Positions 1-64,000 of a stretch of 64,000 nt of DNA are shown here, piece by piece (position 1 is the stretch's first letter; every line of letters starts with the position of its first letter). Origin of the DNA: an uncultured bacterium. Lineage in GTDB: Bacteria > Babelota > Babeliae > Babelales > Vermiphilaceae. Below the pieces are notes generated by a model. It was not told the DNA's origin. It saw only the letters and a program-made list of their open reading frames with translations, and did not search any database. Location: contig OY968764.1 in assembly GCA_963695335.1 (NCBI GenBank), positions 448,001 through 512,000 of the forward strand, in the 5' to 3' direction. The position numbers were made by a program, and so were the translations under genes.

Positions 1-533
1 AGAGCCAGCCTTGCATCATCATTTATTAATGCTTTGGCTAAAAGATCATTAGCATTAATTGATTTTTGAAAGCACGCCAACCATTGTTTTGATGCTTTCA
101 TATTTAAAGTTTTTACCACTAATGGCTTATTTATTTTAAATTTATGCGAAAGCGTTAGTGCAATAGTATCAATAGCGCCTTGTTCAGAGAGAAAAAAAAC
201 ACTGTTTTTTGTGATTAAGGAGATGGCTCTAACATCATGCACTGCTTGCGCAAAATCATCGTTGTTTTGAATTAAGTGACGTGTCACAATGGCATTAATG
301 TCGATAATATCTAAAGGAGAATGCAGAGCAAAGCCCAGCTCCCTTTTATCATCCTGATGAATATAAGATTCCTTTTTGCCATGAGAAAGATTCAGTGAAC
401 CTAATTGATTAGGAGTGAAAGTTGATGAGTCAATATGTCTTTTTTTTGCATTTTGAGTATGTTGAACAACTTCCAATTCCATTGAGAATAGAGATACACT
501 CATAAATGAGAGTATTAATGATGCTTTTTGCAT
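1..533 (-). CDS. Secreted protein, partial (runs off window start), possibly ankyrin-type effector
   Basis: Manual translation from ATG at 533: MQKASLILSFMSVSLFS-MELEVVQ... stays open to position 1; signal peptide; missing from ORF track because its stop is outside the window. Confidence 0.7.
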   Translation of the reverse strand, partial: MQKASLILSFMSVSLFSMELEVVQHTQNAKKRHIDSSTFTPNQLGSLNLSHGKKESYIHQDDKRELGFALHSPLDIIDINAIVTRHLIQNNDDFAQAVHDVRAISLITKNSVFFLSEQGAIDTIALTLSHKFKINKPLVVKTLNMKASKQWLACFQKSINANDLLAKALINDDARLA

Positions 534-1957
534 ATAAATCCTGTTTAGTGAAATTTAATATATAAAAAATACGTGAAAAAGATGTGAGCATGAAAATGTG
601 GTTATGTTGACATGATAAAATCCTTTTGAAAAAATTCACACTGTGTAGTTATTAAGAAAAATAATAATATAAATCGCTCAAAGAGTAAATAGCAAATAAG
701 TCATTGAAATTATTTTTTTATATTGTTTGTTGTTTTTATTATTATTTTTATATAAAGCAACAATGTGTTTTGAGCGAAAAACAGAAGGGTAGGTATATTT
801 TTGTTGCAATATGTGAGTATGCAACAAGCATATTTTCAGGAATAATATTGAAAATTTAGTGGTAGATCCAATTGCTGACTGATTTATGGTATATATATCA
901 AAATAATTGATGATAAAAATAGATGAAAAACGTAGATAGTATTAGTAAGATATCATGTAATTTGTGTATTTTAGAGATTATTGAAAAAATATCATGAAAC
1001 TAAACAAGCCCCTTAGCATACAGCGTAAGGGGTTGGTTTTTATGTTAAATTTATTTGAGTTCACTAGAGGTCTTTGCCCCGCGTTGCATTAATATACGTA
1101 TTGCACCAGTTTTTCCGAGGGATTCTGCATAGTCCAATGGGGTTTGCATGTCTTTGCCATCAGGGTTAGCTTTAAGATTTATGTCTGCGCCAGCATTTAA
1201 TAAATTTTCGATTCCATCGTTCGCCACTTTGCTATTGTTATTCATCCAGATCGCAAAAAATAATGCTGGCATAGGAGAAAGATTACGTACTTCTGTAGTT
1301 ATATTCTGATTAATATCTATTCCATTCTTGAGGCAAAAGGTAATTACATTTTTGTCCCATTCATAAGAGCCATTATTCCATATTTTATCTATTATTTTAT
1401 CATAACCATGAAGTTTAAGCTGTTGTATTAATTCAAAAAAATCAGCCCTTATTTGTGAGGAACGAATGATCTCAAGTCCATTTTTTTGAATCATGTCTGC
1501 TATGGTTGGTACCTTCGAACCGTTATTCAAAATTTTAACACCAGCAAAATCTACTCCTTTAGCAACAAGCGATGACATAGTCTTGAGTATTAGAGGGTCA
1601 GTATTAGTTGATCTATAGGATCCCTGCATATTATTAAAAACATCCACAACAGCTTGAGCAACTGATTTTCCTTTGTAAGGAATATCAGTTTTTGCTCCAG
1701 ATTCAAGCAATGCATTTACTATGCCAAATTTTCCAAGTAATAATGCCTGCCATAAAGGTGTTTTACCATCCGATTCAACATTATTTATGTCAGCACCTGC
1801 GCTAATTGCTTTCTTAGCTCCCTCTATTGAACCATCAAGTATGGCCTTCATTAGTTGTGATTGAATTTCGGGGTTGACTGTAGGTTGGGTTGTTGGTTGT
1901 ATGGGAGTTATGGTTGTTGTTTGTATCCCCTTGGACTTTTCTTCTTCTTTTGTTCTA

Positions 1958-2807
1958 GGTTCTGTTGAGTTTTTGAAAAGATAAGTTTTGAAGTATGATA
2001 ACACCGAAAAAGCAAAAACCAAATCACTAAAACGGTGCTATCATGAAAAAAGAGTATATCAGCGAAATGGCCTGGAGCAAAATTTTTAATTTTTTAAAAC
2101 AGCAAAAAAACATTTATATAAAAGAAGAAAAGGACTGTAAAAAGTTTATAGAAGGGACATTTTGGATGGCAAGAACAGGAGCACAATGGAGAGAGTTGCC
2201 GGAAAAATATGGAAATTGGAATAGTGTGTTCAGCAGATTTAATGCTTGGTCAAAAAAACATATTTGGGAAAAATTACTCAGTTTTTGTGCAGAGGATCCC
2301 GATATGGAATATGTAATGATTGATGCCACGATAGTCCGCGCACATGCCTGTTCTGCTGGATATGATCAATTTAAAAATGAAGGACTGGGAAGAAGTAAAG
2401 GTGGTTTTACAAGTAAGATACATGCAACAGTAGATGCTTTAGGCAATCCTTTAAGATTTGTTATTACTCCTGGTCAGCGTAATGATATTACTCAGGCTGA
2501 TATTTTATTAAAAGATATTTCTGAATCATATGTAATAGCGGATAAAGGATATGATTCCACTGAATTACGTTCGAAATTAATAGAAAAAAATTGTGTTCCC
2601 GTTATTCCTCCAAGATCCAATCGTAAAGAACAATATCAATATGATGAACATCTATATAAAGAGAGACATGCGATTGAATGCTTGTTTTCAAAGATAAAAC
2701 ACTTTAGAAGAGTGTTTGCTCGTTTTGATAAATCGGCACGAAATTTTTTATCTTTTCTTTCTTTTGTGGGAACTTGCATATGGTTACGATGAAAACTCAA
2801 CAGAACC
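1958..2807 (+). mobile_element. IS5-family insertion sequence, 850 bp
   Basis: Perfect 16-bp terminal inverted repeats GGTTCTGTTGAGTTTT / AAAACTCAACAGAACC; TA duplication at 1956-1957 and 2808-2809. Confidence 0.92.
2043..2792 (+). CDS. IS5-family DDE transposase
   Basis: Motifs TGAQWRELP..YGNW, IDATIVRAH, GRSKGGFTSKIH, ADKGYDS, YKERHAIECLFSKIKHFRR. Confidence 0.93.
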   Translation: MKKEYISEMAWSKIFNFLKQQKNIYIKEEKDCKKFIEGTFWMARTGAQWRELPEKYGNWNSVFSRFNAWSKKHIWEKLLSFCAEDPDMEYVMIDATIVRAHACSAGYDQFKNEGLGRSKGGFTSKIHATVDALGNPLRFVITPGQRNDITQADILLKDISESYVIADKGYDSTELRSKLIEKNCVPVIPPRSNRKEQYQYDEHLYKERHAIECLFSKIKHFRRVFARFDKSARNFLSFLSFVGTCIWLR

Positions 2808-3007
2808 TAGTTTGTTGTGTTTTAGCAATATGTTCACCAGCTTTTTGTGCTGCTTTTTCAAGTGCTGATAGAGTTTCTTCTAATGATGTTTTTTTATTCT
2901 TATTAGGTATTTCCGTTGCAAAAATGAGTGTTGAATATATGCCTAAACAAGCAAATAAAGTTTTGAGTAGTTTTACATTACACATAAAAATATCCATTAA
3001 TGGTGTT

Positions 3008-4648
3008 TTATAATTTTAAATTTTTATAAACCTTTTTTCTTAAGCCAATTTCGTGAATTTTAATTTCATGGTTTGCATCATCGACTGAAAAAATAATTCT
3101 ATAGCCGCCAATGCGTAATCGGTATTTGCCAGATCCATCTTTAAGTTTTTTTACATCACAACCATGATTAGGCCAATTTTTAAGTTGTTTTATACCATTC
3201 TTTATTGTGTCATTGAGTAATCGAGCGTTAATTTTTTTATCGATTAAAATTTCATATTGATTCTGTGCAGAAGAGGATGTAATGTTTGCAGTTTTAGGGG
3301 TTGAGGCGATATAGCTAGGAGTATTGGTTATTGGAGTTATTGATGCAGTTGATGTTGGAATTGTTGTCGATGTAGTCGATGTTGCTAAAGTAGTATTTAC
3401 AGGGGTTGTTTCTTCTGGTTCAGGTAAGGATGATTTTGTTTTTGAGGGTTCGGTGGATGTTTGAGGAGCAGTTTGTGTAGGTGTTGTTTGTGCCAACTGT
3501 TTGCCGCTTTTAATTGTTTGTTTTTTCGGTTCAATTTTTTTTGGCTGTTTTTTCCCCTGTTGTATTGTCTTTTTTTGTTGTTTTTGCAACTTTTCTTCAT
3601 TTAATTCTACAATAAAAGCGCGCATATTTTCATCAGCTTGTTTTTGAGAAATGATTGATATGCCATATTGGCTAAATAAATGTAATATGGCATTATTTCC
3701 TTTATCATAGGCTATATCTAAAGGTGTAATGCCGTACACGCTTTCTGCATTAATGTCGGCATTGGCAATGAGTAATGATTTGCAAATCTCTATATTTCCA
3801 AACCAAACAGCTGTATGTAAAGGGGTAAAGCCGCCAATTGTTTTTGAATTTACATCAGCACCTTTTTTTATAAGATAATTTACAATATTGAGATGTTGAG
3901 CTTTACAGGCAATATTGAGTGGAGTTGCTCCATCAGTCATTGTTTTTTCTTCTATATTAGCCTTAGCATCAACTAAGAGACGTACAATATTCAGTGTTCC
4001 AAATTGACAGGCTGCATGAAGTGCGCTTCTATTTTTTTTGTCTACAATATTTACATTAGCTCCTTTTTTGATTAAAAAATCAACGATTTGATCATGTTTA
4101 TATTCACAGGCAAATATTAAAGGAGTTACGCCTCTACCATTTTGAATATCTTTGTCGGCATCATGATCAATTAAAGTTTTTACAAGATCTAATAGACCTA
4201 ATTCACATACAAGATGGAGGGGCGTTCCTAGGTCTGTGTTTTGAATATTTGCATTTGCACCATTGTTGAGCAAAAGATTTACAATAGATATACGTTTAAA
4301 TTGACAGGCAAGATATAATGGAGAATCTCCTTCTTTAGACTGAGCATTTACATCAGCTCCTAGTTCAATCAAAAGTTTTGCTATATTAAAATCATTTTGT
4401 GCGCAAGCATAGAATAATGGGGTACCGCCCGTGGCATCACGAGCATTTGCATCAGCGCCTTGTTGGATAAAATATTCTATATTACTAGGGAGAGGTTTCT
4501 CTTTTTTACATTCACTAAATAATAGGTTGTTTAAAATAGTTTGTTTTTTTTCCAGTTGTTTTTCATTTGATTCCATTGTTAGTGTTAATGGTGCATAGCT
4601 CAGTAAGGCTGTCCATAGTATAGATAAACAAATAGTTTTACAATTCAT
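3008..4648 (-). CDS. Secreted ankyrin-repeat protein with C-terminal RelE/ParE-like domain
   Basis: Signal peptide, about 8 ankyrin repeats (GxTPL...A), T/P/S-rich linker, then DVKKLKDGSGKYRLRIGGYRIIFSVDD...IHEIGLRKKVY. Confidence 0.85.
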   Translation of the reverse strand: MNCKTICLSILWTALLSYAPLTLTMESNEKQLEKKQTILNNLLFSECKKEKPLPSNIEYFIQQGADANARDATGGTPLFYACAQNDFNIAKLLIELGADVNAQSKEGDSPLYLACQFKRISIVNLLLNNGANANIQNTDLGTPLHLVCELGLLDLVKTLIDHDADKDIQNGRGVTPLIFACEYKHDQIVDFLIKKGANVNIVDKKNRSALHAACQFGTLNIVRLLVDAKANIEEKTMTDGATPLNIACKAQHLNIVNYLIKKGADVNSKTIGGFTPLHTAVWFGNIEICKSLLIANADINAESVYGITPLDIAYDKGNNAILHLFSQYGISIISQKQADENMRAFIVELNEEKLQKQQKKTIQQGKKQPKKIEPKKQTIKSGKQLAQTTPTQTAPQTSTEPSKTKSSLPEPEETTPVNTTLATSTTSTTIPTSTASITPITNTPSYIASTPKTANITSSSAQNQYEILIDKKINARLLNDTIKNGIKQLKNWPNHGCDVKKLKDGSGKYRLRIGGYRIIFSVDDANHEIKIHEIGLRKKVYKNLKL

Positions 4649-5079
4649 ATTAATCCTTTAGAAAACAGTATTACCAATTCATTTTTAATTTAGGATAATA
4701 GCCATGAAATTCTCTTTGGTTATAAACACTGTTTTTTTATGATTTAACAATCAGGAATGCAAAATCAATAGTTGGGATAATGATTCATTACCCTTTTTTC
4801 TCATTGCAAATTTTTTTCAAGACTAAAGACACATCACTTTTCATACCAATTACATGATATAGGTGTATTTTTTTTGCCATTTGTTCTCTTGTAGTTCATG
4901 CACACTGAACATGTGATTTTTTGTCAGGTGTTGAACTGTCTCCAAGTTGTCGACAGTTTGTTTACGACAGTCTTGATAAACCGTGCCTTAAAGGTAAAGG
5001 CGCAAGTTAAAGTATTAAATATCATCGTGTTTTGGAGCTTGATATTGTGGTTTGTCTCAATGATTACGGACTTCCATAT

Positions 5080-5612
5080 TTATAATTTATCCTCATAGTA
5101 GAAATACTTATCTTTGAGTCTTCGATAGGTATCGTAATGCATTTTAGGGGGTTTTTTATATGCGTCGAGATCTCCGCCTTTTTGTTTGATGAGTTCTTTA
5201 ACTTTATCTTGCATATGAGCATGGCGCCATGTAGGACATAGGCGTTGGCTGGCATAGCTTAGGTTTAGACAGTTCCTGCAAAGAAAAATACTCTGCTCGG
5301 CAAAATAAAGAAAACGCATGCGTTTTTGGCATAATGGGCATTTAAAAAAATAGCGAAATCCGCCATAATTACAGGTTAATTTGTCTATAGCTATCATATA
5401 AGAGCAATTTTTACGATTTCTATAGGTTATTTTAAGTGATTGGGGTATGCATCAGCTTTGACGTCCAGTGGTTTTACCATGAAGCCGGTTATAGAGCGTT
5501 TTTTGGTGTTTTCTTTATAAAGTTTGAATGAGTCAATGGATGGTAGATTTGAGCAAAGCTTTTTTCGTACATGCTTCTTTTTTACTTTCCAATACCAGCC
5601 CCAATGTGTCAT
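5080..5612 (-). CDS. Zn-ribbon hypothetical protein, one frameshift near 5430
   Basis: ORFs 5427-5612 and 5080-5397 join if one A is added in a short A-run (HLKITYRNRKNCSYMIAID); GGFRYFFKCPLC and CRNC motifs. Confidence 0.6.
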
Positions 5613-5803
5613 AAAATTTCCTTTATCGAAATAGATAGGTAAACCAGTCTTTAGGGTAAGATTATCCCTGATTTATAGGATATTAGCTATTACAATTAGG
5701 GGAAAAGTCGATAGGATCACTATTCCTTGGGGGCCTTTGACAGCTTTTATGCGATATGGCAACCTAAAAATAGGGAAATATTGTTTATTTAAGGGGGTTT
5801 TTT

Positions 5804-6190
5804 ATGAAAAATTTAAGGCTATTATCACCATTATTATTGTTATCAGCCATTCTATTGTTGTGTGGTTGTGGTGTTAAAAAGAAGCAATTATTGTCTACTA
5901 TTTCAAAGGGTATGCCTAAATATGAGATTAAAAAGAAGATGGGCAAACCTGTCGAGACTAGTACAACAATAAATTTGTATGGACAAGAAACTGAGGTATG
6001 GAAATATAGGCTTGCTACGGTTGATGAAAATCAAAGAGGCAAAAGGATAACGGTAACCGTTGTATCAGCAATATTTTTCTGGCCAGGTCTCTTTGCACTT
6101 CCCTTTATGGATTCTAAATATGATTATGATAACTATTTTGTAGAATTTCAAAATAATCATGTTCGTAGATGGGGAAAAAGTGTTGACTGA
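5804..6190 (+). CDS. Putative lipoprotein (SmpA/OmlA-like motif)
   Basis: Lipobox LCGC; ISKGM...MGKP...EVWKY pattern. Confidence 0.65.
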   Translation: MKNLRLLSPLLLLSAILLLCGCGVKKKQLLSTISKGMPKYEIKKKMGKPVETSTTINLYGQETEVWKYRLATVDENQRGKRITVTVVSAIFFWPGLFALPFMDSKYDYDNYFVEFQNNHVRRWGKSVD

Positions 6191-6245
6191 AGAACGCATA
6201 TAATTTTTAGAAAATTGAAGAAATTGCAATAACCAAAGGAAAAAT

Positions 6246-6596
6246 ATGAGAAAATTAATATTAATCACGTTAATGACATTGATCATTGGATTAGGACACA
6301 ATCAGCTTAATGCTGAAATGCGATATGATCCCGTGCAAAATGTTTTGTATTCACATCCACAGGATTCAAGTATCAATCATGTTGAATATGTGGGGCTTAT
6401 TGTGGCTTGTATTGAATTAAGTAATCGTCTTGTAGCAATGAATAATGGAAGACAAATACCGATAAAAGAAGACCTAGAACAAGCGTACGTTTATTTAAAG
6501 TCTGTCGGAACTCCTACGGCCCTTAGACTTATAAAAGATCTAAAGGCAAATGCTATTTATTATAAGAATGGCGCTTTTATGCGCAAGATATATTAA
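6246..6596 (+). CDS. Secreted hypothetical protein
   Basis: AAGGA RBS; signal peptide ending LNA. Confidence 0.65.
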   Translation: MRKLILITLMTLIIGLGHNQLNAEMRYDPVQNVLYSHPQDSSINHVEYVGLIVACIELSNRLVAMNNGRQIPIKEDLEQAYVYLKSVGTPTALRLIKDLKANAIYYKNGAFMRKIY

Positions 6597-6626
6597 ATAA
6601 ACAAGTATTATTGATTTAAGAGATAT

Positions 6627-6725
6627 TTATAAGCTGGCTTTTCGTAATTGAGTATTAAATTCTAGAACTAGTGGTGCCATTTTTTTCCAATTAAAAGTTC
6701 GAAGTGTATCGCATGTCTTCCACCA
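6627..6725 (-). other. Putative attR of a left-hand island carrying an orphan recombinase tail
   Basis: TCCACCA (6719-6725), followed by the same REP that follows tRNA 3' ends; minus strand reads WWKTCDTLRTFNWKKMAPLVLEFNTQLRKASL*. Confidence 0.5.
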
Positions 6726-6887
6726 GTCTTCGCCCTTACAGGCTTCGTCTGGCTGCGCCGCAAAAGAAAGAGTTAGCAAATATAAAAAGTTTGATAGCAG
6801 AAGGCGAAGACTGTCCGACGTAGCTTTAGCGTAGACGGACGGCTTGGTACGGTTTGCCCTTCGTAGCTTGTTAGAGCGTAGTAGGGC
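6723..6887. repeat. Cluster of three family-A REP-like hairpins
   Basis: Core CG(T/A)AGC-loop-GCG(T/A/G)AG with complementary flanks starting at 6723, 6813 and 6856. Confidence 0.75.
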
Positions 6888-6910
6888 CAGCTTCTTAAAG
6901 GTCATTATAT

Positions 6911-6943
6911 AAAAGAGGTTTGGAATTTTCCAAACCTCTTTTT
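6911..6943. terminator. Intrinsic terminator, bidirectional shape
   Basis: AAAAGAGGTTTGGAA-TT-TTCCAAACCTCTTTTT. Confidence 0.75.
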
Positions 6944-6969
6944 GTTATCACGTAAAATTAATTTTCAAT

Positions 6970-8073
6970 TTAATCACATTTTTTCAACTGAATCACATCC
7001 ACCACATTTGAAGTGTAATTAGTCACATACGCATATCTGCTATTTGGGGAAATTGCAATATTAGCAGGTGATTGGTCAACAGCAATTGTTGGTGAGATCA
7101 ATTTTTTATGATGCACATCAATAATATTAACAGTTCCTTGTCCCGCAGTCAGATCAGTGAAACTTGAGCCTGCGTATAACGTATTATAATTGGTTACGTA
7201 TGCATGATGACCATCTGGAGCAATGGCAATGCCTGCTGGTTGTATTCCAACTTCAATTGTTTTATCGATATTTAATCCACATAAATTAACAATACTGACT
7301 GTGGTGCCAAATGGTGCAAAATTGTTGCTGCCAAAATTGGTGACGTATGCGTATTTTCCGTTTGGTGTAATTGCAATACCAAATGGTCCAGAGAATCCAT
7401 TAACCGTTGCTGTTACCGTGTTAGTACTTGTTTTAATAACACTCATTGTTCCTGTTCCTGGATTGCCATCAACATAATTAACGGTGTATACAAATTTGCC
7501 ATTCGGTGATATTGCAATTGCGGCAGGGGCTAGGCCTACAGTGATTGGGGATCCAATGATCATGTTGGTTGTTAAATCAACAACGCGTACTGTTGTGCCA
7601 TTTCCACTGCCCACACCACCTGGAGCACCATAGTTATTAACATATCCAAATTTTCCATCAGGAGTTATTGCCATACCAGATGGGCCATCAAAACCATTAA
7701 TAACACCAATAACTTGGTTGGTTTTTGTAGAAATGATGGTGATTGTTGTACTGTTACTATTGGTGACATATGCTCTGTGGCCGGATGGGTTAATGGTGAC
7801 GGTATACGGTTGATTAAAACTGGCATCAAAAATAGTTGTTTTTACGGTGTTATTTTTTAGGTCTAATACAGTTACAGAGTCTTCTCCAGCAATTCCATAG
7901 TTGTTGTTATTGGCAACGTATGCTTTATGACCACTTGGAGTAACTGCTATTCCTGCAGGGGTAACTCCTGTATTCATTACTGCAACGACGGCATTATGAT
8001 CTGCCATGAGGTGTGCGGATGTGAATAAACATAAAAAACCTAAGAAATAGGTTGTTTGATTGGTGCGGTTCAT
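6970..8073 (-). CDS. YncE/YVTN beta-propeller repeat protein, secreted
   Basis: Seven PxGIAITPxG..AYVTN repeats; signal peptide. Confidence 0.9.
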   Translation of the reverse strand: MNRTNQTTYFLGFLCLFTSAHLMADHNAVVAVMNTGVTPAGIAVTPSGHKAYVANNNNYGIAGEDSVTVLDLKNNTVKTTIFDASFNQPYTVTINPSGHRAYVTNSNSTTITIISTKTNQVIGVINGFDGPSGMAITPDGKFGYVNNYGAPGGVGSGNGTTVRVVDLTTNMIIGSPITVGLAPAAIAISPNGKFVYTVNYVDGNPGTGTMSVIKTSTNTVTATVNGFSGPFGIAITPNGKYAYVTNFGSNNFAPFGTTVSIVNLCGLNIDKTIEVGIQPAGIAIAPDGHHAYVTNYNTLYAGSSFTDLTAGQGTVNIIDVHHKKLISPTIAVDQSPANIAISPNSRYAYVTNYTSNVVDVIQLKKCD

Positions 8074-8143
8074 CAGGTCTCCTTTAGAAAATAGTGTTAT
8101 AATTGGTTGTATTATATAGTCTTATTTTTTGAAATGTCGAGCG

Positions 8144-9163
8144 TTACGTTGAAACTGCTTCCTTTCTAACTTCTTTTGCTGGTTTATCATCACGTAACCC
8201 TAAATAACTTGCATGACGTAGTTTGTTATCTTTTGTCCATTCTTCGAACTGTATTTCACATACTAATAGTGGTTTAACCCAATGAACGCTTTTTGTTGAA
8301 TCATCGTAATTATGGAAGGGATTTTTTTTGATTTCATATTTTGTCATTTTTGCACCAAGTTCTTTGAGTATTGTTGCATCAAATCCCGTACCAACTTTTC
8401 CTGCATAGTGGAGTTTGCCATTTTCATAATAACCAAGCAGTAATGCGCCAAAACGTAATTGAGGGTTTGTGGATTCAGTGTATCCTCCAATAACTAATTC
8501 TTGTTCATTGACGCATTTAAGTTTAGTCCAATTGGCTGATCTTTTTGAAACATATAAACCGTTTCTTTTTTTTGCAATCAATCCTTCCCATTGTGCTTTA
8601 CACGCTTGTTTAAAATAGGTTTTTCCTTTTTCATTTTTGTGAGTAACATAACGAATGATCCCTTTAAATGGAATGAGGTATTTTAAAAGACGTTTGCGTG
8701 TAATCAATGGTAGATGCGTTACCATATGACCATCGCAATAAAGAATGTCGAATATATAGTAATAGATATGCAGTTTTGATTTTATTGCTTTAGAAGCTTC
8801 ATCGGTACCAAATCGTTTTTGTAATAATGAAAAACTTGTAATACCATGTTTCATTGCTACTATTTCTCCATCAAGGATGCAATTTGGGAGAGATAGCTTT
8901 TGTAAAGCATGTACAATTTCTGGATAACTTTTATTAAGATGTTTATCGTTACGTGATTTTAGAATAATGGAATCACCTTTTTTATATAAAAAACAGCGTT
9001 CACCATCCAGTTTTCTTTCAAATATCCAATCTTTATTATTAAATGGTTTGTTGTCAGTTAATTTTGCGAGCATTGGTTTGATAAAAGAAGGCATTGCTTT
9101 TTTGTGGATTAGTTTTCTTTCATCTGGAGAAAGTAGTTGCAATAAATCGACGGTCTTTTGCAT
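8144..9163 (-). CDS. ligD: NHEJ ATP-dependent DNA ligase (LigD ligase domain only)
   Basis: ERKLDGER motif I, LDGEIV, EGLIAK, GKVGTGF, LRHASYLGLRDDK; divergent from ku. Confidence 0.9.
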   Translation of the reverse strand: MQKTVDLLQLLSPDERKLIHKKAMPSFIKPMLAKLTDNKPFNNKDWIFERKLDGERCFLYKKGDSIILKSRNDKHLNKSYPEIVHALQKLSLPNCILDGEIVAMKHGITSFSLLQKRFGTDEASKAIKSKLHIYYYIFDILYCDGHMVTHLPLITRKRLLKYLIPFKGIIRYVTHKNEKGKTYFKQACKAQWEGLIAKKRNGLYVSKRSANWTKLKCVNEQELVIGGYTESTNPQLRFGALLLGYYENGKLHYAGKVGTGFDATILKELGAKMTKYEIKKNPFHNYDDSTKSVHWVKPLLVCEIQFEEWTKDNKLRHASYLGLRDDKPAKEVRKEAVST

Positions 9164-9217
9164 GCTTGCCTCAATAAAATAATTTTTGATTTTATTGTAA
9201 AAAAAAAGGAGAAGATA

Positions 9218-10003
9218 ATGAAAGCAATTTGGTCTGGTTCAATTTCTTTTGGCTTGTTGAATATACCCGTCTATCTGTATTCAGCGATAAGTGAGCATAA
9301 ATTTGGTTTTAAAATATTATGTGGAACATGTCATACGCCATTGAAGAATGTACGGTGGTGCGAACATTGCAAAAAAGAAGTAGCGTGGGATGATACCGTT
9401 AAAGGTTTTAAAAAAGATGATGGTAAATTTATTGTTATGACTCAAGAAGCAATAAAAAAACTAAAACCAGAAAAAATGGATATTCTTGAAATTAAAGAGT
9501 TTGTGCCGCAATCAGAGGTGGAAATGCTCTATATTTCTGGCCATTATTATATGGCTCCCAAAAATGAAAAAGATAAAGCATTTTATCTGTTTGCCCAAGC
9601 GCTTGAAAAAGCAAAAAAAGTTGCGATAGGGACTTTTGTGATGCGTGATAAAGAGTATGTTGTGGCAATCAATTTTTATAAAAATATATTGCTTCTTAAT
9701 ACATTACATTATCAATATGAGATACGGCATTTTGAACTGAAAGAGATGAAAAAAGTTAAGGTAACAAAAGAAGAGTTAGATCTTGCTTTGTTATTGATTA
9801 ATAAGCTGACACATAAAACCTTCAAGTTAGATGCGTATAAAGATCAGTTTGTAGAAAAGCTGAAAAAAGCAGTTAAAACTGCCAAAACAACAAAAAAAAC
9901 TAAGGCAGCAAAAGGTAAAAAAGTTGTTAAAAAGAAAGTGGAAAAGAAGAAAACGCTTGTTTCATCGTTAAAAGAAAGTTTGGGAAAAGAAGCGCGCGCG
10001 TAA
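9218..10003 (+). CDS. ku: NHEJ Ku protein
   Basis: MKAIWSGSISFGLLNIPVYLY N-terminus; Lys-rich tail; AGGAG RBS before ATG 9218. Confidence 0.93.
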   Translation: MKAIWSGSISFGLLNIPVYLYSAISEHKFGFKILCGTCHTPLKNVRWCEHCKKEVAWDDTVKGFKKDDGKFIVMTQEAIKKLKPEKMDILEIKEFVPQSEVEMLYISGHYYMAPKNEKDKAFYLFAQALEKAKKVAIGTFVMRDKEYVVAINFYKNILLLNTLHYQYEIRHFELKEMKKVKVTKEELDLALLLINKLTHKTFKLDAYKDQFVEKLKKAVKTAKTTKKTKAAKGKKVVKKKVEKKKTLVSSLKESLGKEARA

Positions 10004-10060
10004 TATGAAAAAATAGTGTATACTACTGCACAATATTATTTTAATCATACGGAGTGCTTC

Positions 10061-10537
10061 ATGAAAATGTTCAAAATATTGTTAGCAGTTGCAATGGTAA
10101 CTGGTATTTTTTCTCATGTTATTGCAGATGAAAATGTTCCAATGGTAACTGATGGAGTTATTGATTTGGAGCAATATTTATTTGGTGATGTTGATAGCAA
10201 TGGGCAAACTATTTTGCACAGGCTTGCTGCTAATTGTGATAATGATGACTTTACGGTACGCCTTAAACCGTTTGATTTTGTAGAAAATGTTGAAAAATCA
10301 GAAAGTTTTAAACATTTACAAGTTAAAATGGCACTATGTAATGCTATGTCAAAAGACATTGCACAGGCTTTTGTGATGGTGGAGCTGAATGATTTTGTAC
10401 AAAAAAAAGATAATAATGGTGAAACAGCTTTAGATATTGCAAAAAAACGTAATGTGCTCAATTCTCACAAAAGATGTACGTCTTGTGTGGAATTTTTGAA
10501 TATCTTTGATGAACTTAATAAACAAATTAATAAGTAA
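10061..10537 (+). CDS. Secreted protein with degenerate ankyrin motifs
   Basis: Signal peptide; NGQTILHRLA, NGETALDIA. Confidence 0.7.
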   Translation: MKMFKILLAVAMVTGIFSHVIADENVPMVTDGVIDLEQYLFGDVDSNGQTILHRLAANCDNDDFTVRLKPFDFVENVEKSESFKHLQVKMALCNAMSKDIAQAFVMVELNDFVQKKDNNGETALDIAKKRNVLNSHKRCTSCVEFLNIFDELNKQINK

Positions 10538-10612
10538 AATTGAGAGAAAAAAGTACTCAAAAGGCTTAGGTTCTACCTGAGCCTTTTTTTTAAGATCAAA
10601 TAAGGAGTATCC

Positions 10613-11119
10613 ATGAAAAAAATAGCAAAATTATGTTTTATCATCATTTTTGTTGTTAATATTACTGTAGCGATGGATAATCAAAAAAGTGCTTTGGATG
10701 TGAGTAAGATGTGGTTGCAATATCCTCATAATGCGCGAGATGAATATGGTAATACTTTTTGGCATCAATTAGCGTGCGGATCAGAACATTTTATAGATTG
10801 GTCGGAAGTTACTATTAAAGAAAAGCTGTTCAAATTTAATCATAACAAATGGACGCCAAATCCTTTTATAGAAAACAAGAATAATAAAACGGCACGGCAA
10901 GAAGTAAAATATGTTTTTAAGAGATCAAAAAATCCGGTTGCTGGATTATTGGTTGTGTATTTAAGACAGCAAGAAGAGAATTTTTTGTATAAAATTGCTG
11001 TAAAAGAGTATCGGGATGCAATGCCTACTTTGCAATATGTAGACTATGAATTAGTAGAATGTTTGCCAATAGATCAGGTTAAATCTCTGGTTATAGGCTA
11101 TGGCGCACAACCAAAGTAG
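10613..11119 (+). CDS. Secreted protein with degenerate ankyrin motifs
   Basis: Signal peptide; DEYGNTFWHQLA; AAGGAG RBS. Confidence 0.65.
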   Translation: MKKIAKLCFIIIFVVNITVAMDNQKSALDVSKMWLQYPHNARDEYGNTFWHQLACGSEHFIDWSEVTIKEKLFKFNHNKWTPNPFIENKNNKTARQEVKYVFKRSKNPVAGLLVVYLRQQEENFLYKIAVKEYRDAMPTLQYVDYELVECLPIDQVKSLVIGYGAQPK

Positions 11120-11244
11120 CTGGAACCCTTTTTGTGGCGAAAATAGCGATAAACAGGACCCCTTTGACGTCTTGCCCTCCTTATATTATACTTATAATAG
11201 AGCTAGAAATAGGCTATTTTTATAGATATATAGGGGGATTTTTT

Positions 11245-11637
11245 ATGAAAACTGTAAAATTGTTATTGATGTTGACGTTAGTTGTTCCTGCTGTTGCAAT
11301 GGATTTAAAGCAATCTCGTAAAGAAGTTATGGACAAAGCTGACAAAGCTTTTTTTGCTGCTATAGAAAATTGTCATAGAAATGATGGTAAGCATAAAGAC
11401 AGAATGTATGAGCTTAAAAACAGAACTTACAATCTTTCAGCTCTTGAAACTCATTTTGTTTTACAACAGCGTCTTGATCAGGCAATAGATAAGTCTAACG
11501 ATTTTCGTGAGTGTGATAATTGTAAAGATGTAGCAGATTTTGCTCATGAGGTTTTGTTGTATACTTTCCTTGATATTAATGAGGGAAAAGGAAATGCGAT
11601 AATTTCTGAACTGAGAGAACTACATATTAATAAATAA
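11245..11637 (+). CDS. Secreted hypothetical protein
   Basis: GGGGG RBS; signal peptide ending AVA-MD. Confidence 0.65.
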   Translation: MKTVKLLLMLTLVVPAVAMDLKQSRKEVMDKADKAFFAAIENCHRNDGKHKDRMYELKNRTYNLSALETHFVLQQRLDQAIDKSNDFRECDNCKDVADFAHEVLLYTFLDINEGKGNAIISELRELHINK

Positions 11638-11767
11638 TTTTTGTTGAGAATAATAAAAGAGGCCTGGAATTTTCCAAGCCTTTTTTTTATGGGCTTTTTT
11701 TGCTCGCAATATCAAAAATCATGGTATACTTATAGCAGAATAATTTTTCAACTACAGGAGTGTACAT

Positions 11768-11974
11768 ATGAGAAATTCAAAAACATTGTTGAAGATGATA
11801 ATCATCGTAATGATCGCAGCTTCTCATGCAGCAAAACATTATAATAATATGCATATCGGTGAGATATTAGCCACCGAATATTGCGATGAAGATGATGAAG
11901 AGGATGAAGAAGAAGTTTTTGAGCGTATGAGTATTATTTGTAGATCTCAGCAGAATAAGAAAAATCGATATTAG
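11768..11974 (+). CDS. Small secreted acidic protein
   Basis: AGGAG RBS, signal peptide, D/E run, downstream terminator. Confidence 0.55.
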   Translation: MRNSKTLLKMIIIVMIAASHAAKHYNNMHIGEILATEYCDEDDEEDEEEVFERMSIICRSQQNKKNRY

Positions 11975-11978
11975 ATAA

Positions 11979-12005
11979 AGGGCCCTTGGAGGGCCCTCTT
12001 TTTTT
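11979..12005. terminator. Intrinsic terminator between convergent genes
   Basis: AGGGCCCT-TGG-AGGGCCCT followed by a T-run. Confidence 0.7.
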
Positions 12006-12009
12006 ATGT

Positions 12010-13260
12010 CTAAAAATCAACAGAGAATATTGCACCAATCATGGGCACAAGGGCAACATTTCTGCCATTAAATGGTAATCGCGCATACAAGTTTAATTCC
12101 GGTCTTACACGTGCATCTGGAAGATGCATCTGAAAGTCATAGGTAAAGCGTGGGATCATATGATGCATGGTGTATGAATCAAGACGCGGGGATGTGTTAG
12201 CGATGTTTGTTGAGAACTCTTGCGTTTTGAGCGCAATTTCATTTTCGCCGCGTTTAAGATATTGATAATAAATAGAGAATGATAATCCTTTCATGAAATT
12301 AAACATTTCAACGTAGAGATTAAATCGTTGCACCAATCCAGAATCGATAAAAGCACATGTTTTTTGTAATAATAAAAGTTCTGTTTGTTGGCGATCTGTT
12401 TTAATGCGGTGCTCACGTGTATGGCCAAAAATTTGTGTTAATTGAACATCAACACCACCTTTAAAATGTGAACCAAGCGTGAGATCAATTCCTAAACCAA
12501 ATGGCATAGAAACTGCACCATCCCAACCAAAAGGAACTGCAAACAGTAAGTTTTCATTTTCACGCAATCCGGTTGGAAATCCAATACCAACGCGCCAGTT
12601 AACACGTACACATTTTAAGAACGGTTTGTTTTGATAAAAATCACGAAACCAATCAACGAGCAATACAAGATCACCTACACCGGAACGCGTCCAAGGTCCA
12701 AGATTAAGACAACCAAGTTGTTGTACATTTTCTGCTAAATTATCAGTTAGTAAGCGATGCACAAGTTTATCAAGATTATCAACATTGGGGGTTAAATCTT
12801 GAAAATTAATATCTTTCAGTTTCATTTGAAAAGCTGGTAAATATAATCCCAAAGACCAATCTTGCGCAAAAAAGAAACGCCCTGCAAATGCAAGATTGTA
12901 CGGCATCTGGAATTCACCACACACATTAAATCTTCCACGAATGCCATTATCACAATCAAGCAGTTCTGAGCGTAACTGCGAAATAGGACTTTCTTTTGGA
13001 AATCCTTCTAACATGGCAAGCGCGTTTTGTTGTCTGTTCCAGATGTGTAATGGATTAACACTGTCTCCATCATCATTAAACCCTTTGGCCTTATGAAATC
13101 CGCCTTCACCATAGAATGCTAATTGCCATCTGCGTTCATTATTAAATGTTGGACGAATTGATGTATCGTATGGCCACATTGAGTTAACAATATTCATGGC
13201 CCAGGTACTATTACTGAGTATCAGTGATATTGAAAGTATTATTTTATTTTTGCGCGTCAT
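12010..13260 (-). CDS. Putative outer-membrane beta-barrel protein
   Basis: Signal peptide, alternating aromatic/hydrophobic strands, C-terminal IFSVDF. Confidence 0.65.
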   Translation of the reverse strand: MTRKNKIILSISLILSNSTWAMNIVNSMWPYDTSIRPTFNNERRWQLAFYGEGGFHKAKGFNDDGDSVNPLHIWNRQQNALAMLEGFPKESPISQLRSELLDCDNGIRGRFNVCGEFQMPYNLAFAGRFFFAQDWSLGLYLPAFQMKLKDINFQDLTPNVDNLDKLVHRLLTDNLAENVQQLGCLNLGPWTRSGVGDLVLLVDWFRDFYQNKPFLKCVRVNWRVGIGFPTGLRENENLLFAVPFGWDGAVSMPFGLGIDLTLGSHFKGGVDVQLTQIFGHTREHRIKTDRQQTELLLLQKTCAFIDSGLVQRFNLYVEMFNFMKGLSFSIYYQYLKRGENEIALKTQEFSTNIANTSPRLDSYTMHHMIPRFTYDFQMHLPDARVRPELNLYARLPFNGRNVALVPMIGAIFSVDF

Positions 13261-13276
13261 TGCCGCATCCTATTTA

Positions 13277-16087
13277 TTATTCTAAAACTTGCGTATTAAA
13301 GTTTCCTGCAGCAATCCAACTCCCTGAAGCTTGGCTGCGTGCAAAATAGTTGATTTCTGTTCCTGATCCAAAATTAATATTTACTAATGAGCTGCGATCA
13401 CCAACGCCAGCAACACCAACGCGTGGTTCAGGTCCAGCAGGCGTTAGTAACGCTATTGGTGGAATATGTACATTTTGATTACGTGTTGCAAAATACAAAG
13501 CTCCATCGGTTGCAAAATTACTTCTAAACTCTCCAAAAGAAAGTAAAAACGACGGAATATTTTTTACAAAAAGATCATCAAAAGCTTGTATAGTTGTAGC
13601 AGTCATTGGTTCAGTTAGACCAAGTGGTTGTACTGCAAATCTATTGATGCGTGATTGATTAAGACCAACATCGGCAGTGAGCACATAGAATTGCCCGCTG
13701 GTACCTTTGGTAATATCTTGTACGCGATTAGTTTGTGTTACACCATAGAGAGCTGTTGGTGCTCCTGCATTTTCTCCGATGGCAACAAGTTGCCACTGAG
13801 CATCTGATTCATCTGCAATAATGCGAATATCCTTACCATCACCAATGCGGAGTAAGTCATCAGTTGTTGCAATAAGTGCTAACGCTTGTGAAAAAATTCC
13901 ATTCAGGAACCCTCCACGTATTGAAACACCGTTATCACCTATTGTCGCGATGGTAGTTACATCGAGCGTGTTAGTTCCAAAATTAGATGTTGCAAGATTG
14001 ATGCGATCAACTCTGTCATGCGCGATAACATATAAAAAGCCACTGTCGCTGATCAGTTTTTTAACAAAGCTGTAATTTCCAACTTGTTTAAACATCATTC
14101 CTGCATTTAAACCAACTAAGTTGTTACTCAATTGCGTTGCGGGGTTCCAACCTGATCCGTCTGGATTAGCAAGTATTGCTAACCCGTTTGATCCACCAAC
14201 AAAAAGCCAACCATTTGTGGCTGTTGCTGCAATTTCTAATGCAGTAATAGGACCAACGTTGTTAAGGTCTCCGCCAGATATAATGACTGTTTTTTCATTA
14301 ACATCGGTTGTGATTGTGCCATTATCAAAACTGATCATGGTATTAAAATCTGGTCCTGCAGTTGGTGTGATAATTCCAGTAACACTGTCTTGTAATCCTG
14401 TTTGCGCCAATACAATAGTACCAATTCCACCAGCAGCAAGAAGTGCAATATTGTGTAACCCTGGTGTATTTGGCAAGAATGTTTGTAATCCTTGTGCTCC
14501 ACCATCGGTTGGAAGTGTGTTATCCAAAATAGTTGTCAGCGGTTGTAAACTTTCTGGTGATCCATTAGACCACACTGTTCTTTTTATTGTGTTAACTGAG
14601 TTAGTATCTGCGCCTGAAGCTAAAATAAAATTGCCATCAAATGGATTGAGTACAGCTGCAAAAATATTATCTGTTGTTCCTGCAGCGCGTTGCCATTGTG
14701 TCCATGATCTGATTTTTCCTGAGGCATCAAAAAGAGCTTGTGAAGAGTATACACCAGGAGTTTCATTGCCAACAAAAGCAAATACCGTATCATTCCGTAC
14801 AATAATATCAACAATGGGTCCTGCAGTTAATAAACCACCACCAACTTGTGCAGCACTATCGGTCGCTTGTGTCATTTCATCTGGTGTTGTTGCTGGTGTG
14901 GTGATAATGCGAGCGGTGATATTCGGAACAGGTGCATTTTTAAATATATTTTGAGGTTGAGCATTTTTTGCAGCAATCATACCTTGCGCATCGCCACTAT
15001 TAACAAGCGGTAACGCAAAAACAGAATTGTTATGTGCAGAGAGATTTCCATTGCCACCAACCATGATGAGATAGTTAAGTGCAGTACTTGTGTACATGGT
15101 GCTGAGTGCATTCACAGAAAGTTGTTGGTTTGCACCAATAACACCAATAATGCTATCAATATTACCTGGAGCAAATGCACTATCAGGTGCGATTGTTTCC
15201 AATGTAATTGCACCATTTTCTATAAATTTAACAGCGGCAATGGAGCGAGCGCCATCAGTAGTACCGTTATTTGCAACAACTGATAATCCAACATAAAGAC
15301 GTTGTAACACAGCATCCCAATGCATGACAGCGTAGTTTTCTATAATTCGCGCGAGTGGGGTAGTGATAAAAAGGGCTGGTGATGTTGGGTCAAGTTGTAA
15401 AGCCTTTTGATCAACGGTTGAACCATTCGTTGCATTAATTTCACCAAAAACTCTTTCTTTTTTTGTGGTTTCTCCTTCTACAGTGTCCATTATTCCGCGT
15501 ACAAGCAGAGCAATACCACTATTTTCTTGACCAAATTCGCCACCATTTGGTTTAACGGCAGCAAATACATGACTTGTGTTATTGGTTGTAAGATCAACAA
15601 TGCCAGGAGAAACGGCACCTGTTGCATCATGAACGTCCATTGATACTACTACGATGGTGTTATTAAACTGATTTATGTTTTCAAAAAGATACACGCGGGC
15701 TGGTCTACTTTCTCCAACAACAACGGGCATATCACGCATCACAAAACCATCTTCTGTTTCAAGCATACCCAGTTGAATGATTTTATCTCCAAAGAGAGGG
15801 TTTTCTATTTCTGGATGGCCATTAAGAGTTATAGTTTGCGGCATGAGTGGCATGAATGCAATTGCACCACGCACTAATCTTGAGAGGGTGAATGGTGCTT
15901 CATCTTGTGTTAAAATTTGGTTTGATGATTCGTAAAAACTACCTGATGAACTAAAAATATTTTTGTTGACGGTGAATGAGAATGTTTGACCTTCTGGTGC
16001 GTTTTTATCACCTTTGATGAGGATTGCACTGTTGAGATGTAGGGTGAGGAGGAGGGTTAATAGTGAGGTTATTATTTTTTTATTCAT
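13277..16087 (-). CDS. Large secreted beta-rich protein (936 aa)
   Basis: Signal peptide; G/T/N-rich beta-type composition; 16 bp upstream of the barrel gene. Confidence 0.7.
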   Translation of the reverse strand: MNKKIITSLLTLLLTLHLNSAILIKGDKNAPEGQTFSFTVNKNIFSSSGSFYESSNQILTQDEAPFTLSRLVRGAIAFMPLMPQTITLNGHPEIENPLFGDKIIQLGMLETEDGFVMRDMPVVVGESRPARVYLFENINQFNNTIVVVSMDVHDATGAVSPGIVDLTTNNTSHVFAAVKPNGGEFGQENSGIALLVRGIMDTVEGETTKKERVFGEINATNGSTVDQKALQLDPTSPALFITTPLARIIENYAVMHWDAVLQRLYVGLSVVANNGTTDGARSIAAVKFIENGAITLETIAPDSAFAPGNIDSIIGVIGANQQLSVNALSTMYTSTALNYLIMVGGNGNLSAHNNSVFALPLVNSGDAQGMIAAKNAQPQNIFKNAPVPNITARIITTPATTPDEMTQATDSAAQVGGGLLTAGPIVDIIVRNDTVFAFVGNETPGVYSSQALFDASGKIRSWTQWQRAAGTTDNIFAAVLNPFDGNFILASGADTNSVNTIKRTVWSNGSPESLQPLTTILDNTLPTDGGAQGLQTFLPNTPGLHNIALLAAGGIGTIVLAQTGLQDSVTGIITPTAGPDFNTMISFDNGTITTDVNEKTVIISGGDLNNVGPITALEIAATATNGWLFVGGSNGLAILANPDGSGWNPATQLSNNLVGLNAGMMFKQVGNYSFVKKLISDSGFLYVIAHDRVDRINLATSNFGTNTLDVTTIATIGDNGVSIRGGFLNGIFSQALALIATTDDLLRIGDGKDIRIIADESDAQWQLVAIGENAGAPTALYGVTQTNRVQDITKGTSGQFYVLTADVGLNQSRINRFAVQPLGLTEPMTATTIQAFDDLFVKNIPSFLLSFGEFRSNFATDGALYFATRNQNVHIPPIALLTPAGPEPRVGVAGVGDRSSLVNINFGSGTEINYFARSQASGSWIAAGNFNTQVLE

Positions 16088-16114
16088 GAGTACTTTTCGA
16101 ATGATTTAATTGTT

Positions 16115-16274
16115 GCGCTTTAACCCTTCAACAAGTTCAGGGTGAGCGCTTTGGGATTAATTCTCTTTTTTAAAGAGCTCTAAAAAGTGCAATAAAGCTT
16201 TGTAGAGGCTGGCGATAGCAAAGAGTGTTTATGCTTCATCGCGCTCACCCTGAACTTGTTGAAGGGTTAAGCGC
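16115..16274. repeat. Family-B REPIN-like inverted pair
   Basis: GCGCTTTAACCCTTCAACAAGTTCAGGGTGAGCGC ... GCGCTCACCCTGAACTTGTTGAAGGGTTAAGCGC. Confidence 0.85.
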
Positions 16275-16463
16275 GTAATTCGTTTTCTATTGCTATAGTG
16301 TACGATTTTTTTTGAAAACTGCCACTGCAATTAATGCATCAAAAGTAACTGTTCTCTCATTATACACATTATAACTATTTCCAATCATCAAGATTTATGA
16401 TATATGTTATTAAATAATAAGTTTTTATTTTTTCTAAATTGTTACATATAAGAAATTTTCAAG

Positions 16464-18002
16464 ATGCATTCAAAAATATTTTCTGCAACAACAGTCGGTG
16501 TTGAAGCTCATTTGGTAGAAGTTGAAGTTGATATCTCTTTTGGTTTAGTCAATTTTTACATTGTTGGATTGCCAGATACTGCAATTAAAGAAAGCAGCAA
16601 ACGTATTTTAACATCGCTTAAAAATGCAGGGTTTAGACTTCCCGCAAAACGTATCACGGTTAATTTGGCTCCAGCTGATTTAAAAAAAGAGGGAACACTG
16701 TTTGATTTACCGATTGCTGTTGGTATTTTGCTTGCTAATGAATCATTAGAAATTTCTCAGGATTTTTTACAAGAGACACTGTTTTTAGGAGAGCTTTCAC
16801 TTGATGGCAGCATTCGCTTTATTAAAGGTGCATTGGCAATTGCATTTGATGCGCACAAATTAGGCAAACGCCGTATTATTGTTCCCAAAGAGAATATGCA
16901 AGAAGCAGCTTTAATTAAAGATTTAGAAGTTATTGGCGTGAGTCATCTGACTGAATTAATTGGATATTTACGTCATGAAATTACACTTGAGCCTGCCAAA
17001 CATACGTTTGATACAACATCTGCTCAACATGATCTGTCTCTTGATTTTTCTCAGGTAAAAGGTCAGCAGATGGCAAAGCGAGCGTTACAAATTGCGGCAG
17101 CGGGGCGACATAATATTTTGTTTATTGGGTCGCCAGGTTCTGGTAAAACTATGCTTGCAAAACGTTTGCAATCTATTATGCCACCAATGACGTTTAATGA
17201 GTTACTCGAAACAAGTAAAATTTATTCCATTACCGGAAAATTAACGAATCACTCATTATTAACGCAACGAGCATTTCGCAGCCCTCATCACACTATTTCT
17301 CAAGCAGGGCTTGTGGGCGGTGGATCATATCCTCAGCCGGGAGAAATTAGTCTTGCGCACAATGGTATTTTATTTTTAGATGAATTGACTGAGTTTAAGC
17401 GTGACACATTAGAAGCGTTGCGTCAGCCATTAGAAAGTAAAACAGTCTCTATATCACGTGTTGCACAAAATGTTTCATTCCCAGCATCGTTTTTACTTGT
17501 TGCTGCTTTGAATCCATGTCCGTGTGGTTTTTTTGGTGATAAAAAACGGCAATGTACCTGTTCACGTCAACAAATTATGAAATACATTAGTAAATTATCA
17601 GGACCGTTATTGGACCGTATTGATTTGCAGGTTCCGGTTCAATCTATTGAATATGATTCTATTAAGGCTACTGGTGATGAACAAAGCAGTGCTTTTTTGT
17701 ATGAAAAAGTTACGATTGCATGTGGAGCACAAGAAAAAAGATTTGGTGGTACGCAGGTCTATAATAATTGTATGACAGCTGAACAAGTGGAAAAATATTG
17801 TATTTTAACTTCTGCTGCAGAAGAGATTATCAGAAAAGCTTTTGATAAGCTTAATTTGAGTATGCGTGGATATCATAAGATTCTGAAAGTTGCGCGTACT
17901 ATTGCTGATTTGGCATCACAAGATATGATTGATGCGACGCATATTCAAGAGGCGATTATGTACCGTTCGCTTGATCAGTATTTGGAAAAAGAAGTACAGT
18001 AG
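16464..18002 (+). CDS. comM: YifB/ComM Mg-chelatase-like AAA+ ATPase
   Basis: VGLPDTAIKES, NLAPADLKKEG, GSPGSGKT, FRSPHHT, NPCPCG. Confidence 0.93.
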   Translation: MHSKIFSATTVGVEAHLVEVEVDISFGLVNFYIVGLPDTAIKESSKRILTSLKNAGFRLPAKRITVNLAPADLKKEGTLFDLPIAVGILLANESLEISQDFLQETLFLGELSLDGSIRFIKGALAIAFDAHKLGKRRIIVPKENMQEAALIKDLEVIGVSHLTELIGYLRHEITLEPAKHTFDTTSAQHDLSLDFSQVKGQQMAKRALQIAAAGRHNILFIGSPGSGKTMLAKRLQSIMPPMTFNELLETSKIYSITGKLTNHSLLTQRAFRSPHHTISQAGLVGGGSYPQPGEISLAHNGILFLDELTEFKRDTLEALRQPLESKTVSISRVAQNVSFPASFLLVAALNPCPCGFFGDKKRQCTCSRQQIMKYISKLSGPLLDRIDLQVPVQSIEYDSIKATGDEQSSAFLYEKVTIACGAQEKRFGGTQVYNNCMTAEQVEKYCILTSAAEEIIRKAFDKLNLSMRGYHKILKVARTIADLASQDMIDATHIQEAIMYRSLDQYLEKEVQ

Positions 18003-18016
18003 GTTTATTTTTTTAA

Positions 18017-18334
18017 CCGTTCGTATATTTCGACCCGACTACGCCAAGGCTTCGTCGGGCGGGCAGGCGTTTACTACTGAGCAACGTTGAAGTATCATCA
18101 CGAATGGGAAGAGATATCTGTTTATCCCCCCCCGCTCGCCCTGAGTGTTTTTGCGAAGCAAAAATGTATCGAAGGGTATGCGGAAAATTAACAAATTAAA
18201 GTTATTTTTATGTTGCACCCTTCGACCCAGCCTTCGTTAAAACTTCGGCGGGCAGGCAAGTCCGCCATAGCCTTGGCGCCGGCGGATACATTTTACTACG
18301 TTATACTTCGTAAAACACTCAGGGCGAGCGGGGG
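18017..18334. repeat. Compound, nested family-A and family-B REP cluster
   Basis: CGCTCGCCCTGAGTGT ... ACACTCAGGGCGAGCG pair with family-A cores inserted after TTCGACC. Confidence 0.8.
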
Positions 18335-18341
18335 ATGATAT

Positions 18342-18725
18342 ATGATCATAGGAATTGGCGTAGACACGGTCGAAATAGAACGCTTTTCTCAATGGAATTC
18401 TTATTCCCAAAAAAAATTATCAAGAATTTTTTCCTTTCAGGAAATTGATTACTGTTTAGAAAAAAGTAATCAATCCGCTGAACGTTTTGCAGTTCGTTTT
18501 GCAGCACGTGAAGCATTATATAAAGCTTTATCGTATGCATTTCCAAATAAAAAAATTCCATTCTTGACGCTTTGTTCAAGCGTATCTATTACAAAAAAAA
18601 ATGAGTTGCCCCATCTTATTATTCATGATGATCTTGGTATTGATACGAGTGGTTTAACTATTCATTTTTCTTTATCTCATTCACGTACTTTAGCAACTGC
18701 TTTTGTGGTGATTGAAAAGAGATAG
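18342..18725 (+). CDS. acpS: Holo-ACP synthase
   Basis: GIGVDTVEIERF, RFAAREALYKA, SLSHS. Confidence 0.92.
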   Translation: MIIGIGVDTVEIERFSQWNSYSQKKLSRIFSFQEIDYCLEKSNQSAERFAVRFAAREALYKALSYAFPNKKIPFLTLCSSVSITKKNELPHLIIHDDLGIDTSGLTIHFSLSHSRTLATAFVVIEKR

Positions 18726-18729
18726 GGGA

Positions 18730-19458
18730 TTAACGTTTTATTGTTTGCAAGTATGCCTTACGCTGCGCTTCTGGAAATTTTTCAATAGCATACCTGAGCA
18801 TTGTTCGTGGCATATCTGATGCATGTGCACCAAGAAAATCGATCAGCTGTTGCGTATCTTTTTTACCAGCTTCACGCAGCATCCAGCCAACACTTTTGTG
18901 AATTAGATCATGTTTATCGTGTAACAGTAATGTGGCAATTTTAAACGTCCACATCAGATCATTGTTGCGAATAAAATACCATGTTGCAACAATTGCAATC
19001 CGGCGTTCCCAGAGATCATGCGATTGTGCTAAAGAGACTAAAACGTCTCTTTTTTTGTTGTATATATGCGCACCAAGAATAAGATGTGCAGATGCATCAA
19101 CCAAGTTCCAATTGTTTACCTGTTTGAGGTTATTCATATATAACTGATATAATGCATCTTTATTGTTTACATCAGCTTTTTGGTATTGATGTACCAAGAT
19201 AATCAAAGCCAATAATCGTTCTTCATTAAATGGTGAAGCTAGCAGTTGTTCAATGTCATCAGATGATATATCTAAAAATTGTTTTGCGATAAGGCGTATT
19301 GTGGGTACAGTGACACCCATGAACTGATCGTGGGCGGCATAACTGTCTGCATCTGTTTTAAAAAAATAGCTGCGCTTTTTTTCTGGAATAGTTGCCGATG
19401 CTTGTAGTAGGGCGCGGATTTCATTCACTTTATGTGTCATAATGTGTTGCTTTTTCAA
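18730..19458 (-). CDS. DNA alkylation repair protein (AlkD-like)
   Basis: NNWNLVD, LWERRIAIVAT, DLIHKSVGWMLREAGK, MPRTMLRYAIEK. Confidence 0.9.
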   Translation of the reverse strand: MKKQHIMTHKVNEIRALLQASATIPEKKRSYFFKTDADSYAAHDQFMGVTVPTIRLIAKQFLDISSDDIEQLLASPFNEERLLALIILVHQYQKADVNNKDALYQLYMNNLKQVNNWNLVDASAHLILGAHIYNKKRDVLVSLAQSHDLWERRIAIVATWYFIRNNDLMWTFKIATLLLHDKHDLIHKSVGWMLREAGKKDTQQLIDFLGAHASDMPRTMLRYAIEKFPEAQRKAYLQTIKR

Positions 19459-19963
19459 AATCTAAAAGCCATTGTTTGCGGTTAATTCCACCTGCGTACC
19501 CACCAAGTTTACCGTTGCCATTGATAACACGGTGACAAGGAATAATAATAGCAAGTTGATTTGCTCCATTAGCATTTGCTACAGCTCTAAAAGCTGATGC
19601 ATTACCAATACTTTTCGCCTGTTCACCATAACTTTTAGTGTGACCGTAAGGAATAGTTTGTAATGCTTTCCAGACTGATTGTTGGAATGGGGTTCCCATC
19701 AGATGAATTGGTGTTTTGAATTGTTGTAATGTACCATCAAAATATGCAGCAAGCTCTTTTTGTATTGATTCAATGGGCGCTGTGCTTCCGGCAACAATAG
19801 TCACATTTTTTGCAAAGCAGAGTTTTTCTATTTCACGATCTACTCCGCGACCATCAACAAATTCCAAAAGATATAAAGATTGTTCATCTGCGATTGCTAT
19901 CATGGTGCCAAGTGGAGTTGTGAATGAAGATGATGTAAGTGTAATTGGATTTTTTTGATTCAT
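19430..19963 (-). CDS. ogt: Methylated-DNA--protein-cysteine methyltransferase
   Basis: GTPFQQSVW, RAVANANGAN, IPCHRV active site. Confidence 0.93.
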   Translation of the reverse strand: MNQKNPITLTSSSFTTPLGTMIAIADEQSLYLLEFVDGRGVDREIEKLCFAKNVTIVAGSTAPIESIQKELAAYFDGTLQQFKTPIHLMGTPFQQSVWKALQTIPYGHTKSYGEQAKSIGNASAFRAVANANGANQLAIIIPCHRVINGNGKLGGYAGGINRKQWLLDFEKATHYDT

Positions 19964-20056
19964 GGTAATACGAATTCTGGTGTGTTAGGGTTGAATTGAT
20001 CTATGTTCAGTATAGTGGATTTAATAGTACTTTGCACTGTAAAAAAAGGAGATTGC

Positions 20057-20419
20057 ATGAAATCTGTTATAGTGTCATTGGCATTAATAAGCATCTGTTT
20101 TTCAGGTAGCATATATTCTATGGAAGAGCAAGATAATACCAAAGCCATCAATAATGCAATAAAGGCACAGAAGTTATATGAAAAAGGACAAGAAGCTATT
20201 GTAAAAATGGGAGCTAGTATGGTATTTACGTGTTGTCCTGATCGAGAAAGTTATTTAATGCATGAGGCAACAGAAAAAAGTAAAATTAATGATCTTTTTT
20301 GTAAAAGTAGGCGTCGTATTCGAGATGTACTCAATGATATAAATGCAGATGAAGTTACAAAGAAAACTGTGTTAGATATAGAGAAAAAAATTGATGCAAT
20401 ATCATGGGCGAGTAAGTAA
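20057..20419 (+). CDS. Secreted hypothetical protein
   Basis: AAGGAG RBS; signal peptide ending IYS-MEE. Confidence 0.65.
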   Translation: MKSVIVSLALISICFSGSIYSMEEQDNTKAINNAIKAQKLYEKGQEAIVKMGASMVFTCCPDRESYLMHEATEKSKINDLFCKSRRRIRDVLNDINADEVTKKTVLDIEKKIDAISWASK

Positions 20420-21752
20420 TTTATTTTTATCAGCAGTTTTGTATTCAGTGCCATTTATTTTGAGTCACCATGTTTGGTGGCTCATTTTTTTATTTCCTGT
20501 TCCGTTATTGTATGCAGCAAATAAAGTAAATTTTTCTTTTAAAGATGGTTATCTGTGGGGATGCGCTGTTTTTACGTTGCACACACTGGGATGGATATAT
20601 CTGATTGCTAATATGGCGGGTGAATCATGGCCAATTGGGCTTATGCTGGGTATTGCAATGATTTTGTATCAAGCACTGTTGCCCGCATTTCTTTTTTTGG
20701 GCGTAACAAAAATAGTTACTTTTTTTTCCATTTATAATGCTTTTGCACGTTTATGTTTATGGACTGTTGCATTGTGGTTTTTTATTGTGTGGGTTGATTG
20801 GTACAGTTTGTGGATATGTGGTGTGGAAGAAGGGTATCCATTAATGCACCCATTGATTGTGCTTGCACAAAAACCACAACTGTTATGTTTATTACCGGTT
20901 GTTGGCAAGTTGTTGTTAACAGCTTTTTTTTTATTAGTTCCGATGAGTATTGCGGCATTGTTGTGGTATAGAAATTGGGGTGCAATGTTGTTTTTTTGTA
21001 TTGTTATGATGCCATGGTTGTTTTGTTGTTGTAAAAAATTAGAATTCAATCGAATAGCTTGGGAACCAAGCATAAACACTTTGCCATGCATGATGTGTTC
21101 TACAACTGATGACCCTGGAGTCATCATAAAAATTATTGGTAATTATCTTAAAAAGCTGGTTGCGCAGCAACCAACAATAGATATTATTATCATGCCGGAA
21201 TCAGCATGTAATATCAGTAATTTTGCAGAACTACCAGAGTTGCTGCAATTGTGGAATAGTGAAAATGTAGGGAAGAAAGTACACCTTATTTTTGGTGCAT
21301 CTCGATATCAGGGTGATGATTATTATAATTCATTACATTGGGTGCATGATGGAAAATTACAGCACTGTTATGATAAAAAACATGCGATGCTTTTATCAGA
21401 GCGATTATCTGGATTTATGAATAATAAGTTTTTTAAAGATATTTATTTTAATACAAGGCAACCGATAACGGTTTCATATTGCGATAGAACGCCGATTGTT
21501 ATATCACAAGAAATAAGTTTTGTTCCATATATCTGTTCGGAACTGTTTTTTAATGAATTGCCTGATGATTATAGCAAAGATCCTATTATTGCCATTGTTA
21601 ATGATCTGCTGTTTGTGCCATATATCCAAAAACTTTTGGTGCTTTTGGCACGGTTTAAGGCTATACAATGGCGACGGAATATAATCTATGTTTCCTATGC
21701 ACACTCACTTTTTATTGATGATTGTGGAGGGTGTAGGGAGATTAATGAGTGA
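20391..21752 (+). CDS. lnt: Apolipoprotein N-acyltransferase-like protein
   Basis: Multi-TM N-terminus; nitrilase triad motifs MPES, YDKKH, ICSE; start codon uncertain. Confidence 0.75.
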   Translation: MMQYHGRVSNLFLSAVLYSVPFILSHHVWWLIFLFPVPLLYAANKVNFSFKDGYLWGCAVFTLHTLGWIYLIANMAGESWPIGLMLGIAMILYQALLPAFLFLGVTKIVTFFSIYNAFARLCLWTVALWFFIVWVDWYSLWICGVEEGYPLMHPLIVLAQKPQLLCLLPVVGKLLLTAFFLLVPMSIAALLWYRNWGAMLFFCIVMMPWLFCCCKKLEFNRIAWEPSINTLPCMMCSTTDDPGVIIKIIGNYLKKLVAQQPTIDIIIMPESACNISNFAELPELLQLWNSENVGKKVHLIFGASRYQGDDYYNSLHWVHDGKLQHCYDKKHAMLLSERLSGFMNNKFFKDIYFNTRQPITVSYCDRTPIVISQEISFVPYICSELFFNELPDDYSKDPIIAIVNDLLFVPYIQKLLVLLARFKAIQWRRNIIYVSYAHSLFIDDCGGCREINE

Positions 21753-21755
21753 TTT

Positions 21756-22274
21756 TTATTCGTTTAACGAAGAAGTAATCGTTATCTTTTTCTGCTCATC
21801 ACGTATGATGTCAAAATGACGATCTCTGCATAGTGATTTTTGTGCTGGCGTGGACACCGCCTTATTTTCTTTTATTATTTTGCCCGAAACCTTGCCCTTC
21901 GTAGCTTTAGCGGAGTAGGGTTGCTTTTTGGTCTTACTTTTTTCTTCTACCCATGTGATGGCAATTTTTCTCCAGGGAGCTTTTTCAAAATTATGCATTT
22001 TTTGTTCTTGTGTAGGGTTTTCAACATAATACACCTGATCAAGGCAGAAGCCCCATTTGATTTCTGGTATGTCTTTTCTGCCAGGAGTGAAGGTGATCAT
22101 GGATTGTGGTTTTACTAATTGTTTGTAAAGAGGTTCTTTGATACCATCATTGCCTGTGTATTGAATTGCAACGGCTATTGGGTTTTCGGTACCGTTATGG
22201 AAACTGAATTCATAGGCTTTTACCGATATGATGGTACAGCAAGCGAGGAAGGCGGATGTATATGCATATTTCAT
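21756..22274 (-). CDS. Secreted hypothetical protein, paralog of 22350-23108, contains an in-frame REP
   Basis: Shared motifs YxFxxxNxT, ENPT..QK, W..I.ITWV, DRH.DII. Confidence 0.7.
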   Translation of the reverse strand: MKYAYTSAFLACCTIISVKAYEFSFHNGTENPIAVAIQYTGNDGIKEPLYKQLVKPQSMITFTPGRKDIPEIKWGFCLDQVYYVENPTQEQKMHNFEKAPWRKIAITWVEEKSKTKKQPYSAKATKGKVSGKIIKENKAVSTPAQKSLCRDRHFDIIRDEQKKITITSSLNE

Positions 22275-22349
22275 TTTATTTCCTTTTTTGTTTGTAAAAA
22301 GGGACCCCTTTTAAAGGCCCCTTTTTTTTGTTTACATACTTTTTGTAGT

Positions 22350-23108
22350 TTACAAGAGTGATATAAATTTGATCTGACCTTTATCTGTAATAATGTCTAT
22401 ATGGCGATCTGTCATCATAGAGCGTGAAGCAGATTTTCCAACTGCTGAGAGTAATTTAGTAAGAGCATCCGAAACTATCCCATCTTGAACCGCTTTAAGA
22501 ACAGCTGTGTTTGTTCCGGTGTTTGAAGTGGTTGCAGGTTCAGTAACAGCAAGTTTGGTTTTAGGAGCAGAAGCAGCTCCAATGCCGGCTTTTTTAAGAG
22601 TATCAAGAGCATCCATAGCTGTGTCTGTAGCAGATTTTACTGCAACAGACGCTCCATCTGTTGCTGCAGCCATAGCAGCTTCGAGTGCTAATTTTGCAGC
22701 TTCTATTGTTGCCGCACCAATAGCTTCACAAAGATCTATAGTGAGCTGGTATGCTTCAGTTGGTACCCATGTTATTTGGAATTCGCGCCATGCAATAGCT
22801 TTTGGATCTTGTTTTTGTGCTGCAGTTGGGTTTTCTGTATACCAGAATGTTTTACCAACAAAGCCTATTTTTCTGTATTCTATTTCTCTTTCTGTTGTTG
22901 ATCGAGTCGCTTGACCTGGTGTGAATTGACGCGCTTGGTGTGATGGAATCCATCTATAATAGCGAGGTTCACCAAGGCCGTAATATCTCATACCCACACC
23001 GATTTCTTTTTTGGTATGGTTAGAGAATATGTAACTATATGCTTGTGTTTGGCTTGTTGCGCCAATGATTGCAAGCACAGCGAGTGCTTTAAATATACGA
23101 TTTTTCAT
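22350..23108 (-). CDS. Secreted hypothetical protein with Ala-rich central insert
   Basis: Signal peptide; paralog of 21756-22274. Confidence 0.7.
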   Translation of the reverse strand: MKNRIFKALAVLAIIGATSQTQAYSYIFSNHTKKEIGVGMRYYGLGEPRYYRWIPSHQARQFTPGQATRSTTEREIEYRKIGFVGKTFWYTENPTAAQKQDPKAIAWREFQITWVPTEAYQLTIDLCEAIGAATIEAAKLALEAAMAAATDGASVAVKSATDTAMDALDTLKKAGIGAASAPKTKLAVTEPATTSNTGTNTAVLKAVQDGIVSDALTKLLSAVGKSASRSMMTDRHIDIITDKGQIKFISLL

Positions 23109-23331
23109 AATACCCCCTTAATAATAGATATTAAATATTTTCTTACTACATTTTTAGGTTACTTAAATGAACCCTTAAGAATCAATGGTTTTTAACTATT
23201 TTATTTCACTCTGTATTTATTGACCTGGTGCAAATGCGACTGAAGCGGGCTTTTGGGGGATAAGGACAGGTTTTATGGCTTAAAAAGGGTTTATTGTTAT
23301 GAAAAAGAAGATTAAAAGATGACTCTTTAAT

Positions 23332-23360
23332 TTGACAAATATAGAAAGAGACCTTATAGT
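23332..23360 (+). promoter_or_regulatory. Sigma70-type promoter for tRNA-fMet
   Basis: TTGACA-17 bp-TATAGT. Confidence 0.7.
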
Positions 23361-23387
23361 TATAATAACTTTTATTTGAAAATATGC

Positions 23388-23464
<77 letters not shown>

Positions 23465-23472
23465 GACTTTTA

Positions 23473-23657
23473 CCCCAGATTTCGCTGAAGCTCCAATCCG
23501 GGGACCCCTTATAAGAAAAAAGATTTGGCATGGCTTGCCCTTCGTAGCTCGTCAGAGCGGAGTAGGGCCAGTTTTTTAAAGGTTTGATATTAAAATAAAA
23601 AAAGGGTTTAGATAGCAAGAGCGAAGTCTGCCCTTCGAAGCTTCAGCGAAGTAGGGC
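23473..23657. repeat. Three family-A REP-like hairpins downstream of tRNA-fMet
   Basis: For example GCCCTTCGTAGCTCGTCAGAGCGGAGTAGGGC and GCCCTTCGAAGCTTCAGCGAAGTAGGGC. Confidence 0.78.
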
Positions 23658-23718
23658 TAACCTGTGAAAAATCAAATTTAAAACCGCATTCTCAATGCGG
23701 TTTTTTCGTGCATAATTT

Positions 23719-24156
23719 TTATTTTAAAAAACGTTGAGATACTGAGTGTGCTGTTTCTACTCGATAATTAATGAGATGCATATTAACGGATTGAAGGCCT
23801 AAAAGCATATTATTGGCCATTGAGATGGTTTTTTGTATGTATTCTTTAAGTTCTTTTATTTGAGTATATTCGGTTGGTGTGAATTCAAAATCTTCTAATT
23901 GCTCATTGAGTGCTTCAGTAATATTTTGTAATGTTTTGATTCGTGATGTAAGTTGTTGGTTGTTGATTTTTTCCATTCGAGCTTCCTCAAGCAGTTCGCT
24001 CACTCCTGATTCACTACTGACATTTGCTTTACCTATTGGTATTTCAAACTGTTCACCACTGGCACTGAATCTTTCTTTTTCCATAGCAAAAACCTGGAAT
24101 GATGTACAAAAACCAACAGATAAAGATAGCAATAGATATTTTTTTATAGTATTCAT
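23719..24156 (-). CDS. Secreted coiled-coil protein, tandem paralog
   Basis: Signal peptide ending FQVFA-MEKE, shared with 24175-24609. Confidence 0.72.
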   Translation of the reverse strand: MNTIKKYLLLSLSVGFCTSFQVFAMEKERFSASGEQFEIPIGKANVSSESGVSELLEEARMEKINNQQLTSRIKTLQNITEALNEQLEDFEFTPTEYTQIKELKEYIQKTISMANNMLLGLQSVNMHLINYRVETAHSVSQRFLK

Positions 24157-24174
24157 AAGGGTACCTTCTAGTTT

Positions 24175-24609
24175 TTAATACGAAGATGACTCAGATGATG
24201 TGTCTATTTGATTCCATCGGGTGATTATAGCTCTTACATTTTGATCAATGAGTTGTAAATTAACAGGTATAATGCCAAAAAGCATATCCCTCGCTTTTAT
24301 GGTAACTGCATGTGTGTCTTGCTGGAGTTGTTTGAGCTCATTATGTTCTCTGATAGATATATCCTTATCTCTGAGTGTTTGGTTTATCATTCTGCTAACG
24401 GTTTCTAGTTTTTGAATTATTTTTGCAAGTTTTTGTTTGATCCATTCGTTTATCTCTGATTCACTGCTTGTATCAGCTATTCCTAATGATTGTTCTTCCC
24501 TTGATCTGCTTGCGTTTGATTTTACTTCTTTTTCCATAGCAAAAACCTGGAATGATGCACAAAAAGCGACTGATAATGCTAAAAATAGATCTTTTTTTAT
24601 ACTATTCAT
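24175..24609 (-). CDS. Secreted coiled-coil protein, tandem paralog
   Basis: Signal peptide ending FQVFA-MEKE; similar C-terminal half to its neighbour. Confidence 0.72.
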   Translation of the reverse strand: MNSIKKDLFLALSVAFCASFQVFAMEKEVKSNASRSREEQSLGIADTSSESEINEWIKQKLAKIIQKLETVSRMINQTLRDKDISIREHNELKQLQQDTHAVTIKARDMLFGIIPVNLQLIDQNVRAIITRWNQIDTSSESSSY

Positions 24610-24670
24610 AAGGTACTCTTTCTATAAAAGGTTATGTCCTTTGACAGTTATCAGAATACCCAATCAAGAT

Positions 24671-25087
24671 TCAATTAGTCAATGAATTATGCATATTTGC
24701 GCTCTTTAATATCTCTTTTGCATTATCATAGGTTAGTCGTTCAAGAGCGTTTTGGTACGTCAGCCAGGCATAATTGGTGTGTTCATGAGACAGTTTTACA
24801 TTACTATTTGTTGCTTGTCCGGTAAAAAAGTAAACGGTTTTTATGGTTTTCTCGTGATCGTACATAAAAATGTATTGAATTGTCTCTTCAAAATTGCCAT
24901 CAATCTGTGCTGTCAGATTGGTTTCTTCTTTAAGTTCTCGCAGCGCAGCTTCTTCTTTTGTCTCACCAGCTTCTATTTTGCCTTTAGGGAAATCCCAGTG
25001 GCCAGCGCCATATTGCAATAAGAGATAGAGAATTGTATTGTTTTCTTTTTTATAGATGATAATTCCGGCAGAATATTGGTGTTTCAT
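24671..25087 (-). CDS. NUDIX hydrolase (Ap4A hydrolase-like)
   Basis: HWDFPKGKIEAGETKEEAALRELKEET Nudix box; LSHEH. Confidence 0.9.
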   Translation of the reverse strand: MKHQYSAGIIIYKKENNTILYLLLQYGAGHWDFPKGKIEAGETKEEAALRELKEETNLTAQIDGNFEETIQYIFMYDHEKTIKTVYFFTGQATNSNVKLSHEHTNYAWLTYQNALERLTYDNAKEILKSANMHNSLTN

Positions 25088-25095
25088 AGAATATC

Positions 25096-26655
25096 TTATT
25101 TTAAAAAATGAAGATGTATATTACATAACGAGCGTGAAATATAGAGTAATGTAAGAAAGAGTAAACTTAAAGGCCCTACCCATAACCAGAGGCCTATTTT
25201 GGTGATGAAAAAGAGTGAAAGGGTTGCAGGTAAGAACCATTCAATTGCTTTTATTATAATATGATAGCATATCAAAAACGCTGTGCTTAAAATAGTTAAT
25301 TGTGCAGTGTATCGCAATGCAAATTGTAGAAATGGCATCAGGTATATGCGGAAGGTGTATTTTTTATACAAAACAGCTAAAAAGAGTACCGTTTGTACAA
25401 CGCTTGAAAGTGTTGTTGCAATAGCGAGTCCTGTTGCCTGAAATTGGTCAATAAATAACATATTCAGAATGACATTGATAATTGTTGCGCAGAGTGCAAC
25501 AAAAGCTGGAATCCATGCAGCGTGCATTGCATAAAAAATATTGAGTAAGATTTTGTTGAGAGAGAAAAAGAATAGCCCAAGTAAAAATGCTCGTAAAATT
25601 GTTCCAGCTTCTTGCACTTGAGTAAGTGTGAATTTTTTTGAAAGAAATATAGTCGAAAAGATCTCTTCTGAAAAAAATGCCATCAATAAGGCAACGGGAA
25701 TAGTGATCCAAAAAATAAATTTAGTTGATTCAAGTAAATAAAAATGGAGTCTTTTGGGATTAGAAATATGCATGCGTGAAAAATGGGGAAGTAAAATAGT
25801 AGAAAACGCAACTGCAAAGACCCCTAAAGGAATGCCTACAAAACGGTTTGCATAAAAGATGAGTGATATTGATCCTGGCGCCAAGAGTGATGCAAAGCTT
25901 GTATCAATAAAGAGTGCAATTTCCATTAAGCTGACGCTTGGTAAGCAGAGTAAAAATTTTCCCATTATTTGCATAAAAATAGAAACATCTTTGCGTGTTA
26001 TTGGGCCAAAAAAGAAATGATACTTAAAGTACATAATCAGATGTAAAATAAAATGTACTGCTCCTGCAAACACAATACACCAACAAAGATATGTTACGGG
26101 AAGATTATAGAAGAGAGAGATGCATATACCCGCAATAAAAATAAGATTTACTATGACGGGTGCAATTGCAGGAGTAAAAAAGTGACCAACCGCATGGAGT
26201 GCGCCACCTAACAGAGCGCTGCTTGATATGAACAAGATAAAAGGCATAAGAATGTGGAGCATGGGAACAGCAGCAGTAAGTTGTTCTTGAGAAAATCCAG
26301 GAGCAATAAAATGGATCACTTGCTGCGCGTGGATCATAACAAAAGCGCAGATTGCTACAACAAGCCCTTCAAAAACTATAAAAGAGAGCGACATTAGTCC
26401 CGCGATGGTTTGCGGACCATTTTGTTTCATGGTGCTGACAACTGTTGGAATGAATGCGGCTGAAAGAGCGCCTTCTGCAAATATTTTACGCAAAGAGTTG
26501 GGAATTTTGTATGCAGTTAAAAAAGCATCGGATAGTCCGCTGACTCCAAGATATTTGACCATGAGTACTTCACGTACAATTCCGAAAAATCTACTGAGGA
26601 GTGTTGAGCTGCCGACTTGGATTGTTTTTTGTATGATTTTATTTTTTGTTAACAT
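25096..26655 (-). CDS. murJ: Lipid II flippase
   Basis: SRFFGIVRE, SDAF..AYKIPNSLRKIFAEGALSAAFIP; multi-TM. Confidence 0.95.
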   Translation of the reverse strand: MLTKNKIIQKTIQVGSSTLLSRFFGIVREVLMVKYLGVSGLSDAFLTAYKIPNSLRKIFAEGALSAAFIPTVVSTMKQNGPQTIAGLMSLSFIVFEGLVVAICAFVMIHAQQVIHFIAPGFSQEQLTAAVPMLHILMPFILFISSSALLGGALHAVGHFFTPAIAPVIVNLIFIAGICISLFYNLPVTYLCWCIVFAGAVHFILHLIMYFKYHFFFGPITRKDVSIFMQIMGKFLLCLPSVSLMEIALFIDTSFASLLAPGSISLIFYANRFVGIPLGVFAVAFSTILLPHFSRMHISNPKRLHFYLLESTKFIFWITIPVALLMAFFSEEIFSTIFLSKKFTLTQVQEAGTILRAFLLGLFFFSLNKILLNIFYAMHAAWIPAFVALCATIINVILNMLFIDQFQATGLAIATTLSSVVQTVLFLAVLYKKYTFRIYLMPFLQFALRYTAQLTILSTAFLICYHIIIKAIEWFLPATLSLFFITKIGLWLWVGPLSLLFLTLLYISRSLCNIHLHFLK

Positions 26656-27329
26656 GGGATTAATTCACCATCATTTAACTGGTACATTTCATCCATTTTC
26701 TCCGCAACATATTCATCATGACTACTGATAATAATTCCCATATCCCATTCCTCTTGGCATGCAATCAGTAGATCAATAATATTTTTTCCTGTTGCAAGAT
26801 CCAAGTTGCCCGTTGGCTCATCGGCGATTAAAAAAGCTGGTTTATTAAAAAGAGCACGCGCAATAGCAACACGCTGTTGTTGTCCGCCAGAGAGTTCTCC
26901 AATTTTACTATCTTTTTTGTGAATGAGCTCTATTTTTTTCAGTAGTTCAATTGCTTTTGCTTCACAATCATGACGTGTGTGTCCATTAATAAGTCCAGGA
27001 ATGATAATATTTTCTATAACAGAAAGTTCTTTAAGTAAATGGGGAGATTGGAATACTAAGCCAATTGATTTGTTTAAAAACTGTTCACGTTGGGAAGGGG
27101 AAAGGCTTTGTAGTGAATGGTCGTTGAATATAACAGTTCCAGTTGTTGGCGCATCGAGTCCTGCAAGAATGTGAATAAATGTTGATTTTCCCGATCCGGA
27201 GATGCCGGTAATGGCGTAACTTTTTTTTTGTTCAAATGTGCATGTTATATCTTTAAGAACAGTAATTTGTTGTGTGCCTTGCGTGAATGTTTTGGAAATC
27301 TTTTGTGTGGAAAGGATGGCTCTATCCAT
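26649..27329 (-). CDS. lolD: ABC transporter ATPase, LolD-like
   Basis: [33 protein letters not shown]. Confidence 0.8.
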
Positions 27330-27406
27330 GGTGCTTCCTGAAGGTGAGGGGTTTTGATTTAGTATAGCATAAGTCGTTATATTCACTCTATTCAAATTTT
27401 TCTCTT

Positions 27407-27481
27407 GCGCTCGTCCTGAACTTGTTGAAGGATATCTTTCGAGCGCTCAAAGATACCCTTCGACAGGCTCAGGGCGAGCGC
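27407..27481. repeat. Family-B REPIN-like inverted pair
   Basis: GCGCTCGTCCTGAACTTGTTGAAGG ... CCTTCGACAGGCTCAGGGCGAGCGC. Confidence 0.85.
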
Positions 27482-27729
27482 GGGGAAGATGGGCGGTGGG
27501 AAAATAAGCCCTTTTAACTGGGGTCCCCATCGGAAGGAACTGGAGATGGGGTTACAAGACGCCTCTTTTTATAGCAGAAAATTATCTCAAATTGATAGTA
27601 TTTTATACAAAAGCTCTAAAATAAGGCTTTTTTGGTTTATTGCTGATAATTATTGAGTTGTTTTATGGCCAGCTCATAAACTAATAAACGTAATGTACAG
27701 CACAAATAAAAAACTAGGGGGGAGTTATA

Positions 27730-30100
27730 ATGAAAAGTGTTGTCAATCAAAAAAAGGTAAATGTCTCTTCTGAGGTGCTACCAGTTATACCAACAATGGA
27801 TGTGGTTGTTTTTCCACAAATTATTGTTCCGCTACTTGTTCTTGATGAAAAAATTATTAATGGGATTAACCAAGCAATAGAAGAAAAAAAAATGGTATTT
27901 CTTCTTGCTGCAAAAAATGGGGTTGATCCACAAGGGGCAATCAGTACAGAAGATTTGTACACGGTTGGTACGGTTGCTACGATAATGCGTCTGATTAAAA
28001 TACCTGAAGGTGGAATTAAAATTCTTGTTCAGGGCGTTTCCAAAGCGCGTGCTCTTGATATCATGACTGATGATAATATGTTGCATGCAAAAGTTCAAAA
28101 GCTGCAAGATGAAGAGATCAATGCAGCAGAATTAACTGCATGTGTACAAAGAATTAAAAAAATTGCTGATCAAATGGCAACTTCAGGATATACCTTCAGT
28201 CCAGATTTCCATATTATTCTTTCTAAAATGACATGATGCAGGAAAAATTGGCGATTTTATTCTTTCTCACCTTAATCTTAATGTTGATGATGCGCAAAGA
28301 CTTCTTGAAACAGATAATCAAAAAGATTTCTTGATAATGTTATCTGATTATTTGAGTAAAGAGGTACAAGTTGCTGAGATTCAAGAAAAAATTAGAAACA
28401 ATGCTCGTGAATCTATGAATCAGTCTCAAAAAGAGTTTTATTTGCGTGAACAACTTAAGGCAATTAAACAAGAGCTTGGTGAAGATGATTTAGAAGAAAT
28501 AGAAGAGATGCGCGATAAATTAGCCGCTCTTGAAGTTTCGGATGAAGTTAAAAAAGAAGTTGGCAGACAAATTAATCGTTTAGAACGCACAGCGCCAGAT
28601 TCTCTTGAAGCAACCGTCACACGTAACCATTTGGAATGGGTGTTTGCATTACCATGGAACACTGCAACGGAAGATAATTTAGATATTGCGCATGCAAAAG
28701 AAGTTCTTGATGAAGATCATTTTGGTTTAAAAGAGATTAAAGATCGTATTTTAGATTTTATATCAGTGCGTAATTTAAAAAAAGATGGTTTTGCACCGAT
28801 TCTTTGTTTTGTTGGGCCTCCAGGAACGGGTAAAACATCATTGGGTAAATCAATTGCACGTAGTTTGGGCAGAGAGTATGGCCGTATATCTCTTGGTGGT
28901 GTCAAAGATGAAGCGGAAATTCGTGGTCACCGGAGAACATATGTTGGCGCAATGCCAGGAAGATTTATTCAGGCATTACGCAAAGCAGGATCACGTAACC
29001 CATTATTAGTGATTGATGAGTTGGATAAAATAGGTGCAGATTTTAGAGGTGATCCTTCAGCGGCGATGCTTGAAGTTCTTGATCCTCAACAAAATAAGAC
29101 ATTTTATGATAACTATCTTGGTATACCATTTGATTTATCAGAAGTGATGTTTATTGCAACGGCAAATAGTGTGGATGTTATTTCTGAACCATTACGTGAT
29201 CGTATGGAAATTATTGAACTGAGTGGCTACACCATGGAAGAAAAAGTAAAAATAGCGCAACAGCATTTGGTGAGAAAATCAATCACCAATGCAGGGCTTG
29301 ATAGTAATAAATTGACTATTTCTGACGATATTATTCAAAGAATTGTGACCGATTACACGCGTGAATCAGGAGTGCGTCAGTTGGAACGTTTGATTGGTAA
29401 AATGTGTTCCAAAGCTGCACGAACATTTGTAGAAACCAAAAAATTTAATGGTTTTACACTTGATAATCTTGAAAACTATCTTGGACCATGTCGCTTTATA
29501 GATGATGGCGCAAATAAATCGCATCAAATTGGTATCACTAATGGACTTGCATGGACAGTGCATGGTGGTGAAATACTGCAAATAGAAGCAATGCTTATGC
29601 CAGGAACGGGTAAATTGTTATTAACTGGCCAACTGGGTGATGTGATGAAAGAGTCTGCGCAAGCGGCACGCAGTTATGCGTGTGCGCATGCAAAAGATTT
29701 TGGTATTGATAACAAATTGTTTACTGATTTTGATATGCATATTCATCTTCCAGCTGGTGCGGTGCCAAAAGATGGTCCATCAGCAGGGCTTGCAATGTTA
29801 ACTGCAATGCTTTCAACCTTAACAAAGCGTCCAATTAACGCTAATTATGCCATGACAGGGGAGTTGAACTTACGTGGTGAAGTTATGCCAATTGGTGGCG
29901 TTAAAGAAAAAATCTTGGCAGCAAAACGTAATAATATTCCGCATGTGATTTTACCAAGAAAAAACAGCCATAATTTGGCAGAGCTTGATAATTTAATTGA
30001 TGGTATTCAAGTTATCCTGGTTGATCATGCGAATGATATTATGGATAAATTGTTGATGCCATTGGATAGTATTGATGATAAGGCTGGGCAAGAATGCTGA
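27730..30100 (+). CDS. lon: Lon protease, split by one extra base near 28231
   Basis: Lon N-domain, GPPGTGKTS, PKDGPSAG; removing one A gives continuous SKMHDAGKIGDFILSHL. Confidence 0.92.
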
Positions 30101-30168
30101 CAGCGCAGAATAGAGTTAATATAAAAACCGGGTGATTGTGTCACCCGGTTTTTGTTTACATATTATTT

Positions 30169-31086
30169 TTATTGTTGTTGAGCTTTCATGCTTGCAATTT
30201 GCTTCTCTAATGCTTTGTTCTGTTGTTGAAGCTCTTCAAGTTCATATTTGGCCTTTTGTAATGCTTCAGGATCAACAGTTTCAGGATTTTCTTCAGCACC
30301 TAAAATATAATTCATTAAAGTACCGATAGTTTTTTGTATGGCATATTGTTTTGCTTGGTACCAGGCTATACTTACGGCTAATCCGCCTGCAGCACCAGCA
30401 AGCCATTTTGCATTGGAAACAAAACCGCCTGTTGTCTCTGTTGGTATTTCTGTGGATGTGGAAGGTAATGCTGGTGATGGTGTTGAACGCCATGATGGCA
30501 CGTAACCCCAAGCTGTTGATGCTGCAGAACCTAATTTACCACCTAATGTACTTGCTCCACTCATTATAGCAGCGCTATTGTTAACAAGAAGATACGCTGT
30601 GGCAAGACCTACGGCACCAATGAGTGCACCTACCGACCAATTATTAAGTGCGTTGACTGCTTTGGGGCGAGTAGTGGTTGTTTTACCTAATTGTGTTTCT
30701 ATTTTTGTTAATTCTTGATAGAGTCCTTCAAGTTGTTTTTTGTTTGCTATTATCTCTTTAGCATCAAAATAGCTGATGTAACCTTCTTCATTTCTAATCT
30801 TATTTTCTAGTTCTGTAATCTCATCAAGCAATATCTGTTCTTTTAAGATTAATAGAGTACTAGGATTGTTTTTAATATCAGCAGCCAATTTTTCAGCAGC
30901 ATCCATTTTTTCTTGTTGAGTTGATGCGTTTTTAAGCGCTTTGGTATCCACAAACATCTGTTTTTCATTTTTGGTTACAGGAACAGTTTGTGATAGAGGG
31001 GTTCTGCGCTTCATGATTTTGGCATCAACGGTGCCAATGAGGGTAAAAGCAAGGGTGGCAAGAGTAATATGTAGTAATTTTTTCAT
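30169..31086 (-). CDS. Secreted coiled-coil protein with internal hydrophobic segments (paralog 1 of 3)
   Basis: N-terminus MKKLLHITL..IGTVDAKIM shared with neighbours. Confidence 0.75.
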   Translation of the reverse strand: MKKLLHITLATLAFTLIGTVDAKIMKRRTPLSQTVPVTKNEKQMFVDTKALKNASTQQEKMDAAEKLAADIKNNPSTLLILKEQILLDEITELENKIRNEEGYISYFDAKEIIANKKQLEGLYQELTKIETQLGKTTTTRPKAVNALNNWSVGALIGAVGLATAYLLVNNSAAIMSGASTLGGKLGSAASTAWGYVPSWRSTPSPALPSTSTEIPTETTGGFVSNAKWLAGAAGGLAVSIAWYQAKQYAIQKTIGTLMNYILGAEENPETVDPEALQKAKYELEELQQQNKALEKQIASMKAQQQ

Positions 31087-31263
31087 AACAACTCTCCTTT
31101 ATATATATTTCTACCTTTAGAATAATAAAATCAGTTTCAGATAGTCAATAGATTGGTAAAGTGTTGATAGGTATATAGGAAGGGGTGGTGTTAAAAAAAG
31201 AATGTTTGGAATGAAAAAGAAAGGGCAGCATATCATATGCTGCCCTGATTTGTATTGATCAGT

Positions 31264-32565
31264 TTACTTTTTGCGAGGGGATAATCTTTTAGCTTCAGCA
31301 GCCGCACTTCGTCGTTGTCTTGCTTGTGCCGTTGCCAATCTTGATTGAGCAATAGCTTTTGCAGTAGCAGCATCAGCTTCTTTTTTTGTAATTCCTGCAG
31401 ATCTTAATAGTCCTAGATCAGTTATTTTTACTCCGGCACTTGTAAGATTTTCAATAACTTCTTTGTCTGCATTTTTCCATAAGTTATTCAAGTCTTTTTG
31501 GCTTATTGCTCCTGTTTCTATGAGCTCGCCTGCGCCATAGCCCATTCTATTCTTTGCATCGGATATCGTGCCAGCTAATCCTTGCATTTCACGTGCCAAC
31601 ATGCTTTCCCCTGCAGCACGGCGACTATAGTATTCACTTTCTAAATTTACCCAACGACTTATTTCATTTTTTAAATCATCTAAAGTTGTTGGTAGTTTTT
31701 CTGCTGTATCTCCCATGAGTACAGGTAGGCCAAATTCACCACGTTCTACCCACCAACTCTCTCGTGCTTCTTTTTCGGCTGCTTTGCGTGCCTCTTGTAA
31801 TATTGCATTTTGTTCTTCTAATTGTAGTGCTTCTAATGCTCTTGCTTGTCTTGCTTCAGCACCAAAATAAGGGACATTAGGCAATTGAGCGTAAGCTTTT
31901 CCAAATTGTTTTGATACGTAAGCTTTACCTGCGCTATCAAAACCGTAGGCATCAATAGCATAAATAGTACCTGCAGCAGCAGCGGCACCGATCATATACA
32001 CAGCACGTTTAATAGAAAGTGCATATGCTTTACCAGCAACAACCTCTTCACTACGGATGGCAGATGTAACTTTTGTACGTTTATTTGTAAGATTTTGAAG
32101 TTCAGTTGAAGCTTCTTTGTGTTCTTCTTTTTTATTTTCTTTTGGAGTATTTCTGAACCAACCTTTATCGGTCATTTCATCTATTTTCAGTTGTTGAGTT
32201 TTGATTTGATTATCAAGATTTTTTTCTTCTGCGTACAATAATTCAAGTTTTTCACCAGCTGCTTTTACTTGTTCTTTACTGTAACCCCGCAAGTCACCCA
32301 TCCACGTTCTTTCATGAAGTGTAGCAAGCACATTTGCAACAGCATCATTTGCTTCTTGACGAGCTATTGCTTTTTCATCAGCAGGGGCGCTTTGAATATC
32401 TTTGATAGCATCTTTTAAGGCATCAGTAGCTTGACTGATTTGACGTGCAGAGCTTTGTGTTTTTATTGATGAACGAGCGGTTCTTTTCTGCATTACTTTG
32501 GCATCAATTGTGCCAATGATGGTAAAAGTAAGGGCGGTAAGACTGATATGTAGTAATTTTTTCAT
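31264..32565 (-). CDS. Secreted coiled-coil protein with internal hydrophobic segment (paralog 2 of 3)
   Basis: MKKLLHISL..IGTIDAKVM; upstream region duplicated with paralog 1. Confidence 0.75.
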   Translation of the reverse strand: MKKLLHISLTALTFTIIGTIDAKVMQKRTARSSIKTQSSARQISQATDALKDAIKDIQSAPADEKAIARQEANDAVANVLATLHERTWMGDLRGYSKEQVKAAGEKLELLYAEEKNLDNQIKTQQLKIDEMTDKGWFRNTPKENKKEEHKEASTELQNLTNKRTKVTSAIRSEEVVAGKAYALSIKRAVYMIGAAAAAGTIYAIDAYGFDSAGKAYVSKQFGKAYAQLPNVPYFGAEARQARALEALQLEEQNAILQEARKAAEKEARESWWVERGEFGLPVLMGDTAEKLPTTLDDLKNEISRWVNLESEYYSRRAAGESMLAREMQGLAGTISDAKNRMGYGAGELIETGAISQKDLNNLWKNADKEVIENLTSAGVKITDLGLLRSAGITKKEADAATAKAIAQSRLATAQARQRRSAAAEAKRLSPRKK

Positions 32566-32811
32566 AACAACTCTCCTTTTTTATATTTCTACTATATTTC
32601 TATTTTTAGGATAATTAAATTAGTTTCAGATAGTCAATAGATTATAAAAAATTAAATTAAAAAGATGGTTGTGTGATGGATTATGAAGTTTACAAAAAGG
32701 ATAACGGACAACATACATATGTACGTTGCCCGTTTTAGTGTCAGTGTTACATTATTCCTTTATAGGTCGTAACATCAATATATTTCGTCTTTGGTGTTAC
32801 CGGAGGCGTAT

Positions 32812-33450
32812 TTACTTTCCCGCTGTACCATAATATTTATTCATAGCAGCTTCTTTAAGGGTGCTTGCTCTTGTTTTAGCGCCTTCCCATACATTACCAG
32901 CTGCTTCACCTACTCTTGATGTTTTAATATATTCTTTACCTTGGCCTTTGAGTAAAATATCATCAAGAACAGAAATTGTTGCTGCTGCTAACACAGCAAC
33001 AAAAGTTCCGGTCATAGCATTATAATAATTTATACCAACTTCTTTTTTTACTGTTTCGTTATCAGCTTTGATGTCTTTTAATTCTTGTTCTAATTTAGCA
33101 AGTTTTTCAGATGCATTTTTATGAGCTTGTTTTTCTTCTTCTGTACGGCTATCCCAAATCAAGCCTTTTTTCCCTAAACTAGTTACAAGCGTTCTTTGGT
33201 TAGCAACTTCAAGTTCTTTTGCTTTCTTTTCAGCGATTGCAATACCAGCTTTATCATTTGCAAGCATATCTACTGCTTCACTAACGTTCTTTTGTGTTGG
33301 GTTCATTACCACTTCTTGTGTTGTTTCTCTTACTTCTTGAGCCATTGTTGTAGGTTTTGCTGTACCTGCTCTTCTCATCACCTTCGCGTCAACAGTGCTT
33401 ACCATTGCAAAAGCAATAGCAACGAGGGTTGTGCTTAACATTTTCTTCAT
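32812..33450 (-). CDS. Secreted coiled-coil protein with internal hydrophobic segment (paralog 3 of 3)
   Basis: MKKMLSTTL..STVDAKVM; AAGGAG RBS. Confidence 0.75.
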   Translation of the reverse strand: MKKMLSTTLVAIAFAMVSTVDAKVMRRAGTAKPTTMAQEVRETTQEVVMNPTQKNVSEAVDMLANDKAGIAIAEKKAKELEVANQRTLVTSLGKKGLIWDSRTEEEKQAHKNASEKLAKLEQELKDIKADNETVKKEVGINYYNAMTGTFVAVLAAATISVLDDILLKGQGKEYIKTSRVGEAAGNVWEGAKTRASTLKEAAMNKYYGTAGK

Positions 33451-33645
33451 GAGACACTCCTTATTATTGGACAACTATATATTTATACTCTTTTTTCTTA
33501 AGTTTTGAGCTCTGGGTAGCATGCTCTGTTCCCAGGTACTCATCACTTCTAATTTCAGAGTAAAGAAATGCGATTCTAATTGTCAATAAAATATAAAAGA
33601 TTTTTATAAAAAATATAAGAAATGTCGATGTATACTATATTTTGC

Positions 33646-33686
33646 ATCCTTCGATACACCCCTAACGGGGCACTCAGGACGAGCGG
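33646..33686. repeat. Single family-B REP with inserted inner hairpin
   Basis: ATCCTTCGATAC-ACCCCTAACGGGGC-ACTCAGGACGAGCGG. Confidence 0.7.
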
Positions 33687-33721
33687 TGGGAGGTAAAAAA
33701 GCTTCTTTTTTGAGGGTTAAA

Positions 33722-34393
33722 TTATTTTATGAGCAGCCTCAAAAGATAGTCTTTACAGAGATAAAAAAAGAAGGAAGCGAAGAGAATTCCATCAAATCTG
33801 TCCAAAAAACCCCCATGGCCGGGCAATAAAGTGCCAGAGTCTTTGAGCCGTGCTCGGCGTTTAAGCCATGATTCAAACAGATCGCCTGCAAGGGAAAGCA
33901 GGCAAGTTACGATGGTAAATGGGATAATAAGCCAGCAGGGAGTGTGGTATTCTTGCTCCCAAATGATAAAAATAAAGCCAAGAAGGGCAAAAATAAAGCC
34001 CCCTGAAACACCTTCCCATGTTTTGTTGGGGCTAATAGACTTGCAAATGGGGTGTCTGCCGATAAGATTACCGGTGAGATAGCTGCCGGTATCAAAACTG
34101 AAGACAATAACAAAAAGGATTACTAATAAATTATGGTATATGGGGCTGTGGTTTAAAACTATGAGTAGCGCAAACGGTAATATAAGATAAGGAGGCAGTA
34201 ATAGCCAAAACAAAGGTGTATTGACGGGGAAAAAGCGTGTCCATTCGTAGATGATAATAAGAAATAGTATAACAATTAAGATAAGCGAGAAAAATATTGG
34301 GGGTAAATAAAAATAGACTGCCCAGAATCCAAGTCCTAGAACAACCCCTGTGAGTAATCTTACAAAAAAATTATTCGAAAGCGTTAAATGCAT
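33722..34393 (-). CDS. cdsA: Phosphatidate cytidylyltransferase
   Basis: SPNKTWEG, GDLFESWLKR, KDSGTLLPGHGGFLDRFD. Confidence 0.95.
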   Translation of the reverse strand: MHLTLSNNFFVRLLTGVVLGLGFWAVYFYLPPIFFSLILIVILFLIIIYEWTRFFPVNTPLFWLLLPPYLILPFALLIVLNHSPIYHNLLVILFVIVFSFDTGSYLTGNLIGRHPICKSISPNKTWEGVSGGFIFALLGFIFIIWEQEYHTPCWLIIPFTIVTCLLSLAGDLFESWLKRRARLKDSGTLLPGHGGFLDRFDGILFASFFFYLCKDYLLRLLIK

Positions 34394-34733
34394 TTTCTAT
34401 ATACTGTAAATTGATTGAACTGTTATTATCTTCTACCAGTGCCACATCAAAGCGGCATATAATTTCTTCTTCATTATGCTGTGCCAAAAAATGTTTCGCA
34501 ATAGATACTATTTTTTTCTGTTTTGATGGGCTGATTAATTCAGCTGGATCAACAAGTGGATTATGACGCCACTTAACTTCCACAAATGCAACGGTATCTT
34601 TTTTTTGTGCTATGATATCCACTTCACCAAAACGTTTGCGATAATTTTGCGTGATTATGGTATATCCATGTTTTTGCAGATATTGTGCTACGAGTAACTC
34701 GCCTTCTTTGCCTTTTTCTATTTTGTAATTCAT
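34371..34733 (-). CDS. yraN: YraN/UPF0102 family nuclease
   Basis: GKEGE...NYRKRFGEVDIIA, FVEVK, CRFDV. Confidence 0.92.
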   Translation of the reverse strand: MNYKIEKGKEGELLVAQYLQKHGYTIITQNYRKRFGEVDIIAQKKDTVAFVEVKWRHNPLVDPAELISPSKQKKIVSIAKHFLAQHNEEEIICRFDVALVEDNNSSINLQYIENAFNAFE

Positions 34734-34739
34734 TATTCA

Positions 34740-34804
34740 GCGCTCATCCTGAGCTTGTCGAAGGATTAAAGCGCTTAATTCTTCAACAAGTTCAGAATGA
34801 GCGC
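34740..34804. repeat. Family-B REPIN-like inverted pair
   Basis: GCGCTCATCCTGAGCTTGTCGAAGG ... TCTTCAACAAGTTCAGAATGAGCGC. Confidence 0.85.
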
Positions 34805-34840
34805 AAGAAATATATCAGACAAGCTTGATAATATGTTTAT

Positions 34841-35719
34841 TTAAAATCTGTTCGCCATATGTTTTGTTTTACTATTTTGTGCAAGTTGAGTGCGCGGAGC
34901 CTGCAACGCTAACACTTTTTCTTTTTGTTCCACGAGATTTGTTTCCATAGCAATAATGGTTGGTTCAAGCGTGGCAAGTTTAGGCAACCAGTATAAACGT
35001 ATTTTTGCAAGACGTTTTTCTGCAGCGGTAAATTTGTTACGCGTTATATAAAAGTTACAAATATTACATTCACTTGCAGCAAGATGTTCGTAGCATTTGG
35101 TTTGTATGTGAGCAACTTCATCTCTATATTGTTTAAAGTGATCTTGTTTTAAGAAAACTTCAGTAAGTCCCAACGTTTCTTCTGTTTTTGTTTGATCGCG
35201 ATCGATTGGAAGTATGCATGCAAATGAACTGAGAGTGGAACGGTAGAGTGCATATTCTTGTTTTGCGCTACCAGGGTACAGTGAACAATATTGTGTGTAC
35301 ACGAGTGATGCTTTGTTTTGCTGACCATCTCCGTATAAAACATCAGCAAGTTCTAGAAGGTGCTCAGAGAGTAGTGTAATATCAGTGCATGTTTTGAGCA
35401 GTTGCTCAAGATATTTTATGGTAACTTGTGTGTTTCCTTTTTCTTTTTGTTCATTTTTTGCTTGAACAAGTTCTTCATATTCAAAATCTATGTATGTGCG
35501 GTTGCGTTTTTTCACGCCCTTGGGCGTGTCCTCCGAAGCCTTGGCGAAGGAGGATTGAGTGGAAGCTGATTTTTTTTTAATTGGTTTTTTTAAAGATGGT
35601 TCTTGACCAATTTTTACATCAAATTGCTGTTTATGCATTGAAGAAGCACCATTGATGATGGCGGAGTTAATAAGAACGGAAAGTGCTGATAGAATAATAT
35701 ACTTTCTTGTTTTTATCAT
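34841..35719 (-). CDS. bamD: BamD-like TPR outer-membrane assembly protein
   Basis: TPR helices, YPGS..EYALY, DRDQTKT, HLAASE..I..FY. Confidence 0.75.
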   Translation of the reverse strand: MIKTRKYIILSALSVLINSAIINGASSMHKQQFDVKIGQEPSLKKPIKKKSASTQSSFAKASEDTPKGVKKRNRTYIDFEYEELVQAKNEQKEKGNTQVTIKYLEQLLKTCTDITLLSEHLLELADVLYGDGQQNKASLVYTQYCSLYPGSAKQEYALYRSTLSSFACILPIDRDQTKTEETLGLTEVFLKQDHFKQYRDEVAHIQTKCYEHLAASECNICNFYITRNKFTAAEKRLAKIRLYWLPKLATLEPTIIAMETNLVEQKEKVLALQAPRTQLAQNSKTKHMANRF

Positions 35720-35804
35720 GGGATTATGCCTATCATAAAATGATATTTTTGATACACGGTATTATTAAGAACTTATCTAAAACTTAAGAATTTGATTATT
35801 TTAT

Positions 35805-35957
35805 CCGTTCGCACTGAGCTTGTCGAAGTGAGCGAACATAATAGAATTTATGAATTCTTACAAATAATGTTCGTATGTTTCGAGCCGTCCTTCGCCGAGG
35901 CTTCGGAGGCCAGGCGGGCGTTTACTCCTGAGCTTGCCGAAGGGTCAACACGAACGG
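35805..35957. repeat. Nested family-A and family-B REP compound
   Basis: CCGTTCGCACTGAGCTTGTCGAAGTG ... CTTCGCCGAGGCTTCGG ... CCTGAGCTTGCCGAAGG ... CGAACGG. Confidence 0.8.
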
Positions 35958-36056
35958 GAAGATATAATAAATTGTAAAAAGTTGATTGAAATTTTCAGAT
36001 AAACTCTAAATATGAGTATACTGGTATCATCACAAAAGAAAAGAAAGATACAAATC

Positions 36057-37766
36057 ATGAAAAAAAATAGCGGCGAATTATTAGTTCAATTAGGTGTGAT
36101 CAACGCACAACAGTTAGCCGAATGTCAGCAAGAAGCTGAAAAAACAGGAGCAACAGTTGAAGCGTGCGTTATTGAAAAAAAATATGCAACCGCTGAAAGT
36201 TTAGCGCAAGCGTATGCAAAGTATTCTTCTTTACAATATATAGATACTGTTACAGAAAAAATGGCAGATCTTGATCTTTTAGCAAAAGTTCCGCTTAAAT
36301 TTTTACGCGATAATGAAATTATGCCCATCATGATGGATGGGAAAATGTATATTTTGACAGCTAACCCTTTTAACTTTCAGCCGCTTGATGAATTGAATAT
36401 GCTGCTTGGTGGTAATGTGCAGTATGCCGTTGCACCATTAGCAGTGATCACCAACAGCATTAATCGTTATTATCCTCTTGAGGGCACCGAACGGATGATG
36501 AAGGAGCTTGAAGAGGAAGAAGAAGCTCCAAAAGAAGTTGCGTTTGAAGAGATAGAAGAAAAAGATATTCTTGGCATGGCAACAGAAGCGCCAATTATTA
36601 AGTTGGTGAATAATATTTTTTTTCAGGCAGTTAAACGTAACGCTTCTGATATTCATATTGAGCCGTTCGAAAAAGAGATTCGTGTACGTTACCGTATTGA
36701 TGGCGTGATGTACACGGTGATGAATCCTCCCAAGCGTATTCAGGGAGCGCTGAGTTCTCGTATAAAAATTATGGCGCATCTTGATATTGCAGAAAAACGT
36801 ATTCCGCAAGATGGTAGAATTGCGATTAAAGTTGCGGATAAAGCATATGACATTCGTGTTTCTGTCTTACCAGTGGCATTTGGTGAACGCATTGTGATGC
36901 GTTTATTAGATAAATCACGGACATTTACAGGGTTGCAAGAAATTGGATTTAGTGAACGAGATTTAAAAGTTATTGAAGCAAATATTAGTCGGCCCAACGG
37001 AATTATTTATATTACGGGTCCAACAGGTTCTGGTAAAACAAGTACGTTGTATTCCATTTTAACAAAATTGAATAGACCAGAAGTTAATATTGTGACGGTA
37101 GAAGATCCTATTGAATATCAAATGGCAGGAATTGGACAAGTTGGTGTGCGGGAAAAAGTTGGGCTTACCTTTGCAGCAGCATTACGATCAATTTTGCGTC
37201 AAGACCCTGACATTATCATGATTGGTGAAACGCGTGACCAAGAGACAGCGCAAATTGCAGTACAAGCAGCGCTTACTGGTCACTTGGTATTGAGTACGCT
37301 GCATACCAATAGCGCACCAGCATCTATTACGCGATTAATTGATATGGGCATTGAACCATTTTTAATTTCGTCATCTGTGGTGATGGTTGTTGCGCAGCGT
37401 TTGGTTCGTAAACTGTGTCCAAAATGTAAAAAGGCATATCATCCAAATGTAGAATTACTTGAAAAAATTGGTTTGTCTGCCAAAGAAGCAAAAGAGATTA
37501 AATTTTATGAACCGGTTGGTTGTGATGAATGTAATCAAACAGGGTTCCGTGGACGAATTGCTGTGTTTGAAATTATGGAAATGACGCAAGCAATTGCAAA
37601 ACTGACTATGGATCGTGCTGAAACTGGATTGATTAGAGAGCAAGCACTTAAAGATGGAATGATACCGTTGATCAAAGATGGCTTGCGTAGAATTAAAGAT
37701 GGTCTTACAACAATTGAAGAAGTTCTTGCAGTTGCAACTGCGGAACAAGAAGCGATAGACGCATAA
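36057..37766 (+). CDS. PilB/GspE-type secretion ATPase
   Basis: ASDIHIEP, GPTGSGKT, LRQDPD, TGHLVLSTLHTN, two CxxC motifs. Confidence 0.93.
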   Translation: MKKNSGELLVQLGVINAQQLAECQQEAEKTGATVEACVIEKKYATAESLAQAYAKYSSLQYIDTVTEKMADLDLLAKVPLKFLRDNEIMPIMMDGKMYILTANPFNFQPLDELNMLLGGNVQYAVAPLAVITNSINRYYPLEGTERMMKELEEEEEAPKEVAFEEIEEKDILGMATEAPIIKLVNNIFFQAVKRNASDIHIEPFEKEIRVRYRIDGVMYTVMNPPKRIQGALSSRIKIMAHLDIAEKRIPQDGRIAIKVADKAYDIRVSVLPVAFGERIVMRLLDKSRTFTGLQEIGFSERDLKVIEANISRPNGIIYITGPTGSGKTSTLYSILTKLNRPEVNIVTVEDPIEYQMAGIGQVGVREKVGLTFAAALRSILRQDPDIIMIGETRDQETAQIAVQAALTGHLVLSTLHTNSAPASITRLIDMGIEPFLISSSVVMVVAQRLVRKLCPKCKKAYHPNVELLEKIGLSAKEAKEIKFYEPVGCDECNQTGFRGRIAVFEIMEMTQAIAKLTMDRAETGLIREQALKDGMIPLIKDGLRRIKDGLTTIEEVLAVATAEQEAIDA

Positions 37767-37793
37767 TGTTTTTTCGAGTAAAGGAATAATATA

Positions 37794-38243
37794 GTGGAAC
37801 ATACATATCTTGTTTGGGCATTGAGTTTTAGTTTGTTTTGTAATTCTTCAGAGCATCCTGCGAATAAACCACATACATCGCTGATGGAAGAATATCATAA
37901 TTCTTTTAAGCCACAGTTAGAAATTGAAAATAAAAAACATGAAGAGCGTAAATTTGGTAGAGGTTCTTCTGGGCCTGGTGAAGGTGAAATGGATTTAGAC
38001 ATGGATTTGGATTTACGACTTAAGATGAATACATATGAACGTGAAGCTCGATTGGCAAAATATAAGAAAGATGCAATTGCATCACTGGAGCAAGATAGAG
38101 ATAAATTGATAAAAAGTTTAGATGCAGAGCAGCGCCAACAGTTGCAGGACATAGAAGTAAAAACTAAAAAAATACAACACGTATGTAAGCAAGAAGAAAA
38201 AAATATACGATATCTAGTTATGCAACAGCGATCCAAGTTATAG
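37794..38243 (+). CDS. Hypothetical protein, probably secreted
   Basis: AAGGA RBS, hydrophobic N-terminus, operonic spacing. Confidence 0.6.
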   Translation: MEHTYLVWALSFSLFCNSSEHPANKPHTSLMEEYHNSFKPQLEIENKKHEERKFGRGSSGPGEGEMDLDMDLDLRLKMNTYEREARLAKYKKDAIASLEQDRDKLIKSLDAEQRQQLQDIEVKTKKIQHVCKQEEKNIRYLVMQQRSKL

Positions 38244-38252
38244 TAGGACATT

Positions 38253-38528
38253 ATGAATTATACATTAGTATTTGTGTGCACAGCTTTCTTTTCATATGCA
38301 ACTTCATCTGCAATGGATGCTAGTAAAGTAGTTGAAAATAATATTAAATACTTGAGAACTTTAAGAATTAAAACAGTGAATTCAATGCAAAAAATGACTG
38401 TAAAGAATATAAGCAATCAAGAATTTGTGGAAAAGATAGATTTTAAGATGCGATTGTTGGATGATATTGATCGAGACATTAAGCAGGCGGAAGAAAAGTT
38501 GAAAGAGCAAAGCAAATCTAAATTATAA
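38253..38528 (+). CDS. Secreted hypothetical protein
   Basis: Signal peptide ending SSA-MDA. Confidence 0.65.
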   Translation: MNYTLVFVCTAFFSYATSSAMDASKVVENNIKYLRTLRIKTVNSMQKMTVKNISNQEFVEKIDFKMRLLDDIDRDIKQAEEKLKEQSKSKL

Positions 38529-39032
38529 ATGAAATATACTAAATCTGGTTTTACACTTATTGAAGCAATGGTAGTTCTCGCATTGTTTGCAGTTGTTGTA
38601 ATGCTTGGCATGTGGCAACTTTCATTTTTAGATAATACCATTGTTCATGCGCAAGTTGATAAACTTGCAACGGCGTGTTCGTATCTGCGGCAAAAAGCAA
38701 TTGCGAGTAACAGTGATCAGATTTTAGTGTGTGATGTAGAAAAAAATGAATATCGCGGTGATAATGTTAATGAAACGTTATCATCGCGTGTTTGTTTTGG
38801 TTTTTTGCCGAACGTTTTGGGTTCACCCGGTTCACCATCACGAGTGATTACTAAAGCAGTTACATTTCCTAATTCATCAATTAATTTTTACCCAACTGGG
38901 ACTCTTTCTTCTGGCACGGTATATCTTACTGATAAGAATAAAAAAAATATGTATGCCTTGAGTAATGCGGTGTCGCAGGTTTCTTATTTACGCCTTTACC
39001 GATATGATGGTAAGTGGAAGCTTTTAGATTGA
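38529..39032 (+). CDS. Prepilin-type pseudopilin (GspH/FimT-like)
   Basis: SGFTLIEAMVVL class III signal; FYPTG...GTVYL. Confidence 0.88.
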   Translation: MKYTKSGFTLIEAMVVLALFAVVVMLGMWQLSFLDNTIVHAQVDKLATACSYLRQKAIASNSDQILVCDVEKNEYRGDNVNETLSSRVCFGFLPNVLGSPGSPSRVITKAVTFPNSSINFYPTGTLSSGTVYLTDKNKKNMYALSNAVSQVSYLRLYRYDGKWKLLD

Positions 39033-39042
39033 TATTTTTTGA

Positions 39043-39134
39043 CGTTCGTATGGTTCGACAGGCTCACCACGAACGGATTAAGAAATTTATTATTATTCTC
39101 CCGTTCGCACTGAGCTTGTCGAAGTGAGCGAACA
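39043..39134. repeat. Family-B REP pair
   Basis: TTCGACAGGCTCACCACGAACGG ... CCGTTCGCACTGAGCTTGTCGAAGTGAGCGAAC. Confidence 0.8.
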
Positions 39135-39148
39135 TAACGTAATTCAGA

Positions 39149-41860
39149 ATGTTCAAAAAAATATTTTTTGCGTTGGTGCTTGGTTTTATAGGCACCATTT
39201 TTTTTGCACAATATGATGCATGGACTCATAAAAAAATTGAGCAACTGTTTTGCAACATTGCTCAAAAATATCTTGGGGGCAATTTTGCATGCTCGGTGCA
39301 GTCGGTGAATTTTTTTTCACCATCATTGGTGTTGCATGACCTTGATATGCAATCAGTGGATCCTGATGCATGGTCATGGAAGTGTAAAAAATGTGAAGTG
39401 CACTGTTCTTGGATACAACTTTTATTAAAAGGTGTTATGGAGCAGCATGTGGTGATAGATGGTTTTGAATGCAGCTCACGTGTTGAAAATGGACACCTTG
39501 CTGTTGAACCACATATTATGGCAATGACGCAAAAATCATTTTTACCATTTGCGGTTGAACTTAAATCGATGGTGTTTAAAAATGCTCATTTTGATGCACA
39601 TGATCCATTGTATAACATTGATATTGCACTCTCTTTTAATAGCTCATCTTTGCGGTTGGGTAATCAGATCAAAACGACTTTATTTATTGGTGATGGTTAT
39701 GTGGCATATGAGAAAAAGAAGTATATACAAAACATAGCCACAGATTTTTTTGTGTTAACAGAGTTTAATGATGAACGTGGTATGTACGATATTGGTGCAC
39801 AAGTTGCAGGAACATGTGCATTATCACATATGTCCGATCAAGGTGGGTGCTACATTACAGGCAGCTGGAAGGGTGATCGTGGAAGATTTTCAATACGCAA
39901 CGCATATAATTCTTTGGTGATCGACCCTGTTATTATTACTGAAAAAGAGATACGAATTAATGCACGTTTGCCTTTGTCATATGTGGCACAATGTGTTGCA
40001 GATTCTGTTGAAAAGTATCCGGTTGAAGGTACTTTACATTGCTGTGTAAAAATGAGCAAAGACGCAGAGCAAACAGTTGATGGGCAGTTGGTTGTGGAAG
40101 ATGTTACTCTGAATGACCAATATCTATGCGATACAGGAAAAGTTGTGTTTGCACGATGCAGTGACAGTTGGAAAATGCGTCTTGATATAAGCCGTTATAA
40201 TCAAGAATGTAAAGGCACGGGTGTTTGGAATCAAGCAACGCGTAAAGGTGAGTTACATGTTAAAAATAGTACTGATCTTTCATCAAAAAAATTCCCGTAT
40301 TGGCGTGTTAAACCTCACAGTTTTAGTACTCATGTTGCCGTTGAAAATGATATAGTCACTGGTTTTTGCGACGCTTGTGCGTCGCATATATTGAATAATG
40401 TAGTGCATACAAGTAGCAGTTCTTTTTCGTATACACAAGGATTATTAAATATACAAGGTTATATTAACGATAATCGGTTTTCTGTTGCAATGTCATTACA
40501 ACCACACTTTGCATTACATCATTGCATGTATAAAGATAAAGATCATAAACCGTTAATTATGTTGCAAGAAGATCAAAGTAAAAAGCAGCTCATTGGGTCA
40601 ATTGCATTTCCATTTGTTCGCTCACTGATTAATAGTACAATGCAGTATGATGTGCAAGGTGAGGGTGCATTGGATGTTGTTGCTACAGTCTCACCAACAG
40701 AAATTGTTGCAGATATTGCACTCAATGAAGCAACAATTAGATTGCCGCAAACATATAATTTTATAGATGGCTTTAAAAGCCACTTTGTTTATAACATTGC
40801 TCATAAATCAGCACTGTTTGAAAATGTTGATCTTTCACTGTATACAGGACATATCAATTGTTTGCGTGCACATTTTGATTTTGATATTCAAGGTAAGCTT
40901 ATTTTTGCGCATGCACCATGCATTTTTAATGAATGCTTACTCAATATTAATAAAGATCTTTTTGCGACTGTTTCAGGTACTATTTTATTTTCAAAATCTA
41001 TGCAATCAGATGCCCGTATCGACGGACACATTTTGATTGATAAAAGTCAGTTAAAAGAGAATCTTTTTTCTGGAATCATTCAAAAACAATTACTATCATA
41101 TACCCATTCAGCTTTTACGGTGCCAGATATGCCACTTGATTATGATGTACGCATTGAAACAAAATCACCTATTGTTGTGGATACCGGATTTTTACAAACT
41201 CATGCGCATGTGAATATGCGAGTATATAAAGATACGAATGAGCCATTCATGTCGGGTGCTGTTACATTGCATGGCGGAACACTTAATTTTCCCTATAAAC
41301 CGTTGTATATATCGCGAGGTATTATTACGTTTTATCCTGATCAACTGTTTGATCCTGCTATTGAACTTTTTGCTCGTAATAAGATAAAAAAATATGATGT
41401 GTCACTGCAAGTTGACGGTTCTTTGCTGAATCATCACATTGCACTTGACGCAACGCCTGTGTTGTCTGAAGAACAAATTGTGGGTCTTTTGCTTGTTGGT
41501 GCAGAAGAGCATTCTCTGAACAGTATGATGCCGGCACTTATTGTACAGAATCTAAAGAATCTCATTTTTAGTAATAATCAGCTATCTTTTTTTGATAAGT
41601 ATTTTAAGCCGCTCTTAGGATCGTTTAATATTAATTTGGTACCAAGTTTTACCGATCAAACGGGTAGAGGTGGATTACGCGGAGCGTTGGAAATCACTTT
41701 GGATGATCGGTGGCGTGCAGTGATTCAGAAAAACTTTAGTTTAACGGAAGATACAAAGTTTGAACTTGAATTTCTGTTGTCTGATGATATAACATTGCGT
41801 GCAATTCGCGATGAACGGCGTGACTTGGGTGGTGAAGTTGAAATGCGATGGAAGTTTTAA
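39149..41860 (+). CDS. tamB: TamB-like translocation/assembly module protein
   Basis: N-terminal anchor; C-terminal region DPAIELFA...LSEEQIVGLLLVG; ends MRWKF. Confidence 0.78.
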   Translation: MFKKIFFALVLGFIGTIFFAQYDAWTHKKIEQLFCNIAQKYLGGNFACSVQSVNFFSPSLVLHDLDMQSVDPDAWSWKCKKCEVHCSWIQLLLKGVMEQHVVIDGFECSSRVENGHLAVEPHIMAMTQKSFLPFAVELKSMVFKNAHFDAHDPLYNIDIALSFNSSSLRLGNQIKTTLFIGDGYVAYEKKKYIQNIATDFFVLTEFNDERGMYDIGAQVAGTCALSHMSDQGGCYITGSWKGDRGRFSIRNAYNSLVIDPVIITEKEIRINARLPLSYVAQCVADSVEKYPVEGTLHCCVKMSKDAEQTVDGQLVVEDVTLNDQYLCDTGKVVFARCSDSWKMRLDISRYNQECKGTGVWNQATRKGELHVKNSTDLSSKKFPYWRVKPHSFSTHVAVENDIVTGFCDACASHILNNVVHTSSSSFSYTQGLLNIQGYINDNRFSVAMSLQPHFALHHCMYKDKDHKPLIMLQEDQSKKQLIGSIAFPFVRSLINSTMQYDVQGEGALDVVATVSPTEIVADIALNEATIRLPQTYNFIDGFKSHFVYNIAHKSALFENVDLSLYTGHINCLRAHFDFDIQGKLIFAHAPCIFNECLLNINKDLFATVSGTILFSKSMQSDARIDGHILIDKSQLKENLFSGIIQKQLLSYTHSAFTVPDMPLDYDVRIETKSPIVVDTGFLQTHAHVNMRVYKDTNEPFMSGAVTLHGGTLNFPYKPLYISRGIITFYPDQLFDPAIELFARNKIKKYDVSLQVDGSLLNHHIALDATPVLSEEQIVGLLLVGAEEHSLNSMMPALIVQNLKNLIFSNNQLSFFDKYFKPLLGSFNINLVPSFTDQTGRGGLRGALEITLDDRWRAVIQKNFSLTEDTKFELEFLLSDDITLRAIRDERRDLGGEVEMRWKF

Positions 41861-41876
41861 AAAAAAGGAGCAGTGT

Positions 41877-42479
41877 ATGAAATTTCTAACGTTATGTATT
41901 GTTGGAATGTTGTGTGTGCCGCTATTGGTACTTGCGGATAATCCATCACATACAGAATTCATTGAAAATATAAAAAAAGAGCATGGCATTGTTTTTGATA
42001 TCTTATTTTTACAAGCGCGAGAAACATTAAAAGCAAAAGAAGATATTGTAATGTGGCTGTATCATAAAAATAAAGCAGAGTTTAAAACTATTCAAAATCT
42101 TATGACAGACTTAAAAGTTGAAGTTGGTTTTAATCATAATGATGAGCATATAATTAAAAAAGAGCTAGAAGATAGCTTAAAAGAAAAAATACAGGATGAA
42201 GCTCAAAAAGTTTTGGACATGGATGGCGTAACTGCAGAAAATATGAAGGATTTTTTTCATATTTCGCGCATGATATGTGGAGTGACATTAGAATCAGATG
42301 ATGCGTGCTGCAGGATGACACGAGCTTTACAAAAAGAATATCGTCTTGCTATTAAAGAGTTAAAAGCTATCGATAAAGCGGCAGAAAAAATTAAAAACAT
42401 AGATAAAAAAAGAACTAAACAGGCATTATTACATAAGTTGCGTGAGCAGATTATACTTGGAACTTCTCCTCGTAAGTAG
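41877..42479 (+). CDS. Secreted hypothetical protein
   Basis: AAGGAG RBS; signal peptide. Confidence 0.65.
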   Translation: MKFLTLCIVGMLCVPLLVLADNPSHTEFIENIKKEHGIVFDILFLQARETLKAKEDIVMWLYHKNKAEFKTIQNLMTDLKVEVGFNHNDEHIIKKELEDSLKEKIQDEAQKVLDMDGVTAENMKDFFHISRMICGVTLESDDACCRMTRALQKEYRLAIKELKAIDKAAEKIKNIDKKRTKQALLHKLREQIILGTSPRK

Positions 42480-42496
42480 TAAAAAAGAAAAAGGGG

Positions 42497-43204
42497 ATGA
42501 ATATGAAGCGATTGAAGTACAGTTTATTAGGTTTATTTTTTTGCGCACAGAGTGTAGATGTGTTGTGTTTTAATAATACGCCATCTACGTTTGGTAAAAC
42601 ACATTTTATCGTTGGATATGAAAAAAAACCAACGGTAATAAAAGATAAAAAACGACATGTATCTCATAAAAAACAACAGCCTTGTAACGATGTTTCTTGT
42701 CTTGATAAAAACCGTATTACGCAATCATTTTTTACGACCATTCACGATTTATCGCCGATCTTATTAGAATTGATGTCTGATACCAAGAGATGTTTACACA
42801 TTGCTGCATTCAGTTTAACTGATATGCGTATTGTTGATCATCTTAAAGATGCACATCAAAAAGGTATAGATGTTTGTATCATTACTGATGCAAGTAACAT
42901 GAAGCAGCTTCATAATAAAGTTCAGATATTAGTGAATGATGGAGTTGCGGTGTGGTATTATAAACCTTCGCTCAATCCTCACTATAAAAAAAGCGGTTTA
43001 TCAGAACCGTTTATGCATCATAAATTGATTGTAGCGGATGATTTTGTGGTGACAGGGTCAGCAAATTTTACTAAGGCAGGACAAAAAACGAATATTGAAA
43101 ATATAACCGTTTTAAGAGATCGGCAAACAATTGATGAATATCATGCTGAATTTGAACGTCTAAAAAAATATTGCGTTCAATGTACGCAACGATCTTTTGA
43201 ATAA
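42497..43204 (+). CDS. Phospholipase D-family (Nuc-like) protein, single HKD
   Basis: MHHKLIVADD..VTGSANFT...NIEN. Confidence 0.88.
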   Translation: MNMKRLKYSLLGLFFCAQSVDVLCFNNTPSTFGKTHFIVGYEKKPTVIKDKKRHVSHKKQQPCNDVSCLDKNRITQSFFTTIHDLSPILLELMSDTKRCLHIAAFSLTDMRIVDHLKDAHQKGIDVCIITDASNMKQLHNKVQILVNDGVAVWYYKPSLNPHYKKSGLSEPFMHHKLIVADDFVVTGSANFTKAGQKTNIENITVLRDRQTIDEYHAEFERLKKYCVQCTQRSFE

Positions 43205-43348
43205 AAAATTGTTAAAAATAGTTTGGATAAAAATTGGAGAATGATTTAAGAAGGGGCTTCATTACTACAATTCCTTCTTAGCTCACCTCAATGCTACTGC
43301 GGATTAAAAAAAAATGCAAGAGTCAAAAATGAGAAAAATTTTTATTTT

Positions 43349-44344
43349 TTAAGAATTGTGTAATTGATTAATTAATTTCTGAAAATCATGAGGAAATTCA
43401 TCAGTAAATGCGTATTCTTTGTCTTCAAATACAAATGATAAACTTTCTGCATGAAGTGCTTGACGATTGATGAGTGGTGATTTTTTTCCATAGAGTTGAT
43501 CACCAACGATAGGGTGTCCAATTGCTTTCATATGAACACGAATTTGATGGGTGCGGCCGGTTGTCGGTTTTACTTCAATAAGGGATGTGTCTTTAAAAGA
43601 TTCTAAAACTTTATACTCTGTTTTTGCATGGCGAGTTTTGGTGCCTCCAACCTTGCCATCTGCACTGATATATTCTTCTTCAAAAGTTCTCATTTTGATG
43701 GGATTCATTGGGTCACGGCCTACCGCAAGTGTGATAGTGCCTTCTTTGGGAGGATGGCCATCAACAATAGCTTTGTATGTTTTTTGTATTTTTCTGTTTC
43801 TAAACAGTCCACCAATAATATTATGAGCATAGTTTGTGCGTGTGATGATCATAATCCCAGATGTTTCTTTATCAAGGCGGTGAATAATGCCAGGGCGGTC
43901 ACTCAGATCTGTTGCAGCAATGTCACCATGGTAATGACGTATCCAATCGGTGAGGCTTATTGCCGAACTGGCTGTGGATGTTGGGTGTACCAATAGATGT
44001 GCAGGTTTATGAATAATCATAAAATGTTCAGTGGCAGCAAGAACTGATACTCCTGTTGTTTTATCTAAAATAGTACTGAGAGGTGCAGTTTGTTGGGCTG
44101 GAAACTGTATTGTCACGGTATTGGTTGGGTGAACTAAGACACTTGGTTTTTTGGCAGGGGTATTGTTTATAGTGATGCCACCATTATCAATAATATGCTG
44201 AAAGTACGTGCGAGAGTAGTCAGGAAATAGGGTTGTCATGTAACGATCTATGCGGCAAGGGGTACTATTTTCTGCTACAGTAAAGGAAAATGTGCTTTCT
44301 GGAGCGATATGGCCATGAACCATTGAATTTCCTGATATGTTCAT
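43349..44344 (-). CDS. rluD: RluA-family pseudouridine synthase with S4 domain
   Basis: RIDRY S4 domain, RPGIIHRLDKETSG, TGRTHQIRVH. Confidence 0.9.
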   Translation of the reverse strand: MNISGNSMVHGHIAPESTFSFTVAENSTPCRIDRYMTTLFPDYSRTYFQHIIDNGGITINNTPAKKPSVLVHPTNTVTIQFPAQQTAPLSTILDKTTGVSVLAATEHFMIIHKPAHLLVHPTSTASSAISLTDWIRHYHGDIAATDLSDRPGIIHRLDKETSGIMIITRTNYAHNIIGGLFRNRKIQKTYKAIVDGHPPKEGTITLAVGRDPMNPIKMRTFEEEYISADGKVGGTKTRHAKTEYKVLESFKDTSLIEVKPTTGRTHQIRVHMKAIGHPIVGDQLYGKKSPLINRQALHAESLSFVFEDKEYAFTDEFPHDFQKLINQLHNS

Positions 44345-44555
44345 ATTACATAAAATATGATTCTATTGATAAAAAATGTAACATAGTTCTTTATTTTAAT
44401 TGTCATATATAATACTCTTAAAGTCAAATGGCGATAATCCTAGTACATAGGGGTAATTGCTGGTTGCATCCGTTTAAAACAGCGTTTAGACTGATAATAA
44501 TTGGTGGTGAGTTGGCTCTTGTTCAAAAGGGCAAGCATGTATGAGGAGGTGAGCC

Positions 44556-45911
44556 ATGGATATAAAAGATTTACTCTATGGAATTCAAGAAAATATAGAT
44601 GGTGTGATTACTCATAAAAGCTCAGAGGGCGAAAAGCTCTGGCATGCTTTGCTTGATACTCATCCAGTTGATATTGCCGATATTTGTAAACAGTTGAATA
44701 AAGAAGATGTTGGTAAGCTTTATGAGGCGTTGCCGCATTCTATGAAGCTTGATCTTTTTCCTGAATTGTCAGACAAATTAAAAGTGTATGTTCTTTCTGT
44801 TTTAGATGACAATGAACAGGTTGAAGCTTTTCAGACGCTTTCTACTGATGAACTTACTGATCTTTTTGATATTTTTTCAGACGAAGAGCTTAAACGGTAT
44901 CTTGGTTCACTCAACAAACGTGTGCATGAAAAAGTAAGAAGAATGCTTAAGTTTGATCCAGAATCAGCAGCCGGTATTATGCATACGGATGTGATTACAT
45001 TGATGGAAGATTTTACTGTTGAAAAAAGTATTTCTTTGATGCAGCGATTACGACCAAGTAGAGATGTACACCAGCAGATGTTTGTGGTTAATAAAGATCA
45101 TCTTCTTGTTGGTTTTGTTTATTTAGAAGATTTAATTTTTAATAAACCGAATGTTCGTATTTCTTCTTTTATGCACAAAAATGAACTTATTGCACGAGCA
45201 GATGAAGATCGTGAAACAATTGCAAAAGCGATGGTGCATTATAATTTTACGACCGTTCCTGTTGTAGGAGCTGATGGTATTTTTCTTGGTGTTATTTCTG
45301 GCGATACGTTGATGGATGTTTTGGTTGAAGAAGCAGTGGAAGACGTTCAAAAGATGGCTGCTGTCACACCGCTTACTCGTCCTTATTTTGAAACCCCGTT
45401 TTTCCAATCTTTATATGAACGCAGTTATATTTTAGTGATACTTTTGCTTGCTGGTTCAGTTTCTACTACCATTATGCGTGTATATGAAGCAACGCTGACA
45501 GAAATGCTTTTAATGTTTGTTCCTATGCTCACGAGTGTTGGAGGTAATACAAGTAATCAGACATCAGCGGTTGCAATTTGTGGTATGGCTTCAGGTGAAT
45601 TTACACACAAAACTGCGAGAAGATTTTTACGGCGTGAATTAATGATGGCTTCTTTCTTATCTTTGATTCTTGGTGCTACATCATTTACGCGTGTGTATTT
45701 AACGAGTGGAGTGTTGTGGGAAAGTATTGTAGTCAGTTTAACATTGGCTATTATTGTTTTGGTTTCTGTGACGCTTGGCAGCGCAATGCCATTTGTTTTA
45801 AAGCGTTTTAATATCGATCCTGCATTCTCTGCAGGACCATTCTTGGCAACGATTATGGATATCGTTGGGATATTAATTTATTGCACAAGTATTAAACTTT
45901 TGCTTTTCTAA
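44556..45911 (+). CDS. mgtE: Magnesium transporter
   Basis: HPVDIAD, CBS pair, GGNTSNQ, IDPAFSAGPFLATIMD. Confidence 0.93.
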   Translation: MDIKDLLYGIQENIDGVITHKSSEGEKLWHALLDTHPVDIADICKQLNKEDVGKLYEALPHSMKLDLFPELSDKLKVYVLSVLDDNEQVEAFQTLSTDELTDLFDIFSDEELKRYLGSLNKRVHEKVRRMLKFDPESAAGIMHTDVITLMEDFTVEKSISLMQRLRPSRDVHQQMFVVNKDHLLVGFVYLEDLIFNKPNVRISSFMHKNELIARADEDRETIAKAMVHYNFTTVPVVGADGIFLGVISGDTLMDVLVEEAVEDVQKMAAVTPLTRPYFETPFFQSLYERSYILVILLLAGSVSTTIMRVYEATLTEMLLMFVPMLTSVGGNTSNQTSAVAICGMASGEFTHKTARRFLRRELMMASFLSLILGATSFTRVYLTSGVLWESIVVSLTLAIIVLVSVTLGSAMPFVLKRFNIDPAFSAGPFLATIMDIVGILIYCTSIKLLLF

Positions 45912-45942
45912 CTATATTTTTTAACAAAAATGTGAGAATTGC

Positions 45943-45971
45943 TTGACAAAACCGCTATATAATTATACCTT
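45943..45971 (+). promoter_or_regulatory. Putative sigma70 promoter for tRNA-Lys/tRNA-Glu
   Basis: TTGACA-17 bp-TACCTT. Confidence 0.55.
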
Positions 45972-46012
45972 CTAATAGTGATTTAATTTGAAATATTGAT
46001 TTAAAAATTAGT

Positions 46013-46088
46013 GGGCCGCTAGCTCAGTCGGTAGAGCAACAGCCTTTTAAGCTGTGGGTCGTTGGTTCGAGTCCAACGCGGCTCACCA
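46013..46088 (+). tRNA. tRNA-Lys (TTT)
   Basis: Cloverleaf, anticodon arm ACAGC-CTTTTAA-GCTGT, encoded CCA. Confidence 0.97.
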
Positions 46089-46239
46089 GTCTACGCCAAG
46101 GCTTCGTCTGGCTTCGCCAAAAAGGTGGAGTTAAGTTTGAGTCTGTCGAAAGATTTGGCACAGTCAATTAAAAAAGGCTGTGGTTTTTTATTTTTACCCA
46201 CTTATATCAGAATTCTAAGTCACCTTTCTTGAAATTTAT

Positions 46240-46317
46240 GTCCCTATCGTCTAGCCTGGTCTAGGACATCGCCCTTTCACGGCGAAAACAGGGGTTCAAA
46301 TCCCCTTGGGGATGCCA
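46240..46317 (+). tRNA. tRNA-Glu (TTC), integration target
   Basis: Cloverleaf, TCGCC-CTTTCAC-GGCGA anticodon arm, ends GGGGATGCCA. Confidence 0.96.
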
Positions 46318-47766
46318 TTGTATACAATCGAACGAATCTGCGATTAAATCGAATGGCGAAACAAGCTCCCAATGAACATTTTCACCACTTATCTTCAAGT
46401 TCGATAATACGGTTTTGATTAAAAGCCGTTTTTGCTGAACTTCTGAACTTATAAAAATATCATATGCTCTGTCTGCAAGCTTAAGCAGCATCTGTGCGGT
46501 AATATAGTAATTTGTCTCTGCTTCTTGAAGTTGCTCTAAACGAATGGCAATATCAGTTGCTTTGTCTTTGAGTGATGTGAAGAATTTGTCATAGTAGGCG
46601 TCAGTAATACTCCCTTTCAGTTTATCCATATAAAGATTATCCATCATCGTGGCAAGTGTGCTTTGTTCTTTTAATAACTTTTCATTTTCTTGTTTGTGGA
46701 ATTCAACTTTGTTTTTATGCACTTCAGTGAGAACATCCATCGTGTCTTGGAGAATGTTTTTTGGCATTTGTAGGCGTGCAAAGAGTTTGCTGATGCTTGC
46801 AGTAATTGTTTCTTCACGGAACCATGTTGCGCCATGTTTGCCTTTTGCTTGCGTGCAATGGTAATAAACATGGCCTTTTTGCCGTTCATGGGTTATTGCA
46901 AGACCGCAATCGCCGCAACGGATTAAACCGCGATATAAAATGTCTTCTTTGCCTTTGTAGCGTTGTAGGTTTTTTCCATTTCTTTTTCTAACTTCTTGTA
47001 CTTCCTGAAACAATGCTTGTGTAATGATGGGTGGATAATTATGAGGATATGATTTTCCATTCACGGTCATGATGCCGTAATAGAAGGTGTAATTGAACAT
47101 TTTATCAACATTGCTTGTGGACCATGCAAGGCCATAATCAGTGTTTATTTTTTTGCATAAGGTGGAAAAAGAAAATGCACCTGTTGCATACAATTCAAAT
47201 GCTTTGCGCACAACTTGTGAGCCAAATTCATCAACAATAATTGTTGTTTTGTCGCTACCTAATGAAATGTTTTTATACCCATAAGGCGCTTTTGCAGGCC
47301 ATTCACCTTTGCGTAACTTTTGTTCAATGGCACGTTTAACATTATCACTGATTGCATCGGAATAATATTTTGCTAACCCAAGGCTGATGCCAAATTGGAA
47401 CTTTTCAACAGCAGAAATATTACTGTTGATGATTTGCCCGTCGGAAATAAAATGTAATTCAAGTTGATCTCTGAGGGCTTTTTCATAAAGGGTGGAGATG
47501 CGTTTATCAAAGGTGTTGCGTGATAGTCTATCTACTTTATCGCAGCAGATAACAACTTTTTCTTTTTGATTGAGTGCATAATCAATAATTGCATCAAATT
47601 CAGAGCGGCTATTGGTATAAGCACTTTCATCAAAGCTGCAAGTGCGGAGTATACTAAAGCCTTTGTTGCGACAATATTGTTCAAGGCGACTTATCTGGGC
47701 AGGGAGTGAATTACCAGCTTCTTTTTGTTCTTCTGTGCTGACACGAGCTATCAGAATAGCTTTCAT
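46261..47766 (-). CDS. Large serine recombinase; last 18 codons are antisense to tRNA-Glu
   Basis: ARVSTEEQ catalytic Ser, DRLSR, APYGY, Zn ribbon CGDC...YYHC, coiled coil. Confidence 0.93.
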   Translation of the reverse strand: MKAILIARVSTEEQKEAGNSLPAQISRLEQYCRNKGFSILRTCSFDESAYTNSRSEFDAIIDYALNQKEKVVICCDKVDRLSRNTFDKRISTLYEKALRDQLELHFISDGQIINSNISAVEKFQFGISLGLAKYYSDAISDNVKRAIEQKLRKGEWPAKAPYGYKNISLGSDKTTIIVDEFGSQVVRKAFELYATGAFSFSTLCKKINTDYGLAWSTSNVDKMFNYTFYYGIMTVNGKSYPHNYPPIITQALFQEVQEVRKRNGKNLQRYKGKEDILYRGLIRCGDCGLAITHERQKGHVYYHCTQAKGKHGATWFREETITASISKLFARLQMPKNILQDTMDVLTEVHKNKVEFHKQENEKLLKEQSTLATMMDNLYMDKLKGSITDAYYDKFFTSLKDKATDIAIRLEQLQEAETNYYITAQMLLKLADRAYDIFISSEVQQKRLLIKTVLSNLKISGENVHWELVSPFDLIADSFDCIQWHPQGDLNPCFRRERAMS

Positions 47767-48008
47767 GGGATAAATCCTTTTGTTTATGGATATTTCGTAG
47801 ATTTGTCGATGATAGTGTAACAGAAGAAATGAGGATTGTTATTAGTATTATAATTGGAGCTTCAAGATGATAATAAATATAAACAACAAGATATGATGAA
47901 TATAACTTAATATATTTAATTATATTTTTATGTATTAAATTTACTTAATTACATTATTATGGCATTCTTTGTGTGCATTACAAAATACATAACAAAAAAG
48001 GTGCCCTC

Positions 48009-49196
48009 ATGAAAAATTCTCATCTAATTCTCACCCTATGTGCATTAAGCACATTGATATCTCACTCAATGCAACTTACTCTCAAAGCAAATCCTCACAA
48101 ACTTAAACAGATAAGATACATTACATCACAAAAGGAATCACAAACAACACCCACCAAGATAAAGAAACAAAAAAATAATCAATATAATAATTGTTGTATT
48201 ATTGAAGGAAAAGAACGAGTAAAAGACCTTGTGGTACAGACTTCAAATGCATTGCAATCACGCCTTAAGGAATTACAAACAACATTCACCAAGACAAAGA
48301 AACGAAACAGCAGTCAATGCAATAATTGTTGTATTGTTGAAAAAAAAGAGCAAATTAAAGATCTTGTGGTATATACTTCAAATTCATTGCAATCATGTTT
48401 TCCTACATATAACTCCAAATACGATTCCAAAGTTTTTGTTGAAGATTATGGTTGTCAAAGTTTACATATTGTATTCGGTATGACCCATGCTTGTTTTGCC
48501 GTTGCGACGCTTAACCCTATTGGCTTGATTCCAATTATTACGAATGCTGTAGCAATAAAATGTATTAAGTTAGATAGGGATCTTATTAATTCAGTAGAAC
48601 GACCTCAGTTAGCAACAGATTTGATATCTTATTTGAATGCGATTAATCGTGAGGGTTATCTTTCTATTCATAGGCTTTTTATCAGAAGAGATTGTATAGA
48701 AAATGAGATAAGAAATCATAAAAAAGTTAATACACAAACGCTTTCATCCCTTGATTTAAAAAACGCATTAAATAATTATAATGTAAAACTTATTGAGTTA
48801 GAAAAGTCAGAAGACATAATAAATAGTGAAATTCTTGAACCAATCTTACCTATTTTGAATAAGTATGAAAATGTAGATATTGAAAAATGTTTAACATATA
48901 CAGATACACTAAAGAGAACTGCGGCATTTAAAAGACGTTTACTTGTTGGTGGAAGTTTGGCTATTTATCTCTCCACTTTGGGTATCGTTGTGGATGGCAC
49001 TGACAATGTATTAATTGCATTCATAGCTACGTTATCTATGCTTGATTTAATAGGAACACCTTTAATAATGGATAATGATTTATCAGATAAGATGAATATT
49101 ATTTCGAATTGCCTAAAAATCTATAAAAATCATTTGGCAACAATACAAAACAATGCTTTTGTAAAAACATTAGAAAATAAAAAAAATATTGAGTAA
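48009..49196 (+). CDS. Secreted cargo protein with a 45-aa internal duplication and hydrophobic segments
   Basis: Signal peptide ending SHS-MQL; 135-bp tandem repeat starting at 48132 and 48267. Confidence 0.72.
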   Translation: MKNSHLILTLCALSTLISHSMQLTLKANPHKLKQIRYITSQKESQTTPTKIKKQKNNQYNNCCIIEGKERVKDLVVQTSNALQSRLKELQTTFTKTKKRNSSQCNNCCIVEKKEQIKDLVVYTSNSLQSCFPTYNSKYDSKVFVEDYGCQSLHIVFGMTHACFAVATLNPIGLIPIITNAVAIKCIKLDRDLINSVERPQLATDLISYLNAINREGYLSIHRLFIRRDCIENEIRNHKKVNTQTLSSLDLKNALNNYNVKLIELEKSEDIINSEILEPILPILNKYENVDIEKCLTYTDTLKRTAAFKRRLLVGGSLAIYLSTLGIVVDGTDNVLIAFIATLSMLDLIGTPLIMDNDLSDKMNIISNCLKIYKNHLATIQNNAFVKTLENKKNIE

Positions 49197-49276
49197 TGCC
49201 GAAAAATAATAGTGGTTAAACAATTAAGGGTTATTGCAGATTATTGCATAGCCCTTAATCATTGTTCAGTAACTTA

Positions 49277-50434
49277 TCAAATTTCTTTTGTGATAGGTTC
49301 AAATTTTTCTAAGCAATCCCTAATCACCTTAAATGAATTTGATGATATGGGTTGTTGAGTAATCGTAGTGTTTTTCATATCAGCAATTAAGCGGTACCAG
49401 CTACGTTTATTGTGTGCACCAAGCATAGTGCGTAGTTCACGAATGCTTATTTGATCCAATGCCAATTTCATTCCATAAAGCTGCAAAATACGGCGAGGGC
49501 TGAGGGTAGGATTATTAAAAATAAGAGCAACAAGAAGTTGTTTTGTGTTATTTGTTTTGAAATCCAACAACGGTGGGCGCATGCGTTCAATTTCATCAAG
49601 ATAATGCAGGAGTACTTTGCGTGCAATGTTTGTTTTGAAGAGTCCTTTAAAGGTCAGTTGAGCTTTAATATTCAGCATCTTTAAAATCTGTTGGATCTTG
49701 CGCCGATTATTCAAGCGTGCTTCCATGCGTAAAACTTCAAACATTTTTTTATTATGCAATTCATCGTAGAGGTGCAATTGAATTGCGTTATCTTTTTCTA
49801 ATGATCGTTTATCACTTTTTTTTGCATATTCAAGATCACGAATTTTATCATAAAAAACTAATTCATAAGAGTTACTATGCCATTTGTAGCTGTGGCCTTT
49901 ATTGCGGTAATCAGTTTGATTGATATCAAGAGAGAGTTTGATATTTGCTTGTTCAATTTTGCTGATGTAATGATACGGAATAGAACCATCAGTGAGTGGG
50001 ATATTTTTTGAAAAATGAATGCCGGAAACGGGTGCATTGATCAAATTTTCAATATCAGTTGCAACTCCCATGGTGTGTAATGTTGTGCATAATTTTTGTA
50101 CAAGATCAGGAAATTGTTTTTGTGTTAGTTCTTCAAAGTTGTTACCAAATAATAGTTTTGGCAATGATAGTTCAATTTTAAGCAACGTTTTTGGTGTTGA
50201 GAGTGGTGAGGGCCGTCTTAAAAGGGATAGACGAGGTTTATAATAACCTGTAGCTAATTCTTTTTTTGTCGGGTTTTGTTTGGAAGAAATGCCGCGCAAA
50301 GCATAGGTTTTATCGTTGATCTCGGTCTTCGAAGCTTTAGCGAAGTAGACCCATCGCGCAGAAGGCGTAAATAAATCAGGATTAGTAATTTCAAACAAGT
50401 CTTGCGTAAGGAGTAAAACGATCGTATCTATCAT
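49277..50434 (-). CDS. Putative phage/plasmid replication initiator (gene II/X, CRI-like)
   Basis: MIDTI start, IELSLPKLLFGNN, FYDK, LRMEARL motifs; family assigned from recalled motifs. Confidence 0.7.
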   Translation of the reverse strand: MIDTIVLLLTQDLFEITNPDLFTPSARWVYFAKASKTEINDKTYALRGISSKQNPTKKELATGYYKPRLSLLRRPSPLSTPKTLLKIELSLPKLLFGNNFEELTQKQFPDLVQKLCTTLHTMGVATDIENLINAPVSGIHFSKNIPLTDGSIPYHYISKIEQANIKLSLDINQTDYRNKGHSYKWHSNSYELVFYDKIRDLEYAKKSDKRSLEKDNAIQLHLYDELHNKKMFEVLRMEARLNNRRKIQQILKMLNIKAQLTFKGLFKTNIARKVLLHYLDEIERMRPPLLDFKTNNTKQLLVALIFNNPTLSPRRILQLYGMKLALDQISIRELRTMLGAHNKRSWYRLIADMKNTTITQQPISSNSFKVIRDCLEKFEPITKEI

Positions 50435-50804
50435 TGCAATATCCCATGATGAAATCAATTATATTGCACGTAAGGATACGGGTAAATGCTTTGAAAAACA
50501 AGTCCCGCAGAGCGGTTCTTGATGAATTACTCATTGCGGGATATTTGATGTGGCAAGGCTTGCCCTTCATAGCTTTAGCGGAGTAGGGTTGGTGTTTTAT
50601 GGGCCTGTGGAAGCCGCAGCACCCAACTTCGCAAAAGCTTTGAGACTCAGCTTTTTTTGCTTTTGCCTTTTTTGGTGAACGTCTTTTATTTGCTGCACTT
50701 GTTTGCAGATTCACTTCTATAAGTAATGTGAATAAGTTTGCAACACGTGTTTTTTCTTCAACTGTTAAGACTCTAACAGATTTTATTGGTCGTAATCGAG
50801 CCAT
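50391..50804 (-). CDS. Small basic hypothetical protein upstream of rep
   Basis: Helical N-terminus EEKTRVANLFTLLIEVN; C-terminal half crosses hairpins and may be non-coding. Confidence 0.45.
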   Translation of the reverse strand: MARLRPIKSVRVLTVEEKTRVANLFTLLIEVNLQTSAANKRRSPKKAKAKKAESQSFCEVGCCGFHRPIKHQPYSAKAMKGKPCHIKYPAMSNSSRTALRDLFFKAFTRILTCNIIDFIMGYCNDRYDRFTPYARLV

Positions 50805-51071
50805 ATAATACTCTCTATAATAAATAATGAAAATTATTTTGTTCGTAGTATGGCGTAAAATTACTGTGACAAGTTTTTTAGATTAATTGGGAACTGAGAC
50901 AGGAATTGTACGCCATAGTCATGATCTGCGTGAGATCACGTTCAATATCTATAATTGCGTACATGGTATTCCTTCCGTGGCCTTCGAAGCTTTATGCGTA
51001 GTAGGCAAAAAAATGATGCTATCATTACAACGATTGCTGCAATGATAGCATATAGTGCGAATAATGCAAAT

Positions 51072-51401
51072 TTATTTTCTGCTTGGTACAGGAATCTCAA
51101 GCGGGATGTATTGGCCGTGAAGTTCAACCATGATTTTTTTGGATCCAAGCCCTCTTAAGATTTTAAAGAAACTTTGCATACTAAAATCTGTTTTGCTTCC
51201 TGATCGCATTGCTTGCACAATAGTCGGAGATACTCCTGCCATTTTTGCAAGTTTTCTTACGGATATATTGTCTTTTGCCATAGCAGCAAGAATCAATTCA
51301 GACAAAAGAAGTTCTTTATATTCTTCATCAAATTTTTTACGTTCTTCTGGGCTTAATGATTCAATAAGTTCATCTACAGTTGATTTTACTTTTTTATTCA
51401 T
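51072..51401 (-). CDS. Xre-HTH antitoxin
   Basis: ISVRKLAKMAGVSPTIVQ HTH; overlaps upstream toxin gene. Confidence 0.85.
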   Translation of the reverse strand: MNKKVKSTVDELIESLSPEERKKFDEEYKELLLSELILAAMAKDNISVRKLAKMAGVSPTIVQAMRSGSKTDFSMQSFFKILRGLGSKKIMVELHGQYIPLEIPVPSRK

Positions 51402-51777
51402 AATATGTTCCTTCTTTAACTCTTTTAATATAGTTCTCTTTTGCTCTTAAAGCTTTTTCTTTTTCTTTTATAGGCATTTTTGCTGATTTTTTTTCATAGG
51501 CATTGGTTATAATAACTTTTGATCCATCAAAGAAAAAACAGAAAAATCTGTCTGGTGAAGATTTAAATACATATATTTGGTCTCCTTCATAACGAAATTT
51601 TTCTAGATTAAAAACTTTTCCTGTGTTTCCAAGTAATAAAAAAAGGCGTGCGAGTTTCTTTTGACGATCATCAGGTAAATTTTTGAAATGAGCTAAAGGT
51701 TCACTTTTTCCCTTATCATTAAAATACCATTCAATGATATATTCTTTACCTTCACATGCTACAATCTTTTTCTTCAT
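51394..51777 (-). CDS. RelE/ParE (Gp49-like) toxin
   Basis: IYVFKSSPDRFFCFF...IITNAYEKKS..MP.KEKEKA. Confidence 0.85.
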   Translation of the reverse strand: MKKKIVACEGKEYIIEWYFNDKGKSEPLAHFKNLPDDRQKKLARLFLLLGNTGKVFNLEKFRYEGDQIYVFKSSPDRFFCFFFDGSKVIITNAYEKKSAKMPIKEKEKALRAKENYIKRVKEGTYYE

Positions 51778-51824
51778 TAAGCACTCGATTTTTTTATGGG
51801 TATTACTTTTTATTCATTATTAAA

Positions 51825-51844
51825 TGTATCATAAAAATGATACA
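51825..51844. promoter_or_regulatory. Probable TA operator palindrome
   Basis: TGTATCAT-AAAA-ATGATACA just upstream of the toxin start. Confidence 0.65.
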
Positions 51845-51877
51845 AGCACAAGGATGATTATAATTTTGCACCTTCGT

Positions 51878-51976
51878 TCATTGTATATTTAACTCCGCAA
51901 ATAGCGTCTGTATCATGCTTAATGAGTATTTTATAGGGGCTGTTTGGTTCAGGAGAGCATGGTGAAGGGGATGCCA
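51878..51976 (-). other. attR with the native recombinase C-terminal tail
   Basis: In the recombinase frame from the shared WHP: WHPLHHALLNQTAPIKYSLSMIQTLFAELNIQ*. Confidence 0.8.
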
Positions 51977-52030
51977 GTCTTCGCTCTAGCGAGCTTCGTA
52001 TGGCAAGCCAATCTTCGCAAATGATTGATA

Positions 52031-52277
52031 TTAAAAATTAAAAGAGCTGTTTTAACAACGGCTCTTTTTTTTTTGTTTTAAATCGATCTATTCGTTACTT
52101 TTTATGTTTTGACCTATAAAATTCTATTGTGAAATATTGTTAAATTATAAAAATATTTATAAAACCATTGTTTTCTACCCCCCCCCATCTGATATTGTTA
52201 TAATTGAAATAAATATTGTTAGTTTTTCAAAAAAGGAGAGTTTTCATGAAGAAGTTATGTTTATTGTCAGGAATGAT
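52031..52277 (+). repeat. About 250-bp direct repeat, copy 1 (terminator, promoter, RBS, gene start)
   Basis: Aligns with 55220-55462; contains a C9 tract. Confidence 0.85.
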
Positions 52278-52824
52278 GGTTTTTGTTGTGGCAGGTGTTA
52301 ATGCGGCACAAAACTTGACAGATGAACAACGTCAAAAATTGGAACAAGTGCAATGGGGAAAAATTAGACAACAACACGAATTGGCACGTCCTGCAACCTA
52401 TAAGATGTTAGATCCATTAGTACAGCAAAGCAACTGGCCTGCTGTTTTTCATATTCTTGATCAAATGCAAGGGGTTATAAGTGTTAATGAGTATCGATAC
52501 CATGGGGATACACTGCTTACTTTCGCGGTAGGTACAAAAAATATTTCAGCAGCAAAAACATTACTTGAAAAATATAAAGCTAATCCTAATGTAACATCTT
52601 TATCATTTTCAGGTCTTGGATTGTCACCATTGATGCAGGCTTGTATAACGGGAGACCTTGCCATGGTTAAATTATTACTTAGCTATAAAGCTAATCCTTT
52701 TTTAATGAGATCAGGAGAGGGAATAACACCAGGAAGTACCGCGTTGTTCTATGCTAAATATTATAACTATCCTGAAATTGTAAAATTGTTGGAAAAATAT
52801 ACACGTCCTGCAAAAGATGCATAA
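52246..52824 (+). CDS. Secreted ankyrin-repeat protein
   Basis: Signal peptide; GDTLLTFAV, GLSPLMQAC, GSTALFYA. Confidence 0.85.
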   Translation: MKKLCLLSGMMVFVVAGVNAAQNLTDEQRQKLEQVQWGKIRQQHELARPATYKMLDPLVQQSNWPAVFHILDQMQGVISVNEYRYHGDTLLTFAVGTKNISAAKTLLEKYKANPNVTSLSFSGLGLSPLMQACITGDLAMVKLLLSYKANPFLMRSGEGITPGSTALFYAKYYNYPEIVKLLEKYTRPAKDA

Positions 52825-52839
52825 ATTATAAAAATAAAT

Positions 52840-53026
52840 GAGATCCCTTCTCTTGTTGTAGTTTTAAATTCTTCTAAACAATCTTTAATAATTTTAAACG
52901 AATTAGATGGCATGGGTTGTTGGGGAATGCTAGCATCTTTTATGTCAGCAATTAAGCGATACCAGCTGCGTTTATTGTAAGCACCAAACATGGTACGTAA
53001 TTCTCAGATGCTTATTGTTCCAATGC
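52840..53026 (-). pseudogene. 3' remnant of a second rep gene
   Basis: GAYNKRSWYRLIADIK...SNSFKIIKDCLEEF matches the C-terminus of 49277-50434. Confidence 0.85.
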
Positions 53027-53289
53027 TATTTATGTTTTGCTTCAAGTTTTAATTGTAATCCCATGGCATTAATAATTGTACGAAAATCATGCCAACGTAG
53101 ATTCTTTTTAGAAAGCATTTTATAGATGTTTTGGTTGTCTACATTTTGTGCGTTAAGAACATGCTTTAAGGCAAGACGAATAGTTTCTTGATTTTCATCC
53201 ATAAGAGTAGCATTAAGGCATGCAAGTGCTTCTTCAGGATCTTGGAGTGCTTTGAGTAAACTTTCTTCGTGATCGATTGTTCTTTTCAT
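53026..53289 (-). CDS. Orphan addiction-module antidote (HTH), apparently internally shortened
   Basis: LQDPEEALACLN...LALKHV...NIYKMLS...IINAMGLQL; ATGA overlap with upstream gene. Confidence 0.75.
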   Translation of the reverse strand: MKRTIDHEESLLKALQDPEEALACLNATLMDENQETIRLALKHVLNAQNVDNQNIYKMLSKKNLRWHDFRTIINAMGLQLKLEAKHK

Positions 53290-53711
53290 TTTTCTTGTGT
53301 ATTTAAAGCATTATATTTTTGAAGAGCTAACTTTTTAATTTCTGCAATTTCATCTTCAGTAAAACGTTCTTTGAGATATCTTTGGAAAGTTTTTCTGTTC
53401 AGAGTTTTTTTTGCTATGACCATTTCAATAGCAGTGAGTTCAACTTCTTCTAAAATACCTCGATCTTTTAAAAAATCATCAAAGTTAGAGCCAATATACT
53501 TATTTTTTGTCATTATATTTTGTATCTTTTGTGATTGGATAATAGTTGGAGATACTTTTGCTATTTTTGCGAGTTTTTTTACTGATACATTATCTTTGGC
53601 TATAGCAGCAAGAATTAACTCGGATAATGCGAATATTCTATATTCTTCATTAAATTTTTTGCATTCTTCTGGACTCAATGATTCGATGAATGTATCAAAT
53701 GTTGATTTCAT
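53286..53711 (-). CDS. Chimeric protein of three antitoxin N-terminal segments
   Basis: Residues 2-59 match antitoxin 51072-51401; middle GSNFDDFL..GILEEV; last part resembles the N-terminus of 53708-54013. Confidence 0.75.
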   Translation of the reverse strand: MKSTFDTFIESLSPEECKKFNEEYRIFALSELILAAIAKDNVSVKKLAKIAKVSPTIIQSQKIQNIMTKNKYIGSNFDDFLKDRGILEEVELTAIEMVIAKKTLNRKTFQRYLKERFTEDEIAEIKKLALQKYNALNTQEK

Positions 53712-54013
53712 TTTTTGAAGATATCTTTTGGCTCTTTATCCATAAGAGCTAGAAAGTGAGCAAAGCTTGCAAGTGTTAAGTTTGCTTGGCCACGTTGTAT
53801 TTTGGAGGCTTGAGATGGGCTTGTGGATAAGCGACGAACAACTTCGTTAAAACCAACCTTATTTTTTTTCATATATTCTGCCATAGTATCAGAAAGTATT
53901 TTTTGAATTGATCTGAGAATATCAACTTCAAGTTGTGCTTTGCGCTCAATTTCAGCAATTTGTTCTTTAGTGAGTCTTTTCTCTACGATGTCATAAAAGC
54001 TTTTTGTTTTCAT
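53708..54013 (-). CDS. Xre-HTH antitoxin
   Basis: VGFNEVVRRLSTSPSQASKIQRGQANLTL HTH; directly after the toxin gene. Confidence 0.82.
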   Translation of the reverse strand: MKTKSFYDIVEKRLTKEQIAEIERKAQLEVDILRSIQKILSDTMAEYMKKNKVGFNEVVRRLSTSPSQASKIQRGQANLTLASFAHFLALMDKEPKDIFKK

Positions 54014-54014
54014 A

Positions 54015-54338
54015 TTATTTTTCCTCTGATAAGCGTTTATATGCAGTTTTAATATCTTTTTCCTGTGACTTTTTATCACCAGCAGCAAGTAGAATAATTA
54101 ATTGATTTTCCTTAAAGCAATAATATAGTCGGTATCCAAATTGTCGTTCACGTAATTCAAAGAGTCCTTTACCTAATGCACGACTATGAGGAAGTTTTAA
54201 TTCATTGCCTAATTTTTCTAACATGCGTAATTCTTGGGAGATAGATTCAAATTGTTCAATGGTTAACTTATAGATCCATTTTTCAAGGGGGCTTTTTCCG
54301 CTTTCATTAACCCAATATTCTATATTCCATTTTTTCAA
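54015..54338 (-). CDS. RelE/ParE (HigB/Gp49-like) toxin
   Basis: PHSRALGKGLFELRE...YRLYY...LLAAGDKKSQEKDIKTA. Confidence 0.9.
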   Translation of the reverse strand: MKKWNIEYWVNESGKSPLEKWIYKLTIEQFESISQELRMLEKLGNELKLPHSRALGKGLFELRERQFGYRLYYCFKENQLIILLAAGDKKSQEKDIKTAYKRLSEEK

Positions 54339-54423
54339 AGCTTCACTCCTACAAATAATAGTACTACTATAAAAGATAGTATAATAAGCGATGTTATGTC
54401 AATGCTAAACTTAATAAGTTACT

Positions 54424-54546
54424 TTATATAATGGAGTTTGTTTGCTCATTCGTTAACCATATCTTAAATTCCGTAAAGAGCGTCTGCATCATGCTTAATG
54501 GGTACTTGAAGGGGGCTGTTTGGTTCAGGAGAACATGGTGAAAAGG
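54424..54546 (-). other. Second orphan recombinase tail (att arm) of a decayed sibling element
   Basis: PFHHVLLNQTAPFKYPLSMMQTLFTE..., 20/26 identical to the 51878-51976 tail. Confidence 0.75.
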
Positions 54547-54629
54547 GAAGGCTTGAGTTGCTGTTGTGAGAAATGGGGTATGTGGTATACTGATTAATAG
54601 AAATTAACTTTTTAAATTAGGGATAATTT

Positions 54630-55202
54630 ATGAAAAAAATATTTTTTATAGCAGTCTTTATGGTTGTGGGACTATTTCTAGAAGTTGGCGCCAGTCCTGC
54701 GCGTCTTAATGCTAAGGAAGCGCAGAATATACTCAATAGAATTGAATCTGAAGCTCAATCTCATGCTTGGGAGCCTACAGGCCCTACTGCAGAAGATATC
54801 CGAGCAGCTACTAAAGTTGAAAAGTTAGCGGTTAAGGGAAGTATAGAAGATAAACTTATAAGTGCTGTGAAGAATGGTGATCTTAAAAGTGTTGAAACTT
54901 TCATTGTTGCGGGCGCAAATCTTGAAGCTAGAGATAATCAGGATATGACTGCTCTTATGATAGCTGCAGACAGAGGTTATTCTGATATTGCTAGAGCTCT
55001 TATAGATGCAGGCGCTGATATTAACGCTCAGGATAAGTTCGGTTGTACAGCGCTTTTTAAGGCTGCAGACAAAAACCATGTTGGTATTGTAAAAATGCTT
55101 GTAGCTAAGGGAGCTGTAGATAATAGTTTTGAAGATATGTTGATGCGTGCTACATTTCAAGGTAATGCAGAAATGGTGAAAGCTCTTAATAAAGAAGCTT
55201 AA
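54630..55202 (+). CDS. Secreted ankyrin-repeat protein
   Basis: Signal peptide; MTALMIAA, GCTALFKAA. Confidence 0.88.
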   Translation: MKKIFFIAVFMVVGLFLEVGASPARLNAKEAQNILNRIESEAQSHAWEPTGPTAEDIRAATKVEKLAVKGSIEDKLISAVKNGDLKSVETFIVAGANLEARDNQDMTALMIAADRGYSDIARALIDAGADINAQDKFGCTALFKAADKNHVGIVKMLVAKGAVDNSFEDMLMRATFQGNAEMVKALNKEA

Positions 55203-55219
55203 TAGTTTTATAAAAATAG

Positions 55220-55462
55220 TTAAAAATTAAAAGAGTCGTTTAAAACGGCTCTTTTTTTTGTTTTAAATCGATCCATTCGTCTTTTTCCATATTTTGACTA
55301 TAAAAATTCTATTGTAAAATATTGTAAAATTATAAAAATATTTATAAAACTATTGTTTTCTACCCCCCCCCCACCTGATATTGTTATAATTGAAATAAAT
55401 ATTGTTAATTCTCAAAAGAGGAGTATTTTTATGAAAAAGTTATGTTTACTATCAGGAATGAT
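55220..55462 (+). repeat. About 250-bp direct repeat, copy 2
   Basis: Aligns with 52031-52277; contains a C10 tract. Confidence 0.85.
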
Positions 55463-56048
55463 AGCTTTGGTTGCGGTTGCACATATTAATGGAGATGTTA
55501 CTTATCCTGGAAATTTAAAAGAAAAGCATATTCAGAGAATAGAAGATGTGCAAAGAGAGAAAATTAAACGTCAAAAACAGTTAGCACGTCCACCAATATA
55601 TAGAATGGTTGATGCTTTGATTAAAGAAGAATATGCATCGTGGCATTACGATGATAATGGACAATGGGTTGAAGCACCGGCAAAAATTGTTGTAGATTGG
55701 CCAGCCGTTTTTAGAATTTTAGATTCAATGCCTGGGGTTATCGATGTTAATGAATATGCAACTTATGAGAATCAGGATCCTTTACTTTGGGTTGCAGTAG
55801 AACAAAAAAATTTCTTAGCAGCTAAAACATTACTCGAAAAATATCATGCTGATCCTAATTTTGGCAAATGTACGGGAGAGCATGGAAAAAATGAGAAATG
55901 TAATATGAACGATTCTCTTTTGATGTTAGCGCGTGAAAAAGGAGATGTTCAAATGGGTATATTATTAACACAGCATGGCGCTCATCCGATTACGATGAAA
56001 CAAATAGGCATTGATAAAGGTTGGACTAATCCGAGTAACCGTGAATGA
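55431..56048 (+). CDS. Secreted ankyrin-like protein, paralog of 52246-52824
   Basis: Shared MKKLCLLSGM, WPAVF.ILD.M.GVI.VNEY, AAKTLLEKY.A.PN. Confidence 0.82.
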   Translation: MKKLCLLSGMIALVAVAHINGDVTYPGNLKEKHIQRIEDVQREKIKRQKQLARPPIYRMVDALIKEEYASWHYDDNGQWVEAPAKIVVDWPAVFRILDSMPGVIDVNEYATYENQDPLLWVAVEQKNFLAAKTLLEKYHADPNFGKCTGEHGKNEKCNMNDSLLMLAREKGDVQMGILLTQHGAHPITMKQIGIDKGWTNPSNRE

Positions 56049-56090
56049 TGTAGTTTGAAAAAGAAATTAAGACAAAGTAATTTTAGTTAG

Positions 56091-56127
56091 AATCCCTTTT
56101 TATGATAATTCATAAGAAGGGATTTTT
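56091..56127 (+). terminator. Intrinsic terminator
   Basis: AATCCCTTTTTATGA-TAAT-TCATAAGAAGGGATT followed by a T-run. Confidence 0.72.
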
Positions 56128-56275
56128 GCATTCTTCTGAACTTAATGACTCGATGAAGTTATCGAATGTTGATTTAGTTTTTTTATTCATACTACTATTG
56201 TATAGTTATTTTGTTATTTGCATAATTTTTGAAAAAAGAACTGATGAGTCATAAGAACAATCCAAGGAGGATAGT

Positions 56276-58888
56276 ATGAATGGCCAATTATTTACCGATT
56301 CCGTGCAAGATTTACTCAATCAAGCTGCCAGTATTGCTAACCATTATGATCATGCATCTCTAAAGCCAATTCATACACTTGGAGCCTGTCTTAACAATGA
56401 TTTTTGTCTTTCATTTTTTAATGTTTTTGATATTCCCGTTATACAGCTTCAACAATTGGTTGAACACGAACTGCATTCACTACCACGCGCTTATGGTGCA
56501 CAAATTGCTATAGATAAATCTTTACAGGAATTTTTACAAGCATGCAAAGAAGAGGCAGAAAGCTTGGGTGATCAATATATCAGCCTTGAGCATCTTTTTT
56601 TGCAATGGGTTACCACCAAACATCTACCAGCATCTATCCGTTCTTTTTTTGCTGAGTACGGTTTGACTAAAAAAGAAATTCTTAAGCAGATGGAAAATAT
56701 TCGTCGTGGAAGAACTGCTGATAATGAAAATGCAGAAAATCGATATGAAATTTTAGAAAAATATTGCCAAAATATTACTGCTCAAGCACGTGCTGGCAAG
56801 CTTGATCCGGTTATTGGCCGACATGAAGAAATCAGAAGAGTAATACAGATACTTTCTCGAAGAACAAAAAATAATCCGGTTTTAGTTGGTGAACCAGGCG
56901 TGGGAAAAACAGCAATTGTAGAAGGAATCGCTCAACGTATTATCAATGATGACGTACCTGAAGGGTTACGCAATAAAACTATTTATTCTCTTGATTTGGG
57001 ACTGCTGATAGCGGGCGCAAAGTATCAGGGTGAATTTGAAAACCGTCTTAAAGGTTTGTTAAAAGAAATAGAAGAGAGTCGAGAAAATATCATTCTTTTT
57101 ATTGATGAATTGCATATGCTTATTGGTGCTGGAGCTTCTGCAGGAGGTGGAATGGATGCATCAAACTTGCTCAAACCTGCTCTTGCTCGTGGTGCACTTC
57201 ATTGCATTGGTGCCACAACACTTGCCGAATATAAAAAATATATAGAAAAAGATGCTGCACTTGAGCGTAGATTTCAAAAAGTATTCATTGAAGAACCTTC
57301 GGTAGAAGATACTATTTCAATTTTGCGCGGGTTACGAGAAAAATATGAACTGCATCATGGCATACGTATTAAAGATCAGGCGCTTGTTGATGCGGCAGTT
57401 CTTTCTAATAAATATATTCCAGACAGATTTTTGCCAGATAAAGCAATAGATTTAATTGATGAAGCAGCATCCATGGTTAAAATGTCTATTGATTCACAAC
57501 CAGAAGAAATAGATAAACTTGACCGCAAAATCAGGCAATTGGAAATCGAAAAATTAGCCCTAAAAAAAGAGACTGGTAGTGCTATAGAAGTACGTTTAAC
57601 TGATTTGGAAAAAGAGCTTGCTGAACTGAAAGAAAAGCATAAAACTCTTTATAATCAATGGCAGATACAAAAAGCACCCCTCGAAAAAATCAATAAGTTA
57701 AAAGAAGAAATTGAAGAAGCAAAAGTAGCTTATCAAGCAGCAGAACGTAGAGATGATTATGCAAAAGCATCTGAAATAAAATATGGAAAACTTGATGCAC
57801 TAGAAAAAAAATTAGTTACAGAACAAAATAAATTAAAAAATATAGACACGACTTTGGTTAAACAAGAAGTTGACGAGCATGACATTGCAATGGTACTTTC
57901 TCGCTGGACAAAAATACCGGTAGAGAAGCTTACTTCATCTGAAACACAAAAACTTTTAAGTATGGAAACTTTATTAAAAAATAAAGTTATTGGCCAAGAT
58001 GAAGCCTTACAAAAAGTTGCTCATGCCATTCAGGTACACAGAGCTGGTTTGGCTGATCCGAACAAACCGATTGGCTCATTTTTATTTTTAGGACCAACTG
58101 GTGTTGGTAAAACAGAAGTTGCCAGAACATTGGCAGACTTTTTATTTAATGATCCTCAAAAAATGATACGCATTGATATGTCTGAGTACATGGAAAAACA
58201 TTCAGTTGCTCGTTTAATTGGTGCACCTCCAGGTTATGTAGGGTATGAAGAAGGTGGTCAACTCACTGAGCAGGTCCGTCGGCATCCTTATAGCGTTGTA
58301 CTTTTTGATGAAATAGAAAAAGCACATCCTGATGTATTTAACATTTTTTTACAAATTCTTGATGAAGGTAAATTAACAGATGGTCAAGGCAGAACAGTTT
58401 CATTCAAAAATTGCATCATTATTATGACGTCTAATATTGGTTCAGACTTACTCCTTGCAAGCACAACCATTGATGATAAGGTTAAATCAGAAATAGATAA
58501 ATTACTGCATGTGCGATTTAAACCAGAATTTTTAAACAGAATTGATGCTATTATTTTCTTTAAAGCGCTTGATTTGGCTGATGTTGAAAAAATAGCGAGC
58601 ATTCAAATAAAAGAGTTGGAAAAAAAGCTTGCTGCAAAAAACATCAAGGCAACCGTTACGGATAAACTCATTAAAACTGTGGCTGAGCGAGGATATAGTA
58701 AAGAGTTTGGTGCACGCCCACTCAAAAGGGAAATACATAACTTTATTTATGTCCCTGTATCGCATTTTTTATTACAAAATCCAGATATTAAAACGGTTAA
58801 GCTTGATGCATCCAATGGAGTATTAGAAATTTTTAGTGAAGATGTAACTGTACAAAAAAGAGCTAAAAAAAATAAAATGGAAGAATGA
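56276..58888 (+). CDS. clpB: ATP-dependent chaperone ClpB
   Basis: Two AAA modules ([16 protein letters not shown]); long coiled-coil middle domain; 870 aa. Confidence 0.95.
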
Positions 58889-58910
58889 TCCAATTAAAAG
58901 AACAGGTTAT

Positions 58911-59762
58911 ATGATCAATGCATGTTTATTTAAAAAACTTTTCTTATATTTCTTTTTGTTTTTATCCATCCAATCTGTTTGTACAATTTCTTTAAAAGAA
59001 CAGCTCAGTCAGGTTGGCTATGTAGAAATATGTGATAAAAATCATGGAGCTGCAGCGTTTGATTCTTTGTATGCATGTTTTGATGAACTCATAACATTTC
59101 TGCAAACAAATCCAGCATGGGCTCAAAAATTATATATCGCAAAAGAACGTTTTATCCGCTCAGAAGACAGGAATTATTATTCGACTGATTTTTTTGGTTT
59201 CTACGACGAATCAGAAAGAGAAGGGAGAAATCAGATCTCTTTTTATTATTCAACTCATTTTCAAGAATTTATTTTTTCTCATTACCCAGAATTCAAGCAA
59301 GTTCCGCACATTGTTACTTTTTTTCAGATGTGCTTTGATCTGCAACAATCAAGTAGAAATGTATGTAATGAAGTGGCAGCGCAGTTAGAATTAGAAAATA
59401 TTTTTCTTTCAAAACAGAGCAATCCCCCTATCCTTTTAAAAGTAGTAAAATATTTTCCTTCTTATAATCCTGTGCGGCCTCATTACGATGGAACTGCGTT
59501 TTCTCTGTTTCTTGATAGCACTGACAATCAATCACTATTTCTTTCTCCTTATAAGTCTGAATTCACCGTTGATGATTTTTTTACCCCTTTAAGAGAATTT
59601 TCTCGATTAGATAATCAAAATTCTATCTTACTCATTCCCGGAACATTGTTAACAGAATTTTCTCTCTATCCAACTCCTCACATTGTTGAGCGAAGTGGAA
59701 AAATTCGATATGCAACAATTGCATTTGCTATGAGGCCTAATTACACATCTGCACAAAAATAG
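58911..59762 (+). CDS. 2OG-Fe(II) oxygenase-fold protein
   Basis: PHYD...PTPH...IRYA facial-triad pattern. Confidence 0.7.
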   Translation: MINACLFKKLFLYFFLFLSIQSVCTISLKEQLSQVGYVEICDKNHGAAAFDSLYACFDELITFLQTNPAWAQKLYIAKERFIRSEDRNYYSTDFFGFYDESEREGRNQISFYYSTHFQEFIFSHYPEFKQVPHIVTFFQMCFDLQQSSRNVCNEVAAQLELENIFLSKQSNPPILLKVVKYFPSYNPVRPHYDGTAFSLFLDSTDNQSLFLSPYKSEFTVDDFFTPLREFSRLDNQNSILLIPGTLLTEFSLYPTPHIVERSGKIRYATIAFAMRPNYTSAQK

Positions 59763-59863
59763 TTTTTCGCTTTTGCCAAATTTTAAACATTGAATTTTTT
59801 TTATAAACAATATCATGATGAAACATAATTGTAGTGTGGAAACGCAGTAATAGAGGATGTGCT

Positions 59864-62363
59864 ATGTTCAAATTGCGGTATCGGTATTTGATTTTTTTAC
59901 TTTTTTATCATTCCTTGCAAGCATTAACAACGCTTAATGTAACATTAGATTCAGACAATAATCCGGGTGGCAGGTGAGATTGGTGATTTGAGATATGCTT
60001 GAATACAATGAATCAAGGTCTTAACTCAATACCCGATGATTATGCGATTGTTTTTGACTTTCCAATGACGATTCAACTCAATGGAATCTTGCCGATTATT
60101 AACAATTCCTCAAATCCTGTGAATATCACCATTGGTAATACAGGCTCAACTCCTACCGTTACAATTGATGGTAATAGTGGTGCTTACAGTGGATTTTTTA
60201 TCCCAACGGGAAATGTGACGATTCAAAACATGATCTTTCAAAACCTGAGCGCACAAGGTGGTAATGGTGGAGACGGAATTTCAGGCGGTGGTGGTGGAAT
60301 GGGTGCTGGAGGGGCCATTTACGCACCTCAATTCTTTTTAAATGGCTCAAATCCTTCAATCACTTTGATGAATGTATTGATAAATGAATGTTCTGCTGTT
60401 GGTGGAAATGGAGGAAGTTATATAGGTCTTTCTTCCACTGGTAATGAAGGTGGCGGAGGTGGCGGAGGTTTTAGCGGAAATGGTGGTTCTATTACTACCA
60501 CGGGAAGCACTGGAGGGGGTGGCGGAGGTGGCTTTGGTGGAGATGGTGGAGATGTTACTCTTTCGACCGATGATTTGGGGGGCGGCGGAGGTGGTGGCGG
60601 TGGAATAGGATCCCGCGCTACCATAGGCACACTCACGAATCTGGGCAACGGAGGCTCGGATCAGAATATCGGTTTGGATGGAAATGGTTATGGTCTTTCA
60701 ATTACTGCTGGTTCAGGTGCCGGAGGGAATTCTGGAGGGAACATGGCAGGAGGAGGCGGTGGCGGCACCACGGGAGGTGGCGGAGGGGGAAGTAATGGAT
60801 CTGATGGGTTTCAACCGCAAGGTAGTTTAGCACCAGGAGGCAGTGCTGTACCTTCTGGAGGCAATGGAGGAGACGGCGGTGGAGGAGGCGGCGGTGGCGT
60901 TGTTGTAACATCGTTTACAAATGGAGTAGATGGACAAGCAGGTAGTGGTGGCTATGGCGGCGGCGGCGGTGGTGGGGCTGGTACGGGTGCTTATGATGCT
61001 TCTTATACAGTACAAGGTGGATCTGGTGGAGTTGGCGGAGGTGGCGGTGGCGGAGGAGTGAATCAATCCGGTACGACGCCTGCATGAGGTGGTAATTCTC
61101 TTGGTGGAGGTGGCGGCGCAGGTGGTGGACCATCTAATGGTATCACTGCTTGGGTGGAAATGATATAGGAAATCTTGGTGGAGGATCAGGAGGAATGGGC
61201 GCAAATAACTATGGAGCAGGTTTTGGTGGTGGAGGCGGTGGCGGAGGAAGTGGTCTGGGCGGAGCTATATTTGTGGATAGCGGTTTGAATTTCACCATAC
61301 AAGCATTCTCTGGAATTCCAACCACGTTCAATACACCAAATAATACAACACAAGCAGGAACTCATGGAACTGGTGGCCCTGGAGCTCAAGATGGTCTAGA
61401 TGGATCAGCACTTGGGAATAGTATTTTCCTGCGCTCTGGATCTTCTTTAACATTCATGGCGCAAGATGTTGATGATCTTTTAACACTTGGTGATCAAGTT
61501 GCGTTTATTGATGATACAAGTTTTGGTGGGCAAGGAACGAGTGTCTTTGTAGGAGGAAATGGAACTGTTATTTACAATGGAACAACAGATTATCCAGGAA
61601 CCATTACTATCAACAATGCGAATTTCAAAGTGAATGGGTTGATCGATGCAGCATCTATTTTTGTCTGTAGAAACATTGGTTTTAGTGCGCAAAGAGGTAC
61701 TCTCAGTGGGAGTGGAACATTAACTGGAAATGTTTTTGTAAATTCCGGAACAATCTCTCCAGATACAGGGCAAGCACTCACGCTTGGAAGTTTGACTCTC
61801 AATTCAGCAGATCCAATTAACAACACTCTTGGAAGCCTTGTGCATATTGAAATTGATGCAAACAGAGGCACATCTTTATTGATGTTACCGGGCCTGCATC
61901 ATTAGCGGGTACATTAGAAATTGAATTAGACCCAAATGCTCAGCCTGGAACGTATACTATTCTGAATTCATCTGGTATTACAGGAACCTTTGATACCGTT
62001 ACATTTACAGGAACAGTTCCTAATTATACGCTTTCTTATCTGCCAGTTGGAAATCCTACCTTTGTGCAATTTGATTTCTTAGGTTACCCAAACCCTAATC
62101 CTTTGCATAAAAAGAAGTTCCGCGAAACGCTTGCAGCGTATCATCAAGCATATCTGTTTGAAAAGGTTGTTGCAGCTATTGGAAAACATGAAAATAAAGA
62201 TGAAAAACGTTTACGTAAAAAAGAAGCAAAACGGTTGGAACATTATAAGCAGCTTCATCCTTATAGTCACTATGTAAAAAAGCATTTCAAATGGCTCAAG
62301 AAGTTTAAGCATAAAGAAGTTCCGCATATTGTTCACTTGATTAAAAAAGGTGAAGCGGCATAA
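59864..62363 (+). pseudogene. Gly-rich autotransporter-passenger-like surface protein, multiply frameshifted
   Basis: Signal peptide at 59864; GGAIY and GLGGAIF motifs; poly-Gly; frame breaks near 59970-59998, 61083, 61150 and 61878. Confidence 0.75.
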
Positions 62364-62390
62364 GTTTCGTTGTTATATTTTGTTGAGATA

Positions 62391-62433
62391 AAAGATCCCT
62401 TTTTATGGTAATTCATAAAGAGGGATCTTTTTT
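62391..62433. terminator. Bidirectional intrinsic terminator
   Basis: AAAGATCCCT ... AGGGATCTTT between convergent genes. Confidence 0.72.
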
Positions 62434-62435
62434 AA

Positions 62436-63659
62436 CTAATTTTTTGTTTCAATAATAGATTCGTCATTTTTATATTGATTGATTCTTATAAGAAATTTTT
62501 CTATTGCTTGTGTGAATAATTCTGAAGATTTTTTTGATAATGGTTCACCATTAACAATACTGTAGACTTTGCTTTGGATTTCATCAAGAATGCTATTAAT
62601 AAGCGTGATGCTAGATATAAATTCAGTACTATTACATGGTTTTTTTATAATATTAAGAGCTTCGTATACGCGTGATGTTATCTCTGAAGTAATATTTAGA
62701 TTACATAATTTTGCATTATAAAAGACATAAGAAGCCAATGTATTAAATTCATGAGACTGAGATGCATCATATTGCTGATTGCTAAGTATTATTATTATGG
62801 CTTCTTGTACACCAAAGGAGTCAAAACGACTAATGAGATTTTTGTGGTCTAATCGTCCTTTATAGAGATTATGAGCAAGCTCAATGATATCACAATTAAA
62901 GTTTTTTATAAGGAAGTTTTTTTGTGCGATAGGATCAGTAATATTGTTAGATGTAAGATATTCACTTATTTGTTTTTTAAGATGAATGAGTTCTGCATAA
63001 GCTATAGGTAAGCTTTTATGTTGTATGATAGATAAGATATTTTTTAAATCATTGGAAAATATAGATTCGTATTGTGTCATATCAATATGATCGTTGCGTG
63101 ATATATAACAATCATGAGCAGTTTGACGTACATCAAAACCATATTGTTTAATAACCCATTCTTTGATTTTAGCACCCTGAATAATATTTTTTTCTCGTGT
63201 TTGTTTTAATAATTTATACTTTAAACTTTCTAATTCTTTTGATGCTTTTTCAAGAGGGGCATGGGCGATGTGATGCAACATAGTAGTTATAGGATCAAGA
63301 TAAATTTTTTCTACTATAGCAAGGCATATCTTATCTCTAAGTTTATTTTTGTTGAGTGTTTTGCGAGTGCGGGGATATAAACGGTTGATTTTATTTAAAA
63401 GAGCATCAATATCACCTTTTTGCTGTAAAAGTATGCATTGTTCTTTATATTCCTGAATCTTCTTGCGTGATTTTGCACTCGTATGATTATCGATGTAATC
63501 TTGGCCTGTTATATCAATTATGAAGGCAGTTTCTGCTTCAATAAAGCTTTGCCACTCATCATCATTACGACCATTAGCTAAATTAGGGATGGAAACAATT
63601 GATAATGAAATGCTAGTAAAATAAATAAGAGATAAGAAATTTTGACGAAAGTATGACAT
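62436..63659 (-). CDS. Secreted helical hypothetical protein, possibly truncated or chimeric
   Basis: Signal-like N-terminus; internal repeat KQYGFDV..AHDCY.SR.DH / KNFNCDI..AHNLY.GR.DH; C-terminus shared with next gene. Confidence 0.68.
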   Translation of the reverse strand: MSYFRQNFLSLIYFTSISLSIVSIPNLANGRNDDEWQSFIEAETAFIIDITGQDYIDNHTSAKSRKKIQEYKEQCILLQQKGDIDALLNKINRLYPRTRKTLNKNKLRDKICLAIVEKIYLDPITTMLHHIAHAPLEKASKELESLKYKLLKQTREKNIIQGAKIKEWVIKQYGFDVRQTAHDCYISRNDHIDMTQYESIFSNDLKNILSIIQHKSLPIAYAELIHLKKQISEYLTSNNITDPIAQKNFLIKNFNCDIIELAHNLYKGRLDHKNLISRFDSFGVQEAIIIILSNQQYDASQSHEFNTLASYVFYNAKLCNLNITSEITSRVYEALNIIKKPCNSTEFISSITLINSILDEIQSKVYSIVNGEPLSKKSSELFTQAIEKFLIRINQYKNDESIIETKN

Positions 63660-63697
63660 GTGATTGTTCCAAAAAAATAATAATGAAGTAGTTTGGT

Positions 63698-64000
63698 TTA
63701 ATTTTTTGTTTCTATAATAAATTGATCATTTTCATGCTTGATGATTACTTCTTTGGGTTTTAGCTTACACACTTTTTCTTCCCAATCAGTAATAATTTGC
63801 ACATATTGTTTGCGAGTCATTTTTAACAAAGTTGGAATTTCTTCTTCAGAATACAAATCAGAAAGCAATATGTAATTGCCGTCTTTTTCTAATGCAGTAA
63901 GATTACCGTTGGTTGAATAACCCCAATCATCGTTAAAACCCCATTCTTTAAAAGAAGAAGGATGATAACCAACATCTGTTGCTAAAAAATGTCCCAAAAT
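63698..64000 (-). CDS. Small acidic/aromatic protein, immunity-like, partial
   Basis: Frame open to window end; FLATDV..SFKEW...SDLY...DWEE. Confidence 0.6.
   Translation of the reverse strand: MLGHFLATDVGYHPSSFKEWGFNDDWGYSTNGNLTALEKDGNYILLSDLYSEEEIPTLLKMTRKQYVQIITDWEEKVCKLKPKEVIIKHENDQFIIETKN

Follow-up and report, generated by a model that had tools for sequence, protein, structure and literature searches.

A mobile element at tRNA-Glu whose attachment site lies inside its own serine integrase gene, with a possible tail-based switch of direction

What becomes of an integrase when the site at which its element recombines lies within its own gene is the question raised by a mobile element of 5,659 bp at the CCA that ends a tRNA-Glu gene in a Babeliales-like genome. 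A Trp codon of the recombinase gene marks the position of attP, and this gene encodes 501 aa in the integrated state and 515 aa on the predicted 5,659-bp circle; insertion thus removes a tail of 29 residues. It is likely that the free element makes an inserting enzyme and the inserted element a different one, either capable of excision or weaker.

The element, its boundaries and its genes

The target gene, tRNA-Glu(TTC), was placed by ARAGORN at 46240..46317 on the plus strand, has the same 3' end in same-genus genomes and stays intact after integration. The sequence GGGGATGCCA is present in exactly two copies in the window (the whole 64-kb stretch of DNA that was analysed), both on the plus strand: the attL core at the tRNA gene's 3' end (46308..46317) and the attR core (51967..51976), the latter also marked by the boundary in relatives. 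Taken alone, neither this repeat nor the open frame of the tail is significant, as 1.6 chance matches to the 10-mer are expected at up to one mismatch and, of the window's 1,756 TGG codons, 381 begin a frame at least 31 codons long, and it is the relatives that fix the boundary of the element. An empty site is present in the same-genus genome G002 (L062), where DNA matching the flank after 51976 (89% identity over 100 columns) comes straight after tRNA-Glu, which bears out the island boundary given in the initial annotation. This displaced host flank (B', 51977..52075, plus strand) contains a small palindromic repeat and a terminator-like hairpin, and in empty relatives the hairpin comes after tRNA-Glu. 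In one low-share public run 46318 was joined to 51991 through 14 other letters, in some relative. Shared att cores in the family are 6 - 10 bp long, the minimal core common to all being 6 bp, and the crossover dinucleotide is likely to be the AT at 46312-46313 (tRNA positions 71-72); the best attP dyad axis falls at this putative position, a weak signal (8.96 vs 8.25 for the next). Promoter and terminator scans gave chance levels (22 vs 26.9 and 4 vs 3.8).

The element has six ORFs. The initial annotation listed an integrase, a secreted cargo, a Rep and a toxin-antitoxin pair, all present as described, but missed a basic ORF of 137 aa. The cargo (395 aa, 48009..49196, plus strand) belongs to no known family, contains an internal duplication of 135 bp and has relatives in three other loci; a hydrophobic N-terminus is the sole support for calling it secreted. 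The putative replication initiator (49277..50431, minus strand) gave no match in Pfam, PHROG or NCBIfam, and is likely to be of the rolling-circle Phage_CRI/G2P type, judging from its Atlas features (lead score 0.97) and from PF05144 on 25 - 31% of its cluster members; this is a lead and not a Pfam hit. Rep homologs occur in 60 of the 121 sequences searched. Upstream of rep lies the 137-aa ORF (50391..50804, minus strand), an unassigned candidate regulator or RDF with a conserved N-terminal region of about 45 aa; relatives occur in 9 of the 121 sequences searched, and a further search gave 36 proteins including itself. An imperfect hairpin lies upstream of it in turn (50849..50917; z -4.4 for 50830-50930). 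An HTH antitoxin-like gene (51072..51401, minus strand; PF01381, at the cut-off) is preceded by a Gp49/RelE-like toxin gene (51394..51777, minus strand; PF05973, E 1.9e-8). In keeping with the initial annotation, PHROGs gave no virion genes of the kind a prophage or inovirus would carry, and there are no conjugation genes among the six ORFs. The genes of the element do not account for transfer between cells. Only two weak loci of the family were found in viral contigs.

Free forms were sought in reads and in assemblies. Of five DNA runs with shares of 0.06 - 0.09, four were mapped and gave no circle junction of this strain, at a coverage too thin for this to carry weight. Two distinct circular contigs of relatives, each assembled twice (L119/L122, 6,426 bp; L130/L131, 7,575 bp), carry Rep and a tailed integrase without a tRNA; these are relatives at 49% identity, and a tandem dimer can also be closed by an assembler. 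The circle would probably replicate by the rolling-circle mode and be maintained by the toxin-antitoxin pair.

The recombinase and its two C-termini

The large serine recombinase (46261..47766, minus strand, 501 aa in the integrated form) combines a Resolvase catalytic domain (PF00239, E 3e-21; RVS10 invariant in 80 rows), a Recombinase domain and zinc ribbon (PF07508 and PF13408; C284, C287 and C304 invariant) and a coiled coil, with helices at 336-415 in the predicted model. It resembles A118/LI, SPbeta SprA, Bxb1 and phiC31 in the order of its domains, in the catalytic Ser10 motif and in having a zinc ribbon and a coiled coil, and by Foldseek the canonical large serine integrases are the nearest folds in the PDB. 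In such canonical enzymes attP lies outside the gene, and the RDF that reverses their otherwise unidirectional reaction is a separate protein. Scores were far below the NCBIfam equivalog cut-offs for CcrB (64.7 vs 900) and CcrA (61.3 vs 700) of SCCmec, and for XisF (95 vs 375). Phage and plasmid collections yielded matches of at most 31% identity and no convincing tail of type 1; the three records examined each adjoin a tRNA gene.

The integrated ORF ends WHP-QGDLNPCFRRERAMS before its stop codon and the frame at attR reads WHP-LHHALLNQTAPIKYSLSMIQTLFAELNIQ before its own. The claims that the att core lies within the 501-aa minus-strand ORF and that circularisation would give an enzyme of 515 aa were both confirmed. 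The attP-side tail (WHP, 29 aa and a stop; 51878..51976, minus strand) has no start codon and is stored at attR, to be joined to int when the circle forms. That it makes up an ORF by itself after integration was rejected, since the frame is closed by a stop three codons ahead of the Trp and no start comes between.

The two tails differ in kind. That derived from the tRNA (15 residues and a stop; 46261..46308, minus strand) is encoded by the strand antisense to tRNA-Glu, is unconserved and is predicted to be disordered (AF2 pLDDT below 50), and across relatives its counterparts vary from 2 to 68 residues, with only 2 - 3 residues in 26 of 47. The proposal of two functional, state-specific tails is therefore not sustained: integration amounts to truncation, the tRNA-side tail is a by-product, and the switch is between tail present and tail absent. 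The A118/LI integrase has its last residue at profile position 464, some 20 residues ahead of the Trp, so that the tail-less enzyme retains the canonical fold with every canonical domain present.

The attP-side tail is a real module, as judged from purifying selection, its spread among relatives, the two tailed circles and a prediction of order, and its conservation in homologs, which the initial annotation had proposed to check, was borne out. Its family (consensus WxPLxDxFxNxxxEFxxSLxxIQTxF) was detected in 32 of the 61 related genomes and, in the representative library, in 260 clusters; among the 150 of these clusters listed, 27 have it directly after an integrase body, including P0206 of the window's subtype. 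A higher tally of tail-bearing genomes (46/61) was set aside because many of the matches were merely the tRNA antisense peptide. When the seed profile was made solely from tails still in place, the upstream peptide with the highest score fell on a core at least 6 bp long at 13 of 14 loci, compared to 166 of 7,569 TGG codons, and in a second, partly overlapping set at 12 of 12. The tail of the window is a divergent subtype, scoring 27 against a first-pass cut-off of 35, yet it was the best of 124 candidates. The tail profile matched no related structure in the PDB (best E 0.12), and a region search with the tail of P0025, a natural tailed relative, returned only P0025 itself and two tail-less bodies. 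In the AF2 model of P0025 the tail is predicted to be ordered, as two helices (484-491 and 501-510, pLDDT 82 - 87), and Foldseek gave identical top matches with and without it.

An important consideration is whether the tail regulates anything. It could instead be a native C-terminus serving as a solubility cap or oligomer contact, its overlap with attP being an economy or a lock between int and attP and the two forms behaving alike. The first ten or so tail codons do coincide with the DNA arm of attP, and similar bodies are served by different tail classes. However, the codons beyond that arm are under selection at the protein level (codons 12-31, window against L032: pS 0.78, pN 0.08), more weakly so in some same-genus pairs (against L065: pS 0.28 - 0.32, pN 0.17 - 0.18), and the split point falls at the same Trp in integrases down to about 30% identity and at 8 tRNA types, so that this reading was considered decidedly unlikely. 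The repressor of mycobacteriophage BPs reportedly carries a degradation tag, and a tag limiting the integrase on the circle might be imagined here, given some Ala-rich ends (PAFA, LAFA) and a terminal Ala in 20 of the 150 tails listed, compared to 54 of 915 long genome ORFs. The Ala-terminal tails belong largely to one subgroup (15/69) and are rare in the other (5/76), the tail of the window ends ELNIQ, and conservation lies in the internal helices rather than the last residues; the tag was rejected for this element and is very improbable for the tail in general.

Direction of recombination

The preferred explanation, held at somewhat short of an even chance, is that the tail is a built-in switch favouring integration and that the tail-less enzyme carries out excision. 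A circle arriving in a new cell would encode only the tailed enzyme, which must then perform attP x attB; a lone integrated copy encodes only the tail-less enzyme, from which excision must come, either alone or with a helper. The tail would be an add-on beyond the canonical fold, adjoining the zinc-ribbon/coiled-coil domain, and would likely keep the coiled coil in its integrative arrangement; for solved integrases, control of direction by the coiled coil and zinc domain has been described (PMC11722253). Tailed integrases are also found in chromosomal tandem arrays (L128, L111), which fits a tailed form that does not excise. There is at least one unrelated tail class (xxTLRTFxW) and tails are paired with differing integrase bodies, which leaves little of the specificity required of a precise allosteric switch. 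It also counts against the preferred explanation that the 137-aa ORF could be an ordinary RDF. The initial annotation had leaned on the lack of a recognisable RDF, but this is a weak argument, since RDFs are described as having no structural theme in common (PMC11795197) and a conserved small ORF is present.

The opposite polarity, in which the tail is an RDF fused in cis, such that the enzyme of the circle blocks re-insertion and promotes excision and the tail-less form is an ordinary integrase, would suit a tail predicted as two helices. Yet most members are integrated (a tRNA was called at the Trp in 47 of 71 family members) although a circle in a new host has the tailed form only, and tailed integrases persist in the arrays, making this reading unlikely.

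Another possibility, somewhat unlikely, is that integration turns the enzyme down in activity or stability, as in myxophage Mx8: the tail would boost the enzyme, integration would leave a weak one and the element would be held in place, with direction set by the 137-aa ORF, Rep or a helper element, for example. The Mx8 integrase is cited as less active in its integrated form (PMC4701971), and McMurdie et al. suggested that full function of dsiB may be confined to the circle (PMC3146451). Among the relatives, many are degraded or have no int, and the mean pLDDT of the tailed model is higher (87.6 vs 80.6), a comparison of different proteins and alignments that is silent on packing of the tail. 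Against this, the tail-less form keeps the full canonical fold, and mismatches at the three codon positions (51/25/186) indicate strong purifying selection on the integrase body, though selection in the circular state alone could explain this.

Related systems and implications

The principle of an att site within the integrase gene already has precedents among serine recombinases, namely DsiB and the rumA ICEs of streptococci. DsiB serves the ssrA genomic islands of Dehalococcoides (McMurdie et al. 2011, PMC3146451) and, compared by description, is likewise a large serine recombinase encoded on the reverse strand, with the 3' end of its gene invariably overlapping attL at the 3' terminus of a gene for a structural RNA. 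That paper describes or suggests variable C-termini, accretion in tandem, and full function only from the circle or from a place behind another island; in the parts available it does not demonstrate a conserved attP tail. The target there is tmRNA, with crossover in the T-loop and a 20-bp repeat, whereas here it is the CCA tip of tRNA-Glu with a 10-bp core (6 - 10 bp in the family); those islands are described as carrying a module of six genes, among them DsiA and homologs of ParB and Mom, and no replication gene, whereas this element has one recombinase and a Rep and no module of that type. In the rumA ICEs (Ambroset et al. 2016, PMC4701971) the att site also lies within the gene of a serine integrase, integration gives the enzyme a C-terminus of different length and sequence, and a functional difference is proposed; those elements are conjugative, with a protein-coding target, rumA, with which 3' ends are swapped reciprocally, and neither a conjugation module nor a rumA target is found among the six ORFs here. 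Mx8 has attP in int, and integration places a short peptide at the C-terminus and alters activity, but its enzyme is a phage tyrosine recombinase that is reported to lose 112 residues compared to 29 here (PMC6070905, PMC4701971).

The precedents named in the initial annotation, SSV1 and BPs, do share attP within a gene and a tRNA target, but it missed these three closer systems. SSV1-type archaeal tyrosine integrases are split into large fragments, and in integration-dependent immunity of the BPs type it is the repressor that is truncated and not the integrase, which is a tyrosine enzyme. The recombinase described here is of the serine family and has only its layout in common with split integrases of the Mx8/SSV1 type.

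No paper was found in the literature on a family that targets tRNA CCA tips and has a conserved tail. A 2015 island-database paper reportedly took as a working rule that tRNA genes are not targets of serine integrases; the element at tRNA-Glu contradicts this, and cores of 6 - 10 bp would easily be overlooked. What was suggested but not settled for DsiB in 2011 and for the rumA ICEs in 2016 becomes testable here, with two defined isoforms and four defined sites. Databases mostly hold the truncated isoform, and mining for genome editing would therefore test the wrong one; a family with switches among at least 8 tRNA types would also supply integrases for conserved sites.

Rather tentatively, the elements may represent a large family of serine integrases, so far undescribed, in Babeliales and Patescibacteria, inserting at many tRNA CCA tips, in which a detachable C-terminal module acts as the enzyme's own directionality factor, recombination toggles it between integrase and excisionase without a separate RDF, and, since tails are stored at attR, a newcomer to a tandem array would give its tail to the resident integrase and so reset its neighbour. 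If true, this would be a one-gene, self-toggling control for serine integrases.

Boundaries and content of the element

The final 10 bases of the tRNA-Glu(TTC) gene (46240-46317), which is the target of the element, read GGGGATGCCA, and a search of the window found one further copy at 51967-51976. The large serine recombinase (501 aa, 46261-47766, minus strand) carries Resolvase, Recombinase and Zn-ribbon domains; the core, read antisense, supplies its codons W484-H-P, and its final 15 residues come from the tRNA. At attR the same reading frame gives WHP, 29 residues and a stop, and the predicted circle is 5,659 bp with a recombinase of 515 aa. Taken alone, neither the 10-bp repeat (1.6 matches expected with one mismatch) nor the open tail frame (comparable frames follow 381 of 1,756 TGG codons) is beyond chance. 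The boundary proposed in the initial annotation is borne out by an empty site in another genome of the genus (G002, locus L062), where tRNA-Glu directly abuts DNA that matches the window flank past 51976 at 89% identity over 100 columns; the element is real and correctly bounded and the arrangement is well supported. In genome G006 (locus L032) an 88%-identical integrase occupies this tRNA too; its element measures 7,359 bp and has other cargo and an 8-bp core.

There are five genes beyond int: a 395-aa cargo protein of no family that is hydrophobic at its N-terminus and contains an internal duplication, a 384-aa Rep whose language-model features lie nearest to Phage_CRI clusters (homologs in 60 of 121 sequences searched), a 137-aa ORF whose N-terminus is conserved in nine of the 121 (36 proteins), and a toxin-antitoxin (TA) pair composed of a Gp49/RelE-like gene and an HTH gene. 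The element had been described as minimal, with int, one secreted cargo, Rep and TA; those genes are present and no virion or conjugation families were matched among its genes, but the 137-aa ORF has to be added and the cargo is better described as hydrophobic at its N-terminus. Two strong hairpins, at 49215-49275 (z -3.0) and 50849-50917 (z -4.4), lie either side of the rep unit and are possible origin or terminator structures.

Past attR, 51977-54543 is likely what is left of an older element: it holds a fragment from the 3' end of a Rep gene (52767-52991), more genes of TA-like type (53026-54338) and, at about 54460-54543, a decayed tail copy that lacks its Trp. In G002 and a further genome, G009, tRNA-Glu is likewise followed by remnants that have one or two tails and no int. 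Family loci elsewhere in the window's own genome (contig C1: 885553-894803, 204826-211575 and 1065884-1069792) were also found; the genome holds a second intact element of 9,177 bp at tRNA-Gln, with a typical tail, and decayed elements at two tRNA-Arg loci, one being Rep and two tails with almost no int. In these genomes, many of the tRNA and attR ends are followed by short palindromic repeats with GCCA-like ends (window 51977-52010, 46089-46110 and 50327-50348; C1:204900-205350), and one of the repeats adjoins a small ORF that by eye is GIY-YIG-like.

Conservation of the attP-side tail

A tail model was seeded only with tails in place on integrases without a tRNA, and all upstream TGG peptides were scored in 63 integrated loci. 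Fourteen loci passed the cut-off, and 13 of these tails lay on a core of at least 6 bp, compared to 2.2% of TGG codons overall; there was no match in the remaining 49 loci, many of which lie on short contigs or have other tail types. The window tail ranked best of 124 candidates yet fell under the cut-off because it belongs to a divergent subtype, which is found in same-genus loci and, directly after the integrase body, in protein P0206. The consensus WxPLxDxFxNxxxEFxxSLxxIQTxF matches 260 clusters (50% identity), with 27 fused to an integrase body among the 150 listed.

The attR tail has no start codon before it in the window, and thus selection on it must arise in states that join it to an integrase. 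Two distinct circular contigs (6,426 and 7,575 bp), each assembled twice, carry Rep and a tailed integrase and no tRNA, and tandem arrays are a second route to the joined form: in the array at locus L128 the distal and proximal integrases share 74% identity, and the frame of the distal one continues into the tail of its neighbour. Among 24 tails nucleotide entropy was lowest at the second codon position and highest at the third, and in a natural tailed relative (P0025) AF2 predicts the tail to be two ordered helices. The expectation that an attP-type tail would be conserved among homologs held, with consensus matches in 32 of 61 related genomes, tailed circles, and purifying pS/pN past the att arm between the window and loci L032 (0.78/0.08), L062 (0.68/0.11), L069 (0.48/0.15) and L065 (0.28-0.32/0.17-0.18). 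The attP-side tail is a genuine module.

Arrays storing several tails also occur at L111, L043, L051 and L177, and as distal integrases there and in L128 read into the neighbour's tail, tails are exchanged between integrase bodies. A further, unrelated-looking class (xxTLRTFxW) accompanies similar bodies in proteins P0047, P0063, P0093 and P0105 and loci L037, L142, L186, L195 and L201. The natural circles L122 and L130 carry cargo that by eye is restriction-modification-like, and L130 also has a SpoVG-like gene just before rep.

tRNA targets and the tRNA-side tail

At least 2,362 relatives of the integrase were found, including Babeliales/Dependentiae and Patescibacteria lineages; going by its nearest relatives, the host of the window element is Babeliales-like. 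By eye, the same Trp ends most of the 120 best, followed within a few codons by a stop or by a tRNA-antisense peptide. Anchoring was possible in 71 of 80 genome loci; ARAGORN placed a tRNA with CCA at the Trp in 47 (Glu 14, Asn 10, Asp 9, Arg 9, Gln 5) and none at that position in 24. On a tree of 101 integrases with eight tRNA types there were 19 target changes compared to a mean of 60 with shuffled labels, a descriptive figure only as kin share labels, and this suggests a site-specific family that has switched target repeatedly.

The proposal of two functional state-specific tails is not supported on the tRNA side. That tail varies from 2 to 68 residues, with only 2-3 in 26 of the 47 loci, it differs even among tRNA-Glu elements (WRP* or WxPQGDxNPC...), and AF2 pLDDT is below 50 for window residues 486-501; it is a by-product.

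Possible roles of the tail and known systems

Alignment to the A118/LI integrase runs to profile position 464, where the A118/LI protein ends; the truncated enzyme therefore lacks no canonical domain, and the tail is an extra part past the zinc-ribbon/coiled-coil domain. The tailed integrase is the only form open to an incoming circle, and the tail-less one the only form open to a lone integrated copy, so a functional switch is offered as a hypothesis in which, somewhat short of an even chance, the tail would favour integration and its loss permit excision. A mere loss of activity or stability in the tail-less enzyme is a less probable account. The lack of a recognisable recombination directionality factor (RDF) had been taken to argue for a built-in switch; it is weak evidence, since RDFs, according to Alsaleh 2025, have no structural theme in common. 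A tail acting as a cis-RDF is improbable. Slightly more doubtful still is a tail with no regulatory role, and a degron is very improbable.

Crossover probably takes place at tRNA positions 71-72, judging by a minimal core of 6 bp and a dyad signal, albeit a weak one. In attP a GTT/GAA motif is displaced outward by 4-6 bp relative to the tRNA T-arm, which agrees with reports of a 4-5 bp shift for other integrases. Integration parts tRNA-Glu from its terminator-like hairpin (52040-52068; similar hairpins lie 3' of the tRNA in loci L063 and L065), and tRNA-Glu transcription could therefore read through antisense into int.

An int split by its own attP is already known. McMurdie 2011 (PMC3146451) describes an invariable overlap of dsiB with attL at tmRNA and full dsiB function perhaps on the circle only, and Ambroset 2016 (PMC4701971) has serine integrases of rumA ICEs swapping their C-terminus, with Mx8 cited (also PMC6070905). 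The word "tRNA" is absent from the main text of the Durrant preprint, and a literature search of incomplete coverage found no paper on a family of serine integrases that targets the tRNA CCA and conserves an attP tail. Here the split int occurs in a large family of tRNA-targeting serine integrases whose conserved tail is detachable. A 30%-identical integrase ending at tRNA-Asn in Legionella adelaidensis (L233:12001-13546), adjoined by SpoVG, AbiEi/AbiEii and RM genes, extends the layout to a cultured genus.

Follow-up and report, generated by a model that had tools for sequence, protein, structure and literature searches.

A 141-aa protein (X141), encoded on the minus strand of the 64,000-nucleotide stretch of DNA analysed here (the window), is a conserved fusion that joins the N-termini of three antitoxins and probably acts as a multi-specific antidote (about two chances in three, judging from sequence comparisons). 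Each segment is predicted to silence a different RelE/Gp49-type toxin of incoming or resident elements. What appears to be new here is the fusion of HTH-less antitoxin fragments from several families, found in 16 architectures; the idea of orphan anti-addiction antitoxins is already known.

The locus and its fused antitoxin gene

The relevant features of the window are listed below. Further antitoxin families found in relatives are labelled H, O, V and S.

54441-54542, unstranded: degenerate att arm (right end) from an older integrative element, 5' of T2, 82% identical to 51865-51966
54373-54402, minus strand: promoter-like site upstream of T2, a consensus match only (31 found versus 25.3 expected)
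54015-54338, minus strand: T2, Gp49/RelE (Tad-like) toxin of 107 aa, TTG start (PF05973, E 1.5e-14)
53708-54013, minus strand: A2, full-length cognate Xre-HTH antitoxin of 101 aa (HTH_19, E 0.0016)
53286-53711, minus strand: X141, poly-antitoxin ORF of 141 aa, three fused antitoxin N-termini without a complete HTH
53523-53708, minus strand: X141 segment 1, A1-family N-terminus that stops inside the recognition helix
53406-53513, minus strand: X141 segment 2, H-family (HTH_37-type) N-terminus, 82% nucleotide identity to positions 652-759 of locus L015
53289-53402, minus strand: X141 segment 3, N-terminus of the A2 family, but not of the subtype of the adjacent A2
53026-53289, minus strand: O87, orphan HI1420-type antitoxin whose HTH region is 12 residues shorter than in orthologues through an in-frame deletion
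52848-53026, minus strand: 3' end left over from a putative replication gene of the element, 79% nucleotide identity to 49283-49462; it has no Pfam match and the replication role is deduced from position
56123-56262, minus strand: duplicate of the beginning of the poly-antitoxin gene, comprising its upstream region and 22 initial codons, 87% identical over 61 nt to the X141 start and 77% identical in nucleotides to the 5' part of L031, the cassette without toxin
46308-51976, unstranded: neighbouring integrative element at the 3' end of a tRNA-Glu gene, with serine recombinase, cargo, putative rep and the T1-A1 pair
51394-51777, minus strand: T1, Gp49/HigB toxin of the neighbouring element and candidate target of segment 1 (PF05973, E 1.9e-8)
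51072-51401, minus strand: A1, full-length cognate antitoxin of T1 (HTH_3, E 5.4e-5)

The gene order read by the first-pass annotation (RelE toxin, HTH antitoxin, 141-aa ORF, orphan antidote) was recovered on the minus strand, as were the two ATGA overlaps that join A2, X141 and O87; the gap between T2 and A2 is 1 nt. The T2 gene, which encodes a RelE/Gp49 toxin, lies directly 5' of an Xre-HTH antitoxin gene, as in HigBA and Tad-Ata systems. T2 also matches TIGR02683 (E 2e-14), under the cut-off of that model. The A2-type full-length family is present in many relatives and is linked to the A1 and H antitoxin families at 93% by hhalign.

The same annotation had taken the 141-aa ORF for a concatemer. 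Indeed, profiles built from full-length genes of relatives split X141 into A1-, H- and A2-family N-termini, so that its segments map to distinct antitoxin families. Segment 1 is identical to the antitoxin at 51072-51401 at 43 of 58 positions counted on the translations, and ends inside the HTH, as had been claimed. Segment 2, said to come from another antitoxin family, is of the HTH_37 type, whose partner is a Gp49 toxin, and shares 26 of 34 residues with a full-length member. The likeness reported between segment 3 and A2 reflects homology, but segment 3 does not derive from this A2, since it belongs to a foreign subtype. X141 does not have the complete HTH and the C-terminal dimerisation region of canonical HigA/Xre antitoxins. 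Searches in Pfam and NCBIfam gave nothing meaningful and no HTH match, only antitoxin N-terminal models fitting the protein. The ESM Atlas returned only matches under 0.9, and a pattern scan of genome contigs, viral contigs and plasmids retrieved no relative.

The T1 and A1 families match HigB and HigA from S. pneumoniae (6AF3_A, E 5.9e-7, and 6AF3_B, E 1.3e-7, respectively). Positions 2-91 of the H profile align with HigA 1-89, a weak match (E 0.004) like the other H-family matches in PDB, and the PDB sequence search gave nothing for T2 or the A2 family. According to the published description of this HigBA complex, the first two helices of HigA (W10-S34) contact HigB, residues 47-66 form the HTH, a C-terminal strand ensures dimerisation and the active site of the toxin is left uncovered (PMC7984235). 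Segment 1 spans this interface and exceeds its helices, ending in the recognition helix, and segment 2 spans HigA residues 1-35; segment 3 is tied to HigA only indirectly, via hhalign profile homology (93%). By analogy, the helices kept in X141 would form the toxin interface and the part lost would be devoted to DNA binding and dimerisation.

Conservation of the fusion and origin of its segments

The fusion is not unique to this genome. Four of the 22 X141 matches among protein database clusters cover 96-99% of the protein, with 70-76% identity and the same junctions. The exact three-part fusion was found in one of the 261 genomes of the phylum, and intact in one of three metagenome loci. This locus (L031) is an orthologous cassette carrying the whole fusion and an intact orphan HI1420 gene, the orthologue of O87 (PF21716, E 2.7e-13), with no toxin upstream. 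In L032, segments 2 and 3 are kept and segment 1 is frameshifted, and in L033, segments 2 and 3 lie behind an HI1419/HI1420 pair. Since no toxin precedes the poly-antitoxin in L031 and a different pair precedes it in L033, the poly-antitoxin is a separable module. The initial view of a one-toxin operon forming an intrinsic unit was therefore abandoned.

Comparison of X141 with its L031 counterpart (dS 0.59) gave a dN/dS of 0.22 (Fisher p 8e-9), indicating purifying selection, with values of 0.17, 0.23 and 0.23 for segments 1, 2 and 3, respectively. For segments 2 and 3 together, dN/dS ranges from 0.13 to 0.34 in five other pairs; that of T1 against its orthologue is 0.21. On the branch leading to this genome, pN/pS is 0.32 (p 0.013) for segments 2 and 3, and 0.56 (p 0.32) for segment 1, whose private changes are too few to tell. 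Overall, X141 appears to be maintained by selection. As segment 3 forms a fusion-only clade, full-length donors are an unlikely source of its constraint. On the same branch, O87 is under no significant constraint (private pN/pS 0.71, p 0.28) and may be decaying in this genome.

Segment 3 is identical to the adjacent A2 at 10 of 32 positions only (rank 29 against 32 full-length natives) and to another A2 subtype at 21 of 31. In the segment tree, its fusion-only clade (support 100/99) is nested in this foreign subtype; these results exclude that segment 3 is a duplicate of the adjacent A2. Segment 1 shares 23 of 32 residues with the N-terminal region of the neighbouring A1, a value surpassed by one of the 92 other full-length natives. 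Segment 2 exists as two variants, each resembling a native subtype with weak tree support. A profile search of this genome found neither a full-length H-family gene nor an H-family pair. The segment trees rely on 34-38 columns and contain many open forks; hence, independent origins are argued from the differing segment orders and not from the trees. As expected for orphan anti-addiction antitoxins, X141 segments seem to occur without cognate toxin, considering the toxin-free L031 cassette, the missing H pair and the foreign segment 3.

Independent public contigs cross the junction between segments 2 and 3 (190 nt, one mismatch) and the O87 deletion (254 nt, identical), although one of the runs (X1) may come from the same strain. 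Among the matches listed, no public contig spans the junction between segments 1 and 2, which relies on homologous proteins. An assembly artefact is excluded by these contigs and by homologous fusions from several sources.

The last 10 bases of the tRNA-Glu gene (10-bp core) are repeated at the far end of the neighbouring element, and both genome G002 and a public contig show its empty junction. The toxin-antitoxin (TA) pair carried at the end differs among related elements inserted at tRNA-Glu. The right-end arm precedes TA pairs in G002, G004, G010 and L032, and three times in G009. In the latter, the pairs behind the three att arms belong to the A1, H and A2 families, the same succession as the X141 segments, and a 74-aa A1 stub comes next. 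Furthermore, one public contig joins the A2 end directly to the sequence located after A1, which fits an element without X141. The only recombinase near X141 is the integrase of the neighbouring element, no dedicated capture recombinase having been found there. Hence, the likely source of the fusions would be a tandem array of integrative elements that target tRNA genes and differ in their terminal TA pair, collapsed by deletion.

Antitoxin remnants and mosaics in the phylum

Beyond the end-to-end homologues of X141, the same fused architecture was sought in relatives, in 236 loci and 172 database proteins. Among 9069 distinct ORFs or proteins, 27 carry at least two antitoxin N-termini, in 16 architectures; X141-type proteins account for 7 of these 27 mosaics, some being near-copies. 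Examples of segment orders are A2+A1+O, A2+A1+H, A2+H+A2, H+O, V+A1, O+A2 and A2+V. A NadS/HigA2-like N-terminus, absent from X141, is found in related mosaics (P0144, P0030 and L217). Non-first segments mostly start at model position 5 or before (36 of 38). In none of the surveyed mosaics is an antitoxin N-terminus followed by part of a toxin or by nothing but a foreign HTH; two fusions of a toxin to a full A1 were seen. Some proteins finish in an intact HTH (P0114 and L065) and others join antitoxin N-termini to unrelated domains (P0083, P0098, P0172 and L164). Stubs that look like debris were also found, one with an internal stop (L202) and two behind broken toxins (L197 and L204). The search for longer forms (322-2000 aa) covered 7997 candidates and gave one match, in which an H N-terminus is joined to an unrelated protein.

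The mosaics were gathered with an N-terminal query and the set may hold contig-edge fragments. As a control for this query bias, remnants were searched with full-length family profiles in the 261 genomes, nearly all of 0.5-2.1 Mb and, for those listed, all from one order. Together with the ankyrin genes of the window, these features suggest Babeliota (Dependentiae). The search gave 130, 123 and 57 rows for A1, A2 and H, respectively, and partial matches were inspected. We left out frameshifted whole genes (G068, G222, G149, G075, G071, G238, G070 and G085), contig-edge matches (G194:C57, two in G188, and G066), middle pieces (G166, G247, G034, G094:465416, G073:C1 and G008:326660, the latter beginning at position 11 and preceded by a broken toxin), one weak match (G104) and cross-matches to other HTH families. 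The N-only remnants number 49 (including the three segments of X141) versus 6 HTH-only remnants, i.e. 17:1 for A1, 28:3 for A2 and 4:2 for H. The pooled asymmetry has a binomial p of 2e-9, which overstates its significance since genomes share kinship, and H alone shows no significant asymmetry (p 0.69). Some of the A1 N-only cases retain the recognition helix but not the helix and strand that come last. In A1 stubs that extend no further than position 58, T8, E35 and A39 are each kept in 46 of 46, and M41 is relaxed (25/46 versus 133/152 in full-length proteins, p 5e-6), bearing in mind that this stub set may include contig-edge fragments. The proposal that such genes collect toxin-binding parts and drop DNA-binding ones thus holds as a pattern recurring across the phylum, but the pattern likely arose by deletion followed by selection.

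The polarity of the loss seems to follow function rather than the 5' end, as antitoxins that bind DNA through their N-terminus mostly leave their C-tail in mosaics. The C-half of a Doc-partner antitoxin (TIGR02609 positions 37, 38 or 42 to 74) forms the end of three mosaics, with weak matches (E 0.002-0.007, below cut-off). Antitoxins that are partners of Doc bind their toxin C-terminally. Another mosaic (L219) consists of an A2 N-terminus and the C-tail of P0174, a ribbon-helix-helix (RHH), TA-type, antitoxin-like protein (Atlas 0.95-0.96; no PDB sequence match), the RHH part being dropped. By contrast, L214 retains the whole Doc partner and is a counter-example. Binding of the toxin through the C-terminus is described for RelB, DinJ and YefM (PMC5416850).

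Possible function, alternatives and known systems

We propose that tandem integration puts element arrays with different TA pairs side by side. A deletion would then run from the HTH of one antitoxin through the cargo to the toxin that follows, the start of the antitoxin behind it being joined in frame. Selection would retain products that neutralise a toxin without repressing a promoter. X141 would be translated by coupling to A2 through the ATGA overlap and would bind up to three types of toxins, with no promoter repressed. Addiction to the elements (killing on their loss) would then fail because X141 would neutralise their toxins without repressing their promoters. The suggestion that X141 disarms the element next door, through the action of segment 1 on T1, is plausible from the sequence. 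A broader scenario, advanced more tentatively, is that the lineage has turned wrecked addictive elements into a modular antitoxin memory. Deletions in arrays at a tRNA hotspot would join minimal neutralising peptides (N-helices of at least six HigA-type families, C-tails of Doc partners and RHH proteins), and the segments would record past invaders, swap between specificity variants and immunise the cell.

Alternatively, X141 could be deletion debris, toxins having been lost first and antitoxin starts having been joined in frame by chance, with a constraint borrowed by recombination with working antitoxins. The segment order, identical to that of the G009 array, and the richness of the window in remnants would agree with this, as would the two variants of segment 2 that resemble two native subtypes (with weak tree support), the occurrence of broken stubs and of fusions to unrelated domains, and the full-length antitoxins without intact upstream toxin (32/89 for A1, 12/31 for A2 and 10/24 for H, with the models used). 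However, mere debris is unlikely given the dN/dS of 0.23 within the fusion-only clade of segment 3 and the conservation of frame and junctions between proteins that are 70-76% identical, both lineages staying stop-free in 3.3% of 5000 neutral simulations. The excess of N-only remnants, the C-tails retained where DNA binding is N-terminal and the lack of toxin pieces in mosaics also argue against debris.

The fragments could also be a safety buffer, an additional and unregulated means of neutralising the toxins of the cell itself, e.g. T1, and not those of invaders. This role is in keeping with the likeness of segment 1 to the N-terminal region of the neighbouring A1 (second best against the 92 other natives), with the stubs often located directly after intact pairs (L036, L060, L027 and L213) and with the five RelE-type pairs of this genome. 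It is nevertheless rather improbable, since the family of segment 2 has no full antitoxin gene here, segment 3 is poorly related to the resident A2 and every resident toxin found already has its cognate antitoxin. Fragments could even be regulatory decoys that bind the toxin or compete with antitoxins, altering autoregulation or freeing the toxin instead of protecting the cell. In S. pneumoniae, interface-mimicking peptides hindered the HigBA complex, whose active site HigA leaves accessible, released toxicity and were bactericidal (PMC7984235); hence, the fragments need not neutralise. Segment 1 retains more than the interface helices, a feature compatible with a decoy. Conversely, N-terminal peptides 3-22 of V. 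cholerae HigA2, a different type of HigA, suffice to neutralise the toxin (PMC5416850). Moreover, a protein that frees toxin would presumably be costly when transcribed together with one, and stand-alone stubs without toxin are common; we consider decoys very unlikely.

The multi-specific antidote that we favour is related to several known systems. Like X141, orphan or chromosomal anti-addiction antitoxins (PMC7354431) and solo antitoxins (PMC2701414) have no cognate toxin and are proposed to act against toxins of incoming elements, but those described there are single genes, whereas X141 gathers the predicted toxin-binding segments of three families in one chain with no complete HTH. T1 and T2 are Gp49 proteins, as in Tad-Ata/Gp49 (COG4679)-Xre systems, and A1 and H align with HigA of the S. 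pneumoniae HigBA (6AF3/6AF4; PMC2701414, PMC7984235); unlike these systems, X141 has no cognate toxin gene, complete HTH or dimerisation strand. In V. cholerae, an isolated N-terminal segment of HigA2 likewise silences a RelE-type toxin, but as a synthetic peptide (PMC5416850). AID and rAID arrays of Bacteroidales (10.1101/471110) also accumulate non-self immunity determinants linked to mobile DNA. However, AID arrays consist of whole genes directed against type VI effectors, and rAID arrays are recombinase-associated; X141, made of fused fragments predicted to act on intracellular TA toxins, is not such an array. Phage orphan antitoxins against DarTG (PMC11825919; 10.1101/2023.12.14.571748) are also toxin-free antitoxins defeating the TA system of another party, but are, according to the titles, phage-borne single proteins, whereas X141 is absent from the viral contigs scanned. 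Titles and abstract openings listed, which include few subscription papers, describe no fused or HTH-less poly-antitoxin. In the accessible part of the Babela genome paper, the only TA pairs mentioned are HicAB and MNT-HEPN (PMC4378268).

It is debated whether orphan antitoxins serve against addiction or result from decay, and according to PMC7354431, anti-addiction as a common role remains to be demonstrated. Here, the sequences separate both possibilities better than usual since the conserved fusions have kept, from one end or the other of the parental protein, the part predicted to bind the toxin, and have lost the DNA-binding one. As each segment names a candidate toxin, the anti-addiction idea lends itself to direct tests in E. 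coli, the genes being small. Should it hold, these fusions would represent a natural route to multi-specific antitoxins and show which minimal motifs neutralise several toxin families not yet studied. They would also point to a conflict between bacteria with small genomes and the integrative elements they carry.

The window, which sits on a single 1.37-Mb contig, also contains ankyrin genes.

Possible segment exchange and antitoxin rearrangements

The two database fusion proteins P0002 and P0003 are nearly identical in segments 1 and 3 and differ at several positions in segment 2, where their variants match two native subtypes of the H antitoxin family. From these sequences, segment exchange is possible.

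Other antitoxin arrangements occur in related genomes. Five loci (L081 1282-2640 in genome G073, L043, L044, L150 and L230) carry two to three full-length antitoxins of differing families in series, accompanied by no toxin or one. In genome G008, an A2-family antitoxin (L201 4252-4416) has an internal deletion of the HTH with its two ends retained in frame, and is followed by an N-terminal stub of HI1420 type. Furthermore, a toxin and a full-length A1 antitoxin form a single ORF at L020 1378-2082 and at L101 1804-2355.

The own genome harbors a stand-alone 60-aa N-terminal stub of the A2 family (G000:C1:394505-394687, corresponding to L155 2005-2187), located upstream of a gene that we take to be an rRNA methyltransferase. 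It also encodes a full-length HI1420 antitoxin (G000:C1:1066219-1066610, L157) that is preceded by a toxin remnant and directly followed by a further 3' remnant of rep.

Putative regulatory sites

At 56085-56262, the window holds a second copy of the upstream region of the cassette and its initial 22 codons, followed by a hairpin that is also repeated elsewhere in the genome. Both in this copy and in L031, a metagenome locus carrying the whole fusion, a -10-like box lies 6-7 nt ahead of the ATG, which suggests leaderless translation. Upstream of T1, the toxin gene of the neighboring integrative element, a perfect 7-bp inverted repeat (51825-51844), also found in metagenome locus L032, is a candidate A1 operator.

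Ends and cargo of the integrative element

The serine recombinase ORF (46261-47766) extends through the tRNA-Glu gene (46240-46317), which lies on the other strand. At 54441-54542 and in L032, the right-end arm of the element (51865-51976) can be translated as an alternative C-terminus; hence, integration may swap the recombinase tail. Between these ends lie:

47973-49196: 407-aa cargo gene, with an internal tandem duplication of 129 nt (83%)
49277-50458: putative rep gene, no Pfam or NCBIfam match
50391-50804: 137-aa ORF, no Pfam or NCBIfam match

A family search with the 407-aa cargo gene gave no match. The putative rep gene and the 137-aa ORF are also present in a second element (G000:C1:206990-208406).

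Other genes of the window

Ankyrin genes that are paralogous and have a terminator-promoter block in common (52031-52291, 55220-55476, 52216-52824 and 55353-56048) are interleaved with the element remnants. Moreover, a high-GC, glycine-rich gene (59999-61905) shows an apparent break into two ORFs at about 61087-61150.
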